64,000 bases of DNA, taken from sequence record OR896820.1; one strand, given 5' to 3'. The notes beneath the pieces were generated by a model. That model was not told where the DNA came from. It worked only from the letters and a program-made list of their open reading frames with translations, and did no database searches. This document shows, one piece after another, positions 1 through 64,000 of this stretch. This stretch comes from Escherchia phage Stokescottia. Numbering within the stretch: position 1 is the first letter of the stretch; each line of letters begins with the position of its first letter. The translations under genes and the position numbers were made by a program.

Positions 1-111
1 TAATAGGGTATTTACTAGTCATTGTCTCTATGTGATAAGTGGTTTGCTTACTACAATAATCCCAAAGTTCATCATCGGGCTTGAAATAGGCTTTATTAGA
101 TATAACAACCT

Positions 112-609
112 TCATAATTTTATTCTAAGTCTAGGAATTTCAGGCTCCTCTTGATGGACTTGGTAAATAACAGGGCTATTATTTACCAGAATATAGCTTA
201 TATAAGCTGGAACATAGGATAATACAAATGGATATGGAACTTTAGCTACATAGCATTGGTATTTTCCGTTATAAATTCTAGCTGAATGCAAAACTTTAGA
301 GGTGACAACATCATAGAACGTAGTTTTCTTCCAGTTAATAAGATTTCCATCAGAATCTATAAATTGGCTACGTTTTGACCCAACTAATTGAGACAACATT
401 GATATTCTACCTCTAATAGGATAGAGCTTATATGGTAATTCTTTCCGTTTCTCAAATAGGATAAGCCTACGTTGAGAAAACGTGCCAGGCAACTTCCTGT
501 TATCTAGCACATATTTATTATATCTTGTTGTAATTACGGAATAATCACCTTCTTGCTCAATTGATACAAACGCCCGTAAAGCATATACGGGCAATTTGAA
601 ATCAAGCAC
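112..609 (-). CDS. hypothetical protein
   Basis: 165-aa ORF co-oriented with and overlapping the 3' end of the polymerase gene by 8 nt. Confidence 0.45.
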   Translation of the reverse strand: MLDFKLPVYALRAFVSIEQEGDYSVITTRYNKYVLDNRKLPGTFSQRRLILFEKRKELPYKLYPIRGRISMLSQLVGSKRSQFIDSDGNLINWKKTTFYDVVTSKVLHSARIYNGKYQCYVAKVPYPFVLSYVPAYISYILVNNSPVIYQVHQEEPEIPRLRIKL

Positions 610-3169
610 CGAGAATCCTTCTCACGTTATCCAAATCTTTACATACAGCAATAAACTTATCATCCTTGTATTTGCTATGATCTGGATGCTCTTTATCCAT
701 TGCAGCTAGTTTCTTATACTCGAACTCTGCATCAAGTAATACACCCTTGACATAACGAGTATACTCATCATCATCAATACAAGCGATTGATGGGTGCTGT
801 TTCTTCATCTTACCACAAGAGTAGTCACGAGAACCTCCAGCTTCAGAATCTGAATCAATACCAATCGGACAGCCAGGAATACTGATACCACGGTCTTTCT
901 GAATATTACGAATCAGGATTTCATTGTATTGGTCGATCAAATCCTCACGAACAATAGCAACTACGGAGTCGTGAACCAGCATAACAATCTTCATCTCTTG
1001 TTCTAGGCCAAGAGAAATGATCTCATTATCCGCATCTACAGCCCCTAAAAGGAGACTATCAGAAGAAGCAGACTGAATGATTGCGTTAAATCCAGAACGG
1101 ATTTCTTCACCCTGAACACCACGGTCTTCGGAGTGAATATTATGCAGACGACGTTTACGACCAAAGTGACTATAGATAAATCCATGATTCTTGATCTGAT
1201 CGTGGCACTTATCAATCCAACGCTTAAGCTGCGGGAACTGACCGAAGTAAGTTTCAATGTACTCTTTAGCATCCGCAACAGTACATTCAACAAACGGTTC
1301 GCCTGTCTTAGCAGCCTGTTCCAGAAGAGCTTCGTTAACAGAATGAGCTACTTTAGCTGGGCCAGAACCATACAAAATACCGAAGGTGATTGCCTTAGCA
1401 GCCTGACGCAGAGCTGGGAATAACTTTTTAACATCACGAGGTTCGCATTGTAGCTTAAATACCATATGTGCGATGTTAGAGTGGAAGTCAGGGTATTTAT
1501 CAGGTTCATTTCTCATGTTGATAAATACCTGTTGCATATTTCTATCACCAGATAGAACAGCAGCATAATAAACTTCCGCAGTTGTTAAGTCCCATGCGAT
1601 TACACGATACCCGGGAGGAGCTACTACACAACCCTTGATAATAGATTCATCACGAGGTAGCTGTTGCAGGTTCAGTTTACCAGAAGAACTCAAACGACCA
1701 GAAGTAGTCATGTGTTCATGGAAGCCAGTACGAATGCAACCATCAGCATCAATGCTCAGAAGAATCTTCTCAATGTAAGTAGAGATCAGCTTGGTCAGCT
1801 TACGAATCTCTAGTAGGGTCTTAGCAATTGGATGCTGCGTAGCCAATTCGTTCAAGGCTTCTGCATCTGTAGAGTCTGCTCCAGTATCCGTCAATTTACC
1901 TGTTGGAGTTAAGCCAACATAATCAAATAGAAGAACACGTAGCTGCTTAACAGAGTTAGGATTAAATGCTTCATTCTGATCTTTCTCTAGCTGAACTACT
2001 TCTGGATAAGTATACAGCTTCTCACGAGCTTTATTCAGATTATGAGTTAACTGATACTGAGCTTCTTTCAAGCGATCAATAGAAATTGGTACACCACGAT
2101 CCTCAACACGCTGGAGAAATACACAACCAGGCATTAGAACATCATAATACAGACTGCAAAGTTTTTCATTCTTCTCAATTTTTGGTAAGAAGAAATTGTG
2201 CAAACGTAGGGTGGCATCGGTATCTTTTGCAGCGTAAGGCCACATAATATCAAACGGAATTAAATCATAGGTGAAATCTTCTTTCTTGATTTTATGTGCT
2301 TTGCAGTAATCATCCTTGAACTTATCTAGTTCAAAGTCATAGTCACCCATATCGGTATACTTCATTGCTAGAGATTTCAAGCCATGAGTACCACGACGTT
2401 CATCTAGAACATAATGCTGCAACATAGTATCATGGAGCCTACGTTCTTTATGTGCTTTATCAAAAGTAAGTCCCAGATGGTACTTATAAAAGTGCATATC
2501 AAACTTCAAGTTGTGAAAAACAATAGTGTGGTTTTCACTATCCAGGATTTTCTGGAGATAATATACTGCAACCTCTGTGAGACAATCAGAATCGATATAT
2601 ACACCCTGATACTCTTGGTGAGACATAGAAACACCAAGCAGATAACCATCTCGACAGTATAGTGCTGAGGTTTCGGAGTCAAATGCGACAGGTCCGATAA
2701 CCATATTATACACCATCTTGATATATTCTTCCGCCTCATCAGGGTCAGTAATAGGACGGTAATCACCAGCTTTTGCAATCTTCTCACGACCATTGATAAT
2801 ATCGTGGATATTCTCTACTGTTGCATCAAAAACTGGTTTCATTTCAGGTTTAAAGTGTAACTGGGCTGGGCTGATACTCGCAATCCAGTTAGCATATCCA
2901 TTATACTCTACACGTTTACCAGTATAGTCACCAATGCCTTTCTTACCTGCGAAGTACAGGAAAGGTTCAGCACCTACTAGTATAACAAAATCATAATCAT
3001 TCGGATCAAATGGGTTTTCTGGTGTTCCAATAGTAATATGCTTTTTAAGCAAACGACCAGATAACTTCTCGTTACACATATGGAATACATCAACTTCCTC
3101 GCCGTATAGCTGGAAATGTTTATCATAACGAGTGTTATTTAGAGCTTTATCAACTACTGCGATCTTCAA
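602..3169 (-). CDS. DNA polymerase, family A, with 3'-5' exonuclease domain
   Basis: 855 aa; exo motif VAFDSETSALY, motif B RQAAKAITFGILYGSG, motif C MLVHDSVV; N-terminus resembles T5 polymerase as I recall it. Confidence 0.92.
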   Translation of the reverse strand: MKIAVVDKALNNTRYDKHFQLYGEEVDVFHMCNEKLSGRLLKKHITIGTPENPFDPNDYDFVILVGAEPFLYFAGKKGIGDYTGKRVEYNGYANWIASISPAQLHFKPEMKPVFDATVENIHDIINGREKIAKAGDYRPITDPDEAEEYIKMVYNMVIGPVAFDSETSALYCRDGYLLGVSMSHQEYQGVYIDSDCLTEVAVYYLQKILDSENHTIVFHNLKFDMHFYKYHLGLTFDKAHKERRLHDTMLQHYVLDERRGTHGLKSLAMKYTDMGDYDFELDKFKDDYCKAHKIKKEDFTYDLIPFDIMWPYAAKDTDATLRLHNFFLPKIEKNEKLCSLYYDVLMPGCVFLQRVEDRGVPISIDRLKEAQYQLTHNLNKAREKLYTYPEVVQLEKDQNEAFNPNSVKQLRVLLFDYVGLTPTGKLTDTGADSTDAEALNELATQHPIAKTLLEIRKLTKLISTYIEKILLSIDADGCIRTGFHEHMTTSGRLSSSGKLNLQQLPRDESIIKGCVVAPPGYRVIAWDLTTAEVYYAAVLSGDRNMQQVFINMRNEPDKYPDFHSNIAHMVFKLQCEPRDVKKLFPALRQAAKAITFGILYGSGPAKVAHSVNEALLEQAAKTGEPFVECTVADAKEYIETYFGQFPQLKRWIDKCHDQIKNHGFIYSHFGRKRRLHNIHSEDRGVQGEEIRSGFNAIIQSASSDSLLLGAVDADNEIISLGLEQEMKIVMLVHDSVVAIVREDLIDQYNEILIRNIQKDRGISIPGCPIGIDSDSEAGGSRDYSCGKMKKQHPSIACIDDDEYTRYVKGVLLDAEFEYKKLAAMDKEHPDHSKYKDDKFIAVCKDLDNVRRILGA

Positions 3170-3231
3170 ATTTAATCTCCTCTTGGTAAGTAAGTATAAC
3201 TTCAGTGTTTCTTCTCTAACTTACCAATATA

Positions 3232-4122
3232 TTATACCAAATCTTTAAGCGATTCAGCAACTAAAATTTCAATACGTTTTGCTAACATATCAATTTCTTC
3301 TTTATTTAAGTCACCAGGGTCTTTACCTTCAGGCAGAAGAAAGTTAGCAACTACAGGTGTTAAACGCGTTTTTGTACGAATTAGCTTGGCCAACGCTTGT
3401 GCAGCTTTGTTACCAGAAGCATCATTATCTAGTAAGATAACAACAACTTTTACACCAGCAATAATATAAGGACTGAACTTATCTGCAATGTTATCCGAAG
3501 TAAACTGATGTGTACCAAAGCAGCAAGAAGCATAGTCTATACCATTATCCTCTAGGTTCAGCATATCAAAGATACCTTCAACTAGAATAAGAACTGGAGT
3601 ATTATATCGTACAGGGAAAATCGGTGGTGAAACTTGCTTTGGTTTTACTAAGTATTTAGGAGGGGCAGAACTGTTTATAGAACGACCCAAAAATAGGATA
3701 TTGCGTCCAACAGCATCTGTGATTGGGAATACAATTCTGCCTTCCCAGTCTGCTTGGTGTTGGAAAGCAAAATATTTCTTCAAGGTCTTAGAACTTATAC
3801 CTCGGAAATCACCTTCGAAAAGGTAAGCAGATTCAGGAATTGCAAGATTCGTAGATCCATTCCTAATCTCTGAAATCTTTTTACGTACCTGCGATAGTCT
3901 TGGGGACTGTCGGTACTGAGTCTCATTAAAATAATGGTAAATGCTCGGTATACCTTTACCGAAGCCACAACTCAAGCAGTGCATAATACCTGTTTCAGGA
4001 TCAATACGCAAACTTGGGTGTTTATCGTCATGATCTGGATTGAGACAACAGATGAGGATGTCCCCACCTGTGTCTTTATATTCAATGCCTTTCAGATCAA
4101 GTAGTTCTGTTATTCTACTCAT
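3232..4122 (-). CDS. DNA primase (zinc-binding N-terminus plus Toprim domain)
   Basis: 296 aa; N-terminal CxxH...CxxC zinc motif (CCLNPDHDD...HCLSCGFGKG); Toprim-like LVEGIFDMLNLED...LLDNDASG. Confidence 0.75.
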   Translation of the reverse strand: MSRITELLDLKGIEYKDTGGDILICCLNPDHDDKHPSLRIDPETGIMHCLSCGFGKGIPSIYHYFNETQYRQSPRLSQVRKKISEIRNGSTNLAIPESAYLFEGDFRGISSKTLKKYFAFQHQADWEGRIVFPITDAVGRNILFLGRSINSSAPPKYLVKPKQVSPPIFPVRYNTPVLILVEGIFDMLNLEDNGIDYASCCFGTHQFTSDNIADKFSPYIIAGVKVVVILLDNDASGNKAAQALAKLIRTKTRLTPVVANFLLPEGKDPGDLNKEEIDMLAKRIEILVAESLKDLV

Positions 4123-5642
4123 ATATCGCTGGCCTGTTCACCTGTTGAATTTTCAGCTTTGTCTTTCTTAGCACGTTTAGGTTGAGCCGGCTTATCCTTC
4201 TCAATAGGGATAATGAACTCAGCTTCCATTTGAGATATATCTTCCATTGCTAGGTTGGTAGTGTTATCCATCCGCAGGGTTTCCCAGTTCATTTTAGGCA
4301 TAAACTTCACGCTATCAGAAGAACGAGTCTTAACGAAGTCAAACATAATAGCACCTTGACCATTATCAGCTTTTGCAGCATTAAGATTAGCAGCCATGTC
4401 AGCGGAATCAAGAATCCCCTTTGACATACGTGTTCTACCATCTTGATCAATCTGGTAAGGAGCTACACCAGCCACATTATGTTTCTGGCAGATAGATTTG
4501 AAAGACGAGCTGACAACCATCTGTTCTTTCCAGTCATACATATCAATGGTTTTAGAGTCTGGAAGTCTGGTCTGGTTAATATAGTCCAGTAAAGCTACTG
4601 TAACTTTATCTCCGTATCTAGCAACTAATTTATTTAATTCTACGTCAACTGTTGTAATAGACAGCTCAGGGTCATAAACAATAATCATAGGAGTATGTAG
4701 CTCATACCCTTCTATTAGCTTACTCTCCATATCGTAGAAATCACTCATCTTAGCCATTGTGTACTGTTTAACGAAGCTATCGAAAAGCTCTTCACCACCA
4801 TTAAACATTCTAGCTCTAGTTCTGGCTAATCTCAATAGAGCTGCACCTTCTAGAGTATTATTACGCATTGCTAATGCTGATACACCAGCTAACATGGCTA
4901 GATTACGTCTAAATACTTCATGTTCTTTCATCTCAATTGAGAAGTATGGAGCAATATCCCCATTCAAATATTGCTGAACCTGTATGTTTGAACAGATAAT
5001 GGATTTACCAGTACCACGCCAACCACCAAGCAGTAACGTTTCTGTGCGAGCTAAACCAATTTGAGCGTCGAACTCATTACAAATACCAAGAGCGATTAAG
5101 TTCAGTTTGGTATCTTCTTCTCTCTGGAAAATACGCATGTTATCTGCGTTGAATACTTTTCCAGTATTCGTTACTTTCTCTTCTAATTTTAAGTGAAGGG
5201 AGGCAACTCGGTTGAGAATTTCTCCCTGATCCAGCATTGTTAAATCTTGAAGCACGTCTGTTTCTAGAAGCTTCAGGAATAAATCCTGTGTATATTCAGC
5301 CTCTAGGACTTCAAGTGCCTGTTCCATGCTCACTTCTGGAATTTGAGTGTTAGCTAAGACGACTAGAGCTTGAGAAAGGCGGGCGTTCCTATTAGCCTCA
5401 AGCATCAGTGCGTCAATGGACGGCATTGTGTTATATTTTTTATAATAATTCTGGACGGCTTGGTAAATTGAGGAGAAAGCGTCATTAAAATGATCTTTAT
5501 GCAGTTTTGAGAATGTTTCCAATGCTATTTGCTTCTGTTCAGAAGCTAGAAGCATCTTCAACACTACAGCTTGCACGTTAAACAAGGTCATTCTCCTTTG
5601 CACGCTTTCGTGCCTTCTAAATGCAAAAAGGGGAAGGAGCAT
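4119..5642 (-). CDS. replicative DNA helicase, DnaB-like
   Basis: 507 aa; Walker A GGWRGTGKS; 4-nt overlap with primase; start uncertain because a terminator-like hairpin overlaps the first codons. Confidence 0.7.
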   Translation of the reverse strand: MLLPLFAFRRHESVQRRMTLFNVQAVVLKMLLASEQKQIALETFSKLHKDHFNDAFSSIYQAVQNYYKKYNTMPSIDALMLEANRNARLSQALVVLANTQIPEVSMEQALEVLEAEYTQDLFLKLLETDVLQDLTMLDQGEILNRVASLHLKLEEKVTNTGKVFNADNMRIFQREEDTKLNLIALGICNEFDAQIGLARTETLLLGGWRGTGKSIICSNIQVQQYLNGDIAPYFSIEMKEHEVFRRNLAMLAGVSALAMRNNTLEGAALLRLARTRARMFNGGEELFDSFVKQYTMAKMSDFYDMESKLIEGYELHTPMIIVYDPELSITTVDVELNKLVARYGDKVTVALLDYINQTRLPDSKTIDMYDWKEQMVVSSSFKSICQKHNVAGVAPYQIDQDGRTRMSKGILDSADMAANLNAAKADNGQGAIMFDFVKTRSSDSVKFMPKMNWETLRMDNTTNLAMEDISQMEAEFIIPIEKDKPAQPKRAKKDKAENSTGEQASDI

Positions 5643-5657
5643 AGCCCCCTCCCCTTA
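5624..5657 (-). terminator. rho-independent terminator-like hairpin
   Basis: GC-rich inverted repeat GGGGAAGG...CCCTCCCC followed by a U-run on the minus strand, just 3' of 5674..6441. Confidence 0.5.
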
Positions 5658-5673
5658 GGTTTAATTTACCAGA

Positions 5674-6441
5674 TTATTCAGCAGCCGCAGCTTTTGCATC
5701 CAGTTTAGCACGCTTAGCGGCACCATCATAGTCCTTAGCAACCAGACCACGACGAGACAGCATAGATTTAACACCACGCTCAGACTTACCAGTTTTCTCA
5801 GCGATCTCAGCAACAGTCATGTTAACCAGATCTAGACCTTCTAACAGATCTTCACGAGTTTTAGCACTTGAAGTTTCCTGTACCGGCATAGCAGCAATAC
5901 GACCTTCACGAAGCAGGCTCAGAGCTTTACCACGGATCTGCTTAATATTGCGACCGAAGTGAGCAGCGATAGCTTCAATAGTAGCACCAGCAACAACCTG
6001 ATTAACAAAATCAGTTTCTTCATCCGGAGTGAAGGAACGAACAGCAGCAGCTTTTTCAGTTGGTTTAACAGAAGCGGTCATTTCCAGACTCAGAATCTTA
6101 CCTTGTACCTGCTTAGCACCGAACTGACCACCAGCTACAGCAGCAGCGATTTCAGCATAGGTATACTGACCAGCATGAGCATTCAGGAAATCAACCAGTT
6201 CAGCTTCCTGCTCAGGAGTCCACGGGGATTTCTGTACTTCGTTAGCTTTCTGTACTTCAAAACCTTCTTTACGCAGTTTAGAGCCAACAGAGCGAGCGGT
6301 AACGTCTTTGCCAGTTTCAGCGGCCAGTTCAGCAGCGATAGCAGCTACTTGTTCTTGAGAGATTACAGCAACACCCAGAGCAGTGGCTTTTGCTTTCAGA
6401 GACTCGGTTACACCTTCTACGTTCCAGTTCAGTTTAGACAT
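5674..6441 (-). CDS. putative DNA-binding protein with four tandem ~40-aa HTH-like repeats
   Basis: 255 aa, Ala-rich; recurring pattern ...EIAxxxGxxxxxVxxKxxSL... Confidence 0.45.
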   Translation of the reverse strand: MSKLNWNVEGVTESLKAKATALGVAVISQEQVAAIAAELAAETGKDVTARSVGSKLRKEGFEVQKANEVQKSPWTPEQEAELVDFLNAHAGQYTYAEIAAAVAGGQFGAKQVQGKILSLEMTASVKPTEKAAAVRSFTPDEETDFVNQVVAGATIEAIAAHFGRNIKQIRGKALSLLREGRIAAMPVQETSSAKTREDLLEGLDLVNMTVAEIAEKTGKSERGVKSMLSRRGLVAKDYDGAAKRAKLDAKAAAAE

Positions 6442-7204
6442 TATTATTTTTCTCCAATAGTTCTTTAATCGACAGGATTTCTATCCCATTCGTTTCGGCT
6501 TTCTTATAAGATGAGGAAGAACGTTTTGATTCATCCTCACAGATTAGGTATTTGACGTCTTTGGTAACGGATTTCTTAACCGTATATCCTAGACCTTCTA
6601 AATAGTTTGTTGCATCCGTTCGATTTGCAAAATCTTGCAAAGATCCGGTAATACATACCACGATTCCATTTGGCTGGGCAACTAAATCATCAGTAACGAC
6701 AGTTTTAGCTTTAGCACCAGTTGAGAATTTCCACGGTAGTTCGATAACATCCTTGCCTTGTGGGGAATTTAGCCAGGCTTTGTAGTTTTCTCCAGCCTTG
6801 CCGTCAGCCTTCACATCGTGGAAGCTAGTGCAATTTTGGGATAATTTCTTTGCTGCAACCTCTCCGATTAGAGGGATTCCTAAAGAACCGAGAACTGAAC
6901 CAAAGTCAATGTCTCCGCGAACTTTAGTATTTAATTCGCTAATTAACTTAGCTGCAACCTTGCTACCCACGGCTCTAACTAAATCTTCTTCGGTTAGGTA
7001 AAATAGTTCTGAAATCTTCGTCAGCTCCAGCTTCTCAATAGTTTTTGGGCCAAAGCCCTTTAACTTCATTTTTGTACAGAAGTTCTCAATTAACTTACTT
7101 GATTGCGCTGGACAGTTGGACTTATTCCTACAGAATAATTGTCCGTTGACAAGATCTAGCTTAGAACCACAAGAGGGACATTGTGTTGGAATTTCGATTT
7201 TCAT
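6434..7204 (-). CDS. ligB: NAD-dependent DNA ligase, C-terminal part (Zn finger, HhH, BRCT)
   Basis: CPSCGSKLDLVNGQLFCRN..C zinc finger and BRCT-like tail; ATG at 7204 preceded by ATAAATTGATAAGGAAG box. Confidence 0.75.
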   Translation of the reverse strand: MKIEIPTQCPSCGSKLDLVNGQLFCRNKSNCPAQSSKLIENFCTKMKLKGFGPKTIEKLELTKISELFYLTEEDLVRAVGSKVAAKLISELNTKVRGDIDFGSVLGSLGIPLIGEVAAKKLSQNCTSFHDVKADGKAGENYKAWLNSPQGKDVIELPWKFSTGAKAKTVVTDDLVAQPNGIVVCITGSLQDFANRTDATNYLEGLGYTVKKSVTKDVKYLICEDESKRSSSSYKKAETNGIEILSIKELLEKNNNV

Positions 7205-7234
7205 CAAATTTCTTCCTTATCAATTTATATAAAT

Positions 7235-7263
7235 ATTATAGCAAGTATTTAAGCATTTAGCAA
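7235..7263 (-). promoter_or_regulatory. early-type promoter between the two ligase halves
   Basis: On minus strand TTGCTA, 17-nt spacer, TATAAT, then ATTTATATAAATTGATAAGG box. Confidence 0.6.
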
Positions 7264-7406
7264 CTACAATTTTAACTAACTTTGCTTACCCTCGCCATAA
7301 CTTTCTATCCCTCAACTGAATGATAATAGTATATACCTAAGCGGCGAAAATGTCAATAACCACTTTATAATTCCGATATGGTAGATGGGTAGCAAAGGGT
7401 TATGTA

Positions 7407-8378
7407 TTAATCGTATACTCGCTCTACTATGCACGGGATTACACCACCAGCACGAATTACTCGAATCTGGCAACCGATCTCTAGATCAAGAGAGTTAATA
7501 TAATCAACGTTATTAAGAGTCGCTTTAACAATTGTAGCATCATCAATAATTACCGGTTCGAAATAACCAACTGGAGTTACTTTACCAGAAGCCCCTACCT
7601 GCCACTCAACTTTAGTAAGAGTTGTAATCTCGCCTTCTTCATCCTCTTTAATAGCGAATGCTCCACGAGGGAATTTATTAGTCCAGCCTTCTCGGAAGAA
7701 TTTGTTGTTGTCATTAATACGAACAACTTTACCGTCCGTCGGAATCCATTTAAAGAATGAACGCACATTAACAACTGTTAAGAAGTCTTCATTCTCTAGC
7801 CAAAGCATATCTTTTAAATATGCTTCTGTAATACCTACAGATTCAGCAGAACACTGGATACCATATGCAACGAAGATTAAACCACCTTCCCCGATACGTT
7901 GTACGAAATCATCGCTATCTTTGAGGTTAATAGCACCAGAGGCAAAGTTACGTTTATTCTCTACTTCTTTTGTAATTAGAACTTCACCAGTGATTTGAGT
8001 AGGTACTTTTTGGGAAATCTTTTTAGGGATGTTCAGCAATCTTACGTTGCTTGTGACATCATTCCCTAGAATACCGTTACCACGAGTTAGTGCTTGAACA
8101 AATTCTCCATTAATATATAACAGAGAAATCGCACAACCATCTAATTTATCAGTTTCTACCTGACCTAATGGGTTAAACGGAGGTTTATCTCCACGATTAT
8201 AATAAACTTTCTGTAAAGAATACATACGATACAGATGTGGAATATCACCCTTAGGCCCGATCTCTTCTTCTAACGGGAAGCGTTTTACCAGGCAATCATA
8301 CTCCTCATCAGAGATTAAAGACATGCCTTGATAATATGCTTCTTGACAGCGTTTAATAAATTCTTTTACATTAGTCAT
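7407..8378 (-). CDS. ligA: NAD-dependent DNA ligase, N-terminal adenylation/OB part
   Basis: 323 aa; active-site KxDG motif in TDKLDGCAISLLY; separate ORF from the Zn/BRCT half. Confidence 0.8.
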   Translation of the reverse strand: MTNVKEFIKRCQEAYYQGMSLISDEEYDCLVKRFPLEEEIGPKGDIPHLYRMYSLQKVYYNRGDKPPFNPLGQVETDKLDGCAISLLYINGEFVQALTRGNGILGNDVTSNVRLLNIPKKISQKVPTQITGEVLITKEVENKRNFASGAINLKDSDDFVQRIGEGGLIFVAYGIQCSAESVGITEAYLKDMLWLENEDFLTVVNVRSFFKWIPTDGKVVRINDNNKFFREGWTNKFPRGAFAIKEDEEGEITTLTKVEWQVGASGKVTPVGYFEPVIIDDATIVKATLNNVDYINSLDLEIGCQIRVIRAGGVIPCIVERVYD

Positions 8379-8651
8379 TTATTCTGCCTCATAGTACGTG
8401 GGCTGTCTAGTGGACCCGTGCCATGTATAGTTTTTGCAAAGATGCAAATATGTAGTTTTTACTAGCCTATCTGACAACGGAGAGTATATTTCAGCTGTTA
8501 ATACTTCTTTTTCGTAATGAAGTGAAATCAGCTTATACCCACTTCTAGTTTTAGTATACTTTTCTCCATTAATCTTCTCCTCCCACATAAGTATAAGAGG
8601 CTGTCCGATGTATGGGAAAGGTTTAAGTGTACTTATATTTATCTTTTTCAC
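8379..8651 (-). CDS. hypothetical protein
   Basis: 90-aa ORF, apparent GTG start with GAGAGG SD, abuts ligase start. Confidence 0.4.
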   Translation of the reverse strand: MKKINISTLKPFPYIGQPLILMWEEKINGEKYTKTRSGYKLISLHYEKEVLTAEIYSPLSDRLVKTTYLHLCKNYTWHGSTRQPTYYEAE

Positions 8652-8681
8652 TTTGCAACCCTCTCATTAATTTATATAAAT

Positions 8682-8711
8682 ATTATATAACAAAACTGAG
8701 TTGAAAGCAAA
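8682..8711 (-). promoter_or_regulatory. early-type promoter
   Basis: Minus strand TTTGCT, 18-nt spacer, TATAAT, then ATAAATTAATGAGAGGG box. Confidence 0.55.
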
Positions 8712-8723
8712 TACATTTATAAA

Positions 8724-8757
8724 TAAAAAAGCCAAGAACTAGGCATTCTTGGCTTTG
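8724..8757 (-). terminator. rho-independent terminator
   Basis: Hairpin GCCAAGAA/TTCTTGGC flanked by A6 on plus strand (U-run on minus). Confidence 0.6.
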
Positions 8758-9047
8758 AGTTCTTCAGCTCGTTTCTGTACTTCATGTAAAACCTCAGATT
8801 CGCTAAGAATCTGTGTAAATGCATAGAAAAGCTGTGATGTTGTTTCTAGGGTGTAAGGAAAAGAGAAGCCAGATTTCGTTGGAAACCATTCATCATTAAT
8901 ATCAAGAAGCCAGTAACGAATACCCATGTATAGATTCCCACGAAATTCAGATACTGTTAATCTTACTTGTTCTCCCTCCTTCTCCCAAAGTATGATGGAC
9001 TGGTCATCAACGTGTCCTTCATAGTTTTGATTTACCTGTTCGCTCAT
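8739..9047 (-). CDS. hypothetical protein
   Basis: 102-aa ORF. Confidence 0.4.
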   Translation of the reverse strand: MSEQVNQNYEGHVDDQSIILWEKEGEQVRLTVSEFRGNLYMGIRYWLLDINDEWFPTKSGFSFPYTLETTSQLFYAFTQILSESEVLHEVQKRAEELKAKNA

Positions 9048-9065
9048 TTACATATCCCAAATACA

Positions 9066-9090
9066 CAAAAAGCCCCATATAGGGGCTAAT
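9066..9090 (-). terminator. terminator-like hairpin
   Basis: AAAAAGCCCC ATATA GGGGC hairpin with adjacent A/U-run. Confidence 0.45.
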
Positions 9091-9097
9091 TGGTTTC

Positions 9098-9394
9098 TTA
9101 TCGGCCTACTGGAGAAGCACGATCTAACTCTGATTGGAGGCTAGTCACACGACGGACTTTCTCGACAGGAATAAAACGGAAGCTATCATTAGTACGAGAG
9201 AAGACAAGGATTTCATCATCTTTCGCTTTACGAATACGTTCACGTTTAATACGCTCAGCCAGATATTTATCTTGGGCTGGATCAAATTCCATCGTACCCT
9301 GAAGGTACGTGGTTCCTTTCTGACGAAGTTTCTCGTAATGAAGATAAAACTCACCAAATTTTTCACATTGTGCGATAATTTCAGCTTTGGTCAT
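9098..9394 (-). CDS. hypothetical protein
   Basis: 98-aa ORF. Confidence 0.4.
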   Translation of the reverse strand: MTKAEIIAQCEKFGEFYLHYEKLRQKGTTYLQGTMEFDPAQDKYLAERIKRERIRKAKDDEILVFSRTNDSFRFIPVEKVRRVTSLQSELDRASPVGR

Positions 9395-9430
9395 AACTGT
9401 ATTCCTTTTGTTGGTGGATTTATCTAAAAA

Positions 9431-9841
9431 TTACTTAGTGATAGCTCGGATTGCTTCTGCCAGATGAGCGGCTGCTTTACCGGTCAGTTTGTCGATAATT
9501 GCATCATCCAGAAAATCTGGTGCTAAGCCAGCATCAGAAAATGCTGAACGAAGATCGGCATGAGCTTGGGCTTTGGAAGTACGAGAACCACCAGAAGCTT
9601 TTTCTCCAGTAGATGCGCTAGATTTAGAAGCAGAGCCAGCAGCTTTCTTGATATACAAACCTGCTTTAGTCAGCTTCATACGAAAACCGTTCGGAGTTAC
9701 ACCATTTTCCTGGGCAATTTCGCTAACAATTTCCATGCTAACACCCGGACGTTCATCCTCTGGGAATTGCTCCATACGAGCAACGTATTCGGAAGACATT
9801 TTTTCGAACAGTTCATCAGTCCACTGAGTTGGAGTAGTCAT
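9431..9841 (-). CDS. hypothetical protein
   Basis: 136-aa ORF, Ala/Ser-rich C-terminus. Confidence 0.4.
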   Translation of the reverse strand: MTTPTQWTDELFEKMSSEYVARMEQFPEDERPGVSMEIVSEIAQENGVTPNGFRMKLTKAGLYIKKAAGSASKSSASTGEKASGGSRTSKAQAHADLRSAFSDAGLAPDFLDDAIIDKLTGKAAAHLAEAIRAITK

Positions 9842-9944
9842 ATTTTATATTTCCTTAATTAAGAATTAAACAGAATAGTTCTTTCAAACTATGAGAATAT
9901 TATATCAAGAATAATAGGATTAAGCAACTGAAATTTTTCTGTAG

Positions 9945-10220
9945 TTACTCCACCAGGCCAACAGCGAGCATATCATCAATGCTGGCAATCTCCCAATCGT
10001 CGGCAATAGCTTCGCATACTGTTAACGTAACAACCTCACTATAGGGATAATTACCAGCTACCCAGGTATGTTGGGTAACTACATCCAGATCAGTATCCAA
10101 AGTTAATAATACTAAACCGTTATTATCGTTATTCCAACTTTTACGATATACGGTTTTTGTTTCACCATCTTTGAGCAAATCTGTTAGCTTACTCACGGCG
10201 TTTTCCTTTTTCTTTATCAA
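9945..10220 (-). CDS. hypothetical protein
   Basis: 91-aa ORF. Confidence 0.35.
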   Translation of the reverse strand: MIKKKENAVSKLTDLLKDGETKTVYRKSWNNDNNGLVLLTLDTDLDVVTQHTWVAGNYPYSEVVTLTVCEAIADDWEIASIDDMLAVGLVE

Positions 10221-10893
10221 GTTTCAGGGCAGCCTTAACAGCTTCGTTAATCAACGTAATAATTTCTTCACGAGTCCACTTGTATCCTAGAGATTTTACG
10301 TCTACCCCTAGTTTTTCCAGATGTTTAACAGAAGCCAGCTCGTAATTCATATAATGGACGTTCTGTTGTTTGCCTTCTGATAGAAGCCATACACGGTAGC
10401 AACCAACAGGATTATCCATTGCTTTTTTGATTTCACCGATACACTGGTATCCAGGGACCCAAACAAGCTCACCAACTGCAAATTCTTCTGCTACAGCATC
10501 ATCAGGAATAATTGGAGGATTCAATGGATCTACAATATCGTTCAAACGAAGTAGAGCACCATATCGTTCCAGAACGGATTTAACCATTGCTACAGAGCGG
10601 TAATTACGATCGGCAATTTCTTCGAAAGAATCACCAGATAAATACTGTTCAATAACGTTGGCTAACTCGATGCCTTCAATTAGTGTGCCACGTTTCTTTT
10701 TCTTCATTTCGGCAACTTGAATTTGGCGATCTTGCCACTCTTCAATCATCCTTTCCATAGTTGGATTGGATGATACGCCGAGCATTTCACATGCTGCTTT
10801 CTTAGTACCACCGTTCTCCAGATGCTCTATAACCTTTTTAAAGACTTCATCCGGGATTTCATGGATATGTTTCTTTCTACGAGAACCAGCCAT
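10189..10893 (-). CDS. hypothetical protein with N-terminal HTH-like motif
   Basis: 234 aa; GTKKAACEMLGVSSNPTMERMIEEW resembles a helix-turn-helix. Confidence 0.4.
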   Translation of the reverse strand: MAGSRRKKHIHEIPDEVFKKVIEHLENGGTKKAACEMLGVSSNPTMERMIEEWQDRQIQVAEMKKKKRGTLIEGIELANVIEQYLSGDSFEEIADRNYRSVAMVKSVLERYGALLRLNDIVDPLNPPIIPDDAVAEEFAVGELVWVPGYQCIGEIKKAMDNPVGCYRVWLLSEGKQQNVHYMNYELASVKHLEKLGVDVKSLGYKWTREEIITLINEAVKAALKLDKEKGKRRE

Positions 10894-10961
10894 ATTTAAA
10901 CTCCTCTCTCAAATTTATGAATCTATTATACAGAAATTTTTTGAACTATGCAAATAAATTT

Positions 10962-11204
10962 TTACGATTCCTTGAGCAAAGAAGCAAGTTCAGCATAGAC
11001 TTTATCTAACTCAAAGCCGATGCGAAGAGACACGTTTGTTTTCCGTTGTTTAAGTAACCACTCGGATATGTTAGGGATGCCAGCTAATCTATGCGGTACC
11101 ACCCTACATAGCTTTTCCGAAGTGTCGTAAACAGGAACTTTACGTTCTTTTACTGGGAACTTCCTTGTTTCCCATTTTTTATTCTTCACTGTCATTTCTA
11201 GCAC
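10962..11204 (-). CDS. hypothetical protein
   Basis: 80-aa ORF. Confidence 0.3.
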   Translation of the reverse strand: MLEMTVKNKKWETRKFPVKERKVPVYDTSEKLCRVVPHRLAGIPNISEWLLKQRKTNVSLRIGFELDKVYAELASLLKES

Positions 11205-14046
11205 CTAGCTCTGCCATTGCTTCATCATGCATATGTTTCTCCTCATCAGTCATAAACTTATACGGGATTGGCATACACTCGATTTTACAATAGGTTCTGT
11301 ACCAGTCTACAATATTTTCAGTGTTCATATCCTTACCAATACCCATCATACCAAGATACATTCTGGCGTATTTTGGGTTAGCACTCTGGCCTGTTTTAAG
11401 GAAGAAATCTTTCTTCTTACCTTTCAGAGCTTCTATGAATGGTTTGATAGTGACATTTGAACACTTCTTAATATCTTCCCAGAACATCTCGTGCATTTTA
11501 TGGAAGAATGCCGCTCGATCATTCGGTTTATCCTTGATATACTGTTCAACATGCTCAACTGTTACATCTTTAATAGACTCAAGATGATAATAGCGAACAA
11601 GAAGTAGTTTAGCTTCATACGCATCTGCATGGCGTGGAGCACAATAATCAGGAGTTGAATACAAAATAGCTTTGATTCGCTCTTCCGTATACTCTTTTCC
11701 TGCACCTTCGATAGTTCCCCAGCTTTCACTGAAAATATCAATAGTTGCACCCTGATCAAGCAAGTAATAACGTAAAGTACTAGTATAATTCCTAGACTCC
11801 AGCTCCCTGCGACGTGCGTATAATTGCTGTGCTAACTCCAGCCAACCTTCATCAATGTTATATTGCTCAGAACCTGCGGAGAACCCACTCGTAGATTTAT
11901 CAATAAAATAATAAATGTTCTGAGCGCCACGGTCGCGCCTGATTGCTTGGAAACGCATGTTTGGCGCTTGGTTTGAGGTTCTAGTAATAACGAATACGTT
12001 ATCAAAGTAGTTAAAGTCAACACCACTTGTTACGGATGGACTACATAATAAGCAATCAATTTGTTGATCAATTAGCTCATTAGTTGTGTAATCCAGAATA
12101 CGTCTAATATCCACATCAGACGTAGAGTTTGAGTGGATTTCCTTAACTAACGCACCCGTATTACGACGCAGAGCCATACCCTTCTCATTCAGTTCATCCG
12201 GCCCACAGTCAGATACTAGGATAGATTTCTCCCCCATCTCTAGAGAAGTCTGAAGTGCAACCCAAATACTGGATTCATCCGGGAACTCATAAGCATGAGC
12301 TTTTGATAGCATTTTACGGTGATGATTATAAAATGCAACCGGTTTATCAAACTCAATCAAAGAACCATATGCTTCAATGGTTTCTGCACTAATATCCCCA
12401 TCAGATAATATAATGATTTTTGCAGTTGCAAGAATATCCCGAAGAACCTGAATACATTCACGACGTTGTTTAACAACCGGGGCGAATAATAGGTCATTCA
12501 TTACAGCATCACATTCATCGATAAAGATTGCATCAATTTGACCAATAAAACTCTTGAACTTATGCAAAGAATGTATAGTTGTGGACATACGGTCAATAGC
12601 GCCACGCTTAAAATTAAGCATATCTACAGACTTATCATATTGTCCTGCACTAAATTTCTTAGCATTTGAAGATACCAGTGCTCGAGTATTGGTAATTGCT
12701 AAGAAATTACCTTTAATAACTCCTGAATCTAACCAACGCACAACCGCTGTAGTTTTACCTGTACCTAGACTTGCTTTTACAAAAGTCATATAACCTTCTG
12801 GTGGTACAGTATTTAATTTCAAGAAGTTATCAGTTTCTAGAGAATTAGTTTCTAGCTTTTTAAGTGGAATACCTTTTAAAACATCAGGTATATCACGTTT
12901 AGAATTATTAACAAACGCTTTCAGAGCCTGTTTACGACCGTTATTAAAGTAATCTTGAATATTACGACTATTATCTTTAGTTGCAATATATTCTGATAAG
13001 GCTGGGCGGATTTCTTTTTCTAGCCATGCAAAATCAACACCATCCTCTAAAGCTCTGTGATAGAGTTTAGGAATAATACGTAGATACACTCCATCCTCAG
13101 CTTCTTCTAGTTCGCTGATAGTTTCCTCTACTTTATCAGAGGCAGCTTTTTTACCTTTAATTTGGTCGAGTAAAGAGTAAAACTCCTCCTTAAACTCACC
13201 TCTAGTTGTTTCATAGTCAACCAGATTATTAGGTAAATTTACTTTAGAACCCTTAACAAATACCAGACGTGAAGCACCCTCCGCTTTAAACGGATCTACT
13301 ATACCATCGGTAAATAACGGATCTGCAAAATAATGGAGCTGTACGGAAGAGTAATAAGCTAAGTCGGCAATATCAAAGCCATACTTTTGTCTACTACTTT
13401 CGTTGATAGATGTAAATAAGAATTTGATTTGACCCTGAGTTACTTTAACATTAGATTCTAGTATTAAGTGCATTCGGATACCTGGTTTTAGCCCAGCCGA
13501 AGACGATGCATGAGCGATAAACCCTGCATCAAGAGGAAACATATCCTCACTAATACTATTTAACATTCTAATAATATGTCTAGCCATGCCAACAAGATCA
13601 AACTTGTTACAACCACCTGTATCTACAATACCATCCACATCCATTGCAATTATATGGCTTGGGTTAGATACATTAAAGTTGCCCTTCTTACGCCGCACAT
13701 TATTTTTAGGTGCAAGACATCGACCTCGTACCGCAACGATATGAGGGTCAGACGTTAAACGTCTCATAAGAGGAAGCATTTCTACTAGAGTTTGCGGATC
13801 AACTTCATCAATTACATCAAACTTGAAGGGCATTGAAGCTGGTTTACCTTCAGGATGCTTTGAGGAGAATCTTTTAGCAAAAAGATAGTCTTCTGCTTTA
13901 ACTTCTCGCCAATTGCCTGTGGCTAAATCGCGATGAAATCCTGCATGACCTTGTAGGATTGAGAACACAACAATACTCCTGTGTTGGAAATGAAATAAGT
14001 TTTCTTTAGGACTATTCAGAAAGAATAGAACAACTGTTACTGTCAA
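11179..14046 (-). CDS. P-loop NTPase, helicase-like replication protein
   Basis: Walker A SLGTGKTTAV, Walker B IFIDECD, arginine-finger-like QAIRRDRG; ORF opens on TTG at 14046, first ATG is at 13833, so the true start is uncertain. Confidence 0.55.
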   Translation of the reverse strand: MTVTVVLFFLNSPKENLFHFQHRSIVVFSILQGHAGFHRDLATGNWREVKAEDYLFAKRFSSKHPEGKPASMPFKFDVIDEVDPQTLVEMLPLMRRLTSDPHIVAVRGRCLAPKNNVRRKKGNFNVSNPSHIIAMDVDGIVDTGGCNKFDLVGMARHIIRMLNSISEDMFPLDAGFIAHASSSAGLKPGIRMHLILESNVKVTQGQIKFLFTSINESSRQKYGFDIADLAYYSSVQLHYFADPLFTDGIVDPFKAEGASRLVFVKGSKVNLPNNLVDYETTRGEFKEEFYSLLDQIKGKKAASDKVEETISELEEAEDGVYLRIIPKLYHRALEDGVDFAWLEKEIRPALSEYIATKDNSRNIQDYFNNGRKQALKAFVNNSKRDIPDVLKGIPLKKLETNSLETDNFLKLNTVPPEGYMTFVKASLGTGKTTAVVRWLDSGVIKGNFLAITNTRALVSSNAKKFSAGQYDKSVDMLNFKRGAIDRMSTTIHSLHKFKSFIGQIDAIFIDECDAVMNDLLFAPVVKQRRECIQVLRDILATAKIIILSDGDISAETIEAYGSLIEFDKPVAFYNHHRKMLSKAHAYEFPDESSIWVALQTSLEMGEKSILVSDCGPDELNEKGMALRRNTGALVKEIHSNSTSDVDIRRILDYTTNELIDQQIDCLLCSPSVTSGVDFNYFDNVFVITRTSNQAPNMRFQAIRRDRGAQNIYYFIDKSTSGFSAGSEQYNIDEGWLELAQQLYARRRELESRNYTSTLRYYLLDQGATIDIFSESWGTIEGAGKEYTEERIKAILYSTPDYCAPRHADAYEAKLLLVRYYHLESIKDVTVEHVEQYIKDKPNDRAAFFHKMHEMFWEDIKKCSNVTIKPFIEALKGKKKDFFLKTGQSANPKYARMYLGMMGIGKDMNTENIVDWYRTYCKIECMPIPYKFMTDEEKHMHDEAMAELGARNDSEE

Positions 14047-14503
14047 TTTCTCAACAAATTAATTGCAAATACTGAAGTGGGGTGGCAACTTCCACTTTCA
14101 CGCTGCGCTGCTGCTTTGCTATACCGCACAAATCCTTGAGGATGGCCGCTAAGCCAGATTTGCTCACCTAATGCTTCATATACTAGCTCATACTAGATGC
14201 AATATAACTTACAGAATCACGTCTCGGAGTTTTTCACTCCTCCCGTCTCACTTCACAACCACCTCTATCTAGGTTGCTTCGAGGCCTTACCAGGGTTCCT
14301 ACGGGACGCAGATCGCTAAGTATTCTATTAACTATTTGTTTAAAAACCAACACGTAACAGTTAAAACAACCCTTAATGGGGCAGCCTAACTGTTCCGTAT
14401 CGCGGATTGTAAACAAGAAAAATTAGCAAAATCAATTTTTACTAATGTCTCTCATTTATGGGAATATTATACTATAAAATAATACTCCCTTGCAAATGAA
14501 ATT

Positions 14504-14956
14504 TTACTGAATTGATTCCCTACCATATAATTGGCCCCTAAACATCTTGGCCATAGAACATGCAACTTCATAGTTATCATATGTTCCTTTAACTACTCGT
14601 TTACGATTAATAGTAAATACTACTTGCCAGTTCTTACTACCAGAAGGGTAAACATGCATTCCTTTCTTATATTTGGTATTTCTTAGATTACCAGTTACTG
14701 TCTGATCCCTAAGATTTTCAATACGATCATCGCCTTTTATAGTGTTCTCATGATCTACCAAATCAGGTAAGTATCCATGATGCATTAAGAAGATAGCTCT
14801 GTGTCGGAGCATAGTTCTACTCCCTAGAGAAATACGGTAATAACCATTCCCCGTTGAAACACAACATTCCTTGCCTGCATTTCTTCCTGTAGTTCTAAAT
14901 AATTTTCCATCTTCATATCGGAAATTATCTAAAAGTTCTTGTTGTGTGAGCGACAT
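14504..14956 (-). CDS. HNH homing endonuclease
   Basis: HNH motif HHGYLPD..VDHENTIKGDDRIENLR; ATG at 14956 has GGAGG SD. Confidence 0.75.
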   Translation of the reverse strand: MSLTQQELLDNFRYEDGKLFRTTGRNAGKECCVSTGNGYYRISLGSRTMLRHRAIFLMHHGYLPDLVDHENTIKGDDRIENLRDQTVTGNLRNTKYKKGMHVYPSGSKNWQVVFTINRKRVVKGTYDNYEVACSMAKMFRGQLYGRESIQ

Positions 14957-15098
14957 CTTTACCTCCAATACATATATTATTACATAATCCATCCAATTTG
15001 TCAATGACAATTTATTCATACTGTCAATTAACTGGAAAGATTAGGTAATAATCCGAGCACTAATAGCCCGGATTATAGAGTTCAGCTAATAAAAATCA

Positions 15099-15488
15099 TT
15101 AGTCACTTAACCCCGGAACATAGATCCCAACACGGTTTAATTGTTCTTTAGCTTCTTTGAGTATATCTGGAGTGTACTCCCAAATATCATCTTCCACCTG
15201 TAAAAGATGGGGCGAACAACCGTCATCAGGCACACGACATATGGCCAAACCACGTGGATGGAACAAAGAGAAATTTAGGGCAACAATTAAACCCATAGCA
15301 GACAATTCATTCCAATCCAATTCCCATTCCCCGGCGTATCCAGACAGGAAAATGCCAATGCATGGATCATCTATTTGCTGCTCCGGAAAAGTGAAGGAGG
15401 CTTGTCTTACCCCCAACCAACGTTGTAGCAGCTTCTCCGCACGTTTCACCAAACTAGGGTCAATCTGACGCCAATATACTTGTTCCAT
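15099..15488 (-). CDS. hypothetical protein, tandem paralog A
   Basis: 129 aa; shares CIGxxL...W.ELDEMGL..ALN..LF.P...Y.PGL pattern with the adjacent ORF. Confidence 0.45.
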   Translation of the reverse strand: MEQVYWRQIDPSLVKRAEKLLQRWLGVRQASFTFPEQQIDDPCIGIFLSGYAGEWELDWNELSAMGLIVALNFSLFHPRGLAICRVPDDGCSPHLLQVEDDIWEYTPDILKEAKEQLNRVGIYVPGLSD

Positions 15489-15497
15489 CCTGCCTCC

Positions 15498-15926
15498 TTA
15501 AGCAGTTAAACCTGGGATCATATACCCGAAACGTCGAAGTTTCTGAATCCCATCATTTACTTCTTCCGGTGAGTAAGACCAACCATAACGTTCATTAACC
15601 TGAAAACCAGGAGATTCACTAGTTTTATAGTTAACAACGAGGCGATGCTTAGCAGGCATAAACAGCTTATAGTTTAACGCAAAAACTAAGCCCATTTCAT
15701 CTAACTCTTTCCAGCCGACAATCTCTTCAAGACCCTCCTCTACCTGAACAATTAAACCAATACAGGGGGCCTCATCAATATCATCTTTAAAAGCAAAGGA
15801 GATTTCGTTATTCTCACACCATATTTTCAAAGAGTTAATAGCCTTATTATACAGGCTAGCTGGGAGAGTACGCCAAAAGTTAACCAAAATTGGGTTAGCT
15901 TCTTTAGAGAATACATTATTAAACAT
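15498..15926 (-). CDS. hypothetical protein, tandem paralog B
   Basis: 142 aa; paralog of 15099..15488. Confidence 0.45.
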   Translation of the reverse strand: MFNNVFSKEANPILVNFWRTLPASLYNKAINSLKIWCENNEISFAFKDDIDEAPCIGLIVQVEEGLEEIVGWKELDEMGLVFALNYKLFMPAKHRLVVNYKTSESPGFQVNERYGWSYSPEEVNDGIQKLRRFGYMIPGLTA

Positions 15927-15928
15927 AT

Positions 15929-16441
15929 TTACACCTTAAATTGTTGTAGGGCTTTACACATTTCAAGATCTGGACTAAATTCTAACATATAGCTAACAGC
16001 TTTTAAATCTTGAAGATTTATTCCAGTCCTACCGTTGACTATAACCGTTGGATACTGATACATCATAGCACCCGCATCGTCAAGCACACACCAATGTTTG
16101 AGCCTATGCTTTTCAACGAAGCGAAGAACAGAATTACCCCTAGATAATCCACCCCCGGTAAAATCCGTTGTACCAAGAAAACGATCGATAAGGCCTAATC
16201 CGGTCATAATCTGAACATTCTCCATCTCATTTCTGACAGAGAACCAAGATGATACTCCAACAATCATTATCGGGGAAGGACGAATAAAGTCCTGAAAAGC
16301 CTTGAGAAGCGGTTTGAAAACCCAGTCACTCCCAAAGAAAATCTTTTCATCATCAGGTGCATGATGGTGGGAGATGCTCGAATTGAGCACCCCATCAATG
16401 TCTAGAAAAATAATTGGAGTATTACTTATTTCCTGATACAT
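15929..16441 (-). CDS. HAD-superfamily phosphatase-like protein
   Basis: 170 aa; HAD motif I IIFLDIDGVLN near N-terminus. Confidence 0.55.
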   Translation of the reverse strand: MYQEISNTPIIFLDIDGVLNSSISHHHAPDDEKIFFGSDWVFKPLLKAFQDFIRPSPIMIVGVSSWFSVRNEMENVQIMTGLGLIDRFLGTTDFTGGGLSRGNSVLRFVEKHRLKHWCVLDDAGAMMYQYPTVIVNGRTGINLQDLKAVSYMLEFSPDLEMCKALQQFKV

Positions 16442-17237
16442 AAGGTCTATCCCCTAAATGAGCTTCTACACGAGCAATAAAATCAGGATCACTGAAAGCA
16501 TCTACCGCACCTTTACTCCAGTAAGGGATACCGCGTTCTTCCAGCTGGTACATCTCACTACGAGTCATACCTTGATAGCCCGGTTCCACCGCTAGGGCAC
16601 TATCATAGTAGTTAACAACCATTAGCTTGGCAGCAGTCAAATTAAGAACAGGAAATAATTCCCAGTAGAAATTAATTACTTGGTTAGAGCAACCAACCAC
16701 AATGATCATATCTTGACTGGTAATACCATCAAAAATATTGTACATCTCCGCATATGCTGGAGCATGCTCTCCAAAGAAGATTACATTAGGTTTAACCCAT
16801 TTATAATCATCTGGATCAATAGAATTGTATCCTACATCAATAATCCGTTTATTGCTACTATTGTAGCTATCAGCTACAACAACCTCTTTTAAATATCCGT
16901 GAATGTGCAGAATGTCACTATGTGAAACGCCAGCACGCTCAATAAGGTCATCAACGTTGGTAGTCAAGTTTACTACTTGACCTGGATATTGTTTATACCA
17001 TTCACCAATACGCAAATGCGCAAGATTGGGTTCAACAGTTTTTAGCTCTTCACGACGCTTGTTGTAAAACATATGGGTTTTATGATAAAAATTACCACGA
17101 AAGGCATGAATATTACATACTTCTTCTAGATCATAATCATCCCACAGTGCTTTACCACTAGCAGTATCAGTACGAAAAGCTCGTACACCACTTTCAACAC
17201 TCAAACCTGCACCGCTAATAATAATTAATCTACGCAT
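16422..17237 (-). CDS. Sir2-family NAD-dependent protein
   Basis: 271 aa; N-terminal Sir2 signature GAGLSVESGVRAFR. Confidence 0.6.
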   Translation of the reverse strand: MRRLIIISGAGLSVESGVRAFRTDTASGKALWDDYDLEEVCNIHAFRGNFYHKTHMFYNKRREELKTVEPNLAHLRIGEWYKQYPGQVVNLTTNVDDLIERAGVSHSDILHIHGYLKEVVVADSYNSSNKRIIDVGYNSIDPDDYKWVKPNVIFFGEHAPAYAEMYNIFDGITSQDMIIVVGCSNQVINFYWELFPVLNLTAAKLMVVNYYDSALAVEPGYQGMTRSEMYQLEERGIPYWSKGAVDAFSDPDFIARVEAHLGDRPYVSGNK

Positions 17238-17451
17238 TTTTCACCTGTTCTCTGAAGTTTTGCCCAATACTGTCTAATAGCTCAGCTAATTCTTTATTGC
17301 CTTTCTCCATTAAGGTATTAGCAATAACTTCTAGCATAGTAGCGCAGGATTCAACACCATCCTTATAGCCAGTTTCCCAGTGCTGCATTAATGCGTTTTC
17401 CAAAGCGGCGTTTAAACCCTTATCTGGTAGCATCGGCTTCGAGAATGCCAT
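17230..17451 (-). CDS. hypothetical protein
   Basis: 73-aa ORF. Confidence 0.35.
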   Translation of the reverse strand: MAFSKPMLPDKGLNAALENALMQHWETGYKDGVESCATMLEVIANTLMEKGNKELAELLDSIGQNFREQVKNA

Positions 17452-17623
17452 AAAGTTTCTCCTCTAGTTCCATAACACGATTTTCATAAGAGGCACGCAA
17501 CTTTTCAATTGCCAGCGCACGCACTGTAACCTCATTAGAATTAATAGCTAATTGGGCCAGGTCTTCTGTTTCCATACGTCCGTTGTAAATTAAGCGATAT
17601 TTAAGATGTTTTACGTTTTTCAT
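17420..17623 (-). CDS. hypothetical protein
   Basis: 67-aa ORF. Confidence 0.3.
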   Translation of the reverse strand: MKNVKHLKYRLIYNGRMETEDLAQLAINSNEVTVRALAIEKLRASYENRVMELEEKLYGILEADATR

Positions 17624-17832
17624 TCTTGTTCCTCAAACATTTCAATTTCTGCATTAGCAATAGAAAGGGCGGGCTCAGATAAGCACAATCCCATCCTAGG
17701 ATCGATCTTCCCTTCGCCAATCCAAGTACTTACTAAACATAATTTAGTTATATCCTCACGGAGAATCGAACCATATGCCCCAGAATCCATAATAAAATAG
17801 ATACGTTCTTTATCTACCTTGTGAACTCTCAT
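17620..17832 (-). CDS. hypothetical protein
   Basis: 70-aa ORF. Confidence 0.35.
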   Translation of the reverse strand: MRVHKVDKERIYFIMDSGAYGSILREDITKLCLVSTWIGEGKIDPRMGLCLSEPALSIANAEIEMFEEQE

Positions 17833-17896
17833 AGCTTTCTCCTCTCAAATTTATAAATCAATTATACATAAATTTTTGGCTGAAAGCAAATAAAAT

Positions 17897-17932
17897 AAAA
17901 GCCAGGTCGACTAGCAACCCGGCTGATTAGCT
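17897..17932 (-). terminator. rho-independent terminator after nrdD
   Basis: Minus-strand hairpin AGCCGGG...CCTGGCT followed by UUUUAUUUUAUUU. Confidence 0.55.
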
Positions 17933-19806
17933 TACTTAGCTCGAATATCCTGATGCTTCACTCTGCCCATCACCTCGTGCTGTTTGCCAGGGTTAAATGG
18001 ACGAGCACCTGGATTTCCAAGATACCCACAAACTCGACGAGTTACTTCAAGAGTTTCGGGGTCATGATTACCACAGATAGGGCACTTAAATCCATCTTCG
18101 GATGCTATTGTTTCACCTAAGAATCCACATTTACCACAAGAATCCACTGGAGTATTAATACCAAAGTAATGAACCTTACTAGCCGCATAATTAATAACCC
18201 ATTCCAGTGCATCTGGGAATCGTTTCATATCCGGTAGTTCTACATAGGAAATGCACCCACCAGAAGCAATCGGAGTAAAGTTAGACTCATAATCAAATTT
18301 CACGTTAGGAGCAACTTTACGTTCCACATCAAGGTGGTGAGAGTTAGTGTAGTATCCTTTGGACAGAATATCTTCATGCTCCGGGAAATATTCACGGTCT
18401 AGACGACAAAAACGGTCACATAGGGATTCTGATGGTGTAGCATACAGGCTATAGCCTAACTTAGTTTCTTCCTTCTTCTGATCGACTCTATCCCGCATGT
18501 ACTGCAATACACGCTGAACAAACTTGATGCAGGTCTCGGACATTGTGTCCACATCTTTGCCAAACATGAACTGTAGCATTTCATGGCAACCAATATACCC
18601 TAGAGATACAGAAGCACGGTTATAGAAATGATCGAATACATATTCATCAGGCTCCAAGCGTAACCCAAAGGCTCCTGACATATAGAGGATGGGTGCAGCT
18701 TTAGCTTGGATGTATTTTAAGCGATCAACTCTCCACTCCAATGCTTTTAACGCTGTATCCACACGTAGCTCAAGCAAATCAAAGAATAGATCAATATTTC
18801 CTTCAGCTTCGATAGCAATTCTAGGCAAGTTTACAGAAACAACACCTAAGTTATTACGACCGGCAGTTTCACCGTCTTCTGTAGCAGCTAGGAATGAACG
18901 GCAGCCCATAGAAACTTTATAGTCTCCAGTAACTTCCACAACCTTATCATAGCTGATATAATCTGGATACATACGTTCAGACGTACATTTCATAGCTAAC
19001 TTCTTGATGTCATAATTAACATCTCCTGGTTTCATGTTAACACCATCACGAAGTACAAATACCAGTTTCGGGAAGATAGCTGTACGTTTATTGATACCTA
19101 AACCATCCATGCGTACTTTCAGTATTGCTTTCTGTACTAGACGTGCTTCCCAAGAAGTTCCTAGACCAAAACCAAAGGCAATAAAGGGACTCTGACCATT
19201 AGAGTTAAACATGGTATTGATTTCATATTCTAAACCCTGACAAGCGTCATAGACTTCTTTTTCAGTCATCTCCGTAGCCATTACGGATGCTTTGGCTTCA
19301 TCCTTAGTCCAACGTTTTGCAAACGCATGATTTTTGTCATAGGATTTACGAACATAAGGAGCTAATACTTCATCAAGGCGATCTACAGAGGTACCACCAT
19401 ACTGATGGGAGCTAACTTGAGTGATAATCTGAGCAGTAATAGCCGCCGCAGTAGTGATAGAGTTTGGAGTGCTAATTTCAGCATTACCAACCTTCATACC
19501 ATTCTTCAACATATCTTCCAGGGCTACCAGACAACAGTTAGTCATGCCTAATGCAGCATAATCAGCATCATGGAAATGAATATCCCCAATCATATGAGCA
19601 TTTCGAATCTGAATTGGCATTTCTTCTAGAATTAGATACTTACTCAATTCACCTGCAAGCATATCCCTTTGTGTAGGGAAACGTTCTGAGGGTTTATTGG
19701 CATTATTAAATAACAGTTCTTCATCTGCTGACCCTTCGATAATCTCTTTGCAGTTTCTAATTAATGCCTGCATTTCTTTATATTTTAGTTCTTCATTACG
19801 ATTCAT
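17932..19806 (-). CDS. nrdD: anaerobic ribonucleoside-triphosphate reductase
   Basis: 624 aa; C-terminal glycyl-radical motif RRVCGYLGNPGARPFNPGKQ; Cys-rich zinc site CGKCGF...CPICG. Confidence 0.9.
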   Translation of the reverse strand: MNRNEELKYKEMQALIRNCKEIIEGSADEELLFNNANKPSERFPTQRDMLAGELSKYLILEEMPIQIRNAHMIGDIHFHDADYAALGMTNCCLVALEDMLKNGMKVGNAEISTPNSITTAAAITAQIITQVSSHQYGGTSVDRLDEVLAPYVRKSYDKNHAFAKRWTKDEAKASVMATEMTEKEVYDACQGLEYEINTMFNSNGQSPFIAFGFGLGTSWEARLVQKAILKVRMDGLGINKRTAIFPKLVFVLRDGVNMKPGDVNYDIKKLAMKCTSERMYPDYISYDKVVEVTGDYKVSMGCRSFLAATEDGETAGRNNLGVVSVNLPRIAIEAEGNIDLFFDLLELRVDTALKALEWRVDRLKYIQAKAAPILYMSGAFGLRLEPDEYVFDHFYNRASVSLGYIGCHEMLQFMFGKDVDTMSETCIKFVQRVLQYMRDRVDQKKEETKLGYSLYATPSESLCDRFCRLDREYFPEHEDILSKGYYTNSHHLDVERKVAPNVKFDYESNFTPIASGGCISYVELPDMKRFPDALEWVINYAASKVHYFGINTPVDSCGKCGFLGETIASEDGFKCPICGNHDPETLEVTRRVCGYLGNPGARPFNPGKQHEVMGRVKHQDIRAK

Positions 19807-19835
19807 TATACCCTCCTTCTCTAACTAAGACTACT

Positions 19836-19864
19836 ATTATAACTCATTCGAGGGCGGATGTCAA
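19836..19864 (-). promoter_or_regulatory. consensus sigma70 promoter for nrdD
   Basis: Minus strand TTGACA, 17-nt spacer, TATAAT, then GAAGGAGGG SD and ATG. Confidence 0.65.
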
Positions 19865-19915
19865 CAATATTTTACTATAAAGTTCTGTAACATGATCTGA
19901 GTCAAAAAATTTTAT

Positions 19916-19944
19916 TTGCCAACCTCTATTAAAAATTGTATAAT
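19916..19944 (+). promoter_or_regulatory. early-type promoter (divergent region)
   Basis: TTGCCA, 17-nt spacer, TGTATAAT extended -10. Confidence 0.5.
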
Positions 19945-20056
19945 CACGCACTCGTGTATGCGATATAAAATGATTATCTAGTATCACACATCTCCCGTTA
20001 AAAGCAAGCAAATTTTTTATTTAAATGCAATATCATAGGCTTATTTAAAATTGTAG

Positions 20057-20085
20057 TTGCTTTTTACTGTATATATTGGTATAAT
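20057..20085 (+). promoter_or_regulatory. early-type promoter upstream of phoH
   Basis: TTGCTT, 17-nt spacer, TGgTATAAT; A/T-rich upstream. Confidence 0.6.
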
Positions 20086-20158
20086 ATATTTGTAAGTTGA
20101 TAAACAAGATCTTTTTGTTGATCCTCTGTTAGCGAAGTACACTATAGGAGTGTTATTT

Positions 20159-20911
20159 ATGGGAAAAGCACGTCAAAAAAGAGAGAACCGCAATGGTTCA
20201 AGAAAGCGTGGCAACAAATATGAGAACAACGTAATTCAGGCTGATTTTTCTAATGATTACGCTAATCCAGTTGCTAAATCCCTAGTAGGTAAAAACCGCG
20301 AGCAAAAATCATATATCAATATGATCAAGAACAACACAGTGACTGTGGGTATCGGTGAGCCAGGTACTGGTAAAACCTTTATTCCGTCCGTTCTTGCAGC
20401 TCAGGAACTCGTAGACATTCACTCAGATATTGAGCAGGTGATTCTCGTACGTCCTAATGAACCTCTAGGTAAGTCTCTTGGTATGCTTCCTGGTGATCTA
20501 GCAGAAAAGCTAGAGCCTTGGTTAGAGCCAATAGCTGATGGTATGAAATGGGCCATCGGTGATCATGCCTATAAGGGATATGTCGAACGTCAGAAAATTA
20601 AATTTTTGGCTATCGAACATGCTCGTGGCAGAACTTTCAACAACTCCTATGTAATTGTCGATGAAGCTCAGAATATTTCCGTTGAGGCAATGATTTGTCT
20701 CCTAACTCGTGTAGGACAAGACTGCCGTTTAATTATCTGCGGAGATATAGCTCAGAAAGACATTAAAGGTGACTCAGGTCTAGCACTCCTTATGGAAGTC
20801 TATGAGAAATACGAAAATGCCCCATTCTCAATGATCGAATTGATTGATAACGTTCGTTCTGTTGAGTCTAAAGCATTCTATGATATTTTTAAAGACATGG
20901 GGAAGGTGTAA
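20159..20911 (+). CDS. phoH: PhoH-like ATPase
   Basis: Walker A GEPGTGKTF, Walker B VIVDEAQN; AGGAG SD 8 nt before ATG. Confidence 0.85.
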   Translation: MGKARQKRENRNGSRKRGNKYENNVIQADFSNDYANPVAKSLVGKNREQKSYINMIKNNTVTVGIGEPGTGKTFIPSVLAAQELVDIHSDIEQVILVRPNEPLGKSLGMLPGDLAEKLEPWLEPIADGMKWAIGDHAYKGYVERQKIKFLAIEHARGRTFNNSYVIVDEAQNISVEAMICLLTRVGQDCRLIICGDIAQKDIKGDSGLALLMEVYEKYENAPFSMIELIDNVRSVESKAFYDIFKDMGKV

Positions 20912-20912
20912 T

Positions 20913-21155
20913 ATGGGAAACGTCGTTCATCTGAGCCGTAAAACTAAAATACATCGTACTTCACTGAGTGCTGCTAATATGATTACACGTAAGGAAGGGG
21001 AAGAAAGTCCTAAGACAGCCCTAGCGTGGAAAATTGTAACCTCAAATCCAAATAAACCATTCAATTATAACGAGCTGAGCACCTCCATAGATATTCTATT
21101 AAAAGAAGTTGCTAGAGCTAAAGTAATTGAACAAGCTAAAAAGCTAGACTGGTAA
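20913..21155 (+). CDS. hypothetical protein
   Basis: 80-aa ORF starting 2 nt after phoH stop. Confidence 0.4.
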   Translation: MGNVVHLSRKTKIHRTSLSAANMITRKEGEESPKTALAWKIVTSNPNKPFNYNELSTSIDILLKEVARAKVIEQAKKLDW

Positions 21156-21275
21156 TATACAGGCCTGGGTATGAAAATACTCGGGCCTTTTCTATCAGAA
21201 AATTTTATTTGCCTAATGACCGATAATAAAGTAGAATATTCCTTAAATCCTGATAACTATAAAAAGGAAAGCCAA

Positions 21276-23606
21276 ATGAGCCATCGCATTGAAAAAGTAA
21301 TTAAACGTGACGGTACTGTAGAAGACTTTGCTCCTGAAAAACTCAATGGTTGGGCGGAGTATGGTTGCAAAACAGTTGATGTAAGTTGGTCAGCCATTAC
21401 TATGGCTGCTCAAAAAACTCTGCCTAAAGGGGTTGTAGATTCCGACACTCTGATGGATGCATTAATTAAAGCTGCTGAAAGTCTTATTAAAGATAATCCA
21501 GCATATGATGTGCCAGCAAAGGAGTTACGTCTTGCGCAAATGCGTAAACGCCTTTATGATTCTTTCGAACCACCTTCTCTACGCTTCTTCCATGACCATA
21601 TGGTTAGCGTAGGTGCATGGGAAGACATGAGTGCATGGATTACCGATGAACAATTTGAAGCTCTGAATCAGGTTATCGACCATGATCGTGATCGTCTTTT
21701 TACTAGTGGTGGGCTGAAGCAGTTCTTTGATAAATATTCCCGTCGTAACATAGCCACTGGTGAAATTTATGAAACTCCGCAGTTTGCCTACATGGGTATG
21801 GCAATGGCGATGCTATCTCAACCTAACTGGACAATTCTAGATGCAATCGACCTCTACAACGCAATGTCACTCCACAAAATCAACGTTCCTACGCCGCCAT
21901 TGGTTGGTCTGCGCTCTAGTGACCGTGGATTTGCTAGTTGCTGCCTCGTGGATTCCACTGACACGTTGGATTCAATTGACACCGCCGAGCACATCGTCTT
22001 CAAAATGGTCGCAGCCAGAGCGGGAATCGGGTATCATCTTGAAAGCCGATCAATTGCTGATCCGGTGCGAAATGGGGCATTCCCGCATTCCGGAAAACTG
22101 CCATATTATCGACACATTGACCGCTCAGTAAAGGCCAATACTCAGCAAACTCGTGGTGGTTCTGCCACAGTGTCTTATCCATACTTCGACCCTGAAATCA
22201 TTCAATTGATGCAGGTTAAGCAACAACGTGCTACAGATGAGAATAAAATCGATAAGATGGATTATTCCCTGAGCTTTAACAATCTTTTGTTAAAACGTTA
22301 TCTTAAAAACGAAGATATTACGCTAATGTCATACTTCTATGCTCCAGAAGTTCATGAAGCGTTTTATAGTGATGACGAGGCTAAATTTGAAGAAATCTAC
22401 GTGGCAGCGGAGAAACGTGTGGCATCTCTTACAAAAATCGACCATGAAGGAAAAACAGTTCCTGCAGCTCCTAAAGTCTCCGCAAAAGAAATCCTAGATA
22501 CTTGGCTACGTATTCGAATGGAAACAGGACGTATGTACGCTCATCACATCGGGGAATCTAACCGTCACGGTAACTTCCTTGATCCGATCCGTATGACAAA
22601 CCTTTGTGTTGAAATTACTCAGCCTACACGCCCGTTCCATCATATCACGGAACTGTATAAAACAAAAGAACAACTCGATCAAATGAAGCCGGAGGATATT
22701 GGTGAAGTATCTCTGTGTAACTTAGGTGGTGTTGTACTTGGACGCATGGAATCTCTGGCCGAGTGGGAAAAAACCTGCTACATCCTCCTGAAATTCGTTG
22801 ATACAATTATTGAAATTCAGGATTATCCGTTCCCAACTATGGAATATACTGCTAAGAAACGTCGTAATGTTGGTATTGGCCTGATGAACGCAGCAGGTGC
22901 AATGGCAGCAGAAGGTCTGGCTTATGAAGGTATTGAAGCCCGTAACTGGATTCACCGTGAGGCTGAAAAACTGTCTTACTTCCTGCATAAAGCCTCTGTA
23001 CGCCTAGCTAAAGAACAGGGTGCATGTGAGTGGTTTGATCGTACTAAACCATCTAAAGGAATTCTGGTAATCGACACGTACAAGAAAACTGTTGATGAAC
23101 TGGTATCCGTAGGTCTAGAAATGGATTGGGAGTCTCTGCGTGCAGATATTCTGAAATATGGTATGCGTAACTCTGTTCTGACTGCTCAGATGCCGGGAGA
23201 AAGTTCTTCTGTTCTGTTAGGTGTTACTAACTCTATTGAACCGCCTCGTAAGATTGTATCTATCAAAGGTAGTGCAGTAAATAAAGTAATTGCAATTGCT
23301 CCAGGTGCAACCGATTGGGAAACGTTAATGAGCTATAAACTGGCTTATGATGTAGATCGTATCGAGTGGATCAAGTGGGTAGCAACTATGCAGAAATTCT
23401 TCAGTCAGTCTATCAGTACGAATATGTACTATGACTACACCAAGTTTGAGAATGAAATCATTCCTGGCCCAGTAGTAGTTCGTGATTTCATGACTGCTGT
23501 TAAGTATGGGTGGAAAACTTGGTATTATGCTAACTTCAATACCGCAAATGGTGGAGGTGCTGGAGAAGAAGCAGCCGGTTGTGCATCCGGTGGTTGTACT
23601 ATTTAA
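21276..23606 (+). CDS. nrdA: ribonucleotide reductase class Ia large subunit
   Basis: ATP-cone N-terminus VIKRDGTVEDF; catalytic region with CNLG and PGESSS motifs. Confidence 0.9.
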   Translation: MSHRIEKVIKRDGTVEDFAPEKLNGWAEYGCKTVDVSWSAITMAAQKTLPKGVVDSDTLMDALIKAAESLIKDNPAYDVPAKELRLAQMRKRLYDSFEPPSLRFFHDHMVSVGAWEDMSAWITDEQFEALNQVIDHDRDRLFTSGGLKQFFDKYSRRNIATGEIYETPQFAYMGMAMAMLSQPNWTILDAIDLYNAMSLHKINVPTPPLVGLRSSDRGFASCCLVDSTDTLDSIDTAEHIVFKMVAARAGIGYHLESRSIADPVRNGAFPHSGKLPYYRHIDRSVKANTQQTRGGSATVSYPYFDPEIIQLMQVKQQRATDENKIDKMDYSLSFNNLLLKRYLKNEDITLMSYFYAPEVHEAFYSDDEAKFEEIYVAAEKRVASLTKIDHEGKTVPAAPKVSAKEILDTWLRIRMETGRMYAHHIGESNRHGNFLDPIRMTNLCVEITQPTRPFHHITELYKTKEQLDQMKPEDIGEVSLCNLGGVVLGRMESLAEWEKTCYILLKFVDTIIEIQDYPFPTMEYTAKKRRNVGIGLMNAAGAMAAEGLAYEGIEARNWIHREAEKLSYFLHKASVRLAKEQGACEWFDRTKPSKGILVIDTYKKTVDELVSVGLEMDWESLRADILKYGMRNSVLTAQMPGESSSVLLGVTNSIEPPRKIVSIKGSAVNKVIAIAPGATDWETLMSYKLAYDVDRIEWIKWVATMQKFFSQSISTNMYYDYTKFENEIIPGPVVVRDFMTAVKYGWKTWYYANFNTANGGGAGEEAAGCASGGCTI

Positions 23607-23614
23607 TAAAAACA

Positions 23615-23641
23615 AGGAGATCTTCGGGTCTCCTTTTTCTT
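23615..23641 (+). terminator. terminator-like hairpin after nrdA
   Basis: GGAGATC TTCG GGTCTCC followed by TTTTTCTTT. Confidence 0.55.
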
Positions 23642-23652
23642 TGAAATTTTAC

Positions 23653-23681
23653 TTGCTAATCGCTACCAGATTTGCTATAAT
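23653..23681 (+). promoter_or_regulatory. early-type promoter upstream of nrdB
   Basis: TTGCTA, 17-nt spacer, TATAAT. Confidence 0.55.
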
Positions 23682-23712
23682 ATTCCTGAAATAGTGAGAA
23701 AGAGGAAAATCA

Positions 23713-24858
23713 ATGACTACTTTACTAAACCTGAATTGGGATCATACTAACGCTGACCTTTTCCTGGGAGATTCTCTCGGTATCGCAGATTATGTACGTG
23801 TAGCACATCCAGAACTAGAACGTCTGGCACTTCTGCAACGCTCTCAATTTTGGACTGAAACTGAAATCAGTCTGGAAGCAGATAAGAAACAATGGCCTAA
23901 TCTCCCGCGTGAAATTCAGGAAATTACACTCCTGAACTTAGCATGGCAGACTCAAACTGATTCCTTTATCAGTCGTGCTCCTGAAGCAGCTATTATGCCG
24001 CTTGTAAGTCGTCCAGAATTGGAAGGTATGCTCAAGCAGTGGAGCTACTTCGAAGATCTGCATAGTCGTGCTTATAGTAATATTATTCGTAATGTACTGA
24101 CTGATCCAGCAGAATTTATTGATTCTGTAACCAAAAACCAGGAAGCATTCGCACGAATCGCTGATTCTGTTGAGCTATTTGATGAGCTATATCAGTTAGG
24201 TCAGTATTTCATCGCAGTACGTGATCATCGTGGTGACAATACATATCCAGAAACTGAGTTCCCTGAAGTTAAACGTGAAACTCAGGCTAAACTATTAGAC
24301 GCTTACTTTGCGATCTATGGTCTGGAAGCAATGCAGTTCTACGCATCCTTTGCATGTACCTTTGCATTAGCAGAGAACGATATTCTGCAAGGTATTGCTA
24401 AAAATCTGCAATTAATCGCTAAAGATGAAGCTCTGCACACTCAGATGTCCAAAGCAATCATCCAGATTATGTTCCAGCAGTTTGACAAAGATCTGGTGGA
24501 TGAAGCAGTGGCTAAAGCACCAGCACAGCTCCTGAAAACTCTGAAAACTGAAATTGAATGGGGTCATTTCATCTTCAAAGGTCGTAGTCTGATTGGCTTG
24601 AATGCAGAACTTCTAGAAGAATATCTGTACTTTGTGGGGCGTAATGCATTTATGCACATCGGTGTAGAATGGCCTAGTCATTTACCAGTAATCACCAAAA
24701 ACCCTATTCCGTGGATCATGAACTGGTTGGATACCACTTCTTTACAGCCTGCTCCACAAGAAATCCAGATTGGTGCAGCATATCGTGTAGGTCAGGTAAC
24801 TGAGACCTCTACTGATACTCTGAAAGATCTGGGTAATGAATTTGGAGATTTCTTATGA
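23713..24858 (+). CDS. nrdB: ribonucleotide reductase class Ia small subunit
   Basis: 381 aa; diiron ligand regions (EAxH-type) such as KDEALHTQ. Confidence 0.85.
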   Translation: MTTLLNLNWDHTNADLFLGDSLGIADYVRVAHPELERLALLQRSQFWTETEISLEADKKQWPNLPREIQEITLLNLAWQTQTDSFISRAPEAAIMPLVSRPELEGMLKQWSYFEDLHSRAYSNIIRNVLTDPAEFIDSVTKNQEAFARIADSVELFDELYQLGQYFIAVRDHRGDNTYPETEFPEVKRETQAKLLDAYFAIYGLEAMQFYASFACTFALAENDILQGIAKNLQLIAKDEALHTQMSKAIIQIMFQQFDKDLVDEAVAKAPAQLLKTLKTEIEWGHFIFKGRSLIGLNAELLEEYLYFVGRNAFMHIGVEWPSHLPVITKNPIPWIMNWLDTTSLQPAPQEIQIGAAYRVGQVTETSTDTLKDLGNEFGDFL

Positions 24859-25388
24859 TTACAGCAATGTATGCAGTTGGGCCGAATGGGGAGTTCGGCC
24901 TCCGCGGTAAACTTCCATGGGGTTCCTTCAAAGAAGAACTAGATGCTTTCTATTCTCAATTGGACGTGTTGAATCCAGATAACATCATCATTGGTGCTGG
25001 TACTTATTTAGCTCTCCCATACGCCGTTAGGGAACGTATGATTGGAGCTTCCGACCTATTTATTCGTGCTGATCGTCCACTGCCAGACGATATTACACAT
25101 GATATTTACACCCCAATTTCTAAGATCGGGGATACATTGCCTACGTTCTTAAAAGATCAACAGACAGTGGTTTTAGGTGGTGCAACATTACTGTACGAAA
25201 TGTATATTCATGGTCATATTGAAAGTGCTTTCGTATCCACAATCTTTAGTAATCAAAAACTAGAGGCAGATGTACATCTGGATAATACGATTCTAGATTA
25301 CAACTATGAATCTACTCGTTTAGTTTACGCAACCGGCGCAAACAGTGATAACAGCCTGCGATTTGTACAGGAATTGGTTACTTATTAA
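24855..25388 (+). CDS. frd: dihydrofolate reductase
   Basis: 177 aa; N-terminal [16 protein letters not shown]; start overlaps nrdB stop. Confidence 0.7.
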
Positions 25389-26242
25389 TGGATCAGTATA
25401 TCGAAGTTGGAAAACGTATTCTATCAGAGGGTCAGTGGGTAACGAATCCTAGAACAGGGGTTCGTTGCCTCACTATTATTGATGCAGACTTTACTTTTAA
25501 CGTAGGTGCAGGTGAATTTCCACTTATTACTACTCGTAAGGCGTTTGCAAAACAAGCAATAATGGAAATGATTGGGTATCTACGTGGGTATGATTCAGCA
25601 GCACAATTCCGCGCTATTGGTGTTAACACATGGAATGCTAATGCAAATGAAAACTTAGCTTGGCTAGACAATCCATACCGTAAAGGTGAGGATGATATGG
25701 GACGAGTCTATGGTGTTCAAGGACGTCAGTGGACTAATTCCGATGGTCTTATGTTTGACCAACTAGCCAAGATTTATCATAATCTGAAAAATGGCATTGA
25801 TGATCGTGGGGAAATTCTAACATTCTGGAATCCGGGAGAGTTCTCAAAGGGTTGCTTACGTCCATGTATGCACACTCATCAGTTCTCTATTTTGGGAGAT
25901 ACATTATATCTGAACTCTTTCCAGAGATCTAATGACTTCCTGTTAGGCCAAGTATTTAACATGGTTCAGTGCTATACGCTTCTAGCATTAATGGCACAGA
26001 TTACAGGCCTTAAACCAGGAATTGCACGCCAGAAGATTATCAATCTTCATATCTATGAGGATCAGTATAACGTTCTTATGGAGCATAAGCAATTCGATCG
26101 TGAACCTTTTGCACCTCCTACTCTAGAAATCAATCCAAATATCCGAACTCTGGAGGATGTATTGACCTGGGTAAATAAGGATGATTTTACTGTTCGTGGT
26201 TACAAACACCATCCTGCTATTGCATACCCCTTTACGGTATAA
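25388..26242 (+). CDS. thyA: thymidylate synthase
   Basis: 284 aa; active-site region [21 protein letters not shown]. Confidence 0.9.
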
Positions 26243-26245
26243 TAT

Positions 26246-26599
26246 ATGTTTACAATATTATTATTTGTTATATTCTTCCTGAAACATTTTATGGCTGATT
26301 ATCCCCTCCAAACTCCATACATGTTAAGGAAGACTCACAAAATAGGATGGAAACTTCCATTACTAACCCATTCTCTAGTACATGCTGGACTAACCTTTAT
26401 AATTCTTACTATGTTCACATCACTAGGAATGGCTATAACTTTAGCTATAATGGAATTAATCCTACACTTTATCATAGATTACTGGAAAGCACAACGCTGT
26501 AAATACGATATAAGTGATTCCAAGTTTTGGATAGCTTTAGGATTTGATCAGTTACTCCATTACTTAACCTATGCTCTCATAATCTTGATTATAATTTAA
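26246..26599 (+). CDS. hypothetical membrane protein
   Basis: 117 aa with hydrophobic N- and C-terminal segments. Confidence 0.4.
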   Translation: MFTILLFVIFFLKHFMADYPLQTPYMLRKTHKIGWKLPLLTHSLVHAGLTFIILTMFTSLGMAITLAIMELILHFIIDYWKAQRCKYDISDSKFWIALGFDQLLHYLTYALIILIII

Positions 26600-26605
26600 C
26601 TCAAA

Positions 26606-26630
26606 TAGCCCTTCGGGGCTATTATATTTA
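26606..26630 (+). terminator. terminator-like hairpin
   Basis: AGCCC TTCG GGGCT followed by a T-rich run. Confidence 0.5.
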
Positions 26631-26638
26631 AATTTCAT

Positions 26639-26667
26639 TTGCTTATTTAGTGAAATTTAAATATAAT
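26639..26667 (+). promoter_or_regulatory. early-type promoter
   Basis: TTGCTT, 17-nt spacer, TATAAT, then TTTATAAATTGGAGG box. Confidence 0.55.
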
Positions 26668-26692
26668 ATATTTTATAAATTGGAGGTATATA

Positions 26693-26974
26693 ATGATTTC
26701 AGCCAAAGAAGCTCAAGAACTCGCAGGATTAACAGAAGTACCCGCATTTCTAAAGTTTATAGAAGAAAAGATTGTAGAAGCTGCTAAGTCTGGAAATACA
26801 GAAGTAATTATTCGAGATAATCCTTACGCTAGGTGGCTATATAATCCTAGAGAAATGCCAGGAGCAGCTAAATCAGTACTAAAAACCTTATCGGATAAGG
26901 GGTATCATCTCTCACAATACTACCGAGAAGCCGCCTTTGTAGACATGGGTCTTAAAATTAGTTGGGAGGTATAA
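26693..26974 (+). CDS. hypothetical protein
   Basis: 93-aa ORF after promoter and SD. Confidence 0.45.
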   Translation: MISAKEAQELAGLTEVPAFLKFIEEKIVEAAKSGNTEVIIRDNPYARWLYNPREMPGAAKSVLKTLSDKGYHLSQYYREAAFVDMGLKISWEV

Positions 26975-27450
26975 TGTCGGTTTTCCACATTTACACAGAT
27001 GGTGCTTGTAAGTCTAACCCAGGTCCAGGTGCTTGGGGTTTTATTGTCTATGATGATAACGACGATCGTTTAGGTTCTAAATCTGGTTATAATCCTAAAA
27101 CTACAAATAATGAGATGGAACTCACAGCTATTGTAGAAGCTCTACGTTGGTCCGTTAAAAAAGATAATAGACCAATTGCTATCTATACTGACTCTGCTTA
27201 TTGCAAAAACGGCATGGAAAGTTGGATGTTTTCTTGGCAAAGGAAAGGCTGGAAGAAAGCAGATGGTGAAGTTCCTCTTAATCTAGAACTTTGGCAGGAA
27301 GCATTTAAATTAACACAGCAGTATATCAACTTTCATAATACTAATCCTACCTTTATTAAGGTTAAAGGACATTCTGGTATTAGTGGTAATGAAGCTGTAG
27401 ATGCATTGTGTAATACTGTTATTACTGAGCAAGAACTTGCCGAGATGTGA
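26974..27450 (+). CDS. rnh: ribonuclease H
   Basis: RNase H1 signature HIYTDGACKSNPGPGAWG; ATG at 26974 after GGGAGG. Confidence 0.85.
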   Translation: MSVFHIYTDGACKSNPGPGAWGFIVYDDNDDRLGSKSGYNPKTTNNEMELTAIVEALRWSVKKDNRPIAIYTDSAYCKNGMESWMFSWQRKGWKKADGEVPLNLELWQEAFKLTQQYINFHNTNPTFIKVKGHSGISGNEAVDALCNTVITEQELAEM

Positions 27451-27470
27451 TAAATAAATTAAAAATTTTC

Positions 27471-27499
27471 TTGCTTAAAGCCCTCTAATTTAGTATAAT
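27471..27499 (+). promoter_or_regulatory. early-type promoter
   Basis: TTGCTT, 17-nt spacer, TATAAT. Confidence 0.55.
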
Positions 27500-27526
27500 A
27501 TTCATATTGAAAGTGAGGAGGGCTTT

Positions 27527-27811
27527 ATGCGGATTTATAACTCAAATTCATTAGGATTTAAACCATTGAGAAAACGTGCACAATCACCTCGTCAAATAAG
27601 AAAGGCTAATATTGGTGAGCCAGAGACACGACTTCCACCTCCTCCAGAACAACGTTTAGTTTATCTGGACGAAGAATTAGCGGAATGCGAAAGAAAAGCT
27701 CAAGAAGAGATTGAGCGTAAGAAAATGTGTACTGCTCCAGCCTACTCCAAAGGGGCTTATCAGTATATCTATACAGCCGAGGAGGCTAAAGATGCGGGGC
27801 GTAAAAAATGA
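27527..27811 (+). CDS. hypothetical protein
   Basis: 94-aa ORF. Confidence 0.4.
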   Translation: MRIYNSNSLGFKPLRKRAQSPRQIRKANIGEPETRLPPPPEQRLVYLDEELAECERKAQEEIERKKMCTAPAYSKGAYQYIYTAEEAKDAGRKK

Positions 27812-28257
27812 AGATTACTGAATTTAAAGGTACTTATAGTTTCTTATCAAACTTTTATTTATCACCAATTACTTTCGAATATCTAAATGAAATATGGCAT
27901 GCTGATACTGTAGAACATGCTTTTCAGGCTATGAAATCCGACCAAAAAGATGATGTAGCTCATGTACTGCGCTCCCTAAATGCAGGAGTTGCCAAACGTA
28001 GAGGACGTAAATTAACTCTACGCTCTGACTGGGATAAGGTAAAAGATGATGTAATGCTAGAGCTTTTACGGTTAAAGTTTGCAATCCCTGATTTGAGAGA
28101 CAAACTGTTAGCAACAAAAAATGCAACTTTGATCGAAGGAAATACCTGGGGAGATACATATTGGGGTGTTTGCCGAGGCATTGGGGATAATACTCTAGGT
28201 GTTCTTTTGATGCAGGTAAGGTCTGAAATTAAAAGAAGCTTACAGTTAATAAATTAA
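27808..28257 (+). CDS. NADAR-domain protein (YbiA-like)
   Basis: 149 aa; FLSNFY...EHAFQAMK...W...DTYWG pattern typical of YbiA/NADAR. Confidence 0.75.
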   Translation: MKITEFKGTYSFLSNFYLSPITFEYLNEIWHADTVEHAFQAMKSDQKDDVAHVLRSLNAGVAKRRGRKLTLRSDWDKVKDDVMLELLRLKFAIPDLRDKLLATKNATLIEGNTWGDTYWGVCRGIGDNTLGVLLMQVRSEIKRSLQLIN

Positions 28258-28265
28258 AAATTCAT

Positions 28266-28294
28266 TTGCTAAACGCTTCAAATTCTCGTATAAT
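28266..28294 (+). promoter_or_regulatory. early-type promoter
   Basis: TTGCTA, 17-nt spacer, TATAAT, then CATAAATTGATAAAC box. Confidence 0.6.
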
Positions 28295-28332
28295 ATACTT
28301 CATAAATTGATAAACAAAAAGGAAAACAAATA

Positions 28333-28848
28333 ATGGCTAAGCAGAAAAACGCAAAAACTCAAGCAGCTCCGGCAGTTAAAACTTTCCCGCAGACCGAGGC
28401 TAATCGCAAAGATCGCCTGGAACGTCACCTGCGTAAGCATCCTACCGATACCCAGGCTGCGCAAGCACTGAATAATCCGGCTCCGATTCGTCAGAAGCCT
28501 AAAGCTAAAAATGCCACCCGTAAATCCTACAAAATGGTTATGTATGTAGAAAATTACGGCCACAAATCTGTCCCAGTTTCCCTGAGCTTTAACGCTGGGG
28601 CTGAATTGTTCTCTCGTAATGGTATGTCTATGAAAGACTATGAGAAGGCAGTTAACCAGAAGCGTAAACCAACAGCAGATGTATTGCGTGATACTCGTGG
28701 ACAGTTTGGTTCTGTTAAGCCAAATATCTTTGGCGTAGAGTATAGTAAAGATAATGTTCGTGCTCTGTGTTACGGTGTAGGCATTAAGTTCACGGGTGAT
28801 TCTGCTCGTAAATCTGCTAAACCAGCTCGTAAGCGTAAAGCGAAGTAA
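28333..28848 (+). CDS. hypothetical basic protein
   Basis: 171 aa, Lys/Arg-rich at both termini. Confidence 0.45.
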   Translation: MAKQKNAKTQAAPAVKTFPQTEANRKDRLERHLRKHPTDTQAAQALNNPAPIRQKPKAKNATRKSYKMVMYVENYGHKSVPVSLSFNAGAELFSRNGMSMKDYEKAVNQKRKPTADVLRDTRGQFGSVKPNIFGVEYSKDNVRALCYGVGIKFTGDSARKSAKPARKRKAK

Positions 28849-28912
28849 TAGATAAATAGGGGCGAAAGCCCCTACAATCGATTAATTCTCTAACTAATCA
28901 AGGATATTTTTT

Positions 28913-29128
28913 ATGTTCTCTAAGAAACCACGTTCTGTTACTGAAATTGTTGCTTCCTTTACCACTATCACTGATGAACTTCAAGCTCGTATTGAGGCTG
29001 ATCAAAAAATCGCAGCTGATATTCAGAAACAGCAGGAAGAACTCGCTTTAAAGTTGGCTGAAACTAACAAGAGTGAAAAATCTGCCCAAACTATTATGGA
29101 AAATATCCTTAAACTGCTGGGCAAGTGA
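28913..29128 (+). CDS. hypothetical protein
   Basis: 71-aa ORF flanked by GNRA-loop hairpins. Confidence 0.4.
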   Translation: MFSKKPRSVTEIVASFTTITDELQARIEADQKIAADIQKQQEELALKLAETNKSEKSAQTIMENILKLLGK

Positions 29129-29169
29129 TTTAAATCAGGGGGCAAAAGCCCCTCTTATTTGGAGAAACT

Positions 29170-29391
29170 ATGCGTAATTTTGTAGCAAAGAATGATTTTA
29201 ACCGTGCTAGCACCCATAAGTCAGCTAGGGATTATACACGACTTTCTAGTCATGAGGTAATGGATTTAGCAGTGGATGAGTTAGACTTAGATGACCCCTA
29301 TATGGAAGAGAACTGGGATGTCAGTGAGGATATGCTTCCTGGTTTTAAAGACCCCAAGAAGTGGGAGTCTATTAAAGAGACAGCTCTTTAA
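29170..29391 (+). CDS. hypothetical protein
   Basis: 73-aa ORF. Confidence 0.4.
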   Translation: MRNFVAKNDFNRASTHKSARDYTRLSSHEVMDLAVDELDLDDPYMEENWDVSEDMLPGFKDPKKWESIKETAL

Positions 29392-29419
29392 TAGTTTTCT
29401 ACACAATAAAGGATAAGTT

Positions 29420-30121
29420 ATGAAAGTAAAACCATTTGGTATGCTAGATATTGAATCTCTAGGAACTCCAGGAGATTGTGGTACTACTCATATCGCAATG
29501 CCTTCTTTCGCTTTTGTGGCTATGCATGGAATTGATAAAGACCCTGATCTAGTATTTGTTACTTTGGATGTGCAAGATCAACTTAATTCTGGTGCCAAAG
29601 TCACAGCATCTACTCTAGCATTCTGGATGGATCAAGCTAAAAATAGTCCGTCTGCTATCCACATTATGGAAGCTATGAAGGAACGTAATCCAAAACTGAT
29701 TGCCTTCCAAAATGGTAAACATCATTGCACTAATAAATTAGGCTCAAACTATGCTGCCTTCTCTATGGCTCAAAATATTATGGAGTTGGCTCTAGGCGAA
29801 AATGCTTTGTATTATGGCAATGGCCCAGAGTTTGATATGACTATCTACTCTGCAAATACGTTCCATGCTGGAACCAATGAAGAGGTAGTTCCGTGGAAAT
29901 TCTGGAATTTGGGCAATGTTCGATCTCTTCGTAATCTCTGGATGCAAGCTGGATACAGTTATAAAGCTCTAGAGACCGAAGGTATTAGCTGGGCAATAGC
30001 TAAAATGGAGAAGATGGACACTATTCGTTATGGGATCTATCCAGTTAAGCACGACCCAGCATTCGATGCCTTAGTTGAGAGCTATTGTGTTGCAGCTATG
30101 ATCGAAAAAATGAAAATTTGA
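29420..30121 (+). CDS. putative DnaQ-like 3'-5' exonuclease (DEDDh)
   Basis: 233 aa; Exo I-like MLDIESLG and Exo III-like HDPAFDALV. Confidence 0.5.
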   Translation: MKVKPFGMLDIESLGTPGDCGTTHIAMPSFAFVAMHGIDKDPDLVFVTLDVQDQLNSGAKVTASTLAFWMDQAKNSPSAIHIMEAMKERNPKLIAFQNGKHHCTNKLGSNYAAFSMAQNIMELALGENALYYGNGPEFDMTIYSANTFHAGTNEEVVPWKFWNLGNVRSLRNLWMQAGYSYKALETEGISWAIAKMEKMDTIRYGIYPVKHDPAFDALVESYCVAAMIEKMKI

Positions 30122-30122
30122 T

Positions 30123-30151
30123 TTGCTTCCGGCTCCAAAATTCTGTATAAT
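30123..30151 (+). promoter_or_regulatory. early-type promoter
   Basis: TTGCTT, 17-nt spacer, TGTATAAT, then CATAAATTTGAGAAAAC box. Confidence 0.6.
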
Positions 30152-30191
30152 ATATTCATAAATTTGAGAAAACAATAAAAGGAAAACAAAT

Positions 30192-30374
30192 ATGCCAGTA
30201 TCTAAAAATGTTCGTAAAAATGGTAAGAAAGCTACTCGTGATCTGGGTATCCGTCGTATGGCTGAACGTCAATCAGGTATCCAGAAAATCTTTAATCTAC
30301 TAAATCGTGCTAATCCTAAAATTGATAACAGTAACGATACTGTTCTGCGCACTCTGCTGGCAATTGGTCTGTAA
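30192..30374 (+). CDS. hypothetical protein
   Basis: 60-aa basic ORF. Confidence 0.35.
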   Translation: MPVSKNVRKNGKKATRDLGIRRMAERQSGIQKIFNLLNRANPKIDNSNDTVLRTLLAIGL

Positions 30375-30427
30375 TAGACCAAATTTAAACAAATTCAAAT
30401 CTCAAACTTCGTATAAGGAAGCAAATA

Positions 30428-31066
30428 ATGACTACTCGTATTTCTAAAACTCGCGCTCTGGCAACTATCAAATCTCTGGAAGCTAAAATCCGTAAAGCTA
30501 CTGAACAGCAGCTTCTGATTGCTGTTGGTGAAGGTAAGGATAAAAACCAGGTTGTAGTTGGCGCTGCAATCGAAGTAGCTGATCTGTCTACCCGTATTAA
30601 GACTGATTTCCAATCTCTGCTGGATATGATGTCTCAGCGTGATCGTATCAAATCTGCTCTGATTAAGAGCAATGCAGAAACAATCGTTGAGATCGGTTCT
30701 CGTAAAATGACTGTTGCGGAAGCAATTGAAGCTAAGCGCTCTATGGAGCTTAAAGCTCAACTGCTGGCTAACATGCGTAAGCAGTTCCATGCCGCTACGG
30801 TTAAATTTAATACGCAGAAAGCACAATTTGATGCTAAATATGAGCGTTTACAGGATAGTATGGCTACTCGCGATAAGAAAACTTCCGAAGATGAAGTTAA
30901 AATGCAGCTCAACCTGCTGGAACTCAAGAATACTCCATTCTTGATTGACCCGCTGGAACTGGAAAAGCTGATTAAGCAGCATGACGAGGAATATCAGGAC
31001 TTTGCAACAAATGTTGACTTTGTTCTGTCCGAGTCTAACGCCTCTACCTTCATTGAAGTAGAGTAA
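30428..31066 (+). CDS. hypothetical protein
   Basis: 212-aa ORF, charged and probably helical. Confidence 0.45.
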   Translation: MTTRISKTRALATIKSLEAKIRKATEQQLLIAVGEGKDKNQVVVGAAIEVADLSTRIKTDFQSLLDMMSQRDRIKSALIKSNAETIVEIGSRKMTVAEAIEAKRSMELKAQLLANMRKQFHAATVKFNTQKAQFDAKYERLQDSMATRDKKTSEDEVKMQLNLLELKNTPFLIDPLELEKLIKQHDEEYQDFATNVDFVLSESNASTFIEVE

Positions 31067-31448
31067 TAATTTAAAAGCTAGTAAATCGGTAGACGAAAGC
31101 CCAAGCATCTTACCTCGCAGCAGCGGTTGAAATACGAGGTTAAATAAGACCGCTGACCATACTATAAAGTATAATCTATTGGAGATTATGTTTATTACAC
31201 CAGCCTTTTAAGCTGACACGTAAGAACAAAGCGTCGTTGATATTACCGACACAACTTCAAAGATCAACATTTAAGTATGAAAGCTGAAAAGTTTAAAGAA
31301 CTCAAACTTCTAAACTTCTAAAGCTAAAAGATGCAAAGTATTCGTTGATGATTCAAACCCTAGATCAAAGGTACATGGCTCATAAGATATGGCCTGTGGC
31401 GCCTCTAGGCTGTTTATCGGTTTACTAGTTTCACAATTTAAAAATGTA

Positions 31449-31478
31449 TTTGCTAATTTACTAAGTTATCTGTATAAT
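31449..31478 (+). promoter_or_regulatory. early-type promoter
   Basis: TTGCTA, 18-nt spacer, TGTATAAT. Confidence 0.55.
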
Positions 31479-31508
31479 ATATTTTTAAATTGATGAAACG
31501 AGGCTATT

Positions 31509-31826
31509 ATGACTTTTCATATTTTGATTGATGATGTGCGTAATCTTCACGGAATGGACATTATCATTCGAACCCCAGAAGCCGCTGTAGAGTTTCTGAA
31601 TAAAACTGATACCACAGGCCATTTCGTTTATATGGATAATGACTTGGCTGTAGATGGTATGGAGGGTTATCAAATTCTTCGTTTACTCTTAGAATTTGGG
31701 CAGAGACCAAAGAAAGTGGTACTAGTAACCTCGAACCCAGTAGCTAAGCAAAATATGCGTAATGATTTGCTTGACTTAGGGTATAAAGAAAATCCCAATC
31801 GTGTTGAATATGATTGGCAGGAGTAA
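31509..31826 (+). CDS. hypothetical protein
   Basis: 105-aa ORF. Confidence 0.4.
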   Translation: MTFHILIDDVRNLHGMDIIIRTPEAAVEFLNKTDTTGHFVYMDNDLAVDGMEGYQILRLLLEFGQRPKKVVLVTSNPVAKQNMRNDLLDLGYKENPNRVEYDWQE

Positions 31827-31831
31827 AAAGA

Positions 31832-32281
31832 ATGAAGGCAGCTTTGCTTTTAGTAGCTGCCCTTACCTTCAGCTTTAGTAGTCAGGCATCGCACGATGCA
31901 AGAGAAATAGATTGCATTGCTAAAAATATCTATTTCGAAAGTCGTGGTGAGGGCATAAAGGGAATGACGGCGATTGCACATGTTACTAAAAACCGTGTAA
32001 ACTCCGGTAAATTCCCAGATTCCTACTGTAAAGTAGTATATCAGTCTAACCAGTTCTCTTGGGTATCTAAGAGACCAAAAGTTGATAAAACTGATGAGGC
32101 TTGGCAAACCGCTAAGAATTTAGCTAGAGTGATATACTACGTTGATTTACCACAAGATCCTACACATGGAGCACTATACTTCCACAGTGGTAAAGATAAA
32201 CCTTACTGGACAAAGAAGTTTAAGAAAACAACTAAGATTAAGGGACATACGTTTTATAAACCTGTTGTCACTAAAACTTAA
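31832..32281 (+). CDS. SleB-like cell wall hydrolase with signal peptide
   Basis: N-terminal signal MKAALLLVAALTFSFSSQA; hydrolase-like NIYFESRGE...HVTKNRV...QFSWV. Confidence 0.6.
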   Translation: MKAALLLVAALTFSFSSQASHDAREIDCIAKNIYFESRGEGIKGMTAIAHVTKNRVNSGKFPDSYCKVVYQSNQFSWVSKRPKVDKTDEAWQTAKNLARVIYYVDLPQDPTHGALYFHSGKDKPYWTKKFKKTTKIKGHTFYKPVVTKT

Positions 32282-32289
32282 AAATTTAC

Positions 32290-32318
32290 TTGCTTAAATA
32301 CTTAAATTTCCGTATAAT
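32290..32318 (+). promoter_or_regulatory. early-type promoter
   Basis: TTGCTT, 17-nt spacer, TATAAT, then CATAAATTAATGAGAGG box. Confidence 0.6.
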
Positions 32319-32349
32319 ACTTCCATAAATTAATGAGAGGAAGCGAAAT

Positions 32350-32520
32350 ATGAAATCAGTTGTAATTATTGGTGTTAACACTCGCGGTATTCGTACTACG
32401 AAAACTGTTAAAACTTCTAACGTTGCTGAAATCACTACGAACCCTAAAAAGTTTGATTTCGCCAAAGTCTCAGCAGTTATGACAGAACAATCTTTTAACC
32501 AAGCGTTAGGAATGAAATAA
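32350..32520 (+). CDS. hypothetical small protein
   Basis: 56-aa ORF (below the 60-aa track cut-off) placed right after promoter and SD. Confidence 0.35.
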   Translation: MKSVVIIGVNTRGIRTTKTVKTSNVAEITTNPKKFDFAKVSAVMTEQSFNQALGMK

Positions 32521-32963
32521 TGGAAGAGAATATTTTAGATGTTTTGCGTAGAGCTTTGCAGGATTCTAAGTTTAATGGTTCTGATAAAGAAGTCGCCAAA
32601 AGCTATCAGACCATAATTGGGGATCTTCAGCGTATTGATAAAGATTTCATCACTTCTGAACAATTTGTGTCTTATCTCAAAGCTCAACTAAAAAGCATTA
32701 ACCAGATGAAAGCTAAACTTCATGGTCAAGATCTCGATAGTTATAGCCTACAGTCTGCTCAGTATGAATACATTCTAAATAAGTGGTTGCAGGAGTATCT
32801 GCCCCCTCAGTTATCTGATACTGAGATTCGTAAATACTTTGCAGAATTAGTTAAGCTAAACCCTGGAATTACAAAGGGTATGCTGATGAAAGCGATTAAG
32901 GAAGAATTTCCTGGGCGTTATGATGGTGGTACTGCTGCTCAGATTGCTGGCGAATTTAATTAA
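32520..32963 (+). CDS. GatB/YqeY-domain-like protein
   Basis: 147 aa; C-terminal ...KGMLMKAIKEEFPGRYDGGTAAQIAGEF resembles YqeY. Confidence 0.4.
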   Translation: MEENILDVLRRALQDSKFNGSDKEVAKSYQTIIGDLQRIDKDFITSEQFVSYLKAQLKSINQMKAKLHGQDLDSYSLQSAQYEYILNKWLQEYLPPQLSDTEIRKYFAELVKLNPGITKGMLMKAIKEEFPGRYDGGTAAQIAGEFN

Positions 32964-32971
32964 AAATTCAT

Positions 32972-33000
32972 TTGCTAAATGCTTATAAATTCTGTATAAT
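32972..33000 (+). promoter_or_regulatory. early-type promoter reading into a non-coding region
   Basis: TTGCTA, 17-nt spacer, TGTATAAT; no ORF follows for ~900 nt. Confidence 0.6.
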
Positions 33001-33224
33001 ATATTCATAAATTAGGGAACAGCGAGCCGATTACGCTGAGTGCAGAATCCCAACCGGAGCGCATTGAATAGAGTCGGTGGGTTAGTTGTAAAACTAGTAC
33101 ACAGGGGGCGGCAATTCCGGTTAGTGGCTAGAACGTGTAAAATGAGGCGTCTGAAACCTCTCCCCTAAACTCTTCTCTAATTTATAAATAGTGGGGTGTG
33201 GAAATCACTTATGTAGTAACACTG

Positions 33225-33295
33225 CCGTCCTAGTATAATTGGTATTATCAAGCCGTAACTGGTGGAAGATGTAGGTTCGAATCCTACGGTCGGTA
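33225..33295 (+). ncRNA. degenerate tRNA-like element
   Basis: Canonical T-arm GTAGG TTCGAAT CCTAC but no canonical acceptor or anticodon stems. Confidence 0.25.
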
Positions 33296-33797
33296 AGAAC
33301 TGGATAACTGGTGCTTTTAACGTAAAAGCTTCCGAGGTTAGTTGCGCACTGCCTAAACCACGCGGTAGTTGGTTCCAGACTAACCAACCAGTCTGCTGAA
33401 TAGTTTTATTACGATTTAACTATGTCCAGGCTAAAGAAGAACTTTAGAAGGTATTCTAGGATAGTGAAGTTCTTTCTCCATATCGGAGTAGTTTTTCAAG
33501 CTATCCACAAAGTGGGAAATGCTGACATGAGAGATGTCACTAATGGTGCACAATAGCACAGGTAATTCGCGATAATTCCTGTTGAGTAGCAGCAAAAGGC
33601 GGGAAGTCATGACCCCAAGCCTAACCGAGTCCTCAATATACCGCAGGACATAACCACTAAGTCACCCTGACTTAAACTGGAAAATAATAGACGTTACCGT
33701 ATTTTGTCTTGAAATACTTAATGAGTGGGACTTATGACTCTCCCGGTATCGTCTGTATTTTTAAGAGTTTTTACGAGAGTTCTTAAAAATACTTAAA

Positions 33798-33872
33798 CGG
33801 GGTGTAGTCTAAGGGAGAGGCAGGAGTCTTCTAAATTCCTTTATGCAGGTTCGAATCCTGTCACCTCGGCCA
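33798..33872 (+). tRNA. tRNA-Arg(TCT)
   Basis: Hand-folded cloverleaf: acceptor CGGGGTG/CACCTCG, anticodon loop CTTCTAA, T-loop TTCGAAT, encoded CCA. Confidence 0.65.
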
Positions 33873-33906
33873 ATTTTATTAACTGTAACTAAAACAAAGG
33901 AAATAT

Positions 33907-34854
33907 ATGTTTGCTACTAAAAACACTAAAGAACTGACTTATGAGCAAAAATTAATGCGTAATATCAAACGTTGGGGTATTGGGGCTGCAGTTGGTTTGG
34001 TAGGTTTAGTTCTGGCTCTTAACTCTTACACTGTTGTTCAAGACGGTACTGTTAAAACCCAGACTTTCCTGGGTAAAGTTGACCCTAGCCCAGTATTACC
34101 CGGCTTTCATATTGTAAATCCTTTTGCTTCTTTCGATACTTTTAGTACTAAAGATATTGCTCTAAAATTAGATAAACTTCAGGTTCCTAGTCAGGATAAG
34201 TTTAAATCCACTGTTGACCTGACTGTTATGTTGCAGTTTGATGGTTCTAAGGCACCGATTAACCGTATTAATGCAGGTACTCAGGATCAAGCATTAGACA
34301 AATATGTAACTGAAAAATTACTGTCTACTATTCGTGAGTTTGGTAAGTCTGTACCTAAAGCACAAGATTTATTTGATGCTAAAATTCAGGCTCAATTGCA
34401 AACTGCAATTCAACAGGAAGTTGAAGAGTATGCACGCCCATATGGTTACACAGTTAAGCAGGTGTTTCTTCAGGATATTACTTTGCCACCGGTAATCATG
34501 GAACAGGTACAGAATACCAAAGTTCGTGAAGAGCAAGTTAATGCTGCGAAAGCTGAGCTTGCTCGTGTTGAACAGGAAGCACAGCAAAAAGTTAAACAAG
34601 CAGAAGCAGATCGTGAAGCTCGCAATAACCAAGCTATTGCTAATGAACGTGACGCAGATGCTAAACTGTACGCAGCTAAGAAAGAAGCTGAAGCTAACGC
34701 CGCACTGCAACGTACCATTACTCCTGAGATGATTCGTTGGAAACAACTGGAAGTTGAGATGATTCGTGCTCAGAAATATCAAGGTGGTGTACCTCAGACT
34801 GTAGTTGGCACTGGCTATGATGGTCAAATGATCATGGATATGCGTAACAAGTAA
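33907..34854 (+). CDS. SPFH/band-7-like membrane protein
   Basis: 315 aa; N-terminal TM helix, then domain followed by Ala/Glu-rich coiled coil. Confidence 0.5.
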   Translation: MFATKNTKELTYEQKLMRNIKRWGIGAAVGLVGLVLALNSYTVVQDGTVKTQTFLGKVDPSPVLPGFHIVNPFASFDTFSTKDIALKLDKLQVPSQDKFKSTVDLTVMLQFDGSKAPINRINAGTQDQALDKYVTEKLLSTIREFGKSVPKAQDLFDAKIQAQLQTAIQQEVEEYARPYGYTVKQVFLQDITLPPVIMEQVQNTKVREEQVNAAKAELARVEQEAQQKVKQAEADREARNNQAIANERDADAKLYAAKKEAEANAALQRTITPEMIRWKQLEVEMIRAQKYQGGVPQTVVGTGYDGQMIMDMRNK

Positions 34855-34878
34855 TAGTTACACGTAATCTTCGAACTA

Positions 34879-34915
34879 AGCCCGCGTTTTCTCCGAGAGC
34901 GCGGGCTTTTCTGTA
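34879..34915 (+). terminator. rho-independent terminator
   Basis: AAGCCCGCG...CGCGGGCTT hairpin followed by TTTCTGTATTT. Confidence 0.6.
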
Positions 34916-34920
34916 TTTAA

Positions 34921-34968
34921 GGAAAAAGAAAAAGCCCCTTACCTTTCGGCAGGGGCTTTTGTTTTTTG
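34921..34968. terminator. bidirectional terminator between convergent genes
   Basis: AGCCCCTT...AGGGGCT hairpin flanked by an A-run upstream and a T-run downstream. Confidence 0.6.
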
Positions 34969-35174
34969 GTTTAGAACCACACTCTCGGTGTACAGCAACC
35001 ACCTATATGGGAGGCCAACCTTGACTGAAAATCTACTCTAGGGGGCAGGATAAGAGTAGGCTTAAAGGCAAACGGATTGAACGCCGGTATTTGCGTAAAC
35101 ATTGCTGGAGAGCAACAACGTGCTACAGGCATTGGGCAGCACGAAACAGATTTTCTGCAACACATAATTCCTCC

Positions 35175-35591
35175 TTAGGAGTTATTACCACCATTTTGAG
35201 CTTTTGCAACTTGGCTTTGGCAGAAGCTATTAAACTTACCCATAAGTGATACAAGCTGCTTCCCGTCCTCTGTCTTTGCGAAGTCTTCGAAAAGGGCTAG
35301 TACTGCCTGTCCTTCCGCAGAAACCTGCGGTTGTTGGGTTTGTTGCTGAACTTGCTGCTGCGGCATCTGTTGCTGCATTTGTTGAGGCATTTGCGACTGC
35401 CCGCTCATTTGCTGCATCATTTGCATAGGACTCACACTTCCAGGGTTTTGCTGGAGTTGTTGCTGCATCTGTTGCGCTTCTGCTAAACGCTGTTGCAACT
35501 GTTGTAAGTAGGGGTTATCCAGACCCGGCATGGGCTGCTGGGAGCCCATACTTTGATTAAGTCCGTTATTTACAAAACCATATTTACTCAT
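35175..35591 (-). CDS. glutamine-rich hypothetical protein
   Basis: 138 aa; long Q/M-rich low-complexity core. Confidence 0.45.
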   Translation of the reverse strand: MSKYGFVNNGLNQSMGSQQPMPGLDNPYLQQLQQRLAEAQQMQQQLQQNPGSVSPMQMMQQMSGQSQMPQQMQQQMPQQQVQQQTQQPQVSAEGQAVLALFEDFAKTEDGKQLVSLMGKFNSFCQSQVAKAQNGGNNS

Positions 35592-35612
35592 AATGGGCTC
35601 CTCCCCTTAATA

Positions 35613-36605
35613 TTAAGCCGGCAGTTTAGCCTGCAGACCAGCCAGAGTCTGAGTGATAGCACCAAGACTTAAAGCGATTTGATTAATTACCTGACCGTTA
35701 GCACCGCTACCCGCAGCGATTGCTTCACGTAGGCGACATGCATCTAACTCATCCTGGATACGCGCAGTAGTTACACCAGCGATCGCAGTCTGAAGCTCAC
35801 AGCAGCACTCAGCAAGCTGGCGTTCGATAGAGTTCTGGTTAGCACACATCTGAGCCTGAACAGCGGCAAACTGGTTATTAGTTTGTAAAGTCTGCTGGAA
35901 AGCGATCTGTGCAGAATCAAACTTATCTTGTGCACGAGCTATCTGGTTAGCTGCGAAAGATTGATCAATCTGGCGAGAAAGATCGAACTGACCCTGAATA
36001 ACGTTGCGAGTTTCCTGGCAGATCTGATTAGACAGATTAGCACCTGTACCATAGATCGTAGTTAGTACAGACTGAGTATCACGGCTCTGGTTTTGGGATG
36101 TCTGGCTAAAACCATTGTTAACTGCGCTTAAAACAGCTCCAGTACCCTGGTTAGCTTCTGTACGAGTAGTGTTAATAGCTGCTAGAATACTAGCGGTATC
36201 TTGGTTCTGAAGTACTGCATCAACTGCGGTACCTTCACCAACTATACCACGTCCACCGAATCCACCGAAACCACCGAATCCGCCTGTTAATAGAGCACCG
36301 ATTAGGATAGCTCCGAATAGTCCCATACCTTCACCACCGAAAGCGCCTGCGTTTGCTGGGTAACCACCCATTAGGCCAGGGAAGCCACTAGTGAATACGT
36401 TTACTGGTTCTTGCATTTTACGTTTTCCATATTTATGACAATACTCATCATCGTCATCTTCTTCATCATCTTCATCGTGTTCACGATGTTTCTCTTCGTA
36501 GGCTCTGACCTTCTCCCACTTTTTCTTATCTGATTCCTCGTGACGGTGCAGTTCTGCTGCAACGCTAGCGACGGTCTCAGGACTCTTAGCTACTTCTTCT
36601 GTCAT
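35613..36605 (-). CDS. glycine-rich hypothetical protein with acidic N-terminal tract
   Basis: DEDDEEDDDDEY tract, GGFGGFGGFGG repeat, Q/N/T-rich tail; ATG at 36605 has AGGAGG SD. Confidence 0.5.
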   Translation of the reverse strand: MTEEVAKSPETVASVAAELHRHEESDKKKWEKVRAYEEKHREHDEDDEEDDDDEYCHKYGKRKMQEPVNVFTSGFPGLMGGYPANAGAFGGEGMGLFGAILIGALLTGGFGGFGGFGGRGIVGEGTAVDAVLQNQDTASILAAINTTRTEANQGTGAVLSAVNNGFSQTSQNQSRDTQSVLTTIYGTGANLSNQICQETRNVIQGQFDLSRQIDQSFAANQIARAQDKFDSAQIAFQQTLQTNNQFAAVQAQMCANQNSIERQLAECCCELQTAIAGVTTARIQDELDACRLREAIAAGSGANGQVINQIALSLGAITQTLAGLQAKLPA

Positions 36606-36812
36606 TTTTTGACACCTCCTAGTATATAGAAAATGTGTGTCTCTTTGATCACTCATCCATAACATATACTTTACACTACCCCAGCGAAAATGTCAAGGGG
36701 TCTTTAAAAATTGCCCCTGGATTTTTAGTGGGGTCACAAATTTTGGTCCTCACCACTTATCTGCTACCCTTAAGTGCCCTATGATTTTCCTCTAAAAAGT
36801 TAAAAAATTTGA

Positions 36813-36841
36813 TTGCTTGAATGCTAAATTCTCTGTATAAT
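36813..36841 (+). promoter_or_regulatory. early-type promoter
   Basis: TTGCTT, 17-nt spacer, TGTATAAT, then CTATAAATTTGAGAGAGG box. Confidence 0.6.
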
Positions 36842-36871
36842 ATATCTATAAATTTGAGAGAGGAACCAAAT

Positions 36872-37390
36872 ATGAATGTTGATGAGCTAACACAGCACCT
36901 CTTATCTAGAGGATTTGATACAGATAAATATCATTGCTGGTTAAGTCCGGAAGGGTGGCTAACAGTCCCGTTGTATGATTTCTCTGGAATGTTGAGGGGC
37001 TATCAAACTTATAATCCTTCTGCTCCAAAAGGTCATGGTAAGTGCCCCTTTGAAGCTAAATACTTTACTTATTCTACTACACAGTGTGTATGGGGACTAG
37101 AAACTCTCAATGGGGATGAAAAAGTAGTATTGATTGCTGAATCTGTATTTAAGGCAGTTGCATTACATAATGCTGGTTATCCAGCCCTAGCAATGTTAGG
37201 TTCTTCTCCAGGAAAAGCGTTATTAAAGCAACTGAAATTACTACCCTTTAAATTGGTAGCTGTCGGGGATAATGATCCTGCGGGTGAAAAATTTGCTAGA
37301 AAATTAAACGGCTTTGTTTCTCCCGTAGATGTGGATGAGATGTCTACCGAAAACTTGAAAAATTTTCTTGCTATGAAGCTAAATTTCTAA
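36872..37390 (+). CDS. Toprim-domain protein
   Basis: 173 aa; Glu in LIAESVF and DxD in VGDNDPAG suggest a Toprim fold. Confidence 0.45.
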   Translation: MNVDELTQHLLSRGFDTDKYHCWLSPEGWLTVPLYDFSGMLRGYQTYNPSAPKGHGKCPFEAKYFTYSTTQCVWGLETLNGDEKVVLIAESVFKAVALHNAGYPALAMLGSSPGKALLKQLKLLPFKLVAVGDNDPAGEKFARKLNGFVSPVDVDEMSTENLKNFLAMKLNF

Positions 37391-37396
37391 TATAAT
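37367..37396 (+). promoter_or_regulatory. early-type promoter driving the tRNA island
   Basis: TTGCTA, 18-nt spacer, TATAAT; overlaps the 3' end of the Toprim ORF; tRNA-Ser begins ~16 nt after the -10. Confidence 0.55.
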
Positions 37397-37411
37397 ATAT
37401 CTTATAAATTC

Positions 37412-37500
37412 GGAAGAATAGCATAACGGTATTGCAGCAGATTGCTAATCTGTCGGTTTGAAATATAGCCTTGTGGGTTCGATTCCCACTTCTTCCGCCA
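37412..37500 (+). tRNA. tRNA-Ser(GCT)
   Basis: Acceptor GGAAGAA/TTCTTCC, anticodon loop TTGCTAA, long variable arm, encoded CCA. Confidence 0.7.
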
Positions 37501-37505
37501 AATTT

Positions 37506-37583
37506 GGTTCTCAAGCTCATATGGTATGAGCACCCGGCTCATAACCGGAAGGTACGTAGGTTCGAATCCTCGGGGAGCCACCA
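37506..37583 (+). tRNA. tRNA with CAT anticodon (Met or Ile2)
   Basis: Acceptor GGTTCTC/GGGAGCC, D-stem GCTC/GAGC, anticodon loop CTCATAA; T-stem imperfect. Confidence 0.55.
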
Positions 37584-37601
37584 ATTAAATAGAGGTCACA
37601 A

Positions 37602-37790
37602 ATGGATCTATATATAGTTTATGTTGTGTTTATTCAAGATAGAGAATACCCGGATGAATATAAAAAAGGATATAGGTTAGCCAGAGCTACATCTGAAGCC
37701 CAAGCTATGGATAAAGTGGCGGATTATATGATTACGGTAGAAAACGTACACTATATCGACTACCTTGAAGCCTCAAAAGTAATTGACTAA
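37602..37790 (+). CDS. hypothetical protein
   Basis: 62-aa ORF inside the tRNA island. Confidence 0.35.
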   Translation: MDLYIVYVVFIQDREYPDEYKKGYRLARATSEAQAMDKVADYMITVENVHYIDYLEASKVID

Positions 37791-37799
37791 GGAGACTAT

Positions 37800-37985
37800 A
37801 TGTCTAAGTTTCAAGAACTCAAGCAAGAGCTAGAAGAATGTGCCTGCCCTGAGTGTAGGGGAATTGGTGAAAGTTCTGATGCAGAAGCAGGAGATACTTT
37901 TTGCAATATCTGGGTTTGCCCAAATTGCAAGGGTACAGGTATTAATCCTAACTGCGGTATTTCCCTAGATATTGAACGAGGATAA
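37800..37985 (+). CDS. hypothetical zinc-ribbon-like protein
   Basis: 61 aa with CxxC...CxxC (CACPECRG...CPNCKG). Confidence 0.4.
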   Translation: MSKFQELKQELEECACPECRGIGESSDAEAGDTFCNIWVCPNCKGTGINPNCGISLDIERG

Positions 37986-38086
37986 TACCTGTGAAACTAA
38001 AAGATTATTATATTGGTTGGTTTGTAGGACTAGTAGTAGGATTTTCACTAGGCTATAATATGTATCAACTAATAAACTGATTACAC

Positions 38087-38163
38087 GGGGGTGTAATCGA
38101 ATTGGCATAGGTACTGGACTTAAAATTCAGGTTTTGTGGGTTCGAATCCCACCACCACTACCA
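38087..38163 (+). tRNA. tRNA-Leu(TAA), atypical short variable loop
   Basis: Anticodon loop CTTAAAA, T-arm GTGGG TTCGAAT CCCAC, encoded CCA; one acceptor mismatch; 5-nt variable loop. Confidence 0.5.
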
Positions 38164-38338
38164 AATTAAGGAAATAAGATGTATAGACATCCACCTCCGC
38201 CAACACGTCGTTCTAGAGAAGTTATTCTCATGGAATTGACTAAAAACTTCAAGGCAACCCTTGAAGATAGAGATCTAGGCACGGATGAAGACATTGATTT
38301 TATTTGTAGACTATTAAAGATGAAACTGGAGAAACAAC

Positions 38339-38545
38339 ATGGCTAATCCTGAAATTACCGCACAACGTTTCATGCTTAAAGGTATGATTGCTGAGGCGGG
38401 TATAACTCAAGAGGTTGCAGATTTTCATAAGCAATTTCTTGATATTATAACTCTAGCTAAAGAGACTGGAGAAAAAGAGCACGGAGCAGCAATTATGGCT
38501 ATATCTCTTATTAGTCTAGACTTGGCTGAAGAATCTGGAGTTTAG
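38339..38545 (+). CDS. hypothetical protein
   Basis: 68-aa ORF. Confidence 0.35.
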   Translation: MANPEITAQRFMLKGMIAEAGITQEVADFHKQFLDIITLAKETGEKEHGAAIMAISLISLDLAEESGV

Positions 38546-38575
38546 CTCCTCCAAACAGAATTTTTAAAAATGTAC

Positions 38576-38605
38576 TTGCCTTTTGCTTTAAATTTCTGGT
38601 ATAAT
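38576..38605 (+). promoter_or_regulatory. early-type promoter
   Basis: TTGCCT, 18-nt spacer, TGgTATAAT, then TATAAATTGATGAAGGAG box. Confidence 0.55.
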
Positions 38606-38635
38606 AATTATATAAATTGATGAAGGAGTTAACTA

Positions 38636-38911
38636 ATGCAAAATCGTGTTATAGCTGCTGGTATTGAAAGTGCAATCTGTAAATCCTGGGAAGGCTGGGA
38701 AGGTGAGATTGAATGGCTTTATTTCTACGATGTAGAACTTCTGCCGGAAATTAAAGCTAAATGTATTGAAGCTGGCATGGCTCCAGATGCAAAAGCTGAT
38801 ATTGATATTTCAATGTCTGAACTTAAAGGTCGTGTAATCACTGTTAGTGATGAGGGCGAAGAAGTTTTTGAACTTCCGTTCTCCTTAACTGTCACTCCTA
38901 AGTTCGACTAA
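38636..38911 (+). CDS. hypothetical protein
   Basis: 91-aa ORF. Confidence 0.4.
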   Translation: MQNRVIAAGIESAICKSWEGWEGEIEWLYFYDVELLPEIKAKCIEAGMAPDAKADIDISMSELKGRVITVSDEGEEVFELPFSLTVTPKFD

Positions 38912-38947
38912 CTAATACAGCATTGGGCAAGTTCTTTAAAATTTGAC

Positions 38948-38976
38948 TTGCCCAATACTATAAAACTTGATATAAT
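38948..38976 (+). promoter_or_regulatory. early-type promoter overlapping a hairpin
   Basis: TTGCCC, 17-nt spacer, TGaTATAAT; -35 lies in the inverted repeat TTGGGCAAG...CTTGCCCAA. Confidence 0.45.
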
Positions 38977-39042
38977 ATTTATCTAATTTGGAAACATATT
39001 TAAAAGTGTTTAAATGAGAATTTTTTGAATACTTCTAAATAT

Positions 39043-39130
39043 GGGGAAATATTCTGTAAGTGGTAGCAGAGCTGACTGTAAATCAGTTGTCATTGCGACT
39101 CGGGTGGTTCGACTCCATCTTTCCCCACCA
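39043..39130 (+). tRNA. tRNA-Tyr(GTA)
   Basis: Acceptor GGGGAAA/TTTCCCC, anticodon loop CTGTAAA, long variable arm, encoded CCA. Confidence 0.7.
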
Positions 39131-39137
39131 ATTTAAT

Positions 39138-39212
39138 GCACCTATCGTCTAGCGGTTAGGACACCACTCTTTCACAGTGGGAACACGAGTTCGATCCTCG
39201 TTGGGTGTGCCA
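39138..39212 (+). tRNA. tRNA-Glu(TTC)
   Basis: Acceptor GCACCTA/TGGGTGT, anticodon loop CTTTCAC, T-arm ACGAG TTCGATC CTCGT, CCA. Confidence 0.7.
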
Positions 39213-39221
39213 ATTAATAAT

Positions 39222-39292
39222 TGGGGTACGCATAGGTTGCAAATGGGCCTCCAAAACCCATGAAAAGGTTTCGAATACCTTTACCCCTGCCA
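39222..39292 (+). tRNA. tRNA-Trp(CCA)-like
   Basis: Anticodon loop CTCCAAA, T-arm AAGGT TTCGAAT ACCTT, CCA; mismatches at 1-72 and in the D-stem. Confidence 0.45.
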
Positions 39293-39298
39293 AAATTT

Positions 39299-39373
39299 GC
39301 ACCTTTAGCTGAGATGGATTAGCGCTTGCCTGAAGAGCTTGAGAGGTTCGTTCGATACGAACAGGGTGCACCA
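39299..39373 (+). tRNA. tRNA-Phe(GAA)-like
   Basis: Acceptor GCACCTT/AGGGTGC, D-stem GCTG/TAGC, loop CTGAAGA; anticodon stem has two mismatches. Confidence 0.5.
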
Positions 39374-39390
39374 AATTGAAGGAGCTGCTG

Positions 39391-39663
39391 ATGCATCCTG
39401 AAAACTTCTTTATTTACTGCGCGGATAAGTCGCTGAAACGTAGAATTAACAAAGTCTATCATTATCGTGCTAGTCAACAGCCTTATGTATATGCTTTTGA
39501 CGGTGATCACATTCCCCTAGAACAATTATCTTGTGATTACATGATATTGAAGAACTTTGACGAGACGAAGATCTCAAGCGTTCATAATCGACAGAATCCA
39601 TTAACGTGGAAATATAAGAAGAAAAAGAAAGGCATCAAATTCTTAAAAAATGTAGTTGCTTAG
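39391..39663 (+). CDS. hypothetical protein
   Basis: 90-aa ORF starting at the first ATG after tRNA-Phe. Confidence 0.4.
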   Translation: MHPENFFIYCADKSLKRRINKVYHYRASQQPYVYAFDGDHIPLEQLSCDYMILKNFDETKISSVHNRQNPLTWKYKKKKKGIKFLKNVVA

Positions 39664-39684
39664 TTTCCAAAAGTTCTGTATAAT
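39656..39684 (+). promoter_or_regulatory. early-type promoter
   Basis: TTGCTT, 17-nt spacer, TGTATAAT, then CATAAATTGAACTGGAG box. Confidence 0.6.
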
Positions 39685-39713
39685 AATTACATAAATTGAA
39701 CTGGAGAAGCAAC

Positions 39714-39938
39714 ATGACAGAACAAGAATTGAATGAACGTAAGCTGGTAATGCTTCGCTTACTAAATATTTTCTCTGGTATGGACGGTGGAATTGACTTT
39801 GTTCTTCTACGTTCTTTCGTAGAAGAAGCCGAAGGCGAATCTATCACTAAAATCCTTAAACACATGGGATTACTTTTAGATGCTGCTAATGTGGCTACTG
39901 AATATAAACTAGAAGATCTACCGGAGCGTGTTAAATGA
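39714..39938 (+). CDS. hypothetical protein
   Basis: 74-aa ORF. Confidence 0.4.
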   Translation: MTEQELNERKLVMLRLLNIFSGMDGGIDFVLLRSFVEEAEGESITKILKHMGLLLDAANVATEYKLEDLPERVK

Positions 39939-40126
39939 AACGATTAGTTAGATTTAAGTGTTGTGGTTCTGAACATACTTTCACACATCTTCGTGAATTT
40001 AAAATGTGTGATTGTGGTAAATCAGGCTATGACTCAGGAGATGGGTTCTACACCCGTACTCTAGGGAACTTCAATGATCTAGAATTTGAAGATCTCGAAA
40101 AACAAGATAAATCGACCGTTGGCTGA
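39935..40126 (+). CDS. hypothetical zinc-ribbon-like protein
   Basis: 63 aa with CC...CDC Cys pairs. Confidence 0.35.
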   Translation: MKRLVRFKCCGSEHTFTHLREFKMCDCGKSGYDSGDGFYTRTLGNFNDLEFEDLEKQDKSTVG

Positions 40127-40188
40127 ATGGCTTAGGCGAAGGATTGCAAATCCTTTTTATGTGAGTTCAAATCTCATGCGGTCGTCCA
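40113..40188 (+). tRNA. tRNA-Cys(GCA)
   Basis: Acceptor CGACCGT/GCGGTCG, anticodon loop TTGCAAA, T-arm GTGAG TTCAAAT CTCAT, CCA; overlaps the end of the preceding ORF. Confidence 0.65.
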
Positions 40189-40340
40189 ATTTGCTGAAAG
40201 AATTGTTAAATCAATTCAGGCACGCGTAGGAACACTGTCTCCGTAATTGAAAGATGGGGCACGGTTTGGAGAGGTATGCCGCTACACGCTACGGTGCTAA
40301 CTCCGTCTAGGTGAAAATCCTAGTCAGCAATGTAAATTTA

Positions 40341-40423
40341 GGGTCGTTAGCCAAGCGGTTTGGCGGCGGATTGTTAATCCGTGTCGAAAGACAACGTAGG
40401 TTCGAATCCTACACGGCCCGCCA
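40341..40423 (+). tRNA. tRNA-Asn(GTT) with extended variable hairpin
   Basis: Acceptor GGGTCGT/ACGGCCC, D-stem GCCA/TGGC, loop TTGTTAA, 13-nt variable region GTCGAAAGACAAC, CCA. Confidence 0.6.
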
Positions 40424-40525
40424 AATTCTGTGTAGAGTTAAGTAAACCGGTAGCCAATCAGCTATCATTGCTGACATCGAATTCAGCCACAGATACCATT
40501 TTCATTAATAACTGAGGAAACAAGC

Positions 40526-40711
40526 ATGTCCAAGAATGTAATTGCACAGTTAGAAGTTCATCGTGATAGCACTATCAACAATATTGAAGTTGAGAAGAAA
40601 TACATCGAAGAACTTAAACATGATATACTAGTAAGTCTTAATCGTCTTAATGTACGAAAAGAGTTTCTTAAAGAACTTAATGCAGCTATTGAAAAACTCA
40701 AAGCTGAGTAA
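40526..40711 (+). CDS. hypothetical protein
   Basis: 61-aa ORF, probably coiled coil. Confidence 0.35.
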   Translation: MSKNVIAQLEVHRDSTINNIEVEKKYIEELKHDILVSLNRLNVRKEFLKELNAAIEKLKAE

Positions 40712-40720
40712 ATGAATTAT

Positions 40721-40797
40721 GCGACCGGGGCTGGCTTGGTAATGGTACTCCCCTGTCACGGGAGGGAATGTGGGTTCAAATCCCATCGGTCGCGCCA
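40721..40797 (+). tRNA. tRNA-Asp(GTC)
   Basis: Acceptor GCGACCG/CGGTCGC perfect, anticodon loop CTGTCAC, T-loop TTCAAAT, CCA. Confidence 0.7.
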
Positions 40798-40823
40798 AAC
40801 TAAACTAGCACGAGAAAAATGCT

Positions 40824-41171
40824 ATGATTAATGCTAAAGAAGAATTGTTACTTGCCCTAAAGAATACTAATTCTGAAGTTAAGTGTATTAAGATAGAATT
40901 CGGTTATTATGGGGACAAAGAAGTTTGGGTATTACCCGTAGGTTATACAGAAAAAGATATTGAAGATTTTCTAAATAATCTAGACTTTAAATATGATTCT
41001 GGTTTCGGTGGACAATTGCTTTATGGTAACGTATGGTTTACTGATGGAACTTGGTTAGAACGTGGTGAATATGATGGTTCTGAATGGTGGGAGTATAAGA
41101 CTACACCAGCAATCCCTGAGGAATGCCGAACAATTAATGGTGAGGTAGATAATACTTTACGGTTAAACTAA
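40824..41171 (+). CDS. hypothetical protein
   Basis: 115-aa ORF. Confidence 0.4.
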   Translation: MINAKEELLLALKNTNSEVKCIKIEFGYYGDKEVWVLPVGYTEKDIEDFLNNLDFKYDSGFGGQLLYGNVWFTDGTWLERGEYDGSEWWEYKTTPAIPEECRTINGEVDNTLRLN

Positions 41172-41563
41172 TAAAATTTCAGTGCAGAACACGGAGCTAG
41201 CAATTCGGAAGTGCTGACTCATGATAAGCTGCCTATGTACTTGCGAAGCGGTCGTGTCCAAGACTCGGACTCTTGCACTGAAAACAATCAAACATTCTAG
41301 CGTGGTTGATGGGGAAACCAGCTTGGCGAGGGCAGAAGCTCGTTCGATTCGAGTGAAAGAATGGTTCTCGTAAGTCCGCACAAGTGATAACAGGTTCGAG
41401 TCCTGTCTAGAATGACACTATAAAGTTTACTTATTATGTAGGTTCCGGTAGATCGGCGGGTCTATTCTGGCATTTAAGAGAGGTCTCGCAAACTTCTTTG
41501 TCAGCCGTGGGGTTGGTAGCCTCCAGGCGGCCTACACAATAAGTAAATTTATTAAAAATTCAT

Positions 41564-41592
41564 TTGCTATTCTGCTTAATTCTCTGTATAAT
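41564..41592 (+). promoter_or_regulatory. early-type promoter
   Basis: TTGCTA, 17-nt spacer, TGTATAAT. Confidence 0.6.
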
Positions 41593-41624
41593 ATATTTTA
41601 TAAAGTGAAGAGAAGGAAAGCAAA

Positions 41625-41783
41625 ATGAAACACAAGATAGCTCAAGTTTTTATGGCATTATGGTGTATGCCAATAGCTGTAACAGCTTTTAATCTAGATA
41701 CTTTTACTATAGAAGAAAAATATATCGGATTAGTTAGCGGCTTTAGTATACTTGGCTTATCTTTGTTGTGGTTGAAGAAATAA
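41625..41783 (+). CDS. hypothetical small membrane peptide
   Basis: 52-aa hydrophobic ORF right after promoter and SD; below track cut-off. Confidence 0.3.
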   Translation: MKHKIAQVFMALWCMPIAVTAFNLDTFTIEEKYIGLVSGFSILGLSLLWLKK

Positions 41784-41787
41784 TATT

Positions 41788-41865
41788 CTCCGTGTAGCTC
41801 AGTTTGGCCAGAGCGTTTCGTTTGGGGCGATAGGGTCGGGGGTTCAAATCCTCCCACGGAGACCA
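41788..41865 (+). tRNA. tRNA-Pro(TGG)
   Basis: Acceptor CTCCGTG/CACGGAG, D-stem GCTC/GAGC, loop TTTGGGG, CCA. Confidence 0.65.
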
Positions 41866-41871
41866 AACAAT

Positions 41872-41949
41872 TGCGGGTTAGATCTCTGGTAGAGATCGCT
41901 AGTCTCATAAGCTAGAAAGAGGTAGGTTCGATTCCTGCACCCGCTTCCA
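41872..41949 (+). tRNA. tRNA with CAT anticodon (Met or Ile2)
   Basis: Anticodon arm CTAGT CTCATAA GCTAG, T-arm GTAGG TTCGATT CCTGC, CCA; 1-72 mismatch. Confidence 0.55.
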
Positions 41950-42138
41950 TTTTAATAGGGGATTTCGAAATGAAAGTATTTCGATTAGTAGTAAGTGACA
42001 AACGTTTAGGTAAGAATACCTCAAAATCATTACTTGCTCATTATGGTAAAAATTGGGATGAAGTAATGGTAGAGTTTAATACTAATCACCCTTACTTGAA
42101 AGTTCACTCTATTAAAGAAGTATACAATGGTTACTAAT

Positions 42139-42217
42139 AGATCGCTAGCTCAATAGGTTTAGTAGCATCCGACTTTTAATCGGAAGGTTCTGGGTTCGAG
42201 TCCCAGGCGATCTACCA
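42139..42217 (+). tRNA. tRNA-Lys(TTT)
   Basis: Acceptor AGATCGC/GCGATCT, anticodon arm TCCGA CTTTTAA TCGGA, CCA. Confidence 0.7.
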
Positions 42218-42236
42218 ATTTCAAGAAAAAACGCAG

Positions 42237-42265
42237 TTGCTTGATGCTTAATTTCTTGTTATAAT
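42237..42265 (+). promoter_or_regulatory. early-type promoter with long RNA leader
   Basis: TTGCTT, 17-nt spacer, TGTTATAAT, then TATAAATTGATGAGGAG box; no ORF before tRNA-Ala. Confidence 0.6.
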
Positions 42266-42503
42266 ATTTATATAAATTGATGAGGAGAAATCCTCATCAT
42301 AGTTCACTAAGGTATTAGCTCGACCTAGGACTGGCTGCCAAAAAGCACGATCCCCATGATTCGGGAGAAGTTCTAGATTGGTCCACTAGATTCAGCGGCA
42401 ACTGAATAGTGTATTGGGTTTGCGAGATGACGCAGTTCCTTCCGCTCGAAGCGAAGGTGCTGTAGTTACGCCGAGCTAATAGCCTTAGTAAACTAAAGAA
42501 TTT

Positions 42504-42582
42504 GGGGAATGGGTCTGCATGGAGTGGACACCTCGCTTGCACCGAGGACATCAGAACGGTTCGATTCCGTTATTCTCCACCA
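42504..42582 (+). tRNA. tRNA-Ala(TGC)
   Basis: Acceptor GGGGAAT/ATTCTCC with G3-U70, anticodon arm CCTCG CTTGCAC CGAGG, CCA. Confidence 0.7.
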
Positions 42583-42587
42583 AATAC

Positions 42588-42664
42588 GCGTGATTGATGG
42601 AATTGGCATACATACCGTCCTTAGAAGTCGGGTTTTGAGGGTTCGAATCCCTTGTCACGCACCA
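42588..42664 (+). tRNA. tRNA-Leu(TAG), atypical short variable loop
   Basis: Acceptor GCGTGAT/GTCACGC, loop CTTAGAA, T-arm GAGGG TTCGAAT CCCTT, CCA; 5-nt variable loop. Confidence 0.5.
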
Positions 42665-42776
42665 AATTTGATGGTCAGAGTAAATTAAACCTACTATCTC
42701 GGTTGAGCTGTTTTAATGGGTTCGAATCCCAGCGAGGCGTAACTGCCTGGTGTGATAGAGGCATCATCTTATTATT

Positions 42777-42867
42777 GGAAGAGCAAATCGAATTGGCGAC
42801 GAAAACCGCTTGGAAAGTGGCTGACTGGTAAAACGGCTTGAGAGTTCAAATCTCTCCTCTTCCGCCA
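42777..42867 (+). tRNA. tRNA-Ser(GGA)
   Basis: Acceptor GGAAGAG/CTCTTCC, loop TTGGAAA, long variable arm, T-arm GAGAG TTCAAAT CTCTC, CCA. Confidence 0.65.
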
Positions 42868-42886
42868 AACACTTGAGGTAATAATA

Positions 42887-43234
42887 ATGCTAGCAAAAGA
42901 TAAAGCTCTAGAGTTTTTAGCATCTTTAGATGAAGATAAGATTATAGATGCTGCTGAAAAAGCTGGAATGCCAGATTTAACATATCTGGAACGTGCTATT
43001 ATTGCTCGTGATAAACTACAGAAAGAGTTTGCTATTGCTCAGGAGGAGTTTTATACTCGCTATAACGCTCTTACTAAGCAAATTGAAAATGAGTGTTCTC
43101 ATACTTGGGGAGTAACAGAAAACCTAGGTAATGATCACGATGGCTGGTCTAAAGTAAAAATTACCTACTACCATCGTAGGACTTGTAAAATTTGTGGAAA
43201 AGTAGAAAACTTCACTAGTACGAGTGACTATTAG
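42887..43234 (+). CDS. hypothetical protein
   Basis: 115-aa ORF with C-terminal CxxC pair. Confidence 0.4.
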   Translation: MLAKDKALEFLASLDEDKIIDAAEKAGMPDLTYLERAIIARDKLQKEFAIAQEEFYTRYNALTKQIENECSHTWGVTENLGNDHDGWSKVKITYYHRRTCKICGKVENFTSTSDY

Positions 43235-43247
43235 TATAATAAATACT

Positions 43248-43337
43248 AGAAGATAGGACGTAGTGGTACGTAACTGGTCTTGAAAACTAGCCCGCTGTAG
43301 TGATACGGTGATGGTTCGACTCCATTATCTTCTGCCA
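43248..43337 (+). tRNA. tRNA-Ser(TGA)
   Basis: Acceptor AGAAGAT/ATCTTCT, anticodon arm CTGGT CTTGAAA ACTAG, long variable arm, CCA. Confidence 0.65.
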
Positions 43338-43889
43338 ATTAACTATAAGGAAATCTTATGAGCAAAACAGTTACTGTAACAATGAAGGATGGTAAAAAAT
43401 TTAAAGCATGTCTTCATGAAACAGATAAGGGATGGATGGCTTATTTGCCACACCTAGATTCCACCAGGTACGGAATGACCCAACGTGAAGCTATTGTTGA
43501 TGCTTTAAATGAGGCTTCTGCTGGTTTATAAAAATTCTTGAAGTATGCCGGAATTGGTAGACGGGGCTGCCTAAAAGGTTTATAGAGAACATCCACTCTC
43601 TACAACATACCTCATAAAGCGGCTGAGATAAATGGTCTATCTCGTGAAGGTTCAAGTCCTTCTGCTTCTTGATACATCTATGGCTCAAAGTGTAACGGTG
43701 CTATTTGATGCTCTTAGTAAGACTTCCCCGACATGCGTTCGGGAGTAAGCTGCTAAGGCTAGAGTAGAAGAGTTTCTGAGAGCCGCCACAATTGAAAATT
43801 CGTACTCGTCTTGAGCTGCGTGCAATAGGAGATAACTTGATTAGTATTCTAGAACATGCTAATTGAGGAAGGTTTCGCTAACCCTGCGA

Positions 43890-43966
43890 GTTTTCAATTG
43901 TGGCTATATCATAATTGGTTAATGATCCTGATTGTGAATCAGGCCTATGTGGATTCGAGTTCCACT
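43890..43966 (+). tRNA. tRNA-His(GTG)
   Basis: Acceptor GTGGCTA/TAGCCAC, D-stem TCAT/ATGA, anticodon arm CCTGA TTGTGAA TCAGG, CCA. Confidence 0.7.
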
Positions 43967-44001
43967 AGCCACCCCAAATTAACTTAAATAGGAAATAATA
44001 T

Positions 44002-44202
44002 ATGGCTGATTTCTGCAAACAATGCTCCATTGATATGTGGGGCAGAGATACTGGTGATCTTTCTGGTTTGATTACAGAAGCCGAAGTTAAAGAAGGCTAC
44101 GGTGCTGTTGTAATCTGTGAAGGTTGTGGTGTTATTCGTGTAGATCATGAAGGCAAACGTCTAGAAGAACCAGAACCAATAGCCACGGTTCCTGTAGAGT
44201 AA
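44002..44202 (+). CDS. hypothetical zinc-ribbon-like protein
   Basis: 66 aa with CKQC...CEGCG. Confidence 0.4.
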   Translation: MADFCKQCSIDMWGRDTGDLSGLITEAEVKEGYGAVVICEGCGVIRVDHEGKRLEEPEPIATVPVE

Positions 44203-44210
44203 AGAATTAT

Positions 44211-44286
44211 TGGAGTGTAGATCAATTGGCAGATCGTCGGCCTCTGACTTCGAAGGTTCCTGGTTCGATCCCAGGCACTCCAGCCA
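44211..44286 (+). tRNA. tRNA-Gln(CTG)
   Basis: Acceptor TGGAGTG/CACTCCA, loop CTCTGAC, T-arm CCTGG TTCGATC CCAGG, CCA. Confidence 0.65.
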
Positions 44287-44292
44287 AATAAT

Positions 44293-44368
44293 TGGAGAGT
44301 AGTGTAACGGTTAGCACAACGGCCTTTGACTCCGTTAATGGTAGGTTCGATTCCTCCTTCTCCAGCCA
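44293..44368 (+). tRNA. tRNA-Gln(TTG)
   Basis: Acceptor TGGAGAG/TTCTCCA, loop CTTTGAC, CCA; paralog of the preceding tRNA. Confidence 0.65.
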
Positions 44369-44376
44369 AACAATAA

Positions 44377-44452
44377 GCGGTTAAGCACACGGGTTGTGTC
44401 GCAGGCCTTCCAAGCCTCGCTGAGTAGGGTTCGATTCCCTCTAGCCGCTCCA
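44377..44452 (+). tRNA. tRNA-Gly(TCC)
   Basis: Acceptor GCGGTTA/TAGCCGC, anticodon loop CTTCCAA, T-loop TTCGATT, CCA. Confidence 0.6.
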
Positions 44453-44468
44453 ACTTTAAGGAAACGTT

Positions 44469-44690
44469 ATGCACGTTTTTGAGTTTCGTAATAAAAGTAC
44501 CGATAAACGAGTTATTGTTATTGGAGAAACATACCGAGCATATGAACAAACTGACGGCTCTGTTATCCTGAATGATGAGAAAGGGGGTTTTAGCTTTTAT
44601 CCCAAAGAAACTTACGAAGAATTTCGTACAAAGTTTCTTCTACCAGACTGGCTAGAAGTAGCGCAGCAACGAGAACCCGAAGATGGCTGA
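44469..44690 (+). CDS. hypothetical protein
   Basis: 73-aa ORF. Confidence 0.4.
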   Translation: MHVFEFRNKSTDKRVIVIGETYRAYEQTDGSVILNDEKGGFSFYPKETYEEFRTKFLLPDWLEVAQQREPEDG

Positions 44691-44855
44691 TAACCTAAAA
44701 GTCAAGATCGATAAACAAAAGAAACGTGTAGAAGTAGAGATTGGTGAAGAACGTGTAGCCTTCACCTTTGAATTTCTACAACAAATGGCAATGACAGTCA
44801 TGACTGATAAGTCTCCTGTTATTGAAAAAGAAATCCCGTTGAAATAACGGGTTCT

Positions 44856-44942
44856 GCTGGGTTGGCAGAATGGTTGAATGCACCTGATTTGTAATCAGGA
44901 GGAGTAATCCCATTGCAGGTTCGAATCCTGTGCCCAGCACCA
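44856..44942 (+). tRNA. type-II tRNA (long variable arm) with apparent TGT anticodon
   Basis: Acceptor GCTGGGT/GCCCAGC, 3-bp D-stem with 11-nt D-loop, anticodon arm CCTGA TTTGTAA TCAGG, 15-nt variable arm, CCA. Confidence 0.5.
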
Positions 44943-44956
44943 ATTTAAGGACTAGT

Positions 44957-45124
44957 ATGTTTAAACTGTTAGTAGTTATCTGGTATAGTCAATCAAATAG
45001 AGCGAATACCTCCCACGTTATAGACTTTAATACTAAAAATGAAGCTGAAAAAGCATATGCTAATTTAATAGAACGTAATAAAGAATCTCGTAGTATAGTT
45101 TATGAAGTGACTAAACTTTATTAA
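44957..45124 (+). CDS. hypothetical protein
   Basis: 55-aa ORF from the first ATG after the tRNA. Confidence 0.3.
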   Translation: MFKLLVVIWYSQSNRANTSHVIDFNTKNEAEKAYANLIERNKESRSIVYEVTKLY

Positions 45125-45131
45125 AAATTCA

Positions 45132-45160
45132 TTTGCTTTCTCTCTTATTTCTTGTTATAA
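45132..45160 (+). promoter_or_regulatory. early-type promoter
   Basis: TTGCTT, 17-nt spacer, TGTTATAAT, then TATAAATTAATGAGAGGG box. Confidence 0.6.
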
Positions 45161-45191
45161 TACTTGTATAAATTAATGAGAGGGAAACCAA

Positions 45192-45485
45192 ATGAAACGT
45201 TATCTTTCTGTTATGTTCCAAACTGGTGGTCAACGCTATACCTATGAATTTCCATCTTCTTGGAAAATCAAAGAAGGTGATCAAGTAGTTGTACTAACAC
45301 CGCGTGATGGGTACAAGGTAGTAACGGTTAAGCAAGTCTTTCCAAAAGATTATACACCATCTAAGTCTATTAATTATAAGATGATTCATGGTGTAGTTCG
45401 TCAAGTACCCCGAGTGGACATCGAGGTCAAAGTAGATAAAGATGGTAAACTTAAATATACCTCTTGCTTAGAAGAGTTGCTATAA
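45192..45485 (+). CDS. hypothetical protein
   Basis: 97-aa ORF. Confidence 0.45.
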   Translation: MKRYLSVMFQTGGQRYTYEFPSSWKIKEGDQVVVLTPRDGYKVVTVKQVFPKDYTPSKSINYKMIHGVVRQVPRVDIEVKVDKDGKLKYTSCLEELL

Positions 45486-45691
45486 TGAGGATTACTTTTA
45501 CAGAAAAGATCATGAGTAATGGTGTTATGATCATTACTGCATGGGATGGTAATCAGTGGTGTAGTGTTTCAGGTATTAAGCCTGAAGAACAAACACTAGA
45601 AAATATCTCAAAGATTAAGCGAAGAATGGCAGAACGTGCACGACTTCCAGGTGCACCTAGAAATGGCAAACGTTCTGCAATTAAATGTTAA
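45485..45691 (+). CDS. hypothetical protein
   Basis: 68-aa ORF; TAATG stop/start overlap with the previous gene. Confidence 0.4.
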   Translation: MRITFTEKIMSNGVMIITAWDGNQWCSVSGIKPEEQTLENISKIKRRMAERARLPGAPRNGKRSAIKC

Positions 45692-45692
45692 T

Positions 45693-45769
45693 GCTTCGGT
45701 AGCTTAGCGATCTAAAGCACTCGGCTGATAACCGAGAGATCGGGGGTTTAAATCCCTCCCGGAGTACCA
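45693..45769 (+). tRNA. tRNA-Ile(GAT)
   Basis: Acceptor GCTTCGG/CCGGAGT, anticodon arm CTCGG CTGATAA CCGAG, T-loop TTTAAAT, CCA. Confidence 0.65.
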
Positions 45770-45865
45770 AATTTAGGAATTAAGACTATGCGTCCAGGAA
45801 AGTTTAAAAAAGCTAATTGGTCTAAAGAGTATAAAGAATACTTACTTAGTCTAGTAAAACATAAC

Positions 45866-45941
45866 AGTTAGTTGGCAGAGTGGTTATGCACCTCCTTCAT
45901 ACGGAGCGACTACAGTGGTTCAAATCCACTACTAACTACCA
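45866..45941 (+). tRNA. tRNA with CAT anticodon (third copy)
   Basis: Acceptor AGTTAGT/ACTAACT, anticodon loop TTCATAC, T-arm AGTGG TTCAAAT CCACT, CCA. Confidence 0.55.
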
Positions 45942-45978
45942 TTAAAATAGCTAGAGATAGCTAAATTTAGGAGCAGCT

Positions 45979-46173
45979 ATGTTAACAATTAAAATAATGT
46001 CAGCCAAGAATGGGGAACAGATTCACACAGGCAAAAGTGTAAGCTTTAATCCTAGAAATAAAAGATTGGCTATAGTTAGAGTAGACCAAGCCATCTTTTT
46101 AAAAGAAGATGAAGTAGCATATGTCATGAACCAAACTGGTAAGACAGTTTCCGTATACTATGGAAAAGTATAA
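45979..46173 (+). CDS. hypothetical protein
   Basis: 64-aa ORF. Confidence 0.4.
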   Translation: MLTIKIMSAKNGEQIHTGKSVSFNPRNKRLAIVRVDQAIFLKEDEVAYVMNQTGKTVSVYYGKV

Positions 46174-46215
46174 AGAATAAAGAGCTGAGCCAAATTCTAA
46201 CATCGGGGAGATCTA

Positions 46216-46584
46216 ATGAAAGCATATCAAAATCTTAAATCTGGCGTAATTAACCTTGTTCATGAAAATCAGATTATTCAGCTATACTCCGACAACGGTG
46301 AACTTAAACAGAAAGTTCTAGTTGAAGATCTAGAAGGTATCACACCACAATTCGATCCTGAAGCCTTCCGTGAAGTTAAGGTGGAAGTCGCACCTCAAAT
46401 CGAAGGTGGTCAGCACCTAAATGTCAATGTGTTAAGTCGTGATCAGCTTTTGGATGCACAGAAACACCCTGAAAAATACCCTCAATTAACTATCCGTGTA
46501 TCTGGCTACGCTGTTCGATTTAACGCGCTGACTCGTGAACAACAGAACGACGTTATTAGTCGTACATTTACTCAGGCGATGTAA
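46216..46584 (+). CDS. grcA: autonomous glycyl-radical cofactor, GrcA/YfiD-like
   Basis: C-terminal half [11 protein letters not shown]...[37 protein letters not shown] matches E. coli GrcA as I recall it, including RVSGY. Confidence 0.8.
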
Positions 46585-46665
46585 TGGGGTTTGGATACGA
46601 TTTCTCCCAGCTACGCAAGGTAGTCGAGCAAACTCCATTTATCTCCCAAGTTTTAGGAGAAATGT

Positions 46666-46980
46666 GTGGATCGAGCATTGAGACGCCATCACCGGCAACG
46701 TGTGAAGAACAACCGCAAGAAGTATTGGACAGTCTTCCCACATGAAGAAAGCCCTAAGCGGTTAGGTATTATCACTACTACTCCTTGCATCTGTTCTTGT
46801 TGGATGTGTGGGAACCCTCGCAAATATTATAAGAATAGTAAAGCAGGCATGAAAATCTCGGAGATTAGGAAAATGGAAGCAATGATTATGGGCATCTCAA
46901 ATGATGAATTTGATGGCTTTGTAGGATTCGGAGAAGGAATCAGCTCAGGCTGTTTCGAAGATGAACGCCCCGATCTGTAA
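46666..46980 (+). CDS. hypothetical basic Cys-rich protein
   Basis: 104 aa, apparent GTG start after AGGAGA; CICSCWMCG motif. Confidence 0.35.
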   Translation: MDRALRRHHRQRVKNNRKKYWTVFPHEESPKRLGIITTTPCICSCWMCGNPRKYYKNSKAGMKISEIRKMEAMIMGISNDEFDGFVGFGEGISSGCFEDERPDL

Positions 46981-46989
46981 TTAATAACA

Positions 46990-47026
46990 AACCCCAGCTA
47001 TTGAATAAGTAGTCTGGGGTTTTTCT
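46990..47026 (+). terminator. rho-independent terminator
   Basis: AACCCCAG...CTGGGGTT hairpin followed by TTTTCTGTAT. Confidence 0.6.
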
Positions 47027-47101
47027 GTATACAGGAAAATAGTTTATGTATAATAAAATTCATCCACATTAGGTTAATTTAAAAGACTTAATGGAGGTAA
47101 T

Positions 47102-47449
47102 ATGAGCCGTACTTATCGTAGACAATCTGGTGATCAGTGGTGGAAATCTAAAGAACAATTCTCTCAAGAATATTCTTTCCTCAAAGAAAATGGCTACTGG
47201 ATTCGCGTTATTTATGCCAAATCCTGGGACGACATCAAAAAAGAAATGAAGGAAGCAACCATTCGTAATGAGAAAAAGGATGGTTATAACTGGAATTCTA
47301 TTAGTAAGAATGTTAAGTGGCATTCTAATAAAATGGTTCGTCAAGGGAATCGTCAAGAACTCCACCGCGTGATGAAAGATCCAGAAAATTATGACTATAA
47401 TCGCGATCATGACATGCGTAAGCGTGGATTATGGTGGTGCTATGACTAA
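47102..47449 (+). CDS. hypothetical protein
   Basis: 115-aa ORF. Confidence 0.45.
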   Translation: MSRTYRRQSGDQWWKSKEQFSQEYSFLKENGYWIRVIYAKSWDDIKKEMKEATIRNEKKDGYNWNSISKNVKWHSNKMVRQGNRQELHRVMKDPENYDYNRDHDMRKRGLWWCYD

Positions 47450-47466
47450 ATTCTGAAATAATTCAT

Positions 47467-47495
47467 TTGCTAAACCTCTCTTTTCTTGCTATAAT
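47467..47495 (+). promoter_or_regulatory. early-type promoter
   Basis: TTGCTA, 17-nt spacer, TATAAT, then TATAAATTGATGAGAGAGG box. Confidence 0.6.
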
Positions 47496-47525
47496 ATGTT
47501 TATAAATTGATGAGAGAGGTTTGAA

Positions 47526-47807
47526 ATGAAAACTCGTCTAGACTGTGCTGTTCATGTTCTTGAACATGATGTTGCGGGAACCTGTATGTCTTACCACGAA
47601 GCAGGTCGTTTAATTAAAGAACGTGTGGCAGATGTGTGCGGATTGAAGATTACTGCTGAGGAAGCTGATGATCTTTTAGGCCAAGCACTGGAGAAAACCG
47701 AAATGTTTCTCTGCGATTCTTGTTCTTGGTGGTGTGAAGCTCACGAACGTTCTTTCAACGATTATGATGTATGTCGTGATTGTAGTGGGGAGGATGAAGA
47801 TGAGTAA
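47526..47807 (+). CDS. hypothetical Cys-rich acidic protein
   Basis: 93 aa with CDSCSWWC and CRDCSGEDEDE. Confidence 0.4.
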   Translation: MKTRLDCAVHVLEHDVAGTCMSYHEAGRLIKERVADVCGLKITAEEADDLLGQALEKTEMFLCDSCSWWCEAHERSFNDYDVCRDCSGEDEDE

Positions 47808-48099
47808 GCTTATTATTGCACTGATGATCTCCGCAGTTAGTTTCGGTTCTCTGGCATCTACCAAAGTTTCTATGAAAAATGGTAATGTTAAAGTCCAACA
47901 GAACGGCATTATTACCGAGTATGGTAAAGTTCGTGATGTTAAGGAACGTAATGGTAAAGTAGAAATATATACTAATAAAAACTTCTCTACTCCAGCCGTT
48001 ACTATTAGCAAACGCGGTGAAATAACCACTCAACGTACTAATAGTTCTGATTCTTTTACTTGTCGTTATGATTGCGACTTTGAAGGTGAAGATGAATAA
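47800..48099 (+). CDS. hypothetical secreted protein
   Basis: N-terminal signal-like MSKLIIALMISAVSFGSLAS; ATG at 47800 after GGAGG. Confidence 0.4.
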   Translation: MSKLIIALMISAVSFGSLASTKVSMKNGNVKVQQNGIITEYGKVRDVKERNGKVEIYTNKNFSTPAVTISKRGEITTQRTNSSDSFTCRYDCDFEGEDE

Positions 48100-48511
48100 T
48101 TTAGACCCTAGAATTAAATTTGCAATTACAGAAATCCAAGATCAAATTGATGAGGACTTCACTGTTTGGTCAAGGTCTGGTAATGGAGAATATTGCCAGC
48201 TTTATAGCATGAAAATGGGTATCTCAATTGAGCTTAATATCAACTCTGAAGGTAGAGTAGAAGCCCAACCCATGTTCAGTGTTCCAGGCTTCTCTGGATT
48301 TGTTGCAGGTATAAAATTGTGTCTACCAAATAACCATCTTCATCGAGTTATTTGTCAGCTAGTGACTATTAAGCATTTCTTGCCAGAAGGTAACATTAAT
48401 GACTACTACCATGAAGTTGTAGCAGCTCATATGATGAAAGAACGCAAACGTCGGAGAGAAGAACGTGAAAAGACTAAACATCAACAGCACAGTGCAGATT
48501 CCAGCAACTAA
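48092..48511 (+). CDS. hypothetical protein
   Basis: 139-aa ORF. Confidence 0.4.
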   Translation: MNNLDPRIKFAITEIQDQIDEDFTVWSRSGNGEYCQLYSMKMGISIELNINSEGRVEAQPMFSVPGFSGFVAGIKLCLPNNHLHRVICQLVTIKHFLPEGNINDYYHEVVAAHMMKERKRRREEREKTKHQQHSADSSN

Positions 48512-48761
48512 GGATGTTTTAACATTCCTACGTAGTGAGAATACCCAATTTTGGCATGACTATATTCAGGAAAATAAAAATAATCCAGGTATAGTTGCTT
48601 TTGCCAAGAAACGTATCGAAGAATATAAAGATCCAGAGATTAAAGATGGGATGATCACAATGCAATTGTGGGTAGCCATGAATACGTTTGGACCCACTAT
48701 GAGTCTAGGAGTTACTCCACTGTTTACTAATATTCTAATTAATGAAAAGGATCTGAAATGA
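48465..48761 (+). CDS. hypothetical protein
   Basis: 98-aa ORF. Confidence 0.35.
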   Translation: MKRLNINSTVQIPATKDVLTFLRSENTQFWHDYIQENKNNPGIVAFAKKRIEEYKDPEIKDGMITMQLWVAMNTFGPTMSLGVTPLFTNILINEKDLK

Positions 48762-49042
48762 TTGTTTCTCCGTTTGCTCTTTGGTTCGTCATTGGGTCTG
48801 TGGTTGCTATTTACAGCTTGGTTGATGATCTGTATATTTCTAAGAATAAAGATGTAATATTATACGTTATACGTAAAACTCGACCGTTAGATCTGCCACC
48901 TCTTGATGATAAAACATTACTCAGATGTGCTAGATCTGTGATATTTATTGTGGATATTCTTCTAGGCCCAACATCTGTGTTTTTCTTTTATAGAAAAACT
49001 CGTAATATGAAAAAATTTAAAGCTGAAATGCAGAATACTTAA
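48758..49042 (+). CDS. hypothetical membrane protein
   Basis: 94 aa with N-terminal hydrophobic helix. Confidence 0.4.
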   Translation: MIVSPFALWFVIGSVVAIYSLVDDLYISKNKDVILYVIRKTRPLDLPPLDDKTLLRCARSVIFIVDILLGPTSVFFFYRKTRNMKKFKAEMQNT

Positions 49043-49152
49043 AGAACTCGCGTAGGACCGAGTTGCGTCACCTGCAACTGTTACGGATAAGGGAGTCGTG
49101 CCCCTTAGTGCGGTAAGTGGTGAGGTGGCTGCTAGCCCTAACTGGAGATAAT

Positions 49153-49497
49153 ATGACTATATTACTAATTCTTGTTACAACTTGGTTTTTAATCGGTGCT
49201 GGATATGCGATAGCTATTATTAGACATTTGGACGAATATTCTGCTGAATGGTTTATTAAGTATCTACGTATTGATGATCAAGAACAGAAGTTTAAAGATG
49301 AAAAGCAGAAAAAAGCAGTAAATAATATGACAGCCAAAGAATGCTTGTTCTACATGCGTATTGTAGGGTTCTTTGGACTATTAGTTGCTGGCCCAATTGG
49401 TTCTACCATTGCTCCGTATAAAGAAACAGTTGCTGACATCAAATTGTGGAGAAATGCAGGGGTACTGCGTAAAGCTAGAGAAACTAATATTACATAA
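49153..49497 (+). CDS. hypothetical membrane protein
   Basis: 114 aa; hydrophobic segments TILLILVTTWFLIGAGYAIAII and IVGFFGLLVAGPIG. Confidence 0.4.
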   Translation: MTILLILVTTWFLIGAGYAIAIIRHLDEYSAEWFIKYLRIDDQEQKFKDEKQKKAVNNMTAKECLFYMRIVGFFGLLVAGPIGSTIAPYKETVADIKLWRNAGVLRKARETNIT

Positions 49498-49540
49498 GAT
49501 TGATACTAAATCAACTTACTAGCAAAAGCAAATAATGACA

Positions 49541-49578
49541 AAGCCCAGCTTGCACTTTTGCGACTGGGCTATTTTTAT
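49541..49578 (+). terminator. terminator-like hairpin
   Basis: GCCCAG...CTGGGC stem followed by TATTTTTAT. Confidence 0.45.
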
Positions 49579-49591
49579 AATAAAATTTTAG

Positions 49592-49620
49592 TTGCTTAGA
49601 TGCCCAAACTTTTGTATAAT
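49592..49620 (+). promoter_or_regulatory. early-type promoter
   Basis: TTGCTT, 17-nt spacer, TGTATAAT. Confidence 0.6.
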
Positions 49621-49651
49621 ATGTTTATAGATTGAGGCAAGAGGATTAAAT

Positions 49652-50350
49652 ATGAGGATTATTTCTAAGTTCGCCGATGTGTATGATTTGCAGAACAGTT
49701 TGTTCGACCCAGATCGTGTGTGGGAACGTAAAACTGAGGAGTTACTGGTTAAAGTAACCGATGATGCAGAAAAGAACATTGTGCATACTCGCCAGGTATT
49801 TCGTGATGGTTCGCTATCTTTCCGTGGTGATTTCGAATACTTCGTAAACCCCCTATTTGTTGCAGGTGAAGTTTACTGGTTACACGAGCTGTACTGCTGG
49901 CATCCAGCATTTAGCTTCAAAACGTTTAATCTCGACACTATGTTTGATAAAATGGAAGAGATGGGATTACATGCTCGCTCTTACTTAATGGATAAGAGTC
50001 GTGGAGATGTTCGTGAAACAATGCGTGATCTACTAGCTGAAGCAAAACCTAAAGCAGAACGTATCTTATCCGAACTGCGTGTACCGATTGCATATGTGAA
50101 AGGTATTAAAAAGAACGATAACGATGATGTTCGTAACTTCGTAATTCAGACTAACATTCGTTTCCATCAGTCCGGTATTCCGTGGCAGGAAATTGAAAGC
50201 AACTTATACCGTTTACACCAAGTTCTCGAACAGTATATCTTCGGTGTACTAGGAACTGGTGAGCCTGATATGATTAAAGTATCAGATAAAGACAGGTTAG
50301 CAGCGCATGGATTTGATACAAAAACTTCTTTCAGGAATATGGCGCGGTAA
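49652..50350 (+). CDS. hypothetical protein
   Basis: 232-aa ORF. Confidence 0.5.
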   Translation: MRIISKFADVYDLQNSLFDPDRVWERKTEELLVKVTDDAEKNIVHTRQVFRDGSLSFRGDFEYFVNPLFVAGEVYWLHELYCWHPAFSFKTFNLDTMFDKMEEMGLHARSYLMDKSRGDVRETMRDLLAEAKPKAERILSELRVPIAYVKGIKKNDNDDVRNFVIQTNIRFHQSGIPWQEIESNLYRLHQVLEQYIFGVLGTGEPDMIKVSDKDRLAAHGFDTKTSFRNMAR

Positions 50351-50756
50351 GTGGTATATCCTGGGAGCAGGTCTAGCGATAGGCATCGGGTTCGGTGCTT
50401 ATCACCTAATAAATAAAGTGGAGACTTTGGCAGGAGATCTTGCGGTAGCTACTAAAAAGATCTCTTCTCTAGAGACTTCCCTTAACAAGGTGAAAGCTGA
50501 GAGTGAACTTCGTGAGACTCGTATGAATCAGTATTTCACAATGAATAATGTTTCCCAAGCAGATCTAGATAAGAAAATTAGTCAGCTTGATAAAGCACTT
50601 AGTCGTCAAGACATTATAGCTGCAAAGCCTAGATTGGTAACATTAATTGCTAAAAAGCAGAGTAAGGAGTTCGAGGAAAGATTAGCATGTTTAACTGGAA
50701 ACTTGGAATACTGCTCGCAGCCGCAATCACAATCACAGGCTGTGCACAAGAAATAA
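50307..50756 (+). CDS. hypothetical membrane-anchored coiled-coil protein
   Basis: 149 aa; N-terminal TM followed by heptad-like region; start uncertain. Confidence 0.4.
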   Translation: MDLIQKLLSGIWRGKWYILGAGLAIGIGFGAYHLINKVETLAGDLAVATKKISSLETSLNKVKAESELRETRMNQYFTMNNVSQADLDKKISQLDKALSRQDIIAAKPRLVTLIAKKQSKEFEERLACLTGNLEYCSQPQSQSQAVHKK

Positions 50757-51040
50757 AGACAGAATCTACACATGAGCTACCAACAGCTCATGTAGACTGG
50801 CCCAAAGGACTTCAACCTTGTAGCTTTGACTTTAAGTTTGAAAAGAAATTAGCTACAAATGGAGAAGATGGCGTAGTAGTTGTTGTACCATATAAAGACT
50901 GGAATATGTTGGCAAAATGCCGTGAGGCAGAATATTCCTATATTTCACGACTGACTGGTATGGTTTGCTTCTATCGCCAAGATTTACAAGAAAAACGTTG
51001 CTTAGTTTACTATCCACCAATTAACAATAGGAAAGATTAA
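50687..51040 (+). CDS. putative lipoprotein
   Basis: Signal peptide with lipobox MFNWKLGILLAAAITITGC. Confidence 0.45.
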   Translation: MFNWKLGILLAAAITITGCAQEIKTESTHELPTAHVDWPKGLQPCSFDFKFEKKLATNGEDGVVVVVPYKDWNMLAKCREAEYSYISRLTGMVCFYRQDLQEKRCLVYYPPINNRKD

Positions 51041-51792
51041 TGTCAGTATTAGTCGGTTTACATGGTGAAGCTGGTTCGGGAAAAGATACTGTTGCAAAAT
51101 TAATTATCGATTGGTGTAATGACACGTATCCAACGTGTTTACCCCGTCGTTACAGTTTTGCTAAGCCCGTTTATGAACTTGCATCCGTAATCCTCGGTGT
51201 AACTCCAGAGTTTCTAGGAGAGCGCAGGGGAAAAGAGGTTGACCAATGGTTTACAGTCACACAATCTCAATTGGAGCGAGCCAGAGATGTGTGGTTTAAG
51301 TACGGTATCGATAAGTTTGAAGACTTCTCGTACGTTTGGCCTATTTTTGAGGAAAAATATCTTAATCCTCAACAACTTATCTCAGAGAATAAAGAAGACG
51401 GACTTTATAGTTTATTTATTTCTCCGAGAAAAATGTTACAGCTCGTAGGGACAGAGCTAGGAAGGCAGCTGGTGCATGAACGCATTTGGCTCATAATTCT
51501 GGAGCAATCCATCGCTAAAGACGACCCAGATGTCGCCGTAATAACAGATGTTAGATTCCCCAATGAAGGAGAGCTACTCAGAGAAACAAACCATTTAGAT
51601 ATGGATTCTTTGATAGTAAATGTAGTACCCGCTGAGCAGAAGTTCACTATTAAATCAGATCATCCATCTGAAAGTGGTATTCCTGCAAAATATATTACTC
51701 ACGAATTAGTTAATAAATTCGATGGTATCAATAACCTTAAACTAGAAGTTTATAACTTCTGTGACTTAGAGCTAGAACCACTAGTTGGATAA
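51040..51792 (+). CDS. dnk: deoxynucleoside monophosphate kinase
   Basis: 250 aa; P-loop LHGEAGSGKDT at N-terminus. Confidence 0.65.
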   Translation: MSVLVGLHGEAGSGKDTVAKLIIDWCNDTYPTCLPRRYSFAKPVYELASVILGVTPEFLGERRGKEVDQWFTVTQSQLERARDVWFKYGIDKFEDFSYVWPIFEEKYLNPQQLISENKEDGLYSLFISPRKMLQLVGTELGRQLVHERIWLIILEQSIAKDDPDVAVITDVRFPNEGELLRETNHLDMDSLIVNVVPAEQKFTIKSDHPSESGIPAKYITHELVNKFDGINNLKLEVYNFCDLELEPLVG

Positions 51793-51804
51793 TCAAGGAT
51801 CGCT

Positions 51805-52404
51805 ATGACTAATAAAAAAGAAGAAAAGACTAACCTGTTTCACTCCATTCGCCAATCTAACGAGTATACCTTTTTCTTTGATGAAGAATTAGGGCCGCCG
51901 GATGAATACCGTGATTTATCAATGGTACTTATGCAGGCAAATGAGGACGACGAAATTAATTTGATGATTAATGGCCCGGGTGGTTATGTTGATACTGCTG
52001 CACAGTTATCTAACTTAATTGCTAATTGCCGTGGAACAGTTATAGGACATCTGATTGGTCCTAGTGCTTCTGCTTACTGCACAATTTTCCTATCCTGTCA
52101 TGGATGGGTAGTACATCCACATGCTACGCTAATGGGACACACGTTCTCTGGCGGGTTCTGTGAGAAAGGTCAAGAAATCAAGAAAGCCTATGAATCTTAC
52201 AACAAGTTCGTAGAAGATATGATGCTAGATGTCTACTATCCATTCTTCTCAATAGATGAAATCGACGAGATGGTAAAAGACAACAAAAATATCTATCTAG
52301 ATAGCAAAGAAATCCATAAGCGTATTGAAATCTTGGCAAAATATCGATCTGAGCAATATAATAAAGCCCAGTTACCTCAATTCGAGGAGCACAACGAAGA
52401 GTAA
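51805..52404 (+). CDS. ClpP-like serine peptidase
   Basis: 199 aa; MINGPGGYV...GPSASAYCTIFL...HPHATLMGHTFSGG matches the ClpP core pattern. Confidence 0.6.
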   Translation: MTNKKEEKTNLFHSIRQSNEYTFFFDEELGPPDEYRDLSMVLMQANEDDEINLMINGPGGYVDTAAQLSNLIANCRGTVIGHLIGPSASAYCTIFLSCHGWVVHPHATLMGHTFSGGFCEKGQEIKKAYESYNKFVEDMMLDVYYPFFSIDEIDEMVKDNKNIYLDSKEIHKRIEILAKYRSEQYNKAQLPQFEEHNEE

Positions 52405-52412
52405 GTAGTTTT

Positions 52413-52448
52413 AAGCCAGGGTTTAACGACCCTGGCTTTTCTTTTATC
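52413..52448 (+). terminator. rho-independent terminator
   Basis: AGCCAGGGT...ACCCTGGCT hairpin followed by TTTTCTTTTAT. Confidence 0.65.
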
Positions 52449-52560
52449 TAAAATTCTTCTTGACAACGACAAAATTTTATGCTCCAGAAGTGATCTTTAA
52501 AAACACATTGTAATTTTCCTCCAAAATTAGTATAATGGTACTGGTTAGAGGAGGTTACAA

Positions 52561-53217
52561 TTGGAAAAGTTCTTACAATTATTAACGGTACTGCTCCAAG
52601 AAGCGAAAGATCCAGCATCGCTTCTTAAACGTCTGCTAACTATCTTAGTTGCTGTCATTATTTTCTTATTTGTTAGTAATACTAGCGAGGTGATGTCATT
52701 CTTAAAGACTTTCTCCACGTCTGCGGTTCTACAGGATGTTCAAACTCAAAGGATAGATAACTTTCCTAATGTAGCTAGAGAGAAGAGCATGGTACTCTTT
52801 TCTCAAACGGGTGCGGATGCTGTTTTTGTCGTCAAGTATAAACCCGATGCCATTAATGATTATTCTAACATTATTGCATGGGAAAGCAATGCGCAATTAG
52901 ATAGGGCTGACTTGGCCGATAAAGCGGTAAATAAAACGTCTGAGCTATATAGACGTCACTTGGAAGGCTTTAACTACGCATCGGATTTAAGTGTAAAAGT
53001 AAATAAATACATGGGGTTAAATATACCTGCGTTTAAGAACGTTACTTTTAATTACATATACACTTGTCCGTATTTCAATCTAAACAATATCTATGCTGGA
53101 TATATTGGTATTGCTTGGAAAGATAATCCTGTAGATGCAGCCGATTCTGAGAAATTTAACGAGTATTTAACAAAGCTCTGTTCCCCACAACAGAGATCTT
53201 TAGGTAGATCAATATGA
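52561..53217 (+). CDS. putative holin or lysis membrane protein
   Basis: 218 aa, TTG start after GAGGAGG, N-terminal TM helix, stop overlaps endolysin start. Confidence 0.45.
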   Translation: MEKFLQLLTVLLQEAKDPASLLKRLLTILVAVIIFLFVSNTSEVMSFLKTFSTSAVLQDVQTQRIDNFPNVAREKSMVLFSQTGADAVFVVKYKPDAINDYSNIIAWESNAQLDRADLADKAVNKTSELYRRHLEGFNYASDLSVKVNKYMGLNIPAFKNVTFNYIYTCPYFNLNNIYAGYIGIAWKDNPVDAADSEKFNEYLTKLCSPQQRSLGRSI

Positions 53218-53627
53218 GTTTTAAATTTGGTAAAAATAGCGAAAAACAATTAGCTACCGTTAAGCCAGAGCTACAAAAAGTAGCTCGTAGAGCTTTAGAA
53301 TTATCTCCGTATGATTTCACGATCGTACAGGGTATTCGTACAGTAGCACAAAGTGCCCAGAATATTGCTAATGGTACTTCATTTTTAAAAGATCCTAGTA
53401 AAAGCAAGCATATTACTGGGGATGCCCTTGATTTTGCTCCATACATTAATGGCAAAATTGATTGGAATGATTTAGAAGCATTTTGGGCAGTTAAAAAGGC
53501 TTTTGAACAAGCTGGTAAAGAACTGGGCATTAAACTTCGCTTTGGTGCTGATTGGAATGCTTCGGGAGATTATCACGATGAAATAAAACGTGGTACCTAT
53601 GATGGCGGTCATGTCGAACTAGTTTAA
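53214..53627 (+). CDS. lys: endolysin, M15-type L-alanyl-D-glutamate peptidase
   Basis: 137 aa; C-terminal DWNASGDYHDEIKRGTYDGGHVEL metallopeptidase-like. Confidence 0.75.
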   Translation: MSFKFGKNSEKQLATVKPELQKVARRALELSPYDFTIVQGIRTVAQSAQNIANGTSFLKDPSKSKHITGDALDFAPYINGKIDWNDLEAFWAVKKAFEQAGKELGIKLRFGADWNASGDYHDEIKRGTYDGGHVELV

Positions 53628-53637
53628 TTAATAACTG

Positions 53638-53662
53638 AGGCGGGAATATTCCCGCCTTTTTA
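53638..53662 (+). terminator. rho-independent terminator
   Basis: GAGGCGGG AATATT CCCGCC followed by TTTTT. Confidence 0.65.
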
Positions 53663-53704
53663 GGCAAAGGGGGCTTTAATAATTTTTGAAGATAGGAGAA
53701 AGCC

Positions 53705-54094
53705 ATGTTTGCAGAACTATTCACTATGATGCTGCTAGGTATCTGGAAAATAAGTCTAGTAGTATTCGTTTTAATGATAGTCTTTACTATCCTTGCATTA
53801 ACTACCCGAAATAGCTTATTAATAAAGGTTATTCACGGACTAGAGTATATAATTATGGGTTCATTCGGCGTTTGTAAATGCAATTGCCATAGAGATACGA
53901 AATATTGTTGGTTATGGATGGAACTAGAGAATCCTATATCCATAGCTTTGGCTGTTTCATTCGGTATGATTCTTATGGCCCTTACTCTAGCATTAATACC
54001 TTTGATGTTAGCTGGGGGAGTTACAGCGTATTTCACCCCTTTTCTCCCCGATACTTATGTACTCAATTTACCCAATAACTATGTATCTAGTTAG
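53705..54094 (+). CDS. hypothetical multi-pass membrane protein
   Basis: 129 aa with 3-4 hydrophobic helices. Confidence 0.45.
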   Translation: MFAELFTMMLLGIWKISLVVFVLMIVFTILALTTRNSLLIKVIHGLEYIIMGSFGVCKCNCHRDTKYCWLWMELENPISIALAVSFGMILMALTLALIPLMLAGGVTAYFTPFLPDTYVLNLPNNYVSS

Positions 54095-54134
54095 GAAAAG
54101 ATTTATACATGTAGTAGATTAAGATAAAAAAGTA

Positions 54135-54164
54135 GTTGACTTTTAGTCCTAGTTATTATATAAT
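54135..54164 (+). promoter_or_regulatory. early-type promoter
   Basis: TTGACT, 18-nt spacer, TATAAT, then CATAAATTAGTTAAGAGAGG box. Confidence 0.55.
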
Positions 54165-54197
54165 ATATACATAAATTAGTTAAGAGAGGTATATATT

Positions 54198-54629
54198 ATG
54201 TCTGATCGTTTCTATACTCAAATGGCGGAACATTTTCGTATACCACATTACGAGCTAAACATTGCACTCCGTGATCATGACTCTCCTGAGTACAAAAAGC
54301 TCGAAAAGAAAGCGGAAAAATCTATTGATACAAAGGTAGGTGCATCTATGTCTAAGGGCAAAAAGTTAACTCGTCTTGATCTTAATAAAATTTTAACTGA
54401 ACTTTTGGGTACTGATATTGAAGGTGCTAAATTACCACTTCTTGTACTAGAGACTATGATTAAAAAGGTCAAAAATAAAGAGTATAAAAAGGTAGAAGTC
54501 CCAGAAGGCAGATTAAAAGCTCCTTATCAGGAAGCATTAACCGAGTGTTTGGGTGTAAATCTTGATCTAAGCACTGCAACCGTAAAAACTATGAGAAACT
54601 TCTTAGAGGCCATTAATAACTATGAGTAA
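54198..54629 (+). CDS. hypothetical protein
   Basis: 143-aa ORF. Confidence 0.45.
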   Translation: MSDRFYTQMAEHFRIPHYELNIALRDHDSPEYKKLEKKAEKSIDTKVGASMSKGKKLTRLDLNKILTELLGTDIEGAKLPLLVLETMIKKVKNKEYKKVEVPEGRLKAPYQEALTECLGVNLDLSTATVKTMRNFLEAINNYE

Positions 54630-54912
54630 ATTAGTATATCTATTGAAAGGTTCCACTTGCAATCCTTGCAAAATGTTTGAGCCAGTATTTGATAAAGTAG
54701 TCAATGACTATAATTTGGAAATCCATAAAGAGACTGATAATACAGAATTAATGCAGAAATTTGGTGTGCGCCAAGTTCCTGTAGTAGTTCTGGCGGATCG
54801 CTTACCTAATGGTCGAGTAGAAGCTAATCATATTCTGATTGGACGTCAGCTTCGTAAAGAAACTATGCACGAAGCTATTAAAAATTTCCTGGATGATAAT
54901 CCAGAGGACTAA
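54622..54912 (+). CDS. thioredoxin/glutaredoxin-like protein
   Basis: 96 aa; redox motif CNPC near N-terminus. Confidence 0.55.
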   Translation: MSKLVYLLKGSTCNPCKMFEPVFDKVVNDYNLEIHKETDNTELMQKFGVRQVPVVVLADRLPNGRVEANHILIGRQLRKETMHEAIKNFLDDNPED

Positions 54913-54918
54913 TAAACA

Positions 54919-54951
54919 AAGCCTGATCTTAGCTGATCAGGCTTTTATTTT
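54919..54951 (+). terminator. rho-independent terminator
   Basis: AAGCCTGATC...GATCAGGCTT hairpin followed by TTATTTT. Confidence 0.65.
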
Positions 54952-54953
54952 AC

Positions 54954-54982
54954 TTGCTTTTTGCTAAAAATTTTGGTATAAT
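54954..54982 (+). promoter_or_regulatory. early-type promoter
   Basis: TTGCTT, 17-nt spacer, TGgTATAAT, then TATAAATTGATGAGAG box. Confidence 0.6.
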
Positions 54983-55091
54983 ACTTATATAAATTGATGA
55001 GAGACATTAATATGATTATGTCACATATCTTTGTATGGATTTTAGTCATATTAATGGCTTTCTTTGTCCTTCAAGAAATAGGAGTATTACG

Positions 55092-55469
55092 ATGAACTAT
55101 GCATATCTTATTATTAATAATAATGTAGTTTGTGGTACTCGCGCCGTTGAGATGGGTATTACAGAAGAAAAGTATAAGTCACTTCCAGAAAAGGAACAAC
55201 AATATTATGTTGAAGAAGCTGCTTGGGAATATGCTGATGTTTATCCCGAACAACGTGAAGATCGCATTACTATTGTTGTTTCTTTGGGGTTGGTTGGCTG
55301 TGATACCGAAGTTGATACAGACCTAGAGACTTTAGAAGAATGGGGAGAATTAGACATTTTAGCTAAAAACTCTTTAATCCGTGAGGCTTTTTGGGAAGCA
55401 GTTGACTGCCATGTTGTCTTTGAGCCTAACGATGAGGAAGCTGAGAAGCATACTAATCACTGGAGATAA
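55092..55469 (+). CDS. hypothetical protein
   Basis: 125-aa acidic ORF. Confidence 0.4.
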   Translation: MNYAYLIINNNVVCGTRAVEMGITEEKYKSLPEKEQQYYVEEAAWEYADVYPEQREDRITIVVSLGLVGCDTEVDTDLETLEEWGELDILAKNSLIREAFWEAVDCHVVFEPNDEEAEKHTNHWR

Positions 55470-55473
55470 TTAA

Positions 55474-55719
55474 ATGTTAGCAGAACAAGCAAAACGTTTA
55501 ACCAGAATAAATAGAGCTGCACTTCTTAAGAGCAGAAAGAAATCATATAAGTATGTTAAAAAGAGAATAGTTTCTTCTGTGGAGATTGGGGGTTCTTTTG
55601 TACAGTTTAATCGTGATGAAATTAGTTATGAAGCTATAAAAGCCCTCTATAAAGAGGGTTATACTCTCCAACTATCTAATGATTATGGCACAACTATTTT
55701 AACTGTTATTTGGGAATAA
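55474..55719 (+). CDS. hypothetical protein
   Basis: 81-aa ORF. Confidence 0.4.
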   Translation: MLAEQAKRLTRINRAALLKSRKKSYKYVKKRIVSSVEIGGSFVQFNRDEISYEAIKALYKEGYTLQLSNDYGTTILTVIWE

Positions 55720-55721
55720 TT

Positions 55722-56585
55722 ATGAAAAAAGAATTTAATGTACATAAAACTCTAGTAGTGCCTGATGACGCCAACTTATTTTTCGTTGGTGATATTCATG
55801 GATGCAATGATTTGCTAGAAGATGCGTTGAAATTAGCGGGGTATAATGGCAAAAAAGATTGCTTAGTATGTGTTGGTGACTTAATTGACCGAGGCACACA
55901 AAACCTACAAGTTTTAGCCAAATTCCTGTATAATCCACATTTTATCAGTGTCCGTGGTAATCATGACCAATTTATGATTGCAGGAGATTGGGCTAATTGG
56001 ATGTATAACGGTGGTATGTGGGCTATGGATGAGCTGGATGCAGACACCATTAAAAATATTGCCGAAGATATGGCTGAAAAAATGCCAGTATTCCTAACTG
56101 TTAGACATCGTGGTAAGAAGTATGGTGTTGTTCACGGTGGCGTACCTTTTACGTACAAAGAATGTGGTAATGAAGTAGAAACCCCCATATGGGATAATCT
56201 TATTGCACAAGTAGAAGCAGCTAAGGAAGACCCACATGACCATCCTGGATACCATATTGAACCATATTTATGGGATCGAGATGTAATCCAAGAAATAGGC
56301 TTCTACTTGTCCAAAAATGGTGAAGAACACCCGTATTTCCAGCGTTACGCAGGATTTAAAGAAAAATACACGGTAGAAGTACCAGAAGTTAAAGGTGTAG
56401 ATTTCGTGTTTCACGGACATACTGGAGTTCCTTACCCACTTCTTTATAAAAACCGTGTTTATCTGGATACTGGCGGTGTTTTCAACGGGCAGTTGACGGT
56501 TGCGCAAGTTAATGATGAAACGGGTAAAATCACCACATTTACTACACTCCGGGAAGATAGCTGTGGTGTACAGAGGGTTCTTTAA
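55722..56585 (+). CDS. Ser/Thr protein phosphatase (PPP family)
   Basis: GDIHGC, GDLIDRG and RGNHD signature motifs. Confidence 0.85.
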   Translation: MKKEFNVHKTLVVPDDANLFFVGDIHGCNDLLEDALKLAGYNGKKDCLVCVGDLIDRGTQNLQVLAKFLYNPHFISVRGNHDQFMIAGDWANWMYNGGMWAMDELDADTIKNIAEDMAEKMPVFLTVRHRGKKYGVVHGGVPFTYKECGNEVETPIWDNLIAQVEAAKEDPHDHPGYHIEPYLWDRDVIQEIGFYLSKNGEEHPYFQRYAGFKEKYTVEVPEVKGVDFVFHGHTGVPYPLLYKNRVYLDTGGVFNGQLTVAQVNDETGKITTFTTLREDSCGVQRVL

Positions 56586-57106
56586 TGAAAGTTCGCTTTT
56601 GGAGTGATCTCCACTTGGGGCATGCAAATATTACTAAATTCAGACCAATCTTCTCTACTATGGAAGAGCATGACGAATTTATTATGGATACTATTACATC
56701 CGTGAAAGATAAGCGTACAGTATTCTATATTTTAGGAGACGCATTTGTATCTAGAAATGGTTTGGAGAAGTTCGAAAAACTCTTTGGCAATGTTAGAACT
56801 ACGTTAGTTTTGGGAAACCACGACTTAGAACGAGAAGGATTATCTTTCAAAGACTTAATAGGGATTGTAGATAATGTACAATCACTAGTTAAGTATAAAA
56901 ACTTCTGGCTTTCCCATGCTCCAATACACCATGGGGAGCTGAGAGGTAAGAAGAACTTACATGGGCATACTCACTTTGAGCTAATGGGGGATCCTCGTTA
57001 TATTAACGTTTGTGTCGAGTATGCAAAATCACCAGTACGTCTGGAAGACATCATGAGTGGTAAGTATATCTCACATGATAAAACTAGCTGGATGTTAAAT
57101 GTCTGA
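56585..57106 (+). CDS. metallophosphoesterase
   Basis: 173 aa; GDAF..., LGNHD and HGHTH motifs. Confidence 0.6.
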   Translation: MKVRFWSDLHLGHANITKFRPIFSTMEEHDEFIMDTITSVKDKRTVFYILGDAFVSRNGLEKFEKLFGNVRTTLVLGNHDLEREGLSFKDLIGIVDNVQSLVKYKNFWLSHAPIHHGELRGKKNLHGHTHFELMGDPRYINVCVEYAKSPVRLEDIMSGKYISHDKTSWMLNV

Positions 57107-57214
57107 GTATATAGCTGAGGCTATTATTAAACGAATCATACAAGCGATAGCAATACTTACAATCATTTGTATTGCTATTGGCACAGGATTAGGCATTTTA
57201 ATTAAAAGTTTTAT

Positions 57215-57243
57215 TTGCTAAAATGCTTAAGTTTCTGTATAAT
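57215..57243 (+). promoter_or_regulatory. early-type promoter
   Basis: TTGCTA, 17-nt spacer, TGTATAAT, then TATAAATTGATGAGAAGG box. Confidence 0.6.
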
Positions 57244-57273
57244 TACTTTATAAATTGATGAGAAGGAATCAAA

Positions 57274-57705
57274 ATGAACAAAGTTGATAAAGCTCTAGTT
57301 TTCGCAGCAGCAGATAAGTTTGAACAAGTTAAGGCAACTTTCCGAACCTTGTTCCAGTCTTACGTTCAAGATAAGTCTAATCCTATCTCTGAACGTTTGA
57401 TGGTCTGGGAGTGTCATGCTTGCAATGCCCTATTAATTGCGGATTATCGTAGTGATATAGATAAAGATCTGTGCGAAATTCTTATCGCTGAGGAGGCAGA
57501 ACGTTATCAGTTAATCTCTTTCCAAGATTTGGCGGAGCATATCATTCCTGATGATCTTTGGGATAAATACTATGGTGATCCTGAAGATGAAGGAATGACT
57601 CCAGAAGCCTGTATTGAGCTAATCTGCAAAAATCATCCTGAAATTGCAGAGAAATTTGAAAAAGTTTTTGCTTCTGAGTTCTCCGGAGTTGTTAACGATT
57701 GGTAA
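57274..57705 (+). CDS. hypothetical protein
   Basis: 143-aa ORF. Confidence 0.45.
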   Translation: MNKVDKALVFAAADKFEQVKATFRTLFQSYVQDKSNPISERLMVWECHACNALLIADYRSDIDKDLCEILIAEEAERYQLISFQDLAEHIIPDDLWDKYYGDPEDEGMTPEACIELICKNHPEIAEKFEKVFASEFSGVVNDW

Positions 57706-57723
57706 GTAATTAAAAAAATTCAG

Positions 57724-57752
57724 TTGCTTTAAGCCTTAAAATTCTGTATAAT
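57724..57752 (+). promoter_or_regulatory. early-type promoter
   Basis: TTGCTT, 17-nt spacer, TGTATAAT, then CATAAATTAATGAGAGAGG box. Confidence 0.6.
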
Positions 57753-57784
57753 AAGTTCATAAATTAATGAGAGAGGAAATTCTA

Positions 57785-58036
57785 ATGGAAAACATGACTA
57801 AAAACGAAATGGCTAACGTTCTGGCAATTCTCCTCGACATGCAGGGTTTTGAGGGTCAGCTCATGAAGATGTCTATTCCGGCGATGAAAAAGATGTATGA
57901 TTCTCTGAATAAGAATGCTATGGCGTTCAACCTTGCAAAACAGGAAGCACGTTTTGCTAAAGAGCATCAAGCGACTGCCGAACGTCGTGCAGCATCTTTT
58001 GAGCGTGAAGTTAAGCAACTGAAAGGTAAGAAATAA
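57785..58036 (+). CDS. hypothetical protein
   Basis: 83-aa ORF. Confidence 0.4.
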   Translation: MENMTKNEMANVLAILLDMQGFEGQLMKMSIPAMKKMYDSLNKNAMAFNLAKQEARFAKEHQATAERRAASFEREVKQLKGKK

Positions 58037-58199
58037 TGGAAAGGGTATCAATTTCAATACTGTCATTCCTTATAGGAATACTAATATATAATATAGTTGC
58101 TCTTAATGTACACTTAACTGAGGTAGACAAATCTCTCCATGAGTTAAATGTAGAAATGTGTAAATTAGTCCCGGATAACGAAAAATGTAGGGGTATTTA

Positions 58200-58481
58200 A
58201 TGTTAATTGAAATTCTTATTGGATTGTTAGTGCTTATGACACTAGCAGCGATTGGCGGGGTTATTGGTATTGTAAGCATGCGAAAAAATATAGAGAGTAT
58301 GCTTACTACTAATAGTGGACTTCACTGCCGCTTAATAGAACAAGAACAAGATATTGAGCTAGCACAAAGACGTTCAGATATTCTAAAAGAAAAACTAAAC
58401 AATATTGAAGCAATAGCTGGGAATACAAAATTACCTAATAAAGTAATGCGTGCACAGATAATTACGGAGATTAAAAAATGA
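58200..58481 (+). CDS. hypothetical membrane protein
   Basis: 93 aa, N-terminal TM helix. Confidence 0.4.
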   Translation: MLIEILIGLLVLMTLAAIGGVIGIVSMRKNIESMLTTNSGLHCRLIEQEQDIELAQRRSDILKEKLNNIEAIAGNTKLPNKVMRAQIITEIKK

Positions 58482-58723
58482 TGATGTTTATTCTAGCGTT
58501 TTATCTAATTGTGGTTGGTGTACTGGTTACTAAGTATCACACATGGGCACCAAAGAATGTTGTTAAGGTAGCTTTATTTGTTATTCCAGTTCCACTTATT
58601 ATCTTTTCTATGCTACTGGTGATGTTAGTTGGTAAAGTAACAAAAACCGATATTAAACGTATTGCTGATGAATTGCAACAGTCTTGTGATATGGTAGAGG
58701 ATATTCTTAAAGATGAAGCTTAA
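58478..58723 (+). CDS. hypothetical membrane protein
   Basis: 81 aa, two hydrophobic helices. Confidence 0.4.
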   Translation: MMMFILAFYLIVVGVLVTKYHTWAPKNVVKVALFVIPVPLIIFSMLLVMLVGKVTKTDIKRIADELQQSCDMVEDILKDEA

Positions 58724-59039
58724 TTTTAATGAATTAAATACCTTACATGAGATATTACAGTTTGTGAATAATAATATTAGTATTCCAGATGATACATTAG
58801 AAGTTCTCATGTTAATCGAGAAAAAGGTAGGGATTGAAATTGAGGATTCCTGGAAACCACTTTCTGTATTAACACCTCTTAATATGAAAGTGATAGTTAA
58901 AAATATCGATACTGGTGAAGAATGTAAGATGATTCGTAAAGAACTAGCGGATAGTTATTCACCAAAGTCTGTAGTAATGTATCATAATGACACACCTAAG
59001 ATCCTACAGACAGCTAATTACGTATGGCGTCTCCCATGA
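58713..59039 (+). CDS. hypothetical protein
   Basis: 108-aa ORF. Confidence 0.4.
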   Translation: MKLNFNELNTLHEILQFVNNNISIPDDTLEVLMLIEKKVGIEIEDSWKPLSVLTPLNMKVIVKNIDTGEECKMIRKELADSYSPKSVVMYHNDTPKILQTANYVWRLP

Positions 59040-59138
59040 TTGATTTAGTACCAATTACTGCGGGGCTAGTAGCACTATTAGTGCTTGCAGTTTTTATTAT
59101 TGTGGAGCAGGCCAAAGTAATAAGGAGACTTAAAAACA

Positions 59139-59339
59139 ATGATAAAACGTCTTGTTTATCAGGCACCAAAGATTGTAACTGAGTATTTTGTATTACTGCC
59201 TCAGATTGTATTTCTAACAGCATTATTTAATATACTTTTTCGACATCTAGGAATAACGGAAAATATCTTCTACACTTCTGGACTACTTCCTTTTATGTAC
59301 GAAGGCATCATCGTGGCAATTAACGGAGTTCGTAAATGA
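59139..59339 (+). CDS. hypothetical membrane protein
   Basis: 66-aa hydrophobic ORF. Confidence 0.35.
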   Translation: MIKRLVYQAPKIVTEYFVLLPQIVFLTALFNILFRHLGITENIFYTSGLLPFMYEGIIVAINGVRK

Positions 59340-59797
59340 CAGCACTACAACAACTACAGAATTACTGGTTTGATAACCAATTTAACGATCTCTTCATCCA
59401 GTTGTTTGTCGAAACGAACGGACGCTTCAACTACCGATTCTTTAATAAGTTTCACGAAACAAAATTCTCGCATACAGAAATTAACGCAGCGATCCAAGAC
59501 CTAACTGGTTCTAAAGTAGTTCAATATCGTGAAGTAGACTTTACACCAGATTGTTTTGGGTTTGAATTGTTTAAGAAAGCATATAAATTTGGTAAGTTTG
59601 AGGATGCTCGTCAATGGGTTCATGATTTCTGGTACAACACTGATATTGTTCCTAGTCGTGTACTGATTCTTAACTGGATTGCTAAACAACATCCACCTAA
59701 AGCTCAATCGTCCTTCTTACCAACTGACACAGGAAACCTCTACCATGACAGAAAAGAAAAATCCATTGCTGGAGCAGATGAAGGAATGGGAGAGTAA
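59336..59797 (+). CDS. hypothetical protein
   Basis: 153-aa ORF. Confidence 0.45.
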   Translation: MTALQQLQNYWFDNQFNDLFIQLFVETNGRFNYRFFNKFHETKFSHTEINAAIQDLTGSKVVQYREVDFTPDCFGFELFKKAYKFGKFEDARQWVHDFWYNTDIVPSRVLILNWIAKQHPPKAQSSFLPTDTGNLYHDRKEKSIAGADEGMGE

Positions 59798-60116
59798 TAT
59801 TGAATCTGGTCTAGTAGACGGAGAAGATATTGTTAACTCCATGTTAGAAGTAACAATAGATAATATTGATCCCATCTTAGCTAGTGAAACCTCAGATCTT
59901 ATAGGACTTTCTATTGCGTTCGATTCTTTGGCTAAATTAGCTTTAGATGATGAAGAGATAACCAAAGAAGATCTCGCCTCAGCTATGAATATGGCTATTA
60001 ACGCTTACATTGGCAAACGTACCGATGAACTCGACAAACAAATCAAAAAGCGTGATACAACGTTAAATCTTATGGAAACGGCCACTATGTTAAGAAGTGG
60101 TAAACAACTTCATTAA
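59745..60116 (+). CDS. hypothetical protein
   Basis: 123-aa ORF from ATG 59745; overlaps the previous ORF in another frame. Confidence 0.35.
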   Translation: MTEKKNPLLEQMKEWESNIESGLVDGEDIVNSMLEVTIDNIDPILASETSDLIGLSIAFDSLAKLALDDEEITKEDLASAMNMAINAYIGKRTDELDKQIKKRDTTLNLMETATMLRSGKQLH

Positions 60117-60123
60117 TTCTAGA

Positions 60124-60156
60124 GGCCAGGGCTTAATTGTTCTGGCCTTTTGTGTT
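60124..60156 (+). terminator. rho-independent terminator
   Basis: GGCCAG...CTGGCC hairpin followed by TTTTGTGTTT. Confidence 0.6.
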
Positions 60157-60170
60157 TCAAGGAATATAAT

Positions 60171-60368
60171 ATGAAAGCACTAGATAATTACTTAAAGGCT
60201 AAATATAGTCCTACAGAAGATCAATCTGCTGTAACTTGTGAAATAAGTCGAAATAATACAGTACGATTGGCTCAAAAAGGCGGAGGAACATCTGCCAGTA
60301 TTATTTGGCTATCAGAAGAACAAGCAAAAGACTTGTACCATAAACTAGACAAGTTATTTAACAAGTAG
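60171..60368 (+). CDS. hypothetical protein
   Basis: 65-aa ORF. Confidence 0.4.
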   Translation: MKALDNYLKAKYSPTEDQSAVTCEISRNNTVRLAQKGGGTSASIIWLSEEQAKDLYHKLDKLFNK

Positions 60369-60369
60369 T

Positions 60370-60816
60370 ATGAGAGAAAAAGTAAATGAATTACTAATCG
60401 AGGAAGCTAATAACTTCCCAATAAATAGGTTTGTCAAATCGGATGGATCTATTAATAGAACTAAGATTAAGCAGCTACATCCCGACTTTCAGCAAGAAGC
60501 ACTAAATCTTATATTTATCAAGAAAGCTGTTGCAGTTCATGGAGCTTTCTTTGGGTATGAGCGTGTAAATTATAAAACAATGCAACAGCAAGTCGAGATC
60601 TATTGTCCAGATCATGAAGGGTATTATTGGCAAACTGCTAGATCTCATTTAGAAGGGCATGGTTGTCGACTGTGTGCACACAAGGTTGTGCAGCGTGTCA
60701 CGGATTATGGAACTTATACCGTACCAGCATGTTATCATAAATTTGTAATTGACGATAATCATATAGTTTGGTATAATAAGTTTTCAAAGTTAAGAATGGA
60801 GATAAATAGTGAGTAG
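60370..60816 (+). CDS. hypothetical protein
   Basis: 148-aa ORF. Confidence 0.45.
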   Translation: MREKVNELLIEEANNFPINRFVKSDGSINRTKIKQLHPDFQQEALNLIFIKKAVAVHGAFFGYERVNYKTMQQQVEIYCPDHEGYYWQTARSHLEGHGCRLCAHKVVQRVTDYGTYTVPACYHKFVIDDNHIVWYNKFSKLRMEINSE

Positions 60817-61099
60817 CTATATTATATGGTCAAACCCATTAGCAGCACTTAGTAACAAACTATTTAAAACAACGTGGGGCTATAATGAAATAGACTTAGG
60901 CAGTCGCCCCGTACCAAATACATGCTCACTAGTCCCAGATCTGTATAAAGTAATAATAAATGATGTAGAGTATTTAGTTGACGAATTTGACAGAAGGTAT
61001 ATACTAGAGTGCATTTACGATAACAACACATCAATGAATGAACTGATAGATCATGCCCAAATGTGTGATAAAAGCTGGATGTTAATATGGAAATCATAG
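60809..61099 (+). CDS. hypothetical protein
   Basis: 96-aa ORF. Confidence 0.4.
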   Translation: MSSYIIWSNPLAALSNKLFKTTWGYNEIDLGSRPVPNTCSLVPDLYKVIINDVEYLVDEFDRRYILECIYDNNTSMNELIDHAQMCDKSWMLIWKS

Positions 61100-61320
61100 C
61101 AATTATTTTAGTAGTTATGTTATTCATCGTAGTACTTGTATCTTTTGCTATTATGCGTAGAGCTAGAGAACTAGCAGAAGATCTAATAAAATTACGTGGT
61201 GAGGTAGCGGGTCTCAAACTACAACGTGAAGCTCTCAAGCTATTCGTAGCTCAAGGTAGTGTAGAGCATACAGCGGAAGACTTCATCGTATATCTTAAAC
61301 GTTACATGGGAGTTAAATAA
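61087..61320 (+). CDS. hypothetical membrane protein
   Basis: 77 aa, N-terminal TM. Confidence 0.4.
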   Translation: MEIIAIILVVMLFIVVLVSFAIMRRARELAEDLIKLRGEVAGLKLQREALKLFVAQGSVEHTAEDFIVYLKRYMGVK

Positions 61321-61505
61321 TGGAAACACTTTTTCTTTTAATGCTCGTAGGTTCTCTGTTACTAATACTAGCACTTCTACTAATCTGCAACATTCTTAAT
61401 AATAAGAATCTAGAGCTAAAGTGGGAGAATCAAATCCTTAACCGTGAACTTAAACAATATAACATTGCAGCCCATAAACTGTTAGACAAACTGGAGAATA
61501 TATAA
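61320..61505 (+). CDS. hypothetical membrane protein
   Basis: 61 aa, N-terminal TM. Confidence 0.35.
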   Translation: METLFLLMLVGSLLLILALLLICNILNNKNLELKWENQILNRELKQYNIAAHKLLDKLENI

Positions 61506-62119
61506 TGTTTACACAACAACCTATTCAAGTAGTACCGGATCATGAACTGAATACGTGGGATTATAGCTTTAAAGATTTAACCGCTACTGTACAATTTAAG
61601 TCTATGAAGCTAACATTTGCACACAATGACCTTAGAGCATGTAAAGATCTTGAGGATAAGCTCGAAGATGCTCGTAAGATTTTTGGCAAGGCTCGCATCC
61701 CAGCTGATAATCTAATTAACGCATTAATCGATGCAGGGTACAAACTTGTGAAGACTGAGGTGAACCGCCCTAGTACTCCAGTGACTATTAGAGATCCGTG
61801 GCAGTCCGGGACAATCTCAATGCTGAATAACTCCGATAAAAGATTAATGTCGGATATGCACAATGTTCCTTGTGGGGGTGTGGTAAGTAGTACGCAGTCA
61901 TATAAGTTTGTGGAAGATTACGGCCCTTCTGTACAGTTGAAACATACTCAAGAAGCTTTTGAATCTGATATGCGAAGCGTAGCACCTGCGGATGCTGGAG
62001 TTTCTAGGAGTTCTGTTTGTACTATTCATTTTAATAATCCTAATAAACATGGAAGTTTAGAAGATGCTATTATGGAGGCGTTGGGAGCTGCTATTAATGA
62101 AGATAAGAGGGGTAATTAA
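61505..62119 (+). CDS. hypothetical protein
   Basis: 204-aa ORF. Confidence 0.5.
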   Translation: MFTQQPIQVVPDHELNTWDYSFKDLTATVQFKSMKLTFAHNDLRACKDLEDKLEDARKIFGKARIPADNLINALIDAGYKLVKTEVNRPSTPVTIRDPWQSGTISMLNNSDKRLMSDMHNVPCGGVVSSTQSYKFVEDYGPSVQLKHTQEAFESDMRSVAPADAGVSRSSVCTIHFNNPNKHGSLEDAIMEALGAAINEDKRGN

Positions 62120-63009
62120 TGGGATTTTATAGTAATAGAAAACCAAAAGGTGTAACTGGTAAATTCGCAGTTGAAGAAAGACCTTTTCCACCAGTCGATG
62201 TAGAGAAACTACGTAAACTTCTAGAAATGCTAGAAGGTTGCCATGAACGTTGTTATTCTGAACTCTCTTTAAATGAAAAACGTGTTGTTGAGATGTTCTG
62301 TATTCGTTCAGCTAGAACAGCTAAAGGTACTTCTCCAAAAGATGAAGTAAAAGAATACAGAGTTCTAGTGATGCATGCTTGGGCACAACGTTTTGCAGTT
62401 CATTCGCTTCAGGAATGGTTTAATCTTCCTGCATATAAAGATTTCCATGTTTACGAAGATGAAGTTATGAATTATAATGAGTTATATGGTTTGTCCTTCA
62501 AAAAGACAGGCTCACCGATGCATGATGCACTCAATTCATTCCCTGATCATTACCTTCCAGTTCGTGAATACAGAGATCGTGAAGGAAATAAACCCTGCTT
62601 CACTATTTGGAATAAGTCTAAGACGATATCTGATCTAGATAATTATTGGTTCCGCACAAAAGAAGGATTCCTAGGAACAGAACCTTTACCTAAGGATCTC
62701 AAACCTATCCTTCCTCCTGCGAAACCTAAGCATGAAGTAACGATTGCTATTAATAGAATAATTCTAGGAGCAGATGATCTTACTAAACAAATCGCCGCAG
62801 TTATCGCAGTTCTGTTTGATGGTACAAATTCTTCTACACGTTATGAGAAGCTAACGGATAACAAATTGCAGATACCTAACGAGTTGTATGAGAGTTCGTG
62901 CAAGATCTATGATAACTTTAGTAAAGTAGATTACCCCGTGAGATCCATCAAAGAACTCATGGAGTATGCGGAGATGGGGATGAAAGGAAATCTCATGTTC
63001 GATGAATAA
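62119..63009 (+). CDS. hypothetical protein
   Basis: 296-aa ORF. Confidence 0.5.
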   Translation: MGFYSNRKPKGVTGKFAVEERPFPPVDVEKLRKLLEMLEGCHERCYSELSLNEKRVVEMFCIRSARTAKGTSPKDEVKEYRVLVMHAWAQRFAVHSLQEWFNLPAYKDFHVYEDEVMNYNELYGLSFKKTGSPMHDALNSFPDHYLPVREYRDREGNKPCFTIWNKSKTISDLDNYWFRTKEGFLGTEPLPKDLKPILPPAKPKHEVTIAINRIILGADDLTKQIAAVIAVLFDGTNSSTRYEKLTDNKLQIPNELYESSCKIYDNFSKVDYPVRSIKELMEYAEMGMKGNLMFDE

Positions 63010-63016
63010 ACTCTAC

Positions 63017-63045
63017 TTGACGTTATGATTTCTGCATGTTATAAT
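63017..63045 (+). promoter_or_regulatory. consensus-like sigma70 promoter facing the non-coding end region
   Basis: TTGACG, 17-nt spacer, TGtTATAAT; no credible ORF downstream. Confidence 0.55.
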
Positions 63046-63380
63046 AACTCTATGAAATAACATAGAATAAAGAGATCCACCCGGATACGGATGGTGGATG
63101 GGAAACTTCTATTTCCCCCGTAGCTTGTCGGAGGGCTAGGGAAATCTTAAGAAGTTTTGTACCATCTCACGCAATTCGTATCCCAGGGGTGGAGCATCTC
63201 TTCCAATCTTTGGGGATCTTATACTTAAATTAAAGGTAAAACTTTTGACCACATAATTTACATTTAAGATGATACACCGGTTGCCGCCATTCTTCCTAGG
63301 ATGGCACAACACTTTCTAGTAGACTCCTAAGTTTCTAGGAATAGTTGAACACTAACTCTAGAGTTTACACTAAACTTTAA

Positions 63381-64000
63381 ATCGGATTTGCACATGTTCT
63401 AGGGCAGTTTTTCACCTACTATAAATACCCTAGGCCGGTTTTCCTATACAGGGCGGTTATTTCTAGGAGACATTTTTTGAAAACACATTTCCAGAAATTA
63501 CTGTCGGATTTGCACATTGTGTTTCTAGAAATTTATGGTCGGATTTGCACAATTGCCTAAGTTTTCATGGACACATAATCTCCTGAAAATGGCAGCATTA
63601 TTTCGGGCCGAAGGCCCATGATTGCCTGAGTTTTTAGAGCCACAGAAATTTTCACTTGTCAAGCTATTTTGCCCCATTTTGCTAATAAAATTTTACTTTA
63701 TCTCGCCCCAAGCCCAATTAACCCAAATTATCTCAACTCTTCCCCAAAAACGCAGCAAATCAGGTGCCCCGCACCAAATATGCTGCCCCTCTAGCTTCTC
63801 CCTCTATTTTCTCTCGCTCTCTCATCTTCTCCCCAAACTCACACAATCACACGCCCTCTCATCGAAGTCACAAAAATCTTGTCGGATTCGCACATCTTAA
63901 TCCTAGAAAAACCATGTCGGATTTGCACATACCCCACAGGATTCGAACGCAGTTCGAGATTGCTGGAGTTTTTGGGAAAATTCATTGTCGGATTTGCACA
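63381..64000. repeat. array of a 14-bp GTCGGATTTGCACA motif
   Basis: Copies at 63381, 63503, 63538, 63881, 63916 and 63987; two pairs spaced exactly 35 bp; array runs to the window edge. Confidence 0.8.
63660..63870. repeat. C/T-rich low-complexity tract
   Basis: About 210 nt almost devoid of G on the plus strand, between repeat clusters. Confidence 0.6.

What the first reader, a model, noticed from the sequence alone, without database searches (positions are those of the whole stretch)
6434..8378. NAD-dependent DNA ligase encoded as two ORFs with a promoter between them
The adenylation/OB half (KxDG) and the Zn-finger/HhH/BRCT half are separate ORFs about 200 bp apart, and a full early-type promoter (7235-7263) precedes the downstream half. 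The two halves can therefore be expressed independently and must assemble in trans.
Basis: partly seen in the sequence, partly recalled or inferred. Interest (0 to 1): 0.45.

Follow-up and report, generated by a model that had tools for sequence, protein, structure and literature searches.

The report
T5-type two-subunit NAD+ DNA ligase
This is the known split NAD+-dependent DNA ligase of T5-like phages (subunits LigA and LigB, separate genes with promoters between them); it was first reported in 2005, and a related phage's enzyme has a solved heterodimer structure, so the finding is correct but ordinary.

Summary
On the minus strand, ligA (8378..7407, 323 aa: domain Ia, adenylation and OB) and ligB (7204..6434, 256 aa: Zn-finger, HhH and BRCT) are separate genes in different frames. 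They lie 202 nt apart, and that spacer has stops in all three frames. The window is a T5-like phage (Tequintavirus), about 98% identical to many deposited genomes in which these genes are already annotated as NAD-dependent DNA ligase subunits A and B. The split was reported with the T5 genome (Wang et al. 2005, as cited in PMC1684257). PDB entries 9HU3 and 9I5I (released 2026) show the orthologous "PR1 phage heterodimeric DNA ligase" bound to nicked DNA, so assembly in trans is already shown structurally. Points added here:
- The spacer holds two tandem sigma-70 promoters, not one.
- No terminator follows ligA, so only ligB is independently expressible.
- ligB is translationally coupled to D5.
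- No fused form appeared among the 240 closest homologues listed.
- A consensus promoter lies about 58 nt upstream of ligB in 36 of 36 distinct relatives, even where the spacer is 56 nt or holds 2 kb of inserted genes.

Verdict: already known, low interest.

The parts
8682..8710 (-). Early-type promoter (TTGCTT-N17-TATAAT) upstream of the 90-aa ORF and ligA; probable start of the transcription unit that ends with ligA
   Evidence: pattern match, class 24 observed vs 0.16 expected; a terminator-like site lies just upstream at 8756..8728
8379..8651 (-). 90-aa hypothetical ORF whose stop (TAA 8381..8379) abuts the ligA ATG
   Evidence: annotated as hypothetical protein in T5_ev212; no Pfam hit
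7407..8378 (-). [quoted passage not shown]
7205..7406 (-). 202-nt non-coding spacer between ligA and ligB; stops in all three frames, no Rfam match, no significant RNA fold
7328..7356 (-). Promoter P1, TTGACA-17-TATACT (11 of 12 to consensus); conserved in enterobacterial, Aeromonas and Vibrio T5-like phages
7235..7263 (-). Its -35 begins 59 nt upstream of the ligB ATG. A promoter at about this position is conserved in every relative examined
7212..7218 (-). Shine-Dalgarno-like AAGGAAG, 7 nt upstream of the ligB ATG
   Evidence: read directly from the sequence
6434..7204 (-). ligB: NAD+-dependent DNA ligase subunit B (C4 Zn finger, HhH, BRCT), 256 aa
5674..6441 (-). D5 DNA-binding protein gene; its ATG overlaps the end of ligB (ATGTCTAA), so it is co-transcribed with ligB and probably translationally coupled to it
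   Evidence: D5 follows ligB in Shiner, DU_PP_V, Gary and AhSzq-1
5628..5656 (-). Intrinsic-terminator-like hairpin (13 pairs, 8 G-C) plus T-run; the first terminator-like site downstream of ligA, ligB and D5

Best explanation
This is the two-subunit NAD+-dependent DNA ligase characteristic of T5-like phages (family Demerecviridae). An ancestral single-chain LigA-type gene was broken in the short linker between the OB fold and the Zn finger.

LigA (domain Ia, NTase, OB) carries the NAD+-binding residues and the adenylated lysine K78. LigB (Zn finger, HhH, BRCT) supplies the DNA-clamping half that single-chain enzymes need for the steps after self-adenylation. The two polypeptides associate non-covalently on nicked DNA to form a functional ligase.

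The break coincides with an operon boundary. ligA is the last gene of one early unit: promoter 8710..8682, then orf90, then ligA. The spacer carries two sigma-70 early promoters, P1 and P2, that start a ligB-D5 unit ending at the terminator at 5656..5628. No terminator follows ligA, so ligB and D5 should be transcribed from three promoters and ligA from one.

- **Shown here:** gene structure, domain content, promoter motifs and their conservation, and absence of fused forms.
- **Shown elsewhere, for an orthologue:** the heterodimer on nicked DNA.
- **Inferred:** that this particular pair assembles and ligates, that the promoters fire, and the relative dosage of the two subunits.
For: - **Identity:** 456 phage records match the region. 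[quoted passage not shown]
- **Domains:** Pfam aden and OB in LigA, BRCT and HhH in LigB. Alignment to E. coli, Thermus filiformis and other solved bacterial LigA structures places the break between about residues 393 and 400 of E. coli LigA.
- **Conserved residues:** K78, D80, G81, E132 and K244 and the Ia residues Y15 and Y27 are invariant in 24 LigA subunits. The four Zn cysteines are invariant in 18 LigB subunits.
- **Structure:** the AF2 model of LigA (pLDDT 85.6) best matches 9I5I and 9HU3, 'PR1 phage heterodimeric DNA ligase in complex with 21-mer nicked DNA'. Chain B of those entries is 100% identical to the protein encoded in Providencia phage PR1/PSTCR5.
- **No fused form:** the 120 best LigA homologues are 307-337 aa, apart from one 240-aa partial sequence. 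The 120 best LigB homologues are 247-263 aa, apart from two truncated ones of 190 and 214 aa. None is a fused chain of about 600 aa.
- **Gene order:** in 78 of 80 viral loci ligA lies upstream of ligB, with a spacer of 56 to 2040 nt. The other two contigs are too short upstream to tell.
- **Promoter conservation:** a strict promoter motif lies within 90 nt upstream of ligB in 36 of 36 distinct loci, against a background of 0.045 per 90 nt. In an alignment across ten divergent T5-like relatives (Tequintavirus, Sugarlandvirus, Hongcheonvirus, the PR1 group, Aeromonas and Vibrio phages), the conserved columns are almost only the promoter hexamers, the TGn and an A-tract.
- **Transcription unit:** there is no terminator-like site between ligA and ligB.
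- **Literature:** a truncated single-chain enzyme (Ia, aden, OB) self-adenylates but does not ligate (PMC1684257). This is why the B half is expected to be required.
Against: No biochemical or expression data exist for this exact phage. The solved heterodimer is only 52-56% identical to these proteins. I found no publication describing 9HU3 or 9I5I, so activity, affinity and stoichiometry are not known to me. Promoter activity is predicted from sequence and conservation only. The terminator scan is a simple pattern search and could miss a weak or factor-dependent terminator after ligA.
Confidence: 0.9

Rival explanations
1. Sequencing or assembly frameshift, or a decaying pseudogene: the ligase is really one ORF, or is dead.
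For: The two ORFs are adjacent, on the same strand and in different frames. That is what a frameshift artefact would look like at first glance.
Against: - The spacer is 202 nt with at least 4 stops in each frame, and it has no counterpart in single-chain LigA, where only about 6 linker residues are unaccounted for.
- The same arrangement is found in 429 independently sequenced phage records covering most of the region and in 78 of 80 viral contigs.
- Catalytic and Zn-binding residues are invariant down to about 47-51% identity, so the genes are under selection.
- A relative's two chains were solved as a complex with nicked DNA.
Confidence: 0.01
2. Recoding or splicing: the spacer is an intron, an intein-like element or a translational bypass site, and a single-chain ligase is made from the two ORFs.
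For: T-even phages do have group I introns and a 50-nt ribosomal bypass in gene 60 (established knowledge). One relative, L032, carries a GIY-YIG homing-endonuclease-like ORF in the spacer.
Against: - No Rfam family matched the spacer, group I and II introns included, at E up to 1.
- The RNA fold is no better than shuffled sequence, z = -1.1.
- Spacer length ranges from 56 nt to 2 kb and its sequence is unconserved apart from the promoter elements.
- In Vibrio and marine relatives, whole unrelated genes sit between ligA and ligB.
- LigB has its own Shine-Dalgarno sequence and ATG.
- The PDB entries are titled heterodimeric and have separate chains A and B.
Confidence: 0.02
3. The halves work largely independently: LigA alone is a sufficient minimal ligase, and LigB is mainly a separate DNA-binding or BRCT scaffold protein acting with D5 or the replisome.
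For: ligB has its own conserved promoter or promoters and is coupled to D5 rather than to ligA. Inserted genes can separate ligA and ligB by up to 2 kb. The predicted dosage of ligB exceeds that of ligA (inference from three promoters against one).
Against: - Ia-NTase-OB fragments of single-chain NAD+ ligases adenylate themselves but do not ligate (PMC1684257).
- The two genes co-occur, in the same order, in every locus long enough to judge.
- The orthologous pair was solved together on nicked DNA.
- LigB keeps all the Zn-finger cysteines and the conserved HhH residues of a ligase C-terminal half.
Confidence: 0.07

Closest known systems
Bacteriophage T5 LigA/LigB (NAD-dependent DNA ligase subunits A and B; AAU05253/AAU05254; Wang et al. 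2005, Virology 332:45)
   Same: Same genes, order, spacer and neighbours (orf90, ligA, ligB, D5, dnaB helicase). The region is about 96-98% identical in nucleotides to deposited Tequintavirus genomes that annotate the subunits. [quoted passage not shown]
   Different: Nothing of substance; this is a strain-level variant.
Providencia phage PR1 heterodimeric DNA ligase (PDB 9HU3 and 9I5I, released January and February 2026)
   Same: Orthologous two-chain enzyme from a T5-like phage. Chain A matches LigA at E = 5e-103 and 52-53% identity. Chain B matches LigB at E = 6e-81, and the identical Providencia phage protein (P0230) is 55% identical to LigB. It was solved bound to nicked DNA. Its genomic spacer also has two tandem promoters, at about -153 and -57 (L037 and L041).
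   Different: Identity is only about 52-56%, and the spacer is 150 nt rather than 202 nt. No paper describing the structure was found in the library.
Single-chain bacterial LigA (E. coli 2OWO; Thermus filiformis 1DGS)
   Same: Same domain set and order (Ia, NTase, OB, Zn, HhH, BRCT), the same motif I lysine and the same C4 Zn finger.
   Different: It is one polypeptide of about 670 aa. The phage version is cut at the OB/Zn linker and totals 579 aa; the stretch of LigA N-terminal to its OB domain is about 70 aa shorter than the equivalent stretch of E. coli LigA. Sequence identity is about 25%.

Membership tests
NAD+-dependent DNA ligase (LigA family) | Nucleotidyltransferase domain with motif I KxDG (adenylated lysine) | tested here: met
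   K78-L-D-G81 is present. K78, D80 and G81 are invariant in 24 homologues. Pfam DNA_ligase_aden scores 82.8 bits against a cut-off of 27.
NAD+-dependent DNA ligase (LigA family) | N-terminal domain Ia with the NMN-binding residues that confer NAD+ specificity (E. coli Y22, D32, Y35, D36; residue list from memory of the literature) | tested here: inconclusive
   The motif AYYQG...SDEEYD occupies residues 14-28. Y15 and Y27 are invariant, and E25, E26 and D28 nearly so. The region aligned to Thermus Ia only weakly (domain 1), and the model's pLDDT there is 58-71. Cofactor use was not tested.
NAD+-dependent DNA ligase (LigA family) | OB-fold domain following the NTase domain | tested here: met
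   Pfam DNA_ligase_OB scores 78.5 bits against a cut-off of 32.9, over residues 252-321. It aligns to E. coli LigA 284-390.
NAD+-dependent DNA ligase (LigA family) | C4 zinc finger, HhH domain and BRCT domain at the C-terminus | tested here: met
   C9, C12, C25 and C31 are invariant. BRCT scores 34.5 bits against a cut-off of 21.3. HhH_2 scores 24.4 bits, below its cut-off of 27, but the region aligns to the HhH region of 1DGS and 2OWO.
NAD+-dependent DNA ligase (LigA family) | All domains on a single polypeptide (canonical architecture) | tested here: not met
   There are two ORFs in different frames, and the 202-nt spacer has stops in all frames. This is the defining difference of the T5-type subfamily.
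T5-type heterodimeric (split) NAD+ ligase | Separate ligA (Ia-NTase-OB) and ligB (Zn-HhH-BRCT) genes, ligA upstream, in a Demerecviridae replication module next to D5, helicase and primase | tested here: met
T5-type heterodimeric (split) NAD+ ligase | The two subunits form a complex that binds and seals nicked DNA | not testable with these tools
   Supported only by homology to PDB 9HU3 and 9I5I.

The most novel reading that the evidence does not exclude
The split may be adaptive rather than a neutral accident. A promoter directly in front of ligB is conserved in every relative, and ligB is coupled to D5 rather than to ligA. LigB may therefore be made earlier, or in excess over LigA, and may have a second, ligase-independent role. 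Candidates are binding or marking nicks, including the site-specific nicks of T5-type genomes, or acting as a BRCT scaffold for D5 or the replisome. Ligase activity would then be set by the limiting LigA subunit.
Probability: 0.12. Interest if true: 0.45.

Novelty: already known. Interest (0 to 1): 0.1.

Why it matters
It matters little as a discovery. The split T5 ligase has been in the literature since 2005, is routinely annotated, and now has a solved heterodimer-DNA structure in a relative.

The comparative result here has modest value. The break is fixed across every relative examined, within the Demerecviridae and in related marine viral contigs. It always coincides with a conserved promoter in front of ligB, and the junction tolerates insertion of cargo and homing-endonuclease genes. 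This frames the split as a stable gene fission at an operon boundary. It also gives a testable idea about subunit dosage, and a natural example for engineering split ligases.

Tried and rejected
- **RNA element in the spacer:** an Rfam scan of 6900-7700 at E up to 1 found nothing. The RNA fold of the spacer is not better than shuffles, z = -1.1. The intron and structured-RNA idea was dropped.
- **Mini-ORF:** an 8-codon ORF (7298..7272) lies behind an SD-like GAGGGA after P1. It is not conserved in Sugarlandvirus or Vibrio relatives, so it was not pursued as a peptide.
- **Literature on the PDB entries:** searches for 9HU3/9I5I, 'heterodimeric/split DNA ligase' and Providencia phage ligase found no paper.
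- **T5 transcription-start data:** a search found nothing relevant.
- **The 2005 Virology paper:** it is not held in the library, so its content is cited only through PMC1684257 and PMC3632103.
- **Downstream promoter motif:** a pattern written from memory found no match, probably because my spacing was wrong, and was dropped.

Full report
**What is there.** Two ORFs occupy the stated interval on the minus strand.
- The upstream ORF (8378..7407, 323 aa) matches the Pfam NAD-dependent ligase adenylation and OB domains well above their cut-offs. It carries motif I as K78-L-D-G81.
- The downstream ORF has a C-x2-C-x12-C-x5-C zinc finger and a BRCT domain above the Pfam cut-off. Its helix-hairpin-helix match is below the cut-off.
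- The ORF lister starts the downstream ORF at TTG 7207. The next codon, ATG 7204, sits 7 nt after AAGGAAG. It is the start used in deposited annotation and it matches the N-terminus of the solved orthologue.
- LigB is therefore 256 aa (7204..6434) and the spacer is 202 nt (7205..7406).
- The ORFs are in different frames, and each frame of the spacer has at least four stops.

**Where the break falls.** LigA residues 214-320 align to E. coli LigA 284-390. LigB, numbered from TTG 7207, aligns at residues 4-123 to E. coli 402-529. The cut is therefore at the OB/Zn-finger linker, with only about six linker residues unaccounted for. The spacer is inserted non-coding DNA, not missing coding sequence.

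**Identity of the window.** The region matches 456 phage records. Of these, 429 cover at least 80% of it, and the best is 97.9% identical. Nearly all are Escherichia, Salmonella or Klebsiella T5-like phages. [quoted passage not shown] They are flanked by D5, DnaB helicase and primase.

**What is already known.**
- PMC3632103 lists T5 ligA and ligB as AAU05253 and AAU05254.
[quoted passage not shown] 2005. It also reports that an Ia-adenylation-OB fragment of a single-chain enzyme self-adenylates but cannot ligate.
- Both window proteins hit PDB entries 9HU3 and 9I5I strongly: chain A at E = 5e-103 and chain B, named 'DNA ligase subunit B', at E = 6e-81.
- An AlphaFold model of LigA (pLDDT 85.6) retrieves the same entries first. 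Their titles are 'PR1 phage heterodimeric DNA ligase in complex with 21-mer nicked DNA containing phage nick sequence' (released 2026-01-14) and '... (random sequence)' (released 2026-02-18).
- Chain B is 100% identical to the protein encoded in the T5-like Providencia phages vB_PreS_PR1 and PSTCR5.
I found no paper describing those entries.

**The promoter claim.**
- The pattern TTGCT-N18-TATAAT occurs 24 times in the window against 0.16 expected by chance. The hits are on the minus strand up to 17.9 kb and on the plus strand from 20 kb. It is thus a real promoter class of this phage.
- The site at 28266..28294 equals what I recall as the classical T5 early promoter PH207. That identification is from memory and was not checked.
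- No terminator-like hairpin lies between ligA and ligB. The next one on this strand is after D5, at 5656..5628.
- The ligB stop overlaps the D5 ATG (ATGTCTAA, 6441..6434).
- Upstream, a promoter at 8710..8682 precedes a 90-aa ORF whose stop abuts the ligA ATG.
- The inferred layout is: promoter, orf90, ligA, P1, P2, ligB, D5, terminator. ligB can be made without ligA, but ligA transcripts probably always include ligB.

**Comparative evidence.**
- The 120 best database homologues of LigA are 307-337 aa, apart from one 240-aa partial sequence, and all carry only the adenylation and OB domains. They extend down to 46% identity.
- The 120 best homologues of LigB are 247-263 aa, apart from two truncated ones of 190 and 214 aa. 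None is a fused chain of about 600 aa.
- Annotated genomes from other genera keep the order ligA, ligB, D5. These are Sugarlandvirus, Hongcheonvirus, Thalassavirus and Shenzhenvirus, plus an unclassified Vibrio phage whose post-ligB gene is annotated only as hypothetical.
- In 80 viral contigs found with a LigB profile, ligA lies upstream in 78. The other two contigs are too short upstream to judge. The spacer ranges from 56 to 2040 nt.
- Long spacers hold unrelated genes. One Tequintavirus contig, L032, carries a GIY-YIG endonuclease-like ORF. Vibrio phage Gary has a DprA-like gene, and marine contigs have a glutaredoxin and other ORFs.
- Whatever the spacer, a strict sigma-70 motif lies within 90 nt of the ligB start in 36 of 36 distinct loci. 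Its -35 element mostly begins 58-61 nt upstream. The background is 0.045 such motifs per 90 nt.
- The second promoter, at about -150, is present in the enterobacterial, Aeromonas and most Vibrio relatives.
- In an alignment of ten divergent spacers, the conserved columns are almost only the two -35 and -10 hexamers, the TGn and an A-tract.
- An Rfam scan of the spacer is empty, and its RNA fold is unremarkable.

**Interpretation.** These data exclude a frameshift artefact or pseudogene, and make an intron or bypass mechanism very unlikely. The best explanation is the known one: a stable, ancient gene fission of a LigA-type ligase into a catalytic subunit and a DNA-binding subunit that work as a heterodimer.
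- The modest addition from this work is that the fission point is also an operon boundary. A promoter in front of ligB is as conserved as the split itself, and the junction is a tolerated insertion site for cargo genes.
- Promoter activity, subunit ratio and activity of this particular pair are inferred, not shown.
- A minority reading remains open: that LigB has a further role, suggested by its separate and probably higher expression and by its coupling to D5.

**Verdict.** Interest is low.

Noticed in passing
It is followed by an SD-like GAGGGA and an 8-codon mini-ORF. The tandem-promoter layout is conserved in ten divergent T5-like relatives, but the mini-ORF is not. Why two promoters are kept is unexplained.
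   Followed up: partly
L032:2684-3340 (IMGVR_UViG_2974606035_000001, a Tequintavirus contig): A 218-aa ORF with a GIY-YIG catalytic domain (Pfam E = 1.1e-05) is inserted between ligA and the P1/P2 promoters, widening the spacer to 794 nt. It is probably a free-standing homing endonuclease.
   Followed up: partly
L004 (Vibrio phage Gary) 1386-2344; L070 1457-3442; L086 1532-3442: In Vibrio and marine relatives, one to four unrelated genes sit between ligA and ligB. They include a DprA-like gene (as annotated in the record), a glutaredoxin and a recurrent 121-125-aa ORF of unknown family. The ligB promoter keeps its position at about -58.
   Followed up: partly
window 6434-6441 (-): The ligB stop codon and the D5 start codon overlap (ATGTCTAA), which suggests translational coupling of the ligase B subunit to the D5 DNA-binding protein. 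D5 follows ligB in the annotated relatives examined.
   Followed up: partly
window-wide, e.g. 8682-8710 (-), 9899-9927 (-), 28266-28294 (+), 57724-57752 (+): There are 24 exact matches to TTGCT-N18-TATAAT against 0.16 expected. All are on the minus strand below 18 kb and on the plus strand above 20 kb, which marks a divergent switch in early transcription between about 17.9 and 20.0 kb.
   Followed up: no
window 5628-5656 (-) versus the ORF start at 5642: The annotated start of the DnaB-like helicase ORF (4119..5642) lies inside the stem of the strong terminator-like hairpin that follows D5. Either the true start is further downstream or the terminator and the start overlap.
   Followed up: no

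What the first reader, a model, noticed from the sequence alone, without database searches (positions are those of the whole stretch)
5674..6441. Protein built from four tandem HTH-like repeats
The product shows four roughly 40-aa repeats, each ending in an HTH-like element followed by a basic stretch, suggesting a multivalent DNA-binding protein. Its position between the helicase and ligase genes fits a replication or transcription accessory factor.
Basis: partly seen in the sequence, partly recalled or inferred. Interest (0 to 1): 0.4.

Follow-up and report, generated by a model that had tools for sequence, protein, structure and literature searches.

The report
Phage T5 D5 DNA-binding protein

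Summary
The ORF at 5674..6441 (minus strand, 255 aa) is real. It is 254/255 identical to phage T5 D5 (T5.118). T5 RefSeq annotates D5 as a DNA-binding protein required for DNA replication and late transcription.

The four-repeat observation holds:
- A self-comparison of a 52-sequence family profile recovers all three in-register shifts: E 1.6e-9, 6e-4 and 4e-3.
- AlphaFold2 (pLDDT 93) gives three three-helix HTH domains plus a diverged fourth HTH and a C-terminal helix.
- Helix 3 of every unit is net positive and the most conserved element.

The repeat period is 59-68 aa. The folded cores are about 40-48 aa, and the fourth unit is degenerate.

Gene order ligA-ligB-D5-DnaB-primase-PolA is kept in a marine relative at 53% identity. 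So is the layout of strong promoter, ligB-D5, then terminator-like hairpin. This fits the reported high abundance of D5.

Best reading: an abundant, monomeric, multivalent duplex-DNA binder that coats phage DNA and so affects replication and the early-to-late switch. How it does this is still inferred.

The protein is already known. The explicit four-module description, and 5-unit variants elsewhere, are minor additions. Interest is low.

The parts
5674..6441 (-). D5 gene (255 aa plus stop), orthologue of phage T5 D5 / T5.118
   Evidence: ORF list. 254/255 identity to T5 YP_006946.1. PHROG 323 'transcriptional regulator, D5-like', E 1.5e-71 over residues 1-253. 505 phage records cover at least 80% of the 1.3-kb query around it.
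6238..6426 (-). HTH unit 1 (residues 6-68): helices 11-22, 29-43, 49-58. Helix 3 is ARSVGSKLRK (nt 6268..6297).
   Evidence: AF2 model. The profile matches units 2, 3 and 4. The family profile matches a designed engrailed homeodomain over this unit, E 0.0035. Helix 3 top-residue frequency is 0.86 against 0.63 overall.
6049..6237 (-). HTH unit 2 (residues 69-131): helices 76-88, 95-101, 109-118. Helix 3 is AKQVQGKILS (nt 6088..6117).
   Evidence: AF2 models. Unit 2 vs unit 3: z = 8.0 and hhalign E 2e-9. Weak Myb_DNA-binding hit at residues 71-100. Q113, G114, K115 and L117 are invariant.
5872..6048 (-). HTH unit 3 (residues 132-190): helices 139-150, 155-162, 166-178. Helix 3 is IKQIRGKALSLLR (nt 5908..5946).
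   Evidence: AF2 models. HTH_23 hit at residues 151-184, E 1.6e-4. G171, K172 and L174 are invariant. The unit 3 profile also detects the units of longer repeat arrays in other proteins.
5728..5871 (-). HTH unit 4 (residues 191-238), diverged: a conserved extended segment, then helices 210-217 and 221-231. Helix 3 is ERGVKSMLSRR (nt 5749..5781).
   Evidence: Sigma70_r4_2 at residues 204-230, 28.7 bits against a cutoff of 25.7, matched in 46 of 52 family members. hhalign to unit 1 E 2e-4 and to unit 3 E 1e-4. No first helix is called by DSSP.
5677..5727 (-). Conserved C-terminal tail (residues 239-255, DYDGAAKRAKLD...), predicted as a helix at 240-254
   Evidence: AF2. G240 is invariant; D237, A241 and K246 are at least 90% conserved. 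The role is unknown; a contact for cooperative binding or for a partner protein is only an inference.
5628..5656 (-). Terminator-like hairpin 18 nt after the D5 stop (13-bp stem, 8 G-C pairs, T-rich tail). The ATG listed as the D6 helicase start lies in its loop.
   Evidence: Scan and sequence. A hairpin lies at the same place after D5 in a marine relative with 53% protein identity (L002 6748-6771).
7235..7356 (-). Two sigma-70-type promoter-like sites upstream of ligB: 7356..7328 (TTGACA-17-TATACT, 11/12) and 7263..7235 (TTGCTA-17-TATAAT with TG)
   Evidence: Scan. They correspond in position to the T5 promoters P-K 28b and 28a annotated before ligB. The marine relative has a 12/12 consensus promoter before its ligB.
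6434..7207 (-). ligB (NAD-dependent ligase subunit B), co-transcribed with D5. Its stop overlaps the D5 start (aATGtcTAA).
   Evidence: ORF list and Pfam BRCT/HHH hits. Overlap sequence. T5 annotation.
9638..9742 (-). One D5-type HTH unit inside the neighbouring D3 gene (D3 residues 34-68; the D3 ORF is 9431..9841)
   Evidence: hhalign of D3 against the unit 1 profile: E 2.2e-5, prob 76%. Against the unit 4 profile: E 2.5e-4. It is the best non-self hit of the unit 1 HMM among 385 window ORFs, E 0.0014.

Best explanation
The gene encodes the phage T5 D5 protein.

Architecture: D5 is a single chain of four tethered helix-turn-helix modules. Three are homeodomain/Myb-like three-helix domains. 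The fourth is a diverged HTH resembling sigma-70 region 4. Conserved linkers join them, and a conserved C-terminal helix ends the chain.

Expression: D5 is made in large amounts from a strong early promoter - ligB - D5 - terminator unit inside the replication gene cluster.

Proposed mechanism (inferred, not shown here):
- Each module puts its conserved, positively charged third helix into or along a major groove.
- One monomer therefore grips several successive grooves of duplex DNA with high avidity and little sequence preference.
- Many monomers coat the phage DNA.
- This coating shapes which DNA ends, nicks and promoters stay accessible. That would explain why loss of D5 affects DNA replication, shut-off of early genes and the start of late transcription.
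- The same DNA-gripping surface is what a type IX retron uses to sense T5 infection.
For: Identity:
- 254/255 identical to T5 D5; PHROG 323, E 1.5e-71.

Known function:
- T5 RefSeq note: DNA-binding, required for replication and late transcription, involved in shut-off.
- Title of McCorquodale 1979.
- D5 scored 'Fit' in the T5 CRISPRi-ART screen.

Four units:
- Repeat statistics.
- AF2 pLDDT is 93.2 but pTM only 0.52, meaning confident domains with an uncertain mutual arrangement, as expected for beads on a string.

All four units appear functional:
- Helix 3 is the most conserved element in each unit: 0.86, 0.86, 0.73 and 0.82 against 0.63 overall.
- Helix 3 is net positive in each unit.
- The four D5 changes reported in a retron escaper fall one in each unit: G53D, W74*, V149I, G232D. 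Three of them are at positions at least 90% conserved.

Binding and stoichiometry:
- Purified D5 is seen as a 26 kDa species, and an AlphaFold3 model places its HTH on a DNA stem-loop.
- D5 is very abundant in T5 and BF23 lysates but absent from purified BF23 virions.
- The strong promoter - ligB - D5 - terminator layout is kept in a relative at 53% identity.

Context:
- ligA-ligB-D5-DnaB-primase-PolA order is conserved.

Fold class:
- Pfam hits across the family are all HTH families: Sigma70_r4_2 46/52, HTH_23 28/52, Myb 13/52.
- Foldseek lists are dominated by tandem HTH DNA binders: DUX4 double homeodomain on DNA, Timeless DBD, POU, Myb, Tc3.

From my own memory, not checked here: 1979-1983 biochemistry (Rice et al., J Biol Chem 1979; Fujimura and Roop, J Virol 1983) described D5 as an abundant protein of about 29 kDa. 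It bound duplex DNA cooperatively and modulated T5 DNA polymerase on nicked DNA.
Against: - No DNA-binding data were produced here, and no D5-DNA structure exists.
- The protein as a whole is not basic (net charge 0, pI 6.8), unlike many DNA-coating proteins.
- No structural match reaches E <= 0.001 in the PDB, so the fold class rests on weak but consistent hits.
- The strong conservation of the recognition helices would also fit recognition of a specific conserved site.
- One reported escaper carries a stop at W74. This is hard to square with an indispensable coating protein.
Confidence: 0.7

Rival explanations
1. D5 is a sequence-specific late-gene activator. One or more units read a defined site near late promoters. 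The sigma-region-4-like fourth unit, or the C-terminal helix, contacts host RNA polymerase and substitutes for -35 recognition.
For: - Unit 4 passes the Pfam Sigma70_r4_2 threshold, and 46 of 52 relatives match that family at E <= 0.01.
- D5 is annotated as required for late transcription.
- The mechanism of the T5 class switch is stated to be unknown (abstract of PMC7472727).
- The recognition helices are very strongly conserved.
- Some relatives carry D5-type units after an N-terminal part with a GerE/Sigma70_r4-type HTH.
Against: - Very high abundance is unusual for a site-specific activator.
- There is no sigma region 2 and no other RNA-polymerase-binding domain.
- The region-4 match covers only a generic HTH of 27 residues.
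- D5 also affects replication.
- D5 also engages an unrelated retron DNA stem-loop in an AlphaFold3 model.
- No binding motif was sought or found here.
Confidence: 0.15
2. D5 is a dedicated replisome accessory, for example a helicase loader or an origin- or nick-binding factor. It would act through contacts with the neighbouring D6 helicase, the ligase or the polymerase. The effect on late transcription would be secondary to the failure of replication.
For: - The position between ligB and the DnaB-like helicase is conserved across distant relatives, and D5 is translationally coupled to ligB.
- D5 is annotated as required for DNA replication.
- D5 is classed under 'replication' and scored 'Fit' in the CRISPRi-ART table.
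- D3 carries one D5-type unit and is also 'Fit'.
Against: - No domain other than HTH units is present, so no loader-type ATPase or known helicase-binding module.
- A terminator-like hairpin separates D5 from the helicase gene. This argues for very different expression levels rather than a 1:1 complex.
- High abundance in lysates.
Confidence: 0.12
3. The apparent repeats are a by-product of an alanine-rich, helix-prone composition, and only one true HTH exists.
For: - Units 1-2 and 1-3 are not significant in the single sequence.
- Only one Pfam hit passes its threshold.
- The protein is Ala-rich.
Against: - Shuffling keeps the composition and still gives z = 8 for units 2-3.
- Profile comparisons recover all three shifts in register.
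- AF2 gives three separate three-helix domains plus a fourth HTH at high confidence.
- Natural relatives have an extra copy of unit 2, or extra unit 3-type copies.
Confidence: 0.02

Closest known systems
Bacteriophage T5 D5 protein (T5.118, YP_006946.1; PHROG 323)
   Same: 254/255 residues identical and the same length. Same neighbours (ligB upstream with overlapping stop/start, D6 DnaB-like helicase downstream).
   Different: One substitution (A25 here, D25 in T5). This phage lacks the homing endonuclease hegJ that T5 carries two genes downstream.
Tandem three-helix HTH DNA binders: Myb R2R3 / CDC5, DUX4 double homeodomain, POU, paired/Tc3 bipartite domains, Timeless DNA-binding domain
   Same: Several small three-helix HTH modules tethered in one chain, each with a recognition helix. 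They are the best Foldseek hits for units 2-3 (5zfy E 0.057, prob 0.80; 6taz; 9pfo; 5gmk_c; TRF1 Myb TMt 0.64-0.68). There are weak sequence hits to Myb, HTH_23 and an engrailed variant. The D5 profile detects eukaryote-type Myb arrays at E about 1e-14 to 1e-16.
   Different: No hit reaches a family threshold or E <= 0.001 for this sequence. D5 has four units, not two or three, and lacks the three regularly spaced Trp of Myb repeats. Those proteins read specific sites, whereas D5 is reported as a general duplex binder.
Sigma-70 region 4 (Pfam PF08281 Sigma70_r4_2)
   Same: Unit 4 (residues 204-230) matches the HTH of region 4 above the Pfam threshold.
   Different: No region 2 or region 3 and no core-binding part. 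The match is 27 residues of a generic HTH. D5 is not a sigma factor.
GcrA-type N-terminal HTH (Pfam PF07750)
   Same: The pattern W/F-T-x-E-E ... IA..LG ... [RK]GK..RLG/L resembles the GcrA DNA-binding domain (pattern recalled from memory). 4 of 52 D5 relatives hit GcrA at E < 0.01.
   Different: Below threshold. GcrA has a single HTH plus a sigma-70-binding C-terminal domain that D5 lacks.
Winged-helix protein of retron-Kva2 (type IX retron)
   Same: The authors report that an HTH of D5 superposes on the retron's WH protein (RMSD 1.3 A). In an AlphaFold3 model it engages the same msDNA stem-loop, and D5 triggers the retron.
   Different: Mimicry of a DNA-binding surface, not homology. My AF2 model shows no beta-hairpin wing.

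Membership tests
T5 D5 family (PHROG 323, 'transcriptional regulator, D5-like') | Full-length sequence match to the family profile and to the T5 type protein | tested here: met
   PHROG 323 E 1.5e-71, residues 1-253. 254/255 identity to T5 D5.
T5 D5 family (PHROG 323, 'transcriptional regulator, D5-like') | Position in the early replication cluster between ligase subunit B and the DnaB-like helicase D6 | tested here: met
   Window ORFs against the T5 annotation. Same order in marine relatives L002-L004.
T5 D5 family (PHROG 323, 'transcriptional regulator, D5-like') | Binding to double-stranded DNA; requirement for replication and late transcription | not testable with these tools
   Taken from the T5 RefSeq note, the title of McCorquodale 1979 and the CRISPRi-ART 'Fit' call. 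At 99.6% identity the properties are assumed to carry over.
Sigma-70 family sigma factor | Region 4 HTH | tested here: met
   PF08281 28.7 bits against a cutoff of 25.7, residues 204-230.
Sigma-70 family sigma factor | Region 2 (core binding and -10 recognition) | tested here: not met
   No Sigma70_r2 hit at E <= 1. The rest of the protein is three more HTH units. D5 is not a sigma factor.
Myb/SANT (PF00249) | Profile match above the gathering score; three spaced aromatic residues per repeat | tested here: not met
   17.6 bits against a cutoff of 24.4, residues 71-100 only. One conserved W/F begins units 1-3 (W6, W74, F137), not three per repeat. 13 of 52 relatives hit at E < 0.01, so the resemblance is real but membership is not shown.
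Homeodomain-like HTH_23 (PF13384) | Profile match above the gathering score | tested here: inconclusive
   21.8 bits against 24.6 for this sequence, but 28 of 52 relatives match at E < 0.01, best 2.9e-7. Three-helix fold predicted. Foldseek best E 0.057.
Winged helix | Beta-hairpin wing after the recognition helix | tested here: not met
   DSSP on the AF2 model calls no strand of 3 or more residues, only isolated bridges. This rests on a prediction only.
GcrA (PF07750) | Profile match; C-terminal sigma-70-binding domain | tested here: not met
   No GcrA hit for this sequence at E <= 1. 4 of 52 relatives reach only E 0.003 at best. No such C-terminal domain is present.

The most novel reading that the evidence does not exclude
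D5 could be the missing early-to-late switch of T5. It would be a phage 'chromatin' protein whose four tethered modules coat replicated DNA and occlude early promoters. Its sigma-region-4-like fourth module and conserved C-terminal helix would dock on host RNA polymerase and replace -35 recognition at late promoters. Replication, shut-off and late transcription would then be coupled through one abundant protein.
Probability: 0.1. Interest if true: 0.6.

Novelty: already known. Interest (0 to 1): 0.2.

Why it matters
D5 is one of the few T5 early proteins tied genetically to both replication and the still unexplained early-to-late transcription switch. It has also just been reported as the trigger sensed by a type IX retron.

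Three points give a concrete dissection plan: mutate one recognition helix at a time.
- The protein is four separable HTH modules.
- All four recognition helices are under strong constraint.
- The reported escaper changes fall one per module.

None of this changes the classification. This is a correct re-discovery of a known protein, and the window adds only one conservative substitution.

Tried and rejected
- Classical D5 papers: I tried to read McCorquodale 1979 and Chinnadurai and McCorquodale 1974. They are not held, so the classical biochemistry is cited from memory and from titles or annotation only.
- DRT4 paper on a 'phage-encoded DNA binding protein': its trigger is T5 ORF55, unrelated to D5.
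- Whole-model Foldseek against the PDB: nothing better than E 0.076.
- Foldseek on a units 2-3 sub-model: no better than E 0.057. The fold class is therefore a consistent resemblance, not a significant match.
- PDB sequence search with the family profile: only a designed engrailed homeodomain at E 0.0035 and the Timeless DBD at E 0.12.
- Sigma factor: rejected because there is no region 2.
- Compositional artefact: rejected by the shuffle and profile tests.
- Opposite-strand ORF 5959..6468(+), 169 aa: treated as a shadow of the D5 frame.
- Relatives with an N-terminal extension (P0247, P0257, P0262): these raised the idea of a sigma fusion. Pfam shows only a GerE/region-4-type HTH there and no region 2, so I do not read them as sigma factors.
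- DNA-binding motif in late promoter regions: I did not search for one.

Full report
**What the window is.** The window is a T5-like phage (Tequintavirus). The 1.3 kb around the finding is 99.2% identical to Salmonella phage NR01. It matches 513 phage records, mostly at 95-99%. The ORF list and Pfam give this gene order on the minus strand:
- DNA polymerase, 602..3169
- primase, 3232..4122
- DnaB-like helicase, 4119..5642
- the ORF in question, 5674..6441
- ligase subunit B, 6434..7207
- ligase subunit A, 7407..8378

This is the early replication cluster of phage T5 as annotated in NC_005859.

**Identity.** The 255-aa product is 254/255 identical to T5 D5 (T5.118, YP_006946.1). The only difference is A25 here against D25 in T5. 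It matches PHROG 323 'transcriptional regulator, D5-like' over its full length, E 1.5e-71. The T5 record describes D5 as 'DNA-binding protein; required for DNA replication and late transcription; also is involved in shutoff of expression of ...'. [quoted passage not shown] That paper and two related look-ups are not held in the library. Details of the old biochemistry are therefore from my memory only: about 29 kDa, abundant, cooperative binding to duplex DNA, and effects on T5 polymerase at nicks.

**Checking the observation in the single sequence.** I cut the protein at the apparent unit boundaries and compared the units by Smith-Waterman against 2000 shuffles.
- Unit 2 vs unit 3: score 54 against 21 +/- 4, z = 8.0, 0/2000 shuffles reach it.
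- Units 1-4 z = 3.3; units 2-4 z = 2.6; units 3-4 z = 2.55.
- Units 1-2 and 1-3 are not above chance.

**Checking the observation with family profiles.** A search of 5.8 billion proteins gave 715 relatives. I aligned 52 of them, spanning 50-80% identity (A1). Splitting A1 into four sub-alignments and comparing profiles (hhalign) gave:
- R2-R3 E 2e-9 (probability 96%)
- R3-R4 1e-4
- R1-R4 2e-4
- R1-R3 6e-4
- R1-R2 1e-3
- R2-R4 0.011

A whole-profile self-comparison with alternative alignments recovers every possible shift:
- residues 2-170 on 70-225 (one unit, 153 columns, E 1.6e-9)
- 136-217 on 5-102 (two units, E 4e-3)
- 194-235 on 16-63 (three units, E 6e-4)

The four-fold repeat is real.

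**Structure.** AlphaFold2 on A1 gives mean pLDDT 93.2 and pTM 0.52. The domains are confident but their mutual arrangement is not. The elements are:
- helices 11-22, 29-43, 49-58
- helices 76-88, 95-101, 109-118
- helices 139-150, 155-162, 166-178
- an extended segment, then helices 210-217 and 221-231
- a C-terminal helix 240-254

So there are three canonical three-helix HTH domains, a diverged fourth HTH with no called first helix, and a tail. The repeat period is 59-68 aa, the folded cores are 40-48 aa, and linkers join them.

**The 'basic stretch'.** This is helix 3 and its extension. Its net charge is +3, +2, +5 and +4 in the four units, while the protein as a whole is neutral (pI 6.8). 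Helix 3 is also the most conserved element of every unit. Mean top-residue frequency is 0.86, 0.86, 0.73 and 0.82 against 0.63 overall. Invariant residues cluster there: R50, K55, L56, R57; Q113, G114, K115, L117; G171, K172, L174; G223, L228, R231. All four recognition helices look to be under selection.

**Fold class.**
- Pfam has no dedicated family. For this sequence only Sigma70_r4_2 on unit 4 passes its threshold (28.7 vs 25.7 bits).
- Weaker Pfam hits are HTH_23 on unit 3, Myb on unit 2 and HTH_33 on unit 1.
- Across the 52 relatives the counts are Sigma70_r4_2 46, HTH_23 28, HTH_32 15, Myb 13 and GcrA 4.
- The family profile hits a designed engrailed homeodomain at E 0.0035 over unit 1. 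It hits the Timeless DNA-binding domain at E 0.12 over units 2-3.
- Foldseek of the whole model against the PDB finds nothing below E 0.076.
- A separate model of units 2-3 (pLDDT 85.8) gives its best hits to the DUX4 double homeodomain on DNA (E 0.057, prob 0.80). Next come the Timeless DBD, POU, CDC5 Myb repeats and the TRF1 Myb domain.

The resemblance to tethered homeodomain/Myb-like modules is consistent but not statistically strong. I therefore do not file D5 in any of those families. Against predicted viral structures, the best match is a Vibrio phage D5 (E 4e-27), followed by other multi-HTH phage proteins.

**Family breadth and modularity.** A filter-free profile search of 1.84 billion cluster representatives finds 535 clusters at E <= 1e-3 and 76 at E <= 1e-30. 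Full-length members are almost all 233-262 aa. Variants show that the units behave as modules:
- P0122 (309 aa) reads unit 1-2-2-3-4.
- P0186, P0194 and P0228 (283-292 aa) carry five units, with unit 3-type copies repeated.
- P0247, P0257 and P0262 put one unit 2 and one to four unit 3 copies after an N-terminal part holding a GerE/region-4-type HTH.
- The unit 3 profile also picks up the repeats of eukaryote-type Myb arrays and of an HTH_7/HTH_23 array.

**Expression context.**
- The D5 start overlaps the ligB stop (aATGtcTAA) and follows a GGAG.
- Upstream of ligB lie two good sigma-70-type sites. They are 7356..7328 (11/12) and 7263..7235 (10/12 with TG). T5 has its P-K 28b and 28a promoters annotated at that position.
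- Eighteen nucleotides after the D5 stop is a 13-bp G+C-rich hairpin followed by a T-rich tail, at 5656..5628.
- A marine relative at 53% protein identity keeps the same gene order: PC4-like, ligA, ligB, D5, DnaB, primase, PolA.
- The same relative keeps the same layout: a 12/12 consensus promoter before ligB, and a hairpin right after D5.

This fits the published finding that D5 is among the most intense bands in T5 and BF23 lysates yet absent from purified BF23 virions. It is also recovered as a major protein in phiR2-01 virion preparations.

**Recent functional literature.**
- A genome-wide knock-down screen of T5 scored D5 and D3 as 'Fit' (important) and D2 as 'Semi-Fit'.
- A July 2026 preprint reports T5 D5 as the trigger of the type IX retron-Kva2.
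  - D5 is toxic on its own and runs as a 26 kDa species in mass photometry.
  - In an AlphaFold3 model its HTH engages the msDNA stem-loop, mimicking the retron's winged-helix protein.
  - D5 remodels the retron complex.
- That preprint does not mention a repeat architecture.
- Its escaper T5.1 carries G53D, W74*, V149I and G232D. In my unit boundaries that is one change in each of the four units. G53, W74 and G232 are at least 90% conserved.

I read this as support that every unit matters for the DNA-gripping surface. Whether the four changes sit in one genome is not stated.

**How it most likely works.** Shown or taken from the record: the identity, the four HTH units, the conserved cationic recognition helices, the abundance, the monomeric state, and the genetic requirement for replication and late transcription. 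Inferred: one monomer places up to four recognition helices in successive major grooves. This gives avid duplex binding that depends little on sequence, and many monomers coat phage DNA. The coat would then affect which nicks, ends and promoters are usable. That links replication, early shut-off and late transcription, and offers a surface that a retron can sense.

Rivals:
- A sequence-specific late activator that uses the region-4-like unit to contact RNA polymerase (about 0.15).
- A dedicated replisome accessory (about 0.12).
- A compositional artefact (refuted).

**Verdict.** The protein is the already known T5 D5. The explicit four-module description, the one-change-per-unit pattern of the escaper, the 5-unit variants and the conserved promoter-ligB-D5-terminator unit are small additions. 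Interest is low.

Noticed in passing
window 5628..5656 (-) and 5640..5642: The terminator-like hairpin after D5 holds in its loop the ATG that the ORF list and T5 RefSeq use as the start of the D6 DnaB-like helicase. A marine homologue aligns only from window residue 42 and is 24 residues shorter at its N-terminus. The true D6 start may therefore be the internal Met18 (MTLFNVQ...).
   Followed up: partly
window 9431..9841 (-), D3; residues 34-68 = 9638..9742: The neighbouring 136-aa D3 'DNA binding protein' carries one D5-type HTH unit. hhalign to the unit 1 profile gives E 2.2e-5, and it is the best non-self hit among 385 window ORFs. D3 was also 'Fit' in the T5 knock-down screen and was mutated in a retron escaper.
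   Followed up: partly
window 10189..10893 (-) and 11179..14046 (-): The 234-aa ORF is labelled 'D2 helicase' in T5 RefSeq and in PHROG 3611, but it has only HTH-type Pfam hits and no Walker motif. The biochemically characterised D2 bipolar helicase is a 928-aa Walker A/B protein (PMC3632103). That matches the large ORF annotated 'replication origin binding' (T5.108). The gene name and product appear to have been attached to the wrong ORF and then propagated.
   Followed up: partly
literature on T5 D5 (window 5674..6441): A retron-Kva2 escaper is reported with a premature stop at D5 W74. Yet D5 is 'Fit' in CRISPRi-ART, and classical D5 mutants are conditional lethals (the latter from memory). 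It is not stated whether the stop lies in a clonal viable genome, is suppressed, or leaves a functional unit 1 fragment.
   Followed up: no
window 4119..4122 and about 11200, compared with L001 (T5) 11615-12148 and 4319-4837: This phage lacks the two HNH homing endonuclease genes that T5 carries here. These are hegJ, between D6 and the primase, and hegI, after the large helicase gene. In the window the helicase and primase ORFs overlap directly.
   Followed up: no
window 6434..8378 (-): The NAD-dependent DNA ligase is split into two ORFs, as in T5. One holds the adenylation and OB domains and the other holds Zn-finger, HHH and BRCT. Promoter-like sites lie in the 200-bp gap between them. The split is kept in the marine relative L002.
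   Followed up: no
P0247, P0257, P0262 (from the representative search, not in the window): These are proteins of 355-569 aa in which D5-type units (one unit 2 plus one to four unit 3 copies) follow an N-terminal region of about 220 aa. That region holds a GerE/Sigma70_r4-type HTH. Their origin and genomic context are unknown.
   Followed up: partly

What the first reader, a model, noticed from the sequence alone, without database searches (positions are those of the whole stretch)
14047..15019. Free-standing HNH endonuclease with a 450 nt non-coding flank
The HNH gene sits between the helicase-like gene and the paralog pair and is followed on the minus strand by ~450 nt without a credible ORF before the helicase-like gene. 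This may mark a homing-endonuclease insertion site. The start of the helicase-like gene is also ambiguous (TTG at 14046 versus ATG at 13833), so part of the flank could be its 5' UTR or a decayed exon.
Basis: inference. Interest (0 to 1): 0.45.

Follow-up and report, generated by a model that had tools for sequence, protein, structure and literature searches.

The report
Structured leader RNA beside mobile HNH
The HNH gene is an ordinary optional mobile insert of T5-like phages. The "empty" DNA after it is an ancestral ~490-nt leader in front of the D2 replication helicase gene, and it folds into a large conserved RNA structure that matches no catalogued RNA family.

Summary
The window comes from a T5-like phage (Tequintavirus), with genes on the minus strand.

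- **HNH gene.** It is real (Pfam HNH_3). It most likely starts at ATG 14956, giving 150 aa rather than 171 aa.
- **Helicase-like gene.** It is the T5 D2 / "origin-binding" helicase. It starts at GTG 13968, not TTG 14046 or ATG 13833. The non-coding gap is therefore 535 nt.
- **HNH cassette.** It spans about 14455-15076 and carries its own promoter. Orthologues occur in only 42 of about 445 related phage records.
- **The flank.** It is present in all of those records, including HNH-less T5, so it is not an insertion scar or a decayed exon.

The flank is the leader of D2 mRNA, about 491 nt long, read from a conserved T5-type early promoter. It is predicted to fold into a 5' hairpin, a 26-nt conserved box, a 45-57-bp long-range "rod" helix and a ~205-nt branched head. 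The head carries an invariant xCU-UAGC-GGx' hairpin.

Compensatory base changes support the fold within and between lineages. About 16% of pairs are G·U, and the sense strand folds 10-45 kcal/mol better than the antisense strand. No Rfam family matches, no conserved ORF is present, and there are no iterons.

Function is untested. My best guess is a cis-acting, probably RNase III-processed, leader or excised RNA linked to D2 expression or replication initiation.

The parts
11179..13968 (-). D2 helicase / 'replication origin binding protein' CDS (929 aa), start GTG 13968-13966
   Evidence: PHROG 3712 matches residues 1-926 of 927. Pfam Herpes_ori_bp matches. It is the homologue of the T5 D2 bipolar helicase (PMC3632103).
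13976..13980 (-). Shine-Dalgarno AGGAG of D2, 7 nt before the GTG
   Evidence: It is conserved in all related loci.
13969..14459 (-). ~491-nt structured 5' leader RNA of D2 mRNA. The TSS near 14459 is inferred and not mapped.
   Evidence: Folding z = -3.9. Covariation. Sense strand folds better than antisense. No Rfam hit.
14466..14495 (-). T5-type early promoter for the leader: TTGCAA, 18-nt spacer, TATAAT, then ATT discriminator
   Evidence: The equivalent site is annotated as a promoter in AKFV33. The ATATT discriminator is reported for T5 early promoters (PMC7472727).
14415..14453 (-). Hairpin H1 (GAGAGA.AUUAGUAAAA / UUUUGCUAAU.UUUUCU) followed by a U-tract
   Evidence: The stem covaries in DU_PP_V and My1 (reading of the sequences). 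Shivani's annotators called it a terminator. The tool's terminator scan did not call it.
14371..14401 (-). Most conserved primary-sequence box, GAUACGGAACAGUUAGGCUGCCCCAU, with a small hairpin CAGU/GCUG
   Evidence: In L048 the small stem changes from CAG/CUG to CGG/CCG.
14319..14363 (-). Rod helix, 5' strand, in blocks of 10+11+5+5+7 bp
   Evidence: It pairs with 14031-14073.
14031..14073 (-). Rod helix, 3' strand. Its base ends 62 nt before the D2 start codon.
   Evidence: RNAduplex finds 41-57 bp with z -3.4 to -6.0 in W-type, A-type, DU_PP_V and My1 leaders; weaker in L048 (z -2.0) and not significant in the Klebsiella type.
14306..14316 (-). Helix iii, 5' strand (GCG..CUGCGU), closing the head
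   Evidence: CUGCG/CGCAG, CUGUG/CACAG and CUACA/UGUAG all occur.
14100..14108 (-). Helix iii, 3' strand (GCGCAG.CGU)
14242..14305 (-). Head domain A: three-way junction (Pa CCCGU/ACGGG, Pb CCU-GGUA-AGG, Pc CUCG..GCAACC/GGUUGU..UGAG)
   Evidence: (14 of 24 pairs compensatory across four lineages).
14226..14240 (-). Hairpin Pd (GGAGU-GAAAA-ACUCC)
   Evidence: GGAG/CUCC changes to GAAG/CUCU.
14208..14225 (-). Conserved unpaired linker GAGA(C/A)GUGAU..UGUAAG
   Evidence: It is conserved from the W-type to the Klebsiella phage leaders.
14110..14199 (-). Head domain B. It contains hairpin B2 (14128-14163) with the invariant CUUAGCGG (UAGC loop) and a 7-9-nt 3' bulge.
   Evidence: Model R1 hits 14122-14170 once, on the sense strand. 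10 of 13 pairs are compensatory and 0 of 500 shuffles reach that value.
14075..14097 (-). Hairpin v (AAGUGG / CCACUU), branching from the 3' strand of the rod
   Evidence: U-A changes to G-C in the W-type. The A-type has an entirely different sequence (AUAUGA/UCAUAU) that still forms a hairpin.
14012..14028 (-). Small invariant hairpin CUAUUC-UUUCU-GAAUAG between the rod and the ribosome-binding site
14455..15076 (-). HNH cassette (622 nt). It replaces about 115 nt of terminator plus promoter found in HNH-less T5-type genomes.
   Evidence: Alignment A1. The cassette is present in 5 of the 34 leaders compared (the window plus 4 of 33 related loci) and in 42 of 441 records.
14504..14956 (-). HNH endonuclease CDS (150 aa), ATG 14956, Shine-Dalgarno GGAGG 14966-14962
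14976..15004 (-). Promoter-like site of the cassette (TTGACA, 17-nt spacer, TG-AATAAT; 11 of 12 matches)
15048..15076 (-). Inverted repeat at the upstream edge of the cassette, with no U-run. It replaces the native terminator after the DUF7415 gene.
   Evidence: (repeat I18).
15099..15488 (-). Upstream neighbour: DUF7415 paralogue (129 aa). Context only.

Best explanation
Two independent things sit side by side.

**1. The HNH cassette.** It spans about 14455-15076 and holds an edge hairpin, its own promoter, an SD, a 150-aa HNH_3 endonuclease and a replacement promoter. It is an optional free-standing homing-endonuclease-type insertion. It landed between the terminator of the DUF7415 gene and the early promoter of the D2 helicase gene.

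**2. The "flank".** It is the ancestral ~491-nt 5' leader of D2 mRNA.

*Shown by the data:*
- The leader is conserved in length and position in all enterobacterial T5-like phages, with or without the HNH gene.
- It is non-coding.
- Its sense-strand RNA has a conserved architecture:
  - 5' hairpin H1 plus a U-tract;
  - a 26-nt conserved box;
  - a 45-57-bp interrupted long-range rod (14363-14319 paired with 14073-14031);
  - a ~205-nt head made of a three-way junction, hairpin Pd, a conserved linker, domain B with the invariant xCU-UAGC-GGx' hairpin, and hairpin v.

*Inferred:*
- Transcription starts near 14459 from the conserved T5-type early promoter and runs into D2.
- The base of the rod is a near-perfect duplex of 20 bp or more, ending 62 nt before the start codon. 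It looks like an RNase III processing stalk. Cleavage there would separate D2 mRNA from the head RNA.
- The head, with its invariant loops, is a binding module for a protein or ligand. That would tie D2 expression, or replication initiation, to that partner.
For: **HNH mobility**
- The gene matches Pfam HNH_3 and phrog_99.
- Orthologues at 90% identity or more are in only 42 records, and all other hits are below 60%.
- T5_ev212 lacks the gene.
- It occurs with both leader alleles.
- A different small gene (phrog_29527) occupies the same spot in other relatives.

**Leader is ancestral**
- The 457-nt flank matches 445 phage records.
- The start codon and SD are at the same place in 35 loci, and the gap is about 610 nt even in 69-75%-identical relatives.

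**Structure**
- Folding energy z = -3.9.
- Cross-lineage RNAalifold: 23 of 49 pairs are compensatory, including the long-range helices.
- The rod is recovered independently in the W-type, A-type, DU_PP_V and My1 leaders at 41-57 bp, z -3.4 to -6.0.
- W-type alignment: 136 pairs, 99.8% of cells paired, 5 compensatory pairs (23 cells, 0 of 500 shuffles), and one-sided changes nearly all wobble-compatible.
- A-type alignment: 145 pairs, 99.5% paired, 12 compensatory pairs against 0-1 in the slid controls.
- Hairpin B2: 10 of 13 pairs compensatory, 0 of 500 shuffles.
- Domain A: 14 of 24 pairs compensatory.

**Strand**
- G·U pairs number 347 against 3 A·C cells and 323 against 5.
- The sense strand folds 10-45 kcal/mol better than the antisense strand in 10 lineages.
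- Model R1 hits once per locus, always on the D2-sense strand.

**Promoter**
-, the AKFV33 annotation and the ATATT discriminator of T5 early promoters (PMC7472727).

**Not a known RNA**
- No Rfam hit in the window or in 10 diverse loci.
Against: - There are no experimental data. No transcript map, TSS or processing site for this region was found in the literature searched.
- RNase III cleavage is inferred from helix geometry alone.
- The pairing of the U-tract with the SD appears in two consensus folds. It is not supported by single-sequence partition functions. The A-type consensus pairs the U-tract with the AAAGAAAA box instead.
- The closing stem of domain B differs between predictions.
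- Many sequences are close relatives, so the shuffle controls overstate significance. The independent lineages number only about 7-8.
- The rod is weak in the Klebsiella-phage leaders (z -0.1 to -0.8).
- No homologue was detected by model R1 in Vibrio, Aeromonas or marine Demerecviridae.
Confidence: 0.8

Rival explanations
1. The region is the phage's origin of replication, or an origin-associated primer RNA. The D2 initiator helicase would bind DNA sites next to its own gene, or the promoter-driven structured transcript would form an R-loop or primer, as with ColE1 RNA II or T4 oriF/oriG.
For: - It lies directly upstream of the gene for the presumed initiator, which has a Herpes_ori_bp domain and was proposed as the replication initiation protein (PMC3632103).
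- It has a strong conserved promoter followed by about 490 nt of non-coding sequence.
- The 26-nt box is conserved in sequence more than by covariation.
- It lies near the middle of the T5 genome (about 59.0-59.5 kb of 121.75 kb; L023).
Against: - There are no iterons or tandem repeats.
- The region is richer in G+C than its surroundings (0.44 against 0.34-0.38), so there is no AT-rich unwinding element.
- Variation follows RNA pairing rules with abundant G·U on one strand. A duplex-DNA binding site would not impose that.
- The two AACAGUU/AACUGUU copies covary as partners instead of staying identical.
- A structured primer RNA is not excluded by any of this.
Confidence: 0.15
2. The head is a trans-acting stable non-coding RNA. 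It could be a scaffold, a decoy for a host factor or defence system, or a ribozyme. It would merely be produced from the D2 leader by excision at the rod, much as rRNAs are excised from their processing stalks.
For: - A rod base of 20 bp or more brackets a ~290-nt module in every lineage.
- Loops and linkers are invariant across lineages (CUUAGCGG, GAGAAGUG).
- Its complexity is comparable to other large non-coding RNAs, and it is in no Rfam family.
- Two unalignable head alleles keep the same architecture.
Against: - There is no evidence for a stable processed species.
- Its position is strictly tied to D2 in all loci, which favours a cis role.
- blastn found no similarity to host sequences.
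Confidence: 0.2
3. The leader is a riboswitch or an autogenous translational operator. A metabolite, D2 itself or another early protein would bind the head and switch alternative pairings (H1 extension against U-tract-3' pairing) to control D2 translation or premature termination at H1.
For: - The U-tract after H1 can pair with 5' GAGAGA, with the AAAGAAAA box or with the SD.
- Shivani's annotators flagged H1 plus its U-run as a terminator.
- The AACAGUU / AACUGUUAC / GUAACAGUU triad allows alternative helices.
Against: - Partition functions do not show consistent SD sequestration.
- The tool's terminator scan does not call H1.
- Covariation supports the long-range pairing and not the local alternative.
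- A 50-bp rod is atypical for riboswitches.
- No known aptamer matches.
Confidence: 0.2
4. The flank is non-functional: a scar or leftover of HNH homing, a decayed exon, or missed small protein genes.
For: - Mechanical ORFs of 60 and 38 aa exist.
- A few genome records annotate hypothetical proteins here.
Against: - The flank is present in HNH-less genomes.
- The ORFs have no family, weak start codons and variable length.
- The D2 N-terminus is complete from residue 1.
- There is no group I or group II intron signal.
- Substitutions follow base-pairing and not codon patterns.
Confidence: 0.03

Closest known systems
Free-standing HNH homing endonucleases of T5-like phages (F-Tfl / I-Tfl family nicking HNH enzymes)
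   Same: - It has an HNH_3 domain.
- It is small and intergenic, with its own promoter and SD.
- It shows presence/absence polymorphism between near-identical genomes.
- Distant hits of about 33% identity include genes annotated as F-TflVIII-family.
   Different: - It is only about 30-35% identical to those enzymes.
- Its target site and its cleavage or nicking activity are untested.
- It sits upstream of D2 and not in the tRNA region.
RNase III processing stalks (rRNA operon stems; phage T7 early-region R sites; lambda N leader)
   Same: - A long-range or local dsRNA helix of 20 bp or more lies in a phage early transcript.
- The helix brackets a module and precedes a coding region.
- It is maintained by compensatory change.
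   Different: - No cleavage has been demonstrated.
- The bracketed module is a ~205-nt conserved branched RNA of unknown function. It is not an rRNA or a simple hairpin.
- The helix is 45-57 bp long with several internal loops.
ColE1 RNA II / T4 oriF-oriG origin transcripts
   Same: - A promoter-driven structured transcript of about 500 nt lies next to replication functions.
- Folding would matter for function.
   Different: - Here the transcript continues into, and presumably serves as mRNA for, the initiator helicase.
- There is no evidence of R-loop formation and no AT-rich unwinding element.
Large phage-associated structured non-coding RNAs (GOLLD, ROOL) and other large bacterial ncRNAs (OLE, raiA, HEARO)
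   Same: - It is several hundred nucleotides long, with multi-branched architecture, conserved loops and covariation.
- Its biochemical function is unknown.
- It is carried by a phage.
   Different: - It matches none of these Rfam models.
- It is fixed in the 5' leader of one particular gene.
- It is restricted to enterobacterial T5-like phages.
Autogenous translational operators of phage replication genes (T4 gene 32 pseudoknot, gene 43 operator)
   Same: A structured leader lies directly upstream of a replication gene.
   Different: - It is about ten times larger.
- No demonstrated overlap of a protein-binding site with the ribosome-binding site.
- SD occlusion is not supported thermodynamically.

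Membership tests
Free-standing HNH homing endonuclease gene | HNH (beta-beta-alpha-metal) nuclease domain | tested here: met
   Pfam PF13392 HNH_3 at E 2.3e-9, 37.2 bits against a cut-off of 24.8. phrog_99 at E 3e-40.
Free-standing HNH homing endonuclease gene | Not embedded in an intron or intein; has its own expression signals | tested here: met
   It is intergenic, between the DUF7415 gene and the D2 leader. It has a promoter-like site at 15004-14976 and GGAGG at 14966-14962. There is no intron model hit.
Free-standing HNH homing endonuclease gene | Sporadic presence at one locus among close relatives | tested here: met
   42 of about 441-445 records and 5 of the 34 leaders compared, the window plus 4 of 33 related loci. 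It is found with both leader alleles.
Free-standing HNH homing endonuclease gene | Site-specific cleavage or nicking of the endonuclease-less allele, and biased inheritance | not testable with these tools
   This needs an enzyme assay on T5-type DNA (the region equivalent to 14455-15076) and mixed-infection crosses.
Group I / group II intron with an endonuclease ORF | Interrupts a host gene, with a conserved ribozyme core | tested here: not met
   The D2 ORF is complete from residue 1. No intron family appears even at E up to 10.
Any Rfam 15 RNA family | Covariance-model match at or near the gathering score | tested here: not met
   Only tRNAs were found elsewhere in the window. Nothing relevant appeared at E up to 10 in 13700-15200 or in 10 related loci.
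RNase III-processed leader / processing stalk | dsRNA helix of about 20 bp or more | tested here: met
   The rod base has 10+11 bp in the window. In relatives it has 12+7, 13+6, 14+6 and about 24 bp.
RNase III-processed leader / processing stalk | Helix conserved by compensatory change | tested here: met
   The rod forms from unrelated sequences in the W- and A-type alleles.
RNase III-processed leader / processing stalk | Cleavage by RNase III in vivo or in vitro | not testable with these tools
   This needs rnc+/rnc- comparison or an in vitro cleavage assay.
Iteron- or DUE-type replication origin | Repeated initiator-binding sites and an AT-rich unwinding element | tested here: not met
   There are no tandem repeats and only short two-copy repeats. 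G+C is higher than in the flanks.
Riboswitch / attenuator | Mutually exclusive terminator/antiterminator or SD/anti-SD helices coupled to an aptamer | tested here: inconclusive
   Alternative partners for the U-tract exist. SD occlusion is not consistent. H1 is not a canonical terminator by the scan.

The most novel reading that the evidence does not exclude
The D2 leader of T5-like phages would hold a previously unrecognised class of large structured RNA: a ~205-nt head on a ~50-bp stalk, about 290 nt when excised. It would be released by RNase III and act as a functional RNA in its own right. For example, it could be an RNA cofactor or scaffold for D2-dependent replication initiation (an RNA-defined origin), or a decoy against a host factor or defence system.
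Probability: 0.25. Interest if true: 0.8.

Novelty: new variant of a known kind. Interest (0 to 1): 0.6.

Why it matters
- T5 has been a model phage for about 70 years, yet its replication origin and the control of its replication genes remain undefined.
- A ~490-nt leader with strong covariation sits directly in front of the presumed initiator helicase D2. It gives a concrete, testable handle on both questions.
- It also adds a candidate to the short list of large structured RNAs without a known function.
- On the practical side, it corrects the start of the D2 gene and of the HNH gene.
- It warns annotators that the small "hypothetical proteins" sometimes called in this gap are very probably not genes.
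- The HNH cassette itself is ordinary. It is useful as a marker, because it shows that insertions are tolerated just upstream of the leader's transcription start and not within the leader's structured body. The one insertion seen inside the leader, 97 nt right after H1, lies upstream of the rod and head.

Tried and rejected
- **Known RNA families.** Rfam scans at gathering and at permissive thresholds on the window and on 10 related loci found nothing beyond tRNAs elsewhere. ARAGORN found no tRNA or tmRNA in the region.
- **Intron or decayed exon.** Rejected, because D2 is complete from residue 1.
- **Small ORFs in the flank.** They match no family and are not conserved.
- **Iterons and tandem repeats.** None found.
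- **Host mimicry.** blastn against 5,426 E. coli genomes gave no match.
- **Homologues outside T5-like phages.**
  - The 17-nt motif scan of genome contigs gave only scattered hits in unrelated bacteria. The number is what chance predicts for a collection of that size.
  - The six extra viral contigs with the motif lack hairpin B2.
- **Distant relatives.** Model R1 finds nothing in Vibrio, Aeromonas or marine relatives. Their long gaps upstream of D2 were folded but gave no clear result.
- **SD sequestration by the U-tract.** It is suggested by consensus folds but not by partition functions, so it was demoted.
- **Structure-aware alignment.** mafft-qinsi is not installed, so I used group-wise alignments and a covariance model instead.
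- **Literature.** I found no paper on this leader, on a mapped T5 origin at this site, or on T5 RNase III processing. Bourguignon 1976 is not held.
- **Metagenome scan.** It added only 13 loci, and most are near-identical or too distant to help.
Full report
**What the window is.** The window is from a T5-like phage. The 2-kb locus is 96.8% identical to Escherichia phage YJin-2024a and matches 441 Tequintavirus/Epseptimavirus records. The window also carries the typical block of 21 tRNA genes. All genes around the finding are on the minus strand.

**Checking the observation.**
- The ORF at 14504-15019 encodes an HNH endonuclease. It matches Pfam HNH_3 at E 2e-9 and phrog_99 at E 3e-40.
- Its probable start is ATG 14956, preceded by GGAGG at 14966-14962, giving 150 aa.
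  - Orthologues in AKFV33 and Shivani are annotated as 453 nt.
  - A strong promoter-like site (TTGACA, 17-nt spacer, TG-AATAAT) at 15004-14976 lies inside the longer reading frame.
- The "helicase-like gene" is the homologue of T5 D2, the bipolar SF2 helicase with a herpes-UL9-like origin-binding-protein domain (PMC3632103).
- Its start is GTG 13968, preceded by AGGAG.
  - All 35 related loci have the start codon and SD at this exact position, and the codon is ATG there in relatives 69-75% identical.
  - The CDS is then 2790 nt, as annotated in T5_ev212, AKFV33 and Shivani.
  - PHROG 3712 aligns residues 1-926 of 927.
- The gap is 13969-14503, which is 535 nt. The two mechanical ORFs inside it have TTG/GTG starts and match no family. 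The 60-aa ORF is truncated to 50 aa in close relatives and absent in more distant ones.

**The HNH gene is an optional cassette.**
- The window was aligned with HNH-less T5_ev212 and with AKFV33 and Shivani (A1). About 115 nt of T5 sequence is replaced here by 622 nt (about 15076-14455).
  - The replaced T5 sequence is the terminator after the DUF7415 gene plus the native promoter region.
  - The 622 nt holds an edge hairpin, a promoter, the HNH gene and a substitute promoter.
- Identity resumes at TGAGAGAC (14454), a few bases after the inferred transcription start of the leader.
- Orthologues at 90% identity or more are found in exactly 42 phage records, and everything else is below 60%. The same 42 records are the ones that cover at least 80% of the 2-kb locus.
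- The cassette occurs with both alleles of the downstream leader.
- In Shivani and SHSML-45 it carries a duplicated copy of the promoter plus the first leader hairpin.
- Other relatives carry a different 64-65-aa gene (phrog_29527) at the same place.
- This is the expected behaviour of a free-standing homing-endonuclease gene in an insertion hotspot. Enzymatic homing itself is untested.

**The flank is ancestral and is not a scar.**
- The 457-nt flank alone matches 445 phage records, most without the HNH gene, including T5.
- The distance from the stop of the upstream DUF7415 gene to the D2 start is about 610-620 nt in nearly all HNH-less loci. That includes Klebsiella (Sugarland-type), Pectobacterium DU_PP_V and My1 relatives.

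**The flank is a structured RNA.**
- A conserved T5-type early promoter sits at its 5' end (TTGCAA, 18-nt spacer, TATAAT at 14495-14466). AKFV33's authors annotated it, and it carries the ATATT discriminator reported for T5 early promoters.
- By analogy with T5 promoter PN25 (my recollection of its sequence), transcription would start near A14459, giving a 491-nt leader.
- The leader folds with z = -3.9 against dinucleotide shuffles.
- The consensus fold of 8 diverse leaders has 49 pairs, 23 of them with compensatory changes. These include three long-range helices.
- Mapped on the window, the elements are:

| Element | Coordinates (minus strand) |
|---|---|
| H1 | 14453-14415 |
| Conserved box GAUACGGAACAGUUAGGCUGCCCCAU | 14401-14371 |
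| Rod (10+11+5+5+7 bp) | 14363-14319 paired with 14073-14031 |
| Helix iii | 14316-14306 paired with 14108-14100 |
| Domain A (three-way junction) | 14305-14242 |
| Hairpin Pd | 14240-14226 |
| Conserved linker GAGACGUGAU...UGUAAG | 14225-14208 |
| Domain B, with hairpin B2 | 14199-14110; B2 at 14163-14128 |
| Hairpin v | 14097-14075 |
| Small 3' hairpin | 14028-14012 |
| SD and GTG start | 13980-13976 and 13968 |

**Strength of the structural evidence.**
1. *Hairpin B2.* A covariance model built on it (R1) hits exactly once per locus, always on the D2-sense strand. The hits cover Tequintavirus, Epseptimavirus, Klebsiella, Pectobacterium and Providencia phages and two uncultured relatives. 10 of its 13 pairs show changes on both sides, and 0 of 500 shuffles reach that value. 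The slid controls are clearly lower. The closing pair of the invariant CU-UAGC-GG covaries as G-C, A-U and C-G.
2. *W-type leaders* (16 distinct sequences). 136 predicted pairs are 99.8% paired. Five pairs change on both sides (23 cells, 0 of 500 shuffles). Nearly all the one-sided changes are A-U/G·U or U-A/U·G switches.
3. *A-type leaders* (15 sequences). 145 pairs are 99.5% paired. Twelve are compensatory, against 0-1 when partners are slid.
4. *Domain A.* 14 of 24 pairs are compensatory across the W-type, DU_PP_V, My1 and an uncultured relative.
5. *The rod.* RNAduplex recovers it independently from unrelated sequences, with 41-57 bp at z -3.4 to -6.0 in the W-type, A-type, DU_PP_V and My1 leaders. 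It is weaker in L048 (51 bp, z -2.0) and not significant in the Klebsiella type.
6. *Strand.*
   - About 16% of paired cells are G·U, against 3-5 A·C cells.
   - The sense strand folds 10-45 kcal/mol better than the antisense strand in ten lineages, and consensus folds agree.
   - The structure therefore belongs to the D2-sense RNA. It does not belong to duplex DNA or to an antisense transcript.

*Caveat.* Many sequences are close relatives, so the shuffle statistics are generous. The independent support comes from about 7-8 lineages and from the two unalignable head alleles that keep the same architecture.

**What it is not.**
- No Rfam family matches, either in the window or in ten related loci at E up to 10.
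- There is no tRNA or tmRNA and no intron.
- There are no iterons or tandem repeats, and the region is richer in G+C than its flanks.
- blastn finds no similarity to E. coli genomes.
- No copies exist outside T5-like phages.
- The literature I could search does not describe it. A large 2023 catalogue of candidate phage RNAs does not mention this family or gene. An unnamed entry in its supplementary data cannot be excluded.

**Most likely mechanism (inference).**
- The leader is made from the early promoter and is continuous with D2 mRNA.
- The base of the rod is a near-perfect duplex of 20 bp or more in every lineage. It ends a constant ~62 nt before the start codon. This is the geometry of RNase III processing stalks.
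- I therefore propose that RNase III cuts there. That would mature the D2 mRNA and release the head on the remaining stalk.
- The head's invariant loops and linker would then be a binding surface for a protein, possibly D2 itself, or for a ligand.
- Translational control by pairing of the post-H1 U-tract with the SD appeared in two consensus folds. It is not robust: the A-type consensus pairs the U-tract with the AAAGAAAA box, and partition functions show no consistent SD occlusion.
- Rival readings remain open: an origin or primer RNA, a trans-acting RNA, or a riboswitch-like operator. A scar or small-ORF reading is effectively excluded.

**Verdict.** The HNH part of the finding is ordinary and already known in kind. 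It is a large, conserved, covariation-supported leader RNA of the D2 helicase gene of T5-like phages, absent from Rfam and of unknown function.

Noticed in passing
L011 about 2450-2550; also L025, L035, L057 (window equivalent: between 14415 and 14412): A 97-nt insertion sits in the leader right after hairpin H1. It is flanked by TTTTTCTT direct repeats and is itself predicted to fold. It is found in both W- and A-type leaders, so it looks like a small mobile or optional RNA module.
   Followed up: partly
L004 2200-2397; also L008, L010, L035 (same position as the HNH cassette in the window, about 15076): A different 64-65-aa gene (phrog_29527, unknown function) occupies the same site as the HNH cassette. 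The spot between the DUF7415 terminator and the D2 leader promoter is an insertion hotspot.
   Followed up: partly
L003 (Shivani) 2300-2520 and L028 (SHSML-45): In these phages the HNH cassette brings a second copy of the promoter plus leader hairpin H1. The junction lies at a TTTTCT microhomology, so the leader 5' end is duplicated.
   Followed up: partly
window 14109-14305, compared with L015 / L023 (T5 reference) about 2660-2870: The head of the leader exists as two sequence-unalignable alleles. The W-type is in this window and T5_ev212. The A-type is in reference T5, AKFV33 and Epseptimavirus. Only islands are shared (GAUCUG, GGCUUAGCGGCC, AGCNCAGC), yet the helix architecture is the same. 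The boundaries coincide with conserved blocks, which suggests recombinational exchange of the module.
   Followed up: partly
window 14136-14143; L032 about 2833-2840: The 3' bulge of hairpin B2 is pyrimidine-rich (AUCCUCA here). In Pectobacterium phage DU_PP_V it reads CCUCCUUA, identical to the anti-Shine-Dalgarno end of 16S rRNA. This could be chance or an internal anti-SD mimic.
   Followed up: no
L040 (Vibrio phage Wyman) 1034-1871; L041 1273-2000: Distant Demerecviridae also have unusually long gaps (about 730-840 nt) upstream of their D2 homologues. They give no hit to model R1, and the folding signal is weak (z -2.5 and 0.3). The family may hold analogous but unrecognisable leaders.
   Followed up: partly
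window 15099-15926: The "paralog pair" upstream consists of two DUF7415 proteins (129 and 142 aa, about 32% identical to each other), conserved across T5-like phages. Their function is unknown.
   Followed up: no
window 14024-14032, 14355-14363, 14384-14390: There are three copies of the near-palindromic heptamer AACAGUU/AACUGUU. The second and third pair as the base of the rod and covary together. The first lies in the invariant 5' box and could form an alternative helix with the second.
   Followed up: partly
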